Shown: one piece after another, positions 1 through 64,000 of the stretch
How the letters are laid out: every line of letters begins with the position of its first letter
Numbering within the stretch: position 1 is the stretch's first letter
DNA from: Rhodospirillaceae bacterium
GTDB lineage: Bacteria; Pseudomonadota; Alphaproteobacteria; UBA6615
Length of the DNA: 64,000 nt
Assembly (NCBI GenBank): GCA_018667335.1
Contig: JABIVD010000028.1
Location: forward strand, 25,354 to 89,353
Direction of reading: 5' to 3'
Position numbers and translations under genes: made by a program
The notes under the pieces: model-generated
Told to the model about the DNA's origin: nothing
What the model saw: only the letters and a program-made list of their open reading frames with translations
Database searches by the model: none

Positions 1-51881: not shown

Positions 51882-54800
51882 ATGAATTTGATCTCGGCGT
51901 CCATTCATCGGCCGATCGCGGTCATCGCAGTCGTCATCATGATCATCATGTTCGGCTGGGTGGCGCTGCAGCGCATTCCGATTCAGCTGGCACCCGACGT
52001 GCGCCAGCCCGTGATCATCGTCGACACCTCCTGGCCCGGCGCGTCACCGCTGGAAGTCGAGCGCGAAGTCGTCAACCGCCAGGAAGATGTCCTCAAGGGG
52101 ATCGAGGGCGTGCGCAAGATCGAGAGTCGTGCCCGCACCGGGCGCGCGGATATCACGCTCGAATTCGCGCCGAGCCAGAACATGGATCGCGCATTGTTGC
52201 TGGTGGCCAACCGGTTGGACCGGGTCAGCGGATATCCCGAGGAAACCGACGAGCCGACCCTGCGCACATCGGGCACCGACGACAATGCGATCGCCTGGTT
52301 CGTCCTGCGCCGGAAGGCGGACAACGACCGGGACCTGCTGACCTACGGGGATTTCCTCGAGGACGTGGTCCAGGAGCGGATCGAGCGCATCCCCGGGATC
52401 TCGGGGGTCAACATCTTCGGCGAAACCGAGCGCGAGATGCGGATCATCATGGATCCGGAGCAACTCGCGCAGTTCCGCCTGACCATCAGCGACGTTGTCG
52501 ACCGATTGCGCGCCGAAAACGCCTCGATCTCCGGCGGCGACGTCGAGGAAGGCAAACGCGCCTATGTGGTGCGCACCGAAGGCGATTTTACCACCACCGA
52601 ACAAGTCCTCGACGTGGTGCTGCGCTCGGACGCAGAGCTTGAGGACGGCCGGATCGGCCGAATCACAGTCCGGGATATCGCCCACGTCGAGCTTGGCTAC
52701 AAGGAAGCGCGGGCCCTGCCCCATCGGTTCGACGAGCGCGCCATGGCGTTCAACATGACCCGCGAACAGGGCGCCAACGTGCTCACGGTGATGGACGAGG
52801 TTCGTCGCGTCGTCGCCGACCTCGCGGAAGGCCCTCTCGACCGGGTGGGCCTGATCGTCGAAAATGTGTTCGATGAAACGCTGTATGTGAATTCGGCCAT
52901 CTCCCTGGTGCAACAGAACATCATTGTCGGCGGCATCCTCGCTGCCCTGGTCCTGATGCTGTTCTTGCGTTCCTGGCGCCCGACCCTGGTCGTGAGCCTT
53001 GCCATTCCGGTCTCGGTGATCGGTTCTTTCGTCGCCATGGCCGCATTGGGTCGCTCGCTCAACGTCATCAGCCTGGCAGGCATCGCCTTCGCGGTCGGCA
53101 TGGTCGTCGATGCGGCCATCGTCGTGCTCGAGAACATCTTCCGGCTCCGGCAGGAGGGCTATTCCCGCGCCGAAGCCGCCCAAATGGGCGCATCACAGGT
53201 GTGGCCCGCCGTCCTCGTCTCCTCCCTGACCACTGTCATGGTGTTTATCCCGATCTTGGTCATGGAACTCGAGGCCGGGCAGCTGTTCCGCGATATCGCG
53301 GTCGCGATCTCCGTCTCGGTGTTGCTGTCGCTGCTTGTCTCGGTGACCGTGATTCCCGCACTCGCCAACCGCTTGCTGGTGTCCAGCGCGGCCGAGGGCG
53401 GGAAGATGATGCGCATTCCTCTGCTCGATGACTTCGCGCACGGGTTCGTCACCTTCTGGCAGGATTTCACGCGCATGGTGGTCCGCTCGAAGCTACGGGC
53501 CCTCGTCGTGGTCGGCGCCATCATCCTCGCATCGGGTGCCTTCACCTGGGCGTTCGCGCCAAAGCTCGACTATCTGCCGACCGGCAACCGCAACTTTGTA
53601 TTCGGCTTCGTCAACGTGCCGCCGGGATACAATCTCAGCACCGTCACGGAGATCACCGAGCGGATCGCAAACCGGACCCGCAACCTGTGGGCATCGGAGA
53701 CCGGACCCGAATCCGAGCCCGGTGAGCCGCCCAAGTTCCAACGCTTCATTCGTGTGCCCTTCGCCGGTCGCGCCTTCATCGGCGGCACATCGGTCGACCC
53801 GGCGCGCGCCGCGGAGCTGATCCCGGTCCTGCAGAATGCGGGTCGGCAAGACCCCGGCGTTCTGACGTTCCCCAGCCAGCCGTCTTTGTTCGGACGCTCG
53901 TTAGGTAGCGGGCGAACGATCGATGTCGATATCCGCGGATCTGACCTCGAGCAGATTTACCAGGTTGCGTTCGATGTCTTTATCCGCCTGGCGCCCCGCT
54001 TCCCCTTCAGTGAAGGCAACCAGGTTCGGCCCATCCCCAGCCTGACATTGTCTGCGCCCGAGGTCAGGGTCGAGCCCAACCGCCTGAAACTCGCCGACAA
54101 CGGCCTGTCGGCACGCGCTCTTGGCCAGGCGATCGATGCCTTCAACGACGGCCTGCGGGTCGCCGAGATCACGGTCGACGGCAAACGCATCGATCTGACC
54201 CTGACAGGCACGCCCAATATCATTGACCAGACCCAGGGTATCGGCTCCCTGCCGGTCGTGACCCGTGACGGGCGCATCGTGCCGGTCGAAGGGCTCGCCG
54301 ATGTGAGAATCACGTCGGGCCCAACCGAGGTGCGGCGCGCCGATCGGGCCCGCACGGTCCGACTGCAGGTCCGGCCGAATGCCGATACGCCGCTGCAAGG
54401 CGCGTTCGAGCTGATCCGGGAAGAGATCGTGGAACCGATGCAGGAGGCCGGCCTGCCCGAGGGTGTGAGCATTCGCCTGACCGGGACGGCCGACAAGCTG
54501 TTGGAAACATGGAACGAGCTCGTTATCGATCTGCTGCTGGCAATCGTGATCGTCTATCTGGTGATGGCCGTACTGTTCGAGAGCTTTGTCTATCCGCTGA
54601 TCATTATGCTCACGGTACCCGTCGCGGCCGCCGGTGGCATCGCGGGGCTCGCGGTCCTGAACATCTGGGTTCTGCAGCCGCTGGATATGCTGACCATGCT
54701 GGGGTTCGTGATTCTGACCGGTATCGTCGTGAACAACGCGATCCTGCTGGTCCACCAGACCCTCTATCACATCCGCGAAGACGGCATGAATGCCGACGAT

Positions 54801-55064
54801 GCGATCATGCTGGCGACCCAGAACAGGGTTCGGCCGATCTTCATGTCGACGCTGACTTCGGTGTTTGGCATGTTGCCCTTGGTGGTGTCCCCCGGGGCCG
54901 GATCGGAGCTGTATCGCGGTCTGGGCTCGGTCGTGCTTGGCGGGCTGTCGTTATCGGCCGTGCTCACGTTGGCGATTGTGCCGCCAATGATGTCGATCAC
55001 GGTCGGCTGGCGCGAGCGCAAACGGGACAAGCAGCCCGACCCCAGCCCGACCCCGGCGCAATAG
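51882..55064 (+). CDS. AcrB/AcrD/AcrF family RND transporter permease
   Basis: 1060 aa; SWPGASPLEVE, AVGMVVDAAIVVLENI, GIVVNNAILLV, RVRPIFMSTLT. Confidence 0.95.
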   Translation: MNLISASIHRPIAVIAVVIMIIMFGWVALQRIPIQLAPDVRQPVIIVDTSWPGASPLEVEREVVNRQEDVLKGIEGVRKIESRARTGRADITLEFAPSQNMDRALLLVANRLDRVSGYPEETDEPTLRTSGTDDNAIAWFVLRRKADNDRDLLTYGDFLEDVVQERIERIPGISGVNIFGETEREMRIIMDPEQLAQFRLTISDVVDRLRAENASISGGDVEEGKRAYVVRTEGDFTTTEQVLDVVLRSDAELEDGRIGRITVRDIAHVELGYKEARALPHRFDERAMAFNMTREQGANVLTVMDEVRRVVADLAEGPLDRVGLIVENVFDETLYVNSAISLVQQNIIVGGILAALVLMLFLRSWRPTLVVSLAIPVSVIGSFVAMAALGRSLNVISLAGIAFAVGMVVDAAIVVLENIFRLRQEGYSRAEAAQMGASQVWPAVLVSSLTTVMVFIPILVMELEAGQLFRDIAVAISVSVLLSLLVSVTVIPALANRLLVSSAAEGGKMMRIPLLDDFAHGFVTFWQDFTRMVVRSKLRALVVVGAIILASGAFTWAFAPKLDYLPTGNRNFVFGFVNVPPGYNLSTVTEITERIANRTRNLWASETGPESEPGEPPKFQRFIRVPFAGRAFIGGTSVDPARAAELIPVLQNAGRQDPGVLTFPSQPSLFGRSLGSGRTIDVDIRGSDLEQIYQVAFDVFIRLAPRFPFSEGNQVRPIPSLTLSAPEVRVEPNRLKLADNGLSARALGQAIDAFNDGLRVAEITVDGKRIDLTLTGTPNIIDQTQGIGSLPVVTRDGRIVPVEGLADVRITSGPTEVRRADRARTVRLQVRPNADTPLQGAFELIREEIVEPMQEAGLPEGVSIRLTGTADKLLETWNELVIDLLLAIVIVYLVMAVLFESFVYPLIIMLTVPVAAAGGIAGLAVLNIWVLQPLDMLTMLGFVILTGIVVNNAILLVHQTLYHIREDGMNADDAIMLATQNRVRPIFMSTLTSVFGMLPLVVSPGAGSELYRGLGSVVLGGLSLSAVLTLAIVPPMMSITVGWRERKRDKQPDPSPTPAQ

Positions 55065-55122
55065 CCCACGACGACAGCGGTGTCTCGCCTTTGGTCCCCG
55101 TCGGGCGTACGATGGCACCGTC

Positions 55123-55821
55123 ATGACCGGACCCGGAAACACCCTCGCCGACATCCCGTTTCTCACACCGCTGGATGAGTCTGCCCGCTCTGCGCTCGAG
55201 CAGCGCGCGCGCTGGGTGCGTTACACAGCCAACGACACAATCATCGACCGCGAGACCGAATCCCGCGACGTTTACTTCGTCGTCGAAGGCCGGGTGCGGG
55301 TGGTGAACTTCTCGATTTCCGGTCGTGAGATCACCTTCGACGAGATGACGCCCGGCGGCGTCTTCGGCGAGCTTGCAGCGCTGGACGGGATGCCCCGGTC
55401 AGCCGCCGTGGTGGCCCTGAACGACACTCTCGTCGCATCCATCTCGCCCGACACGTTCGTGAACCTCTTGCGTGACCATCCCGACCTCGCCATCGGCGTA
55501 ATGCAGGAGCTCACCAAGATCGTGCGCACCGCGACCGAGCGGATCATGGACCTAAGCACGCTGGGCGCGCACAACCGGGTGCATTCCGAAATCCTGCGCG
55601 AGGCCCGCGCGCATGCGGATGGCGACGCCAACTCCGCCCGAATCTCACCAATTCCTGTCCATGCCGATATTGCCGCCCGGGTCAGCACCACGCGCGAAAC
55701 GGTTGCCCGCGTTCTGAGCGATTTGACGAAGCAGGAACTCGTCAAACGCGAGAAGGACGCTCTGGTGATTCTCGACCTGGAGCGGCTAGAGGACCTTGTC
55801 GAGGAAGTTCGCGACTTCTAA
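55123..55821 (+). CDS. Crp/Fnr family regulator of the cAMP-binding CRP type
   Basis: FGELAALDGMPRSA nucleotide pocket; recognition helix TTRETVARVL keeps the R-E-x-x-x-R residues of E. coli CRP. Confidence 0.92.
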   Translation: MTGPGNTLADIPFLTPLDESARSALEQRARWVRYTANDTIIDRETESRDVYFVVEGRVRVVNFSISGREITFDEMTPGGVFGELAALDGMPRSAAVVALNDTLVASISPDTFVNLLRDHPDLAIGVMQELTKIVRTATERIMDLSTLGAHNRVHSEILREARAHADGDANSARISPIPVHADIAARVSTTRETVARVLSDLTKQELVKREKDALVILDLERLEDLVEEVRDF

Positions 55822-55862
55822 GTCGCTGTTATTTCAACAATTCTGAATCTTTTTGAACGACC

Positions 55863-55905
55863 TGTGATGCCTGTCACTGGGGTCTGGATGGTTGCGCACT
55901 ACATT
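55863..55905 (+). promoter_or_regulatory. Crp box plus -10 hexamer (class II promoter geometry)
   Basis: TGTGA-tgcctg-TCACT (55863-55878, centre 55870.5); TACATT starts at 55900, 29.5 bp from the centre. Confidence 0.78.
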
Positions 55906-55957
55906 TGGATCAACGGCGACGGATCTTCGCCGCACACCAATGAGAACGGAGCTGAAT

Positions 55958-56047
55958 ATGTCCCGACAAACCCGCATCAACGTCGCCGCTCTCCTCCTGG
56001 CCGCACCGATGGTGCTTGTCGGATTGTCGATGACCTCTGGGTTCTAA
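55958..56047 (+). CDS. Unannotated 29-aa hydrophobic small protein MSRQTRINVAALLLAAPMVLVGLSMTSGF
   Basis: GGAG Shine-Dalgarno 7 nt upstream, basic N-terminus and one TM-length helix; below the ORF-track length cut-off. Confidence 0.55.
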   Translation: MSRQTRINVAALLLAAPMVLVGLSMTSGF

Positions 56048-56097
56048 TTTCGCTGGTGTGATCTTTTCGCACTGATCCAACCTCCTCCTCTGGACTT

Positions 56098-56133
56098 GCG
56101 GCCGGCTCTCACGAGACCGGCCGCCTTTCTTTT
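56098..56133 (+). terminator. Intrinsic terminator closing the short Crp-box transcript
   Basis: gcggccgg-ctctc-ac-gaga-ccggccgc stem followed by ctttctttt. Confidence 0.75.
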
Positions 56134-56153
56134 CAGCCCACCGTTTCGGGCAG

Positions 56154-57620
56154 TCAGAAGGTCCAGCGTCGATTGAGTCCGATCGAAAGTCGGTAATTGT
56201 TGTAGGTGTAGTTGGTGAGCGAGGAGACCTGCCGATAGGCCTCGCCACCGACCGTAAACGTGAACGGTTTCCAGAACTCGCCCACATTGGTGAAAATGCC
56301 TGACCAGGGAATGCCGTAAGTCATCCGGGCCCGCCCGCCCCAGTCATGCCGGGTTTGGGCACTGATGGAAGGATCACGGTCATCATAGAGATCATGGTTG
56401 ACGGTGAATGATGTGAGCAAAAAATCACCGCCACCAAACAACATGGTGTGGGTCATTCCGACCTCTTGCCCCTCATAGGAATTGTAGCTGCGGGCCGCGA
56501 TATTGCGGGTCAGGGTATACGTGAAGCGCAGCCGCTGATGGGGCGTCAGTATCTGCGAGGTTCCGATCTCGACCTCATAATCACGCCCGCTGCGCTCCGT
56601 GGCCGTCAAACTGCTCGTGATGTTGTTGTAGGACTGGTACTTGATGGTCCCGGTGCCAAAGACCGACCAGGTGTTGGAAAGTGCGTAAACCCAGTCGAGC
56701 GTTGCACCCACCGACGTCAGATACTTCTCGCGCGACAGATCAACGCGCTCATACAAGATACGTGGCGTGACCGTCGCCGGTGCGAAATCCAGCTCATATC
56801 CGAAATCAGCAGTGATCGCCCCCAGGTCGAGATCGTCCTGCTGAACCTGCTCACCTTGATAGAAAACCAGCCCGCCAAGCATCTTGTGCTGCTTCTGCAA
56901 GCCAAGGTCATGCTCAAAGGAAAGTTGCGCCAGCGCATTCATCGACACGTCGTCCTGGCGCGCGGAACTGCCCGTCGTTCGGGTCGGCAGATCCGCGGCG
57001 AGGCGAATTTCGGATTTCGGTGACGCGTTCCGGTTCCAGTCATACTGGGTGGCGAAATTCATCGCGAAGGTGAAGATCGTCTTCTTGCGGCGCGATGCGA
57101 TCTGATCGAGATACTGTCCGATCTGGCTCCGCAACGCGGGCTCCAGGTCCAGTTCCTGCAACGCGAGCAACTCGCGCTCCGCTTCATCGAGATTGTCGAG
57201 ACGGAACAGCACGATCGCAAACAGGACGCGGATCACCGCGAGGTCCGGTCGAATGAGCAGAACGCGTTCCAGGGTGGCCCCGGCACCGCGCACATTGCCC
57301 TCGCGAATCTGGGTCAGGGCATAGCGGACATTGAGTTCAATATTATCGGGATCTTCCAGGACCTGCTCGAAGGTTACGGGCGGGCCCTTGCTGAACGCCT
57401 CAAGGTCGAGAGCATCCTGGGCCGTGCGTTCGACGTCACGCTGGGTCTCGATCAATTCGCGGACATCGCTTTCGCGCGATTCAGTATCCGACTGCTGCGC
57501 ATGCACCGTGCTGGCAAACACGGTGGCGCCGACAATCACCATTCCATAGCGAAAACCGCATCGCGCGCACCCAAGGGCACGCACTAGAAAACTCGAGACC
57601 CGCACCAACAAAAGCCCCAA
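56154..57620 (-). CDS. Outer-membrane TPR plus beta-barrel protein (Slam/DUF560, type XI secretion-like)
   Basis: Signal peptide, TPR-like LERVLLIRPDLAVIRVLFAIVLFRLDNLDEAEREL, about 300 aa of amphipathic strands ending RRWTF; start may be 57542. Confidence 0.72.
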   Translation of the reverse strand: MGLLLVRVSSFLVRALGCARCGFRYGMVIVGATVFASTVHAQQSDTESRESDVRELIETQRDVERTAQDALDLEAFSKGPPVTFEQVLEDPDNIELNVRYALTQIREGNVRGAGATLERVLLIRPDLAVIRVLFAIVLFRLDNLDEAERELLALQELDLEPALRSQIGQYLDQIASRRKKTIFTFAMNFATQYDWNRNASPKSEIRLAADLPTRTTGSSARQDDVSMNALAQLSFEHDLGLQKQHKMLGGLVFYQGEQVQQDDLDLGAITADFGYELDFAPATVTPRILYERVDLSREKYLTSVGATLDWVYALSNTWSVFGTGTIKYQSYNNITSSLTATERSGRDYEVEIGTSQILTPHQRLRFTYTLTRNIAARSYNSYEGQEVGMTHTMLFGGGDFLLTSFTVNHDLYDDRDPSISAQTRHDWGGRARMTYGIPWSGIFTNVGEFWKPFTFTVGGEAYRQVSSLTNYTYNNYRLSIGLNRRWTF

Positions 57621-57691
57621 CGTATGGGGGTATTAAGCATGATGCAGCAAACCGGGGCAAGCGCGGGAGGCCGCTGTAACCCTTTGAGATA

Positions 57692-59953
57692 TCATTTCAT
57701 TTCTGCGACGTGAACGCCTTTCCAATCCTCCGGCGGTGGGTCGAAGGAATAGTGGTATATGCGCTCGGCGTAGAGTTCGTATAACGCCTCGAGGGTGCCA
57801 GACATCTCGGCACAGACGTTGAGCGCATCCTGCGCCCCATCCCAATCACGAACACGATATGCATTGAGCATTTTCTCGTGCTCACGCCGCAAGGCCTGAA
57901 ACTCATCGCTGGCCGCTTCATGTGCATCTCCCAGCAGCGCAAAGATACGAACGGCCTCGCGCTTACCCTTCACAGCGATCAGGTCCAGTTCGAGAAAGGC
58001 GAAGTCATCCGCCACTTCGCTCTGCGTCGATTCACCGACAATGATGGGCACCCCGTAGGGACTCGATTGCCCTTCAAGCCGTGAGGCGAGATTGACCGCG
58101 TCGCCCAGCACCGAATAATCGAACCGCTGATCGGAGCCCATGTTTCCGACGACGCACTGACCGGTGTTGAGACCAACACCGACCGCGATGGTGATCGCGT
58201 CCGGATCTTCCGCCCGGCGCTCTTCGTTGACCCGCTCCAACGCGTGCAGCATGGCCAGCGCAGCATCACACGCATGGGCCGCGTGGGCCGGATCATCGAT
58301 CGGCGCATTCCAGAACGCCATGATGCAATCGCCCATATATTTGTCGATGGTGCCGTCGCGCTCGAGAATTTCGGCGGTCAGCGGCGTCAGCAGGCGATTG
58401 ATCAATGTCGTCAGTGCCTGCGGATCATCGCGGTACCCCTCGGAGATGGATGTGAACCCGCGGATATCGCAGAACAGCAAGGTCATCTCGCGCGTTTCGC
58501 CACCCAGCCTGAGCCGCTCGGGTTGATCGGCGAGCTGTTCGACCAGGGCCGGCGACAGATACTGCCCAAAGGCTGTGCGTATCTGGCGGCGCTGAGTCTC
58601 GGACTGCAGGTATGTGATCAGCGAACTCGACAAATACACCACGAGCACCACCAGCGCCGGAAACACCGGATCGATCAGGACGCCCGCCTTCGAGAACGCA
58701 AACCAGCCGGCGGCCACCCCTGCTGTGATTGCAGCCAGGCAAACGACGGCGCTGGCGGCGACACCGAGCTTGGGCAGCAACAACACCAGGAAAACCCCCA
58801 GCAGCGCGAAGGCCGCCAATTCCGCCCCCAGCGTCCAGTCAGGCCGCGTCAGAAAACTACCGTTGAGGATTTGCTCCACAAGTTCCGCATGTACTTCGAC
58901 CCCTGGGATGATCGAATTGAGCGGCGTCGCACGCAAGTCGAACAACCCCGGCGCACTCGTCCCGACCAGTATGATCGCACCCTCGAGACCGTCATCAGCC
59001 TGGAGCGGTTCGGCATCCGACCAAAGCCGCCAGGCGGATAGATATCGCGCCGGCTCATGGCCGGTGTAACGCAGCCACACATGACCATCGCCGCTCGTAG
59101 GCACCCGCAACCGCCCGATCCGAATATCTGCAATGCCGGAGCTCTCGTCGACCCCGCCCTCGCCGCTCGCATCGGACATGCGGATATTATATCCCTGCGC
59201 GCCCTGCGCGACGCGCAACGCCTCGGCGCCCAACGTCGGATAGAGAGGCGGCAGCTTGAAGGGATCGTCATAGGTCGGTGTCGTCCCCGGCGCCACGTAC
59301 TGCGTGAACAACGGCACACGGCGGATCAGCCCATCCGCGTCGGCCTCGAAATTTATGTTGCCGATACCGGCCGCTGCCGCCCCGAGCGCCGGTAGATTGG
59401 AAATCGCAGCACTGTATGCCGGCAGAAACGGATGCGGCGGAGATCCGCCAAGCCCCACGCCGGCCTTTGGCGGGGGCGGCGGTGCATTTTCGCGGGAGCG
59501 CGTAAACGTAAATCCCGCAACCACCCGGCCGCGCGCGAATGCCTCGGCCAGCATCTGGTCATGGTCCGGCAAGGCCGCAATTCTGGCCCGCAGGTTTGCA
59601 TCGTCGGTCCCTTCAGGCCAGTTCGCCGCAACATTGGCCGGAGACGTCCGGTCCGGCTCAGCAAACAACACGTCGAACACAACAACGGCGGCGCCCGCCT
59701 CATGCAGGCGGTCCACAAGGTCTGCGATCCGCGAGCGAGGCCAGGGCCACTGCCCAATCCGCGCCAAACTTTCATCGTCGATGTCCAGAATGCGCACCGG
59801 CAACGCGCTGTCATAAACGCGCGGCTCAATCCGCTGATAGGTGTCGAACGTCCACAACCGGGCCAGTTGCACGGGTTGCGGGTCCTCAACCCGCAGCAAC
59901 AGCGCAACGACGAGGATCAGAAGTGGAACAATGCGAGCTTTCCAAGAGGTCAT
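57692..59953 (-). CDS. CHASE2-domain adenylate cyclase
   Basis: IDDESLARIGQWPWPR and FDVLFAEPDR (CHASE2), three TM, LFCDIRGFT, IDKYMGDCIMAFW, VLGDAVNLASRLE. Confidence 0.93.
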   Translation of the reverse strand: MTSWKARIVPLLILVVALLLRVEDPQPVQLARLWTFDTYQRIEPRVYDSALPVRILDIDDESLARIGQWPWPRSRIADLVDRLHEAGAAVVVFDVLFAEPDRTSPANVAANWPEGTDDANLRARIAALPDHDQMLAEAFARGRVVAGFTFTRSRENAPPPPPKAGVGLGGSPPHPFLPAYSAAISNLPALGAAAAGIGNINFEADADGLIRRVPLFTQYVAPGTTPTYDDPFKLPPLYPTLGAEALRVAQGAQGYNIRMSDASGEGGVDESSGIADIRIGRLRVPTSGDGHVWLRYTGHEPARYLSAWRLWSDAEPLQADDGLEGAIILVGTSAPGLFDLRATPLNSIIPGVEVHAELVEQILNGSFLTRPDWTLGAELAAFALLGVFLVLLLPKLGVAASAVVCLAAITAGVAAGWFAFSKAGVLIDPVFPALVVLVVYLSSSLITYLQSETQRRQIRTAFGQYLSPALVEQLADQPERLRLGGETREMTLLFCDIRGFTSISEGYRDDPQALTTLINRLLTPLTAEILERDGTIDKYMGDCIMAFWNAPIDDPAHAAHACDAALAMLHALERVNEERRAEDPDAITIAVGVGLNTGQCVVGNMGSDQRFDYSVLGDAVNLASRLEGQSSPYGVPIIVGESTQSEVADDFAFLELDLIAVKGKREAVRIFALLGDAHEAASDEFQALRREHEKMLNAYRVRDWDGAQDALNVCAEMSGTLEALYELYAERIYHYSFDPPPEDWKGVHVAEMK

Positions 59954-60005
59954 GCCAGCAATCTAGCCCAGTGCGCGATTCCGGAGAAAGCCGGTGCATG
60001 CCCGG

Positions 60006-60158
60006 CTAGAGCGTAACGGCCGCAACCGAGATCGTTCCCAGGATCAGGAACGAGACGATGACCCACTGGAGATAGAGGCGCAGCACGAACCTGCTGGCGT
60101 GACGGCCTGCAAATCGATGCAGCGTCAAATGATGCGAATGGGCGGGTCGGGGCGTCAT
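60006..60158 (-). CDS. Unannotated 50-aa small membrane protein MTPRPAHSHHLTLHRFAGRHASRFVLRLYLQWVIVSFLILGTISVAAVTL
   Basis: ATG at 60158, His/Arg-rich N-terminus and a C-terminal TM helix; ends 53 nt before the cyclase start. Confidence 0.5.
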   Translation of the reverse strand: MTPRPAHSHHLTLHRFAGRHASRFVLRLYLQWVIVSFLILGTISVAAVTL

Positions 60159-60221
60159 GGTCTCGTCGTCCGGTAGCAGATGATATCTGCCACCAAGGTG
60201 CACCGCCCTGCGCGGCCTGTC

Positions 60222-60252
60222 TGTGACATCCATCACTGTGACCCCCGTCACT
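60222..60252. promoter_or_regulatory. Two abutting Crp boxes in a divergent promoter
   Basis: TGTGA-catcca-TCACT (60222-60237) and TGTGA-cccccg-TCACT (60237-60252); TAGGTT at 60274 is 29.5 bp from the second centre. Confidence 0.8.
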
Positions 60253-60304
60253 TCCAACGACGTCGATCGTCGCTAGGTTCAGGGCACAACAAATGATGGA
60301 GAAC

Positions 60305-60430
60305 ATGATGATCGACACGCAACACAACGCCCGAACGCTAATCAGACACGGCAGCCTGATCATAACAGGCTTGGTCACAGGTGGACTGGGTGCGGCGCTC
60401 CTGGTCCTGCTGGCTGCAGCCACAGGCTGA
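60305..60430 (+). CDS. Unannotated 41-aa small membrane protein MMIDTQHNARTLIRHGSLIITGLVTGGLGAALLVLLAAATG
   Basis: GGAG Shine-Dalgarno immediately upstream (second ATG optimally spaced); one Gly-rich TM helix. Confidence 0.55.
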   Translation: MMIDTQHNARTLIRHGSLIITGLVTGGLGAALLVLLAAATG

Positions 60431-60482
60431 CCGACAACGGAACGTCTTTTCCTCGCGAACTGAACAACTTAGGATGCCCGCC

Positions 60483-64000: not shown

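Follow-up and report, generated by a model that had tools for sequence, protein, structure and literature searches.

Three conserved TGTGA-N6-TCACT boxes beside a crp gene and a CHASE2 cyclase module of a marine Rhodospirillaceae bacterium

Described systems and the composition of the locus

At class II promoters of E. coli, such as galP1, melR and the divergent malX-malI pair with its shared site, CAP binds at −41.5, and its activating region 2 (H19, H21, E96 and K101) contacts the alpha N-terminal domain. The systems closest to the present locus are those of CgrA in R. centenum and Clr in S. meliloti. CgrA was footprinted on a TGTGA-N6-TCACA site upstream of RC1_3785-gcyB-gcyC-cgrA, with a CgrA-dependent small ORF on the divergent side (PMC4681086). 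Clr activates smc02178, encoding a FecR protein, and smc02177, encoding a TPR protein, beside the gene of the CHASE2 cyclase CyaD1 (PMC5498481, PMC13001267).

The window, i.e., the whole 64-kb stretch of Rhodospirillaceae DNA that was analysed, carries on the plus strand a crp gene for a CRP/CAP-type regulator of 232 aa (55123-55821; Pfam cNMP_binding 1.3e-21, HTH_Crp_2 5.7e-12). Downstream, on the minus strand, lie the genes of an outer-membrane protein with TPR repeats and a beta-barrel (56154-57620; NsrA/Slam-like; TPR_19 2.2e-8, weak SlipAM and OMP_b-brl matches), of a CHASE2 class III nucleotide cyclase (57692-59953; CHASE2 4.7e-61, Guanylate_cyc 4.1e-22) and, upstream of the latter, a 50-aa single-TM micro-protein ORF (60006-60158; MTPRPAHSHH...) that is conserved in six lineages. 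Divergently from these, the plus strand encodes a 41-aa single-TM micro-protein (60305-60430) with a GGAG ribosome site at 60298-60301, and a secreted, SMc02178-like FecR-domain protein (60483-62093; FecR 5.6e-11). The upstream ATGs at 60293 and 60296 near the 41-aa ORF are not conserved, while the GGAG is.

By Pfam, the locus thus contains the complete gene set of a CRP-regulated CHASE2 cyclase module, with the same four components as the Clr/CyaD1/NsrA (SMc02177)/SMc02178 system: a CRP-family regulator, a CHASE2 class III cyclase, a TPR/beta-barrel outer-membrane protein and a periplasmic FecR protein. In both cases a box for activation by the regulator stands in the promoters of the FecR and TPR genes, and cAMP is the product, although here by prediction. 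Gene order and orientation differ, and the host is a free-living marine bacterium instead of a legume symbiont. In Clr, the helix is RPKVNR and the motif that it recognises is HGTYHC-N4-GRWACA, whereas the present regulator has RETVAR and its boxes read TGTGA-N6-TCACT; with an N6 spacer in place of the GTYHC-N4-GRWAC arrangement, DNA recognition is, as judged from the helix and the boxes, of the CAP/CgrA and not of the Clr type.

Likeness to CgrA, which was compared by its published description (PMC4681086, PMC10187061), extends to an alphaproteobacterial CAP homologue encoded beside cyclase accessory genes, to a TGTGA-N6-TCAC-type box in a divergent intergenic region with a small ORF driven on the other strand, and to a feed-forward activation logic that fits both loci. 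CgrA favours cGMP and carries RT where the pocket motif would read RS; the present regulator has RSA and is accompanied by adenylate-type cyclase residues. R. centenum has one perfect palindrome, whereas here two boxes overlap by one base and a TCACT asymmetry is conserved; moreover, crp is a separate transcription unit here, and the nearest of its predicted targets encodes a micro-peptide. The locus carries the CgrA/Clr paradigm, in which a CRP homologue is wired to a CHASE2 cyclase together with outer-membrane and FecR proteins, beyond a cyst former and a legume symbiont and into free-living bacteria of the ocean. The wiring being known from CgrA and Clr, the finding is solid but largely expected for a CAP-family activator.

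Analysis of Crp revealed the GEL and RSA motifs of a cNMP pocket and, as an earlier note on this DNA had observed, a recognition helix with R-E-x-x-x-R (RETVAR). The best PDB relatives are GlxR, M. tuberculosis Crp, Clr and CAP. RETVAR aligns with CAP R180-R185 and with GlxR RETVNK; in the alignment with E. coli CRP (26% identity), R180/E181/R185 align with R/E/R. Helices of this type read GTGA (PMC10187061). In the same alignment, which is moderately reliable and leaves the N-terminus unaligned, CAP K101 falls on Thr and K100 on Asp, so that the activation contacts of Crp may differ from those in E. coli; this mismatch in activating region 2 lowers the case for an identical mechanism and leaves the geometry described below untouched. 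At the cyclase specificity positions, Lys (in GTIDKYMGD) and Ser (in FDYSVLG) were found, as in the adenylate cyclases CyaB and CyaC; the guanylate cyclase Cya2 has Glu/Gly instead. The CHASE2 enzyme is therefore predicted to be an adenylate cyclase, and the ligand of Crp is most likely cAMP.

Boxes and promoter geometry

Box 1 (TGTGATGCCTGTCACT, 55863-55878, 25.2 bits), box 2 (TGTGACATCCATCACT, 60222-60237, 22.7 bits) and box 3 (TGTGACCCCCGTCACT, 60237-60252, 25.7 bits), all given on the plus strand, were found where the earlier note had placed them, boxes 2 and 3 having T60237 in common. TGTGA-N6-TCACT occurs three times in the 64-kb window against 0.06 expected, and three or more occurrences were seen in none of 100 shuffles. 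The GTGA-N6-TCAC core by itself is not enriched as a raw count (three occurrences where 1.04 are expected, a number reached in 8 of 100 shuffles), so that the signal resides in the full box, the clustering within 4.4 kb and the intergenic location. Each box matches the TGTGA-N6-TCACA type at 15 of 16 bases, with a pyrimidine at position 6 and a purine at position 11 as in CAP sites, giving the consensus TGTGAY-N4-RTCACT. The TCACT deviation that the earlier note had described as common to the boxes is present in all three, but in box 2 it is trivially explained, since the final T of box 2 is the initial T of box 3.

Scoring of the window with a weight matrix trained on sequences from relatives only left 9.9 bits for the next-best independent site, against 22.7-25.7 bits for the three boxes, in line with the remark, made without a scan, that there is no other comparable box. 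The genome-wide frequency of the motif was gauged by proxy, from the window, from orthologous loci (267 kb) and from further CHASE2 loci (1.08 Mb). Among the crp-orthologue loci, the refined pattern was found at the two expected promoters and at one other site only; its background in the other CHASE2 loci was 7 sites in 1.08 Mb. Two further candidates were rejected. The weak matrix match CGTGATCGACATCATT at 54986 on the minus strand (9.9 bits) lies inside an RND pump gene, below the whole training set and within the shuffle range. The sequence TGTGATCTTTTCGCACT at 56058, considered as a fourth box, departs from the others in spacing and half-site, does not reach 8 bits and is part of the conserved 3′ portion of a short transcript. 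A permissive Rfam search of 55000-61000 gave no match.

Comparison with relatives confirmed the three boxes as a real, evolutionarily conserved feature. A box was found just 3′ of crp in every orthologue fetched (40-93% identity), including genomes without the cyclase island, and is followed there by 21 unconserved bases, a TAnnTT hexamer and a membrane-peptide ORF of 29-44 aa. Boxes 2 and 3 stand in the intergenic region from which the cyclase and FecR units diverge, and the tandem pair overlapping by one base recurs in five other lineages (L001, L081/82, L083, L096 and L098). The relatives L001 and L024 are MAGs that are rearranged or chimeric around the cyclase and were used for intergenic alignments only.

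The hexamers TACATT, TAGGTT and, from box 2 on the minus strand, CACCTT each begin 29.5 bp from the box centre, as had been claimed. The predicted −10 element TACATT (55900-55905, +) lies 21 nt past box 1, with TAnnTT at the identical offset in relatives, and TAGGTT (60274-60279, +) lies 21 nt past box 3, where five other lineages have TAGGTT, TAGATT, TACTTT or TAAGTT. In 24 promoter instances from relatives with Crp identities down to 40%, high information is confined to box columns 1-5 and 11-16 and to T38, A39, T42 and T43, i.e., TAnnTT exactly 21 nt 3′ of the box, with invariant half-sites and a spacer free to vary. This offset is identical to the spacing published for class II sites, in which the second −10 base lies 22 bp from the site (PMC10187061), and supports the class II reading of the spacing across lineages, the hexamers themselves being predicted. 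No consensus sigma-70 promoter was found by scanning both intergenic regions, as expected for activator-dependent promoters. The 16-bp inverted repeat, Y at position 6, R at position 11, the 22 bp to the second −10 base and the weak −35 region are shared with the class II promoters of E. coli CAP, from which the locus differs in that K101 of activating region 2 is not conserved and the T at position 16 is fixed.

We consider it probable that the boxes are DNA sites of the adjacent CAP-type regulator, boxes 1 and 3 in class II position and box 2 most likely serving the divergent cyclase promoter. With the centres of boxes 1 and 3 at −41.5, 29.5 bp upstream of TAnnTT, a bound Crp dimer would replace the poor −35 element and recruit RNA polymerase. 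The invariant T at box position 16 would then occupy −34 and so coincide with a T of the −35 hexamer that region 4 of sigma-70 expects, which would explain the orientation-dependent departure from TCACA. Box 1 would drive a transcript of about 220 nt encoding a 29-aa membrane peptide; box 3 would drive the 41-aa membrane-peptide gene and, through read-through, the FecR-domain gene; and box 2, facing the opposite way, would most likely serve the 50-aa peptide gene, the CHASE2 cyclase and the outer-membrane protein. A positive loop may result, in which cAMP from the cyclase activates Crp and thereby raises expression of the cyclase module. Together, the box consensus, the fixed promoter geometry and three predicted micro-protein targets outline a core regulon, open to testing, for the probable cAMP receptor of this marine Rhodospirillaceae lineage, which is abundant and uncultured.

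Transcript boundaries and alternative readings of the boxes

Marine metatranscriptome contigs from 16 runs, all unstranded assemblies, leave uncovered 55802-55917 and 60169-60296, i.e., both box regions. On the plus-strand side, contigs begin 6-20 nt downstream of the starts predicted at 55912 and 60286. Contigs of the 41-aa ORF start at 60297/60298 in 2016 libraries and X35 and, adapter-fused, at 60306 in X34 and X37; overall their starts vary by library, from 60297 in some to 60306-60314 in others, and the depth reaches 589 in X37. The X22 contig 60308-62300 links this micro-protein transcript with the FecR gene. On the minus side, contigs run unbroken from 59900 or 59925 to 60165, spanning the 50-aa ORF and the start codon of the cyclase; the ends on this side fall at 60165 (three runs) or 60168 (one further run). 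Both plus-strand peptide transcripts are abundant in seawater, the minus-strand transcript being present at low depth only.

The earlier note had assigned boxes 2 and 3 to divergent directions. For the plus strand, the geometry of box 3 and TAGGTT bears this out. For the minus strand, the candidate −10 element CACCTT (60195-60200) lies 21 nt from box 2, and CAnnTT stands at the same spacing in four of four close relatives, L001, L081 and L083 among them, while two more distant ones (L096 and L098) have TATGTT/TATACT 1 nt closer to the box. A class II promoter served by box 2 is thus plausible from its conservation, but it is not secure, because the RNA ends fit a second hexamer, TATCAT (60180-60185, −), better. 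With TATCAT as the −10 element, transcription would start at about 60173/4, only boxes 1 and 3 would be class II sites, box 3 would lie at about −70.5/−71.5 (a class I position) for the minus strand, and box 2, at about −56, would compete with box 3 or tune its occupancy. TATCAT has five of six consensus bases against two of six for CACCTT, and the minus-side RNA ends lie 5-9 nt from 60173/4, like the plus-strand offsets of 6-12 nt in the same 2016-2017 libraries, as compared with 20-23 nt from the start predicted by CACCTT. Yet TATCAT is not conserved, and L083 is without an A2/T6 hexamer there; given that contig-start offsets depend on the library, a minus-side offset of about 20 nt is also compatible with CACCTT. 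We regard a TATCAT promoter as possible but doubtful. A search for RNA runs containing L083, made with the minus-strand start in view, found none.

Other explanations concern all three boxes. Crp bound over the −35 region could shut off otherwise constitutive promoters, since a site spanning −49 to −34 would also occlude the −35 element, and CAP-family repression does occur at some promoters (PMC10187061). The −35 regions are poor (CTGGGG, CTTCCA), however, with no consensus promoter detected; the exact helical phasing to the −10 element, which occlusion would not require, is deeply conserved; the homologous CgrA and Clr sites activate their targets; and no contigs of the locus are more abundant in seawater than those of the peptide transcripts (depth up to 589), all of which makes repression improbable. 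The binding protein might also be a different Crp/Fnr-family paralogue, as a motif by itself does not identify its protein and the genome presumably encodes at least one further Crp-family regulator elsewhere. This we hold to be no less improbable, given that box 1 directly follows crp in every orthologue fetched, whatever the neighbours, and that RETVAR is a helix type reading GTGA. A short palindrome recurring by chance would agree with the lack of enrichment of the 8-base core, but this explanation of the boxes is already contradicted by the comparative data, in which position is conserved in many lineages while spacers vary, and by the count of full boxes, and its probability is negligible.

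On the preferred reading, with Crp bound at the boxes as an activator, the tandem arrangement GTGA-N6-TCAC-T-GTGA-N6-TCAC raises a further question of occupancy. Its centres are 15 bp apart, or about 1.5 helical turns. Tentatively, it may constitute a dedicated bidirectional device, either with dimers on opposite faces each firing its own back-to-back class II promoter, or with one dimer at a time toggling between the cyclase arm and the FecR arm. Co-occupancy is doubtful, because dimers at this distance would overlap in their flanking contacts. The malX-malI pair of E. coli differs in using one shared site, as opposed to two overlapping sites for the divergent pair here. We know of no CAP-family promoter pair with a tandem one-base overlap in the part of the literature that we covered, where a search on divergent promoters with overlapping CRP sites gave no pertinent result.

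The transcript beyond box 1 and its predicted membrane peptide

A terminator-like hairpin at the crp stop codon (55811-55826, +), revealed by a terminator scan, separates crp from the box 1 promoter, and a metatranscriptome contig within crp (55570-55801) ends before the uncovered stretch. Beyond it lies the short plus-strand transcript (55912-56133, the 5′ end at 55912 being predicted) with the 29-aa membrane-peptide ORF at 55958-56047, which is conserved in relatives. The transcript carries a hairpin at its 5′ terminus (55914-55932) and an intrinsic terminator (56098-56133). Its contigs start at 55918-55921 in seven runs, the start at 55920 in X23 being adapter-fused, and at 55930 in one more; they end at 56081-56137, with extensions to 56198 and 56409 in X21 and X22.

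Linkage of crp to the cyclase module is not a stable property of the lineage: in four relatives with crp orthologues at 62-70% identity (L097, L099, L100 and L101), box 1 and the peptide gene are kept and the CHASE2 island is absent, which marks the island as an accessory target. Most CHASE2 loci in other alphaproteobacteria have no adjacent crp. This pattern of conservation shows the most conserved predicted target of Crp to be the tiny membrane-peptide gene that always accompanies crp, and not the cyclase island.

Predicted Crp boxes and the genes around them

Three 16-mers of the pattern TGTGA-N6-TCACT were located in the window at 55863-55878 (TGTGATGCCTGTCACT, box 1), 60222-60237 (TGTGACATCCATCACT, box 2) and 60237-60252 (TGTGACCCCCGTCACT, box 3), with T60237 common to boxes 2 and 3. 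These positions agree exactly with the earlier note, as does the spacing of three candidate -10 hexamers, TACATT (55900), TAGGTT (60274) and the minus-strand CACCTT (60200-60195), which start 29.5 bp from the centres of boxes 1, 3 and 2, respectively. The full pattern was observed three times in the window against 0.06 expected from dinucleotide-preserving shuffles. The 8-base palindromic core by itself was not enriched there (3 versus 1.04 expected), so that the case for the boxes is carried by the complete pattern, where it lies and how it is conserved. A weight matrix trained on relatives only gave the window boxes 22.7-25.7 bits and the next independent site 9.9 bits, bearing out the initial impression that the window holds no other comparable box.

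Box 1 lies between the gene of the Crp-family regulator (55123-55821, plus strand; Pfam cNMP_binding, HTH_Crp_2) and a 29-aa hydrophobic ORF (55958-56047, plus strand), which is followed by an intrinsic terminator (56098-56133, plus strand). A TPR/beta-barrel outer-membrane protein (56154-57620; Pfam), a CHASE2 class III cyclase (57692-59953; Pfam) and a 50-aa single-TM ORF (60158-60006) are encoded on the minus strand, and a 41-aa single-TM ORF (60305-60430) and a secreted FecR-domain protein (60483-62093; Pfam) on the plus strand. In the window (51882-55821) and in the relatives' contigs with full flanks (L095-L100), a gene pair for a membrane-fusion protein and an RND efflux pump immediately precedes crp, and the small membrane-peptide gene comes after it; L101 has no more than a short ACR_tran fragment ahead of crp. 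That this peptide acts at the pump in the manner of AcrZ, or takes part in cyclic-nucleotide export, is pure speculation.

Aligned to the E. coli CRP sequence, the regulator is 26% identical and retains G71-E72-L73, R82-S83-A84 and the R-E-T-V-A-R helix to which the earlier note had pointed. Among proteins of solved structure, it is closest to GlxR, M. tuberculosis Crp, S. meliloti Clr and CAP. At its specificity positions, the cyclase has Lys (GTIDKYMGD) and Ser (FDYSVLG), as do the adenylate cyclases CyaB/CyaC, whereas the guanylate cyclase Cya2 has Glu/Gly; given this adenylate-type pair, cAMP would be the likelier ligand of Crp. Binding of Crp to the boxes, like its ligand and the sign of regulation, is what we infer for this locus.

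Conservation of the box and its promoter spacing

The nearest genomes to the uncultured marine Rhodospirillaceae-like source are seawater MAGs, and many seawater metagenomes contain the window at a sampled-word fraction of 0.99. In every crp orthologue collected from metagenome contigs and contigs encoding exact homologues (Crp identity 93% to 40%), a TGTGA-N6-TCACT box with six freely varying spacer bases is present just 3' of crp, and a hydrophobic ORF of 29-44 aa that has a good ribosome site always comes next; this includes four lineages without any CHASE2 island. The one-base overlap of boxes 2 and 3 is kept in L001, L081/82, L083, L096 and L098. Information content per column, computed on 24 promoter instances anchored on the box, was high only at columns 1-5, 11-16, 38, 39, 42 and 43, revealing a T-A-n-n-T-T hexamer exactly 21 nt past the box and unconserved sequence in between. 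The spacing is that published for class II promoters, in which 22 bp separate the site from position 2 of the -10 hexamer (PMC10187061).

The refined pattern, searched in 267 kb of sequence spanning the crp orthologues, returned the two expected promoters only, plus one site in L089. Other alphaproteobacterial CHASE2 loci, 1.08 Mb in all, contained seven TGTGA-N6-TCAC[AT] sites, with the core at 1.19 per 64 kb, the shuffle rate. In the distant orthologue L089, whose Crp is 40% identical, two consecutive boxes (3140 and 3361) lie 3' of crp, and a separate small single-TM ORF comes after each (39 and 44 aa). At 5673 in L047, a MAG labelled Rhizobium sp., the box TGTGAGCCTGGTCACT is followed after 21 nt by TATGGT, just upstream of a FecR gene within an outer-membrane protein/FecR/CHASE2 cyclase cluster without adjacent crp.

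The TCACT half-site, initially regarded as a shared deviation, is present in all three boxes, but the terminal T of box 2 is accounted for by the overlap, as box 3 begins with this same base. Position 16 is T in all plus-direction promoters and also in other marine MAGs at unrelated loci (L009, L013, L020, L047), and the following base is G or T in the promoter instances. A box centred at -41.5 puts position 16 at -34, where the -35 hexamer TTGACA has one of its Ts. Judged from the sequence, the asymmetry would be a vestige of a -35 contact on the promoter-proximal side and would not stem from the half-site preference of the protein.

Transcripts and promoter assignment

Assembled contigs from sixteen marine metatranscriptome runs were placed on the locus. 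Contigs started 3' of box 1 at 55918, 55920 (four runs, one adapter-fused) and 55921, several ending at 56081-56137, at or before the terminator. Starts 3' of box 3 were at 60297/60298 in 2016 libraries and one 2025 library and at 60306-60314 in several 2025 libraries (adapter-fused twice at 60306), with a depth of up to 589. On the minus side, unbroken contigs ran from inside the cyclase gene across the 50-aa ORF; those of three runs ended at 60165 and that of a fourth at 60168. Contig coverage was zero at 55802-55917 and 60169-60296 in all sixteen runs. The boxes are therefore in stretches that are not transcribed, flanked by transcripts with starts of their own, and crp forms one transcription unit and the peptide gene another. 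RNase H second-strand protocols usually lose roughly ten 5' bases. Since the contigs are unstranded and have lost terminal bases, start sites are bounded, not mapped; the predicted plus-strand starts at 55912 and 60286, 6-20 nt upstream of the contig starts, are compatible with them.

For the minus-strand promoter, the hexamer lies 21 nt after box 2 in the window (CACCTT) and its close relatives (L001, CACTCT; L081, CATTTT; L083, CAATTT) and 20 nt after it in two more distant ones (L096, TATGTT; L098, TATACT). The critical A2 and T6 are retained in all six, which supports a third class II promoter. Alternatively, this promoter would use TATCAT (60185-60180), a better hexamer than CACCTT in the window, whose predicted start at 60173/4 is just 5-9 nt from the minus-side RNA ends; TATCAT, however, is not conserved in relatives, and a class II promoter served by box 2 is considered somewhat the more probable. 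Of the class II arrangement originally proposed for all three promoters, the two on the plus strand are thus supported, while that on the minus strand is plausible, with RNA ends nearer the TATCAT start.

The box 1 transcript (55912-56133) has a conserved 5'-terminal hairpin at 55914-55932 and, between the 29-aa peptide stop codon and the terminator, a conserved stretch, TTTCGCACTGATCCAACCTCCTCC, whose likeness to an anti-Shine-Dalgarno motif suggests that this short RNA may be dual-function; a search of Rfam gave no match for it. The 41-aa peptide transcript (60297-60492) reached a k-mer depth of 589 in seawater run X37, ending near 60492, whereas a single contig of run X22 continues from it through the FecR gene, so that termination or processing ahead of FecR may be condition-dependent.

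Related regulators and the CHASE2 island

In R. centenum, footprinting placed CgrA on a TGTGA-N6-TCACA site upstream of RC1_3785-gcyB-gcyC-cgrA, and a divergent small ORF at this site is likewise CgrA-dependent (PMC4681086). S. meliloti Clr activates smc02178 (FecR domain) and smc02177 (TPR, NsrA), which adjoin the CHASE2 cyclase gene cyaD1 (PMC5498481, PMC13001267). The window locus has the same gene set as that of S. meliloti, with a regulator of putative CAP/CgrA-type DNA recognition and a cyclase with adenylate-type residues, but lacks the RPKVNR helix and N4 motif of Clr. Overlapping tandem boxes, the fixed TCACT and a micro-peptide target universally linked to crp set it apart from the CgrA and Clr systems.

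The CHASE2 cyclase/outer-membrane protein/FecR block (56154-62093) lies between the crp-peptide pair and an HpcH aldolase gene. It is absent from L097, L099, L100 and L101 and, being missing from several related lineages, behaves like an island subject to insertion/deletion. Two FecR paralogues are present in each of L096 and L098. In L095 (11803-12932), an IS element (HTH_Tnp_1 and rve transposase) interrupts the cyclase gene, which is intact in the near-identical sister contig L096. Of the genome-collection MAG contigs, the two closest show rearrangement or chimerism at the locus: a truncated cyclase is fused to a truncated crp in L001 (9284-9400), and the cyclase begins at residue 352 beside unrelated sequence in L024 (about 8000).

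Immediately 5' of the cyclase ATG (59954-59975, minus strand), the 14-nt block CTGGGCTAGATTGC is invariant in six lineages (window, L001, L081, L083, L096, L098), while its surroundings vary. TAGATT, 6 nt and the A of the ATG would fit the -10 region of a leaderless cyclase mRNA, and one X22 RNA contig ends at 59956, near the cyclase start. As other RNA contigs run through this start, CTGGGCTAGATTGC could instead be a translational element.

Follow-up and report, generated by a model that had tools for sequence, protein, structure and literature searches.

Three very short open reading frames (ORFs) lie behind Crp-type boxes at this locus, and the question is whether they are genuine genes and, if so, on what their products may act. 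A preliminary description had placed them at 55958-56047 (+), 60006-60158 (-) and 60305-60430 (+), and all three were found at these positions; they are designated here as sORF1, sORF2 and sORF3. The window, which is the whole stretch of 64 kb that was analysed, also encodes several large proteins around them. A Crp/Fnr-family regulator of 232 aa is located at 55123-55821 (+; Pfam cNMP_binding 1.3e-21, HTH_Crp_2 5.7e-12). A TPR and beta-barrel outer-membrane protein is located at 56154-57620 (-; TPR_19 2.2e-8), with weak, sub-cut-off Pfam matches of its barrel to SlipAM and OMP_b-brl. A CHASE2 class III adenylate/guanylate cyclase of 753 aa lies at 57692-59953 (-; CHASE2 4.7e-61, Guanylate_cyc 4.1e-22), and a secreted FecR-domain protein of 536 aa lies at 60483-62093 (+; FecR 5.6e-11). 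The FecR, outer-membrane protein and cyclase genes were seen together again in many of about 160 loci. An RND pump operon adjoins sORF1, and this adjacency is conserved.

The DNA has a GC content of 63%, and 137 ORFs of at least 25 aa were counted in 12 kb. Since chance ORFs are this frequent, presence alone says little, and the significance of the three frames comes from conservation and RNA. Conservation of the frames and dN/dS in relatives had been proposed as the check. The frames were kept in 5-8 lineages with dN/dS of 0.08-0.42, determined by the pairwise Nei-Gojobori method in the proposed frame among the closer lineages. The synonymous excess was significant in nearly all pairs, and the proposed frame had the lowest dN/dS in all nine pairs tested across frames. 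The other frames were mostly at about 1 or higher, or contained stops, with the partial exception of the antisense frame that shares third codon positions (0.23-0.70). Every indel within the ORFs had a length divisible by 3, and indels of 1, 11 and 13 nt occur in the intergenic DNA around them. sORF2 and sORF3 were kept at loci whose cyclase is 72-92% identical. These results directly support, at the level of sequence comparison, that the three are coding frames under purifying selection.

Each peptide was described as having a polar or basic N-terminus and one hydrophobic helix, and this was borne out. The best 19-residue Kyte-Doolittle means were 2.15-2.35 for the three sORFs, and the net charge ahead of the helix was +2 for sORF1, +5 for sORF2 and +1 for sORF3. 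Hydropathy and charge favour a single transmembrane (TM) helix with the N-terminus inside for all three. With at most 50 codons, one membrane-length hydrophobic helix, purifying selection and a kept frame, they have the predicted features of small membrane proteins. The three peptides were not similar to each other, again as described. As a separate observation, constraint on hydrophobic composition could by itself depress dN/dS.

The regulator carries GE...RSA (FGELAAL...RSAAV) and RETVAR (TRETVARVL) in its translation. By comparison with E. coli CRP, we take the former to be the cAMP-binding motif and the latter to be the CRP-type recognition motif (R-E-x-x-x-R helix). Exact matches to TGTGA-N6-TCAC were found in the 64 kb only at 55863, 60222 and 60237. 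Three were observed against 0.37 expected, and three or more occurred in 2 of 100 shuffles. The box upstream of sORF1 is TGTGATGCCTGTCACT (55863-55878); its half-sites are constant and its spacer is variable in five lineages. Between the divergent sORF2 and sORF3 there are two abutting boxes, TGTGACATCCATCAC-TGTGACCCCCGTCACT (60222-60252), with centres 15 bp apart. Their half-sites are constant in four aligned lineages while the spacers vary, and both boxes are kept in all eight lineages, one of which carries AGTGA instead of TGTGA. The box-to-ATG distance is constant across lineages, with 86-87 nt from box centre to ATG of sORF1 in five of five. RNA ends put the boxes at least 47, 52 and 61 nt upstream of the RNA 5' ends, and the implied distances to the start sites do not all match one classical CRP promoter class. 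A conserved palindrome upstream of the core promoter, together with a regulator that has cAMP-contact and recognition-helix residues, points to a CRP-type regulon, and the position of the sORF1 box suggests activation.

The RNA data consisted of metatranscriptome contigs of at least 99% identity from at least 10 runs in several studies. The contigs are strandless and their ends approximate; sORF RNA depths were above those of crp and the cyclase, with depth being a poor measure of expression. The sORFs had been described as the first ORFs behind predicted promoters, and each was indeed found to head an RNA that starts shortly downstream of a conserved box. Contigs of sORF1 begin at 55918-55921 in five runs, and X11 has adapter directly before 55920. 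They finish at 56088-56137 (X11 at 56137) or extend further, and 55822-55917 is covered by no RNA contig. Contig depth was 6-43 for sORF1 vs 0-4.6 for crp. An intrinsic terminator at 56098-56134 (+), with the stem GCGGCCGGCTC/GAGACCGGCCGC followed by a T-run, has a stem that is constant in five lineages. These results directly support an sORF1 RNA of about 215 nt that is monocistronic, bounded by a terminator and adjacent to crp (55918-56135, presumably plus strand).

sORF1 encodes a 29-aa single-TM protein, MSRQTRINVAALLLAAPMVLVGLSMTSGF, kept in five lineages. GGAG at 55948-55951 lies 6 nt ahead of its ATG and is kept in four of five lineages with fixed spacing. Of the three frames, it is the most strongly constrained (dN/dS 0.08-0.24 in the four closer lineages), and its second codon positions are unchanged in four lineages. 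One of the five lineages has an in-frame insertion of 6 nt, and the stop codon varies in identity at a fixed position. A 51-aa version from TTG 55892 was rejected because its frame is broken by an upstream 1-nt indel in relatives. sORF1 persists in lineages that lost the cyclase to an IS element, which ties it to crp and the RND operon and not to this cyclase.

It is possible, and we hold this tentatively, that the sORF1 transcript serves chiefly as a regulatory RNA, base-pairing or dual-function, with the peptide secondary. The 3' UTR (56048-56134) is conserved above the coding sequence in the five lineages, so the RNA itself may be the chief functional product. Its conserved part in the five-lineage alignment (56048-56097, +) contains TTTCGCACTGATCCAACCTCC, with CCTCCTCCTC at 56081-56090. 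The anti-SD-like motif CCUCCUCC in this 3' part would act on the sites where ribosomes bind target mRNAs. The transcript is a discrete, abundant species and as a whole folds better than shuffles (z = -3.2). A helix between leader and 3' part covaries from CACACC/GGTGTG to CGCACC/GGTGCG (one pair, by eye). As a discrete small transcript with a coding frame for a small protein, it would in this respect fit a dual-function sRNA. Crp-linked precedents are AzuCR (164 nt, with AzuC of 28 aa; PMC8915982), Spot 42/SpfP (PMC8916003) and VcdRP (VcdP of 29 aa; PMC8672173). In the CcaF1-CcsR locus of Rhodobacter, sRNAs with CCUCCUCCC come from the 3' UTR behind a small ORF (PMC8034643). sORF1 resembles these in its 29-aa ORF, RNA of about 215 nt, upstream Crp-type box and conserved 3' part with CCUCCUCC; its TM peptide differs from the amphipathic AzuC and from CcaF1, a soluble RNA-binding DUF1127 protein. 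However, the highest frame constraint of the three argues against a secondary peptide. An Rfam scan of 55700-60600 (E up to 1) gave no match, and in a duplex scan the 3' UTR paired no better than shuffles with the translation-initiation regions of the surrounding genes. A purely non-coding sORF1 is excluded because of its dN/dS, unchanged second positions, in-frame 6-nt insertion and conserved ribosome site.

sORF2 encodes 50 aa with a C-terminal TM helix, MTPRPAHSHHLTLHRFAGRHASRFVLRLYLQWVIVSFLILGTISVAAVTL, and in every case it opens the cyclase operon. It is present in eight DNA lineages and in further protein clusters, with indels of -12 nt and -3 nt only. Its dN/dS was 0.17-0.42 in the four closest lineages, with a median of 0.32 and a range of 0.17-0.64 over all eight. 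Among the four closest lineages, 20 of 50 columns are identical, including the MT..P start, a central W, SF and G. AF2 predicted one helix over residues 9-49, with pLDDT of 87-95 over 21-50. No canonical or recognisable Shine-Dalgarno sequence precedes sORF2. Versions of 83 and 75 aa were rejected, since L001 has a stop inside the extension, and the added part would moreover run into the boxes. On this side, RNA contigs end at 60165-60168 and run unbroken from 60165 to 59865, joining sORF2 to the CHASE2 cyclase.

sORF3, MMIDTQHNARTLIRHGSLIITGLVTGGLGAALLVLLAAATG, also has a single TM helix and stands at the head of the FecR-domain operon. Its GGAG (60298-60301) is separated from ATG 60305 by 3 nt and from ATG 60308 by 6 nt; both plus-strand ORFs thus carry the GGAG attributed to them. 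The GGAG with its 6-nt gap is kept in 7-8 of eight lineages, and one lineage has ATT at the first ATG. On these grounds ATG 60308 is most likely the start. The sizes of 29 and 50 aa given earlier for sORF1 and sORF2 stand, and the 41 aa of sORF3 is likelier to be 40. Starts at ATG 60293 or 60296 were rejected, as both are missing in L164. The frame is retained in eight lineages with changes of +/-3 nt only, and dN/dS was 0.14-0.34 in the four closest lineages (median 0.32, range 0.12-0.84 in all eight). A GHG...TGG...AA-type pattern is retained across lineages. RNA contigs begin at 60297-60308 and continue into the FecR gene at depths of 29-590, and sORF3 and the FecR gene are on a single 2003-nt contig (X1 record 8). 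No RNA contig covers 60169-60296. These contigs directly support that sORF2 is co-transcribed with the CHASE2 cyclase, and sORF3 with the secreted FecR-domain protein.

Since each of the two lies directly upstream of a large gene on a shared RNA contig, they might be leader ORFs whose translation, not the peptide, tunes expression of the cyclase or FecR gene by coupling or mRNA unfolding. Short gaps of 50-63 nt separate the ORFs from these genes, leaders are very short, and a 14-mer immediately 5' of the cyclase start codon is unvarying. Selection is also laxer than in neighbouring genes: these have dN/dS of 0.05-0.14, and sORF2 and sORF3 are 2-4x above them. However, dN/dS is well below 1 in the proposed frame, which indicates selection at the amino-acid level, and the specific residues named above are retained, as are length and TM character in all lineages. 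Direct termination-reinitiation coupling would also have to bridge 50-63 nt, which is a long distance for it. We consider the leader-ORF interpretation unlikely.

The explanation that we prefer is that the three are genuine coding genes for small inner-membrane proteins, with RNAs from Crp-box promoters and helix-helix action on larger membrane proteins; as a whole, we give it a probability of about 60%. Each product would have a short cytoplasmic N-terminus and a single C-terminal TM helix in the inner membrane. The cyclase would make cAMP and so load the neighbouring Crp, which would bind the boxes, placed upstream of the core promoters, and activate the three promoters. In the inner membrane, the peptides would adopt an N-in orientation and contact larger membrane proteins helix to helix. 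Such contacts fit the conserved small-residue motifs SFLxLGxxS in sORF2 and TGGLGAA in sORF3. Since sORF2 always heads the cyclase operon, its partner is most likely the TM region of the downstream cyclase; cAMP production would then be under feedback of the MgrB-PhoQ type. sORF1 would be a Crp output independent of this cyclase, and its RNA may also base-pair. The earlier suggestion, that cAMP induces the peptides and that these modulate the cyclase or the RND pump, is a plausible hypothesis.

In E. coli and Salmonella, small proteins feed back on a membrane sensor in the MgrB-PhoQ and SafA-PhoQ systems. The likeness to MgrB-PhoQ consists in a single-TM protein of at most 50 aa, a gene under the output regulator of the pathway and a proposed action on its sensor. 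In contrast to MgrB, which has a periplasmic Cys-containing tail, sORF2 would end in its TM helix and has a basic, predicted cytoplasmic N-terminus. PhoQ is a histidine kinase, whereas the presumed target here is a CHASE2 cyclase, with which sORF2 is co-transcribed. AcrZ-AcrB and KdpF-KdpABC are examples of small accessory subunits, and KdpF is 29 aa and first in its operon. They share with the sORFs a small single-TM product that is co-regulated or co-transcribed with a large membrane complex, and the operon-first position of KdpF is that of sORF2 and sORF3. Like AcrZ, sORF1 may be related to an RND pump, whose adjoining operon is the sole link; unlike AcrZ or KdpF, it is transcribed from a separate promoter to a separate terminator, and the gene ahead of it is crp and not a pump gene. 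No similarity to AcrZ, MgrB, KdpF or other named small-protein families was found in Pfam and NCBIfam. The AcrZ or MgrB analogy that had been proposed thus holds for architecture only, not for sequence.

In this study, none of the three sORFs had a Pfam or NCBIfam match (E up to 10) or a PDB sequence match, except for two sub-threshold DUF matches to sORF1 variants (E = 0.06-0.13). Family HMMs were run against six-frame ORFs of 163 loci. Matches occurred only in the close clade, and none of the three families was found at about 150 distant CHASE2-cyclase loci (cyclase 41-54% identical). The three genes occur only in a single clade of marine, uncultured alphaproteobacteria that are Rhodospirillaceae-like, and their absence from the distant loci indicates that they are not required for cyclase function in general.

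Control of CHASE2 receptor cyclases is poorly understood. The best-studied case is the cAMP cascade of S. meliloti, with the CHASE2 cyclases CyaD1/CyaD2/CyaK, outer-membrane NsrA and Crp-like Clr, which activates cyclase-neighbour genes including the FecR-domain SMc02177 (PMC5498481, PMC7529298, PMC13001267); the step from outer-membrane protein to cyclase is unexplained there. The present locus shares a CHASE2 cyclase, a Crp-family regulator, a FecR-domain gene with the regulator's box and an outer-membrane barrel (sub-threshold matches here). However, small membrane proteins are not described for that cascade (PMC5498481, PMC7529298, PMC13001267), the Clr box is TGTT-N8-AACA or a relaxed form vs TGTGA-N6-TCAC here, the gene order is different, and the present organism is a free-living marine bacterium. 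sORF2, at 50 aa, operon-first and behind the sites of the pathway regulator, is a concrete candidate modulator of the cyclase. A more specific proposal, which we regard as doubtful, is that sORF2 is a dedicated single-helix subunit of the CHASE2 cyclase, driven by cAMP-Crp from the shared tandem boxes in an MgrB-PhoQ-type loop. sORF3 and a dual-function sORF1 RNA would then complete a three-peptide output layer added by this clade to the widespread FecR, outer-membrane protein and CHASE2 envelope-sensing module. If this is true, no small-protein regulator of a CHASE2 receptor would have been described before sORF2. The locus adds three small-protein families with no known relatives, backed by selection and by RNA from natural samples, and sORF1 sits in a possible Crp-dependent dual-function RNA of an alphaproteobacterium.

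The small size and hydrophobicity of the peptides are in the TisB/Hok range, and one or more of them might be membrane-damaging, type I toxin-like peptides restrained by mRNA structure or antisense RNA. A predicted long-range helix encloses the ribosome site and ORF of sORF1, which recalls the fold-back inhibition of the hok type. This is very improbable, however, given the stable synteny of the small ORFs with signalling genes in all lineages and the high levels of their RNA in natural samples. Neither an antisense promoter nor an antisense RNA was observed, and, in contrast to known type I loci, sORF2 and sORF3 share their operons with large genes. The frames might also be open by chance in regulatory DNA of high GC content and conserved for DNA or RNA signals only. 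This could account for the abundance of ORFs and for a +2 frame that is likewise open in all lineages, yet it is scarcely credible when substitutions cluster at third codon positions, indels are in-frame only, start and stop positions are fixed while stop codon identity changes, and dN/dS is below 1 with its minimum in the proposed frame, approached only by the antisense frame that shares third positions. Metagenomic relatives alone suffice to validate tiny ORFs in GC-rich genomes. The GC contents by codon position (0.59-0.63, 0.46-0.48 and 0.66-0.72) resemble those of real genes here, and gene callers already predict all three sORFs on related public contigs.

The gene order was derived from an ORF listing and Pfam scans of the window. 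An RND permease gene (51882-55064, plus strand) is followed on the same strand by crp, the gene of a 232-aa Crp/Fnr-family regulator (55123-55821; Pfam cNMP_binding and HTH_Crp_2), then by a Crp-type box (55863-55878), the micro-ORF sORF1 (55958-56047) and a terminator formed by a hairpin and T-run (56098-56134). The minus strand carries a TPR/beta-barrel outer-membrane protein (OMP) gene (56154-57620), a CHASE2 class III cyclase gene (57692-59953) and the micro-ORF sORF2 (60006-60158). Beyond two abutting TGTGA-N6-TCAC boxes (60222-60252), the plus strand carries the micro-ORF sORF3 (60305-60430) and the gene of a secreted FecR-domain protein (60483-62093). The regulator contains the motifs FGELAAL...RSAAV and TRETVARVL, which we take to correspond to the cAMP-contact and TGTGA-recognition residues of E. 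coli CRP.

The preliminary description had proposed three ORFs of 29, 50 and 41 codons, each with a polar or basic N-terminus and a single hydrophobic helix. The sequence bore out these features, the hydrophobic stretch being C-terminal, as well as the GGAG motifs of the two plus-strand ORFs, and comparison of the three peptides confirmed that they share no sequence similarity. The ORFs had also been called unannotated, which does not hold for public data generally: gene callers have already called the small ORFs (at 29, 31, 40-46 and 50-99 aa) on several related contigs. ORF length is unremarkable in this 63% GC DNA: the 12 kb surrounding the locus contain 137 ORFs of 25 aa or more, so the case rests on comparison and RNA.

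Relatives were gathered by cyclase searches of genomes and metagenomes, protein look-ups and exact-sequence contig look-ups. Five distinct lineages represent sORF1 (the window and the related loci L024, L161, L164 and L116/L174), and eight represent sORF2 and sORF3 (the window, L001, L161, L164, L168, L169, L171 and L174); sORF2 is also represented by the protein clusters P0004, P0006 and P0007. Their cyclases are 72-92% identical to that of the window, and all lineages share the order RND, crp, box, sORF1, OMP, cyclase, sORF2, tandem boxes, sORF3 and FecR gene. All three ORFs are open in every lineage. Across the lineages compared, indels within them are all multiples of three (+6 nt in sORF1 of L116/L174; -12 nt and -3 nt in sORF2 of L171 and L174; +/-3 nt at the ends of sORF3), and indels in neighbouring non-coding DNA measure 1, 11 and 13 nt. 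The stop codon of sORF1 varies in identity (TAA, TGA, TAG) at a fixed position.

Pairwise Nei-Gojobori dN/dS in the proposed frame was 0.08-0.24 for sORF1, 0.17-0.42 for sORF2 and 0.14-0.34 for sORF3 among the four closest lineages. When nine pairs were compared in six frames, the proposed frame was stop-free with the lowest dN/dS in all nine; the remaining frames mostly had stops or values of about 1 or more. A partial exception was the antisense frame with common third codon positions (0.23-0.70, occasionally nominally significant). Over all lineages the median was 0.22-0.32, with every pair below 1. Constraint on sORF1 equals that on the neighbouring genes (0.05-0.14); on sORF2 and sORF3 it is looser by a factor of 2-4. 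Variable sites in the four closest lineages fell on codon positions 1/2/3 as 6/0/13 in sORF1, 26/17/37 in sORF2 and 16/9/30 in sORF3, and codon-position GC resembles that of real genes. These results demonstrate that the three ORFs carry coding constraint.

The ribosome sites are also conserved. For sORF3, the start is most likely 60308, giving a product of 40 aa, because the alternative ATGs at 60293 and 60296 are both missing in L164, the first of its two adjacent ATGs is ATT in L169, and GGAG with a 6-nt gap precedes the ATG at 60308 in all eight lineages. A longer TTG-start frame of sORF1 was ruled out by an upstream 1-nt indel, and a stop in L001 ruled out sORF2 products of 75 or 83 aa. 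No canonical Shine-Dalgarno sequence is found before sORF2, whose ATG is preceded by CCGGACGACGAGACC. A 14-nt element (59959-59972; CTGGGCTAGATTGC on the minus strand) precedes the cyclase start codon by a few bases, at a place with no evident Shine-Dalgarno sequence; all lineages checked retain it, L174 with its 72% identical cyclase among them.

The boxes are conserved as well. An exact TGTGA-N6-TCAC match occurs nowhere else in the 64 kb (three found, 0.37 expected), and allowing one mismatch yielded no further box. Half-sites are invariant in the aligned lineages and spacers vary; in the most distant lineage, one box reads AGTGA. Measured from the box centre, the ATG lies at a near-constant distance across lineages: 86-87 nt in sORF1, 70-74 nt in sORF2 (counted from the proximal box) and 60-63 nt in sORF3 (70 in one lineage). 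The abutting twin boxes lie between divergent promoters with centres 15 bp apart, roughly on opposite helix faces. Each may serve one direction.

RNA was traced by searches of sequencing runs; marine and seawater metatranscriptomes contained this DNA at 99% identity or more, and their contigs were aligned to the window. These contigs are strandless with approximate ends, and their depth reflects expression poorly. Contigs of sORF1 start at 55918-55921 in five runs, with an adapter directly before 55920 in the contig set X11, and end at 56088-56137 or extend further; depth was 6-43 over sORF1 versus 0-4.6 over crp, and no contig covered 55822-55917. Contigs of sORF2 have their end at 60165 in three runs, or else at 60168, and extend continuously from there across sORF2 and the spacer, reaching into the cyclase gene. 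Those of sORF3 begin at 60297-60308 and extend into the FecR gene (one measures 2003 nt), at depths of 29-590 versus 2-8 over the cyclase. The box region 60169-60296 had no contig coverage. The contigs show transcription of the sORFs and the operon structure. They support a division into three transcription units that each begin a short way downstream of a box and have the small ORF as their first cistron. With respect to the core promoters the boxes are upstream, a position that fits activation without singling out one promoter class. Together, the comparative and RNA data confirm the overall observation and raise the ORFs to genes. Within the cyclase gene, RNA contigs of other organisms match just the 51-nt piece of the catalytic domain at 58305-58355 and diverge on both sides; this is a cross-taxon conserved coding motif, not a feature of the locus.

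A further interest of the locus is that the RNA of sORF1 may act beyond its peptide. Its 3' UTR, which carries CCUCCUCC, exceeds the coding sequence in conservation: within 56048-56134 the 3' UTR (TTTCGCACTGATCCAACCTCC, with CCTCCTCCTC at 56081-56090) and the terminator stem are invariant in the five lineages. The RNA folds better than shuffled versions (z = -3.2). Leader CACACCA (55932-55938) could pair with TGGTGTG (56054-56060) directly after the stop codon, enclosing the whole ORF. By eye, the helix CACACC/GGTGTG becomes CGCACC/GGTGCG in L161 and L164, and such paired changes on both sides suggest a conserved long-range helix, possibly gating translation. The 3' UTR could serve as an sRNA of the 3'-UTR or dual-function type that bears an anti-SD-like motif. 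Rfam gave no match to it, and a duplex scan of it against the initiation regions of neighbouring genes brought out no target. A dual-function RNA is a live possibility for sORF1, which resembles the CRP-linked AzuCR, Spot 42/SpfP and VcdRP (PMC8915982, PMC8916003, PMC8672173) and also the Rhodobacter arrangement of a small ORF followed by CCUCCUCCC sRNAs (PMC8034643).

The main interest lies in a testable proposal: regulation of a CHASE2 cyclase by a protein of 50 aa. MgrB and SafA exert feedback on PhoQ, and AcrZ and KdpF are accessory subunits, KdpF being encoded by the first gene of its operon; the architecture of our peptides is alike. No match to any of the three was found among Pfam and NCBIfam models or PDB sequences, and all tests for membership in a named small-protein family failed; these likenesses, and those of the sORF1 RNA, are therefore analogies only. 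The peptides constitute three small-protein families that are new but belong to a generally known kind. The preliminary description had interpreted them as cAMP-induced modulators, which is reasonable but unproven. In such a scheme, cAMP-Crp would activate the three promoters, and the peptides would insert with the N-terminus inside (pre-helix charge +2, +5 and +1) and pack against other transmembrane helices. AF2 predicted one long helix for sORF2, and the conserved small-residue motifs SF(L/V)xLGxxS in sORF2 and TGGLGAA in sORF3 would fit such packing. Since sORF2 is invariably first in the cyclase operon, its most likely partner would be the transmembrane region of its cyclase, forming a feedback loop. 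The large genes match the cascade of S. meliloti (CHASE2 cyclases, NsrA, Clr), where Clr activates SMc02177, the neighbour with a FecR domain; those reports describe no small membrane proteins (PMC5498481, PMC7529298, PMC13001267).

Among 1.84 billion representative proteins, only six clusters matched the sORF2 profile, and all with readable context precede a cyclase and stand opposite a homologue of sORF3. The peptides are clade-specific additions to a widespread module, because profiles of the three families found no match at about 150 loci with CHASE2 cyclases 41-54% identical, many of which keep the FecR, OMP and cyclase trio. They accompany this clade's arrangement, with crp adjacent and boxes present.

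Several loci are rearranged. In L173 and L175 (11002-12131), an IS element (HTH_Tnp_1 and rve) takes the place of the CHASE2 half of the cyclase, sORF2, the boxes and sORF3. Despite this replacement, crp, its box and an identical sORF1 persist, so it is crp and the RND operon, rather than this cyclase, that sORF1 accompanies. In L001 (6831-6953), the stretch corresponding to window 55721-58123 (3' end of crp, sORF1, OMP and 3' end of the cyclase gene) is missing, and L024 (before 4999) loses collinearity beyond window 58902. The apparent decay or rearrangement in these four loci could possibly reflect MAG assembly artefacts. In L172 and L174 (about 11956-15626), of the 72% lineage, two tandem copies of the FecR-domain gene (491 and 515 aa) lie downstream from the homologue of sORF3.
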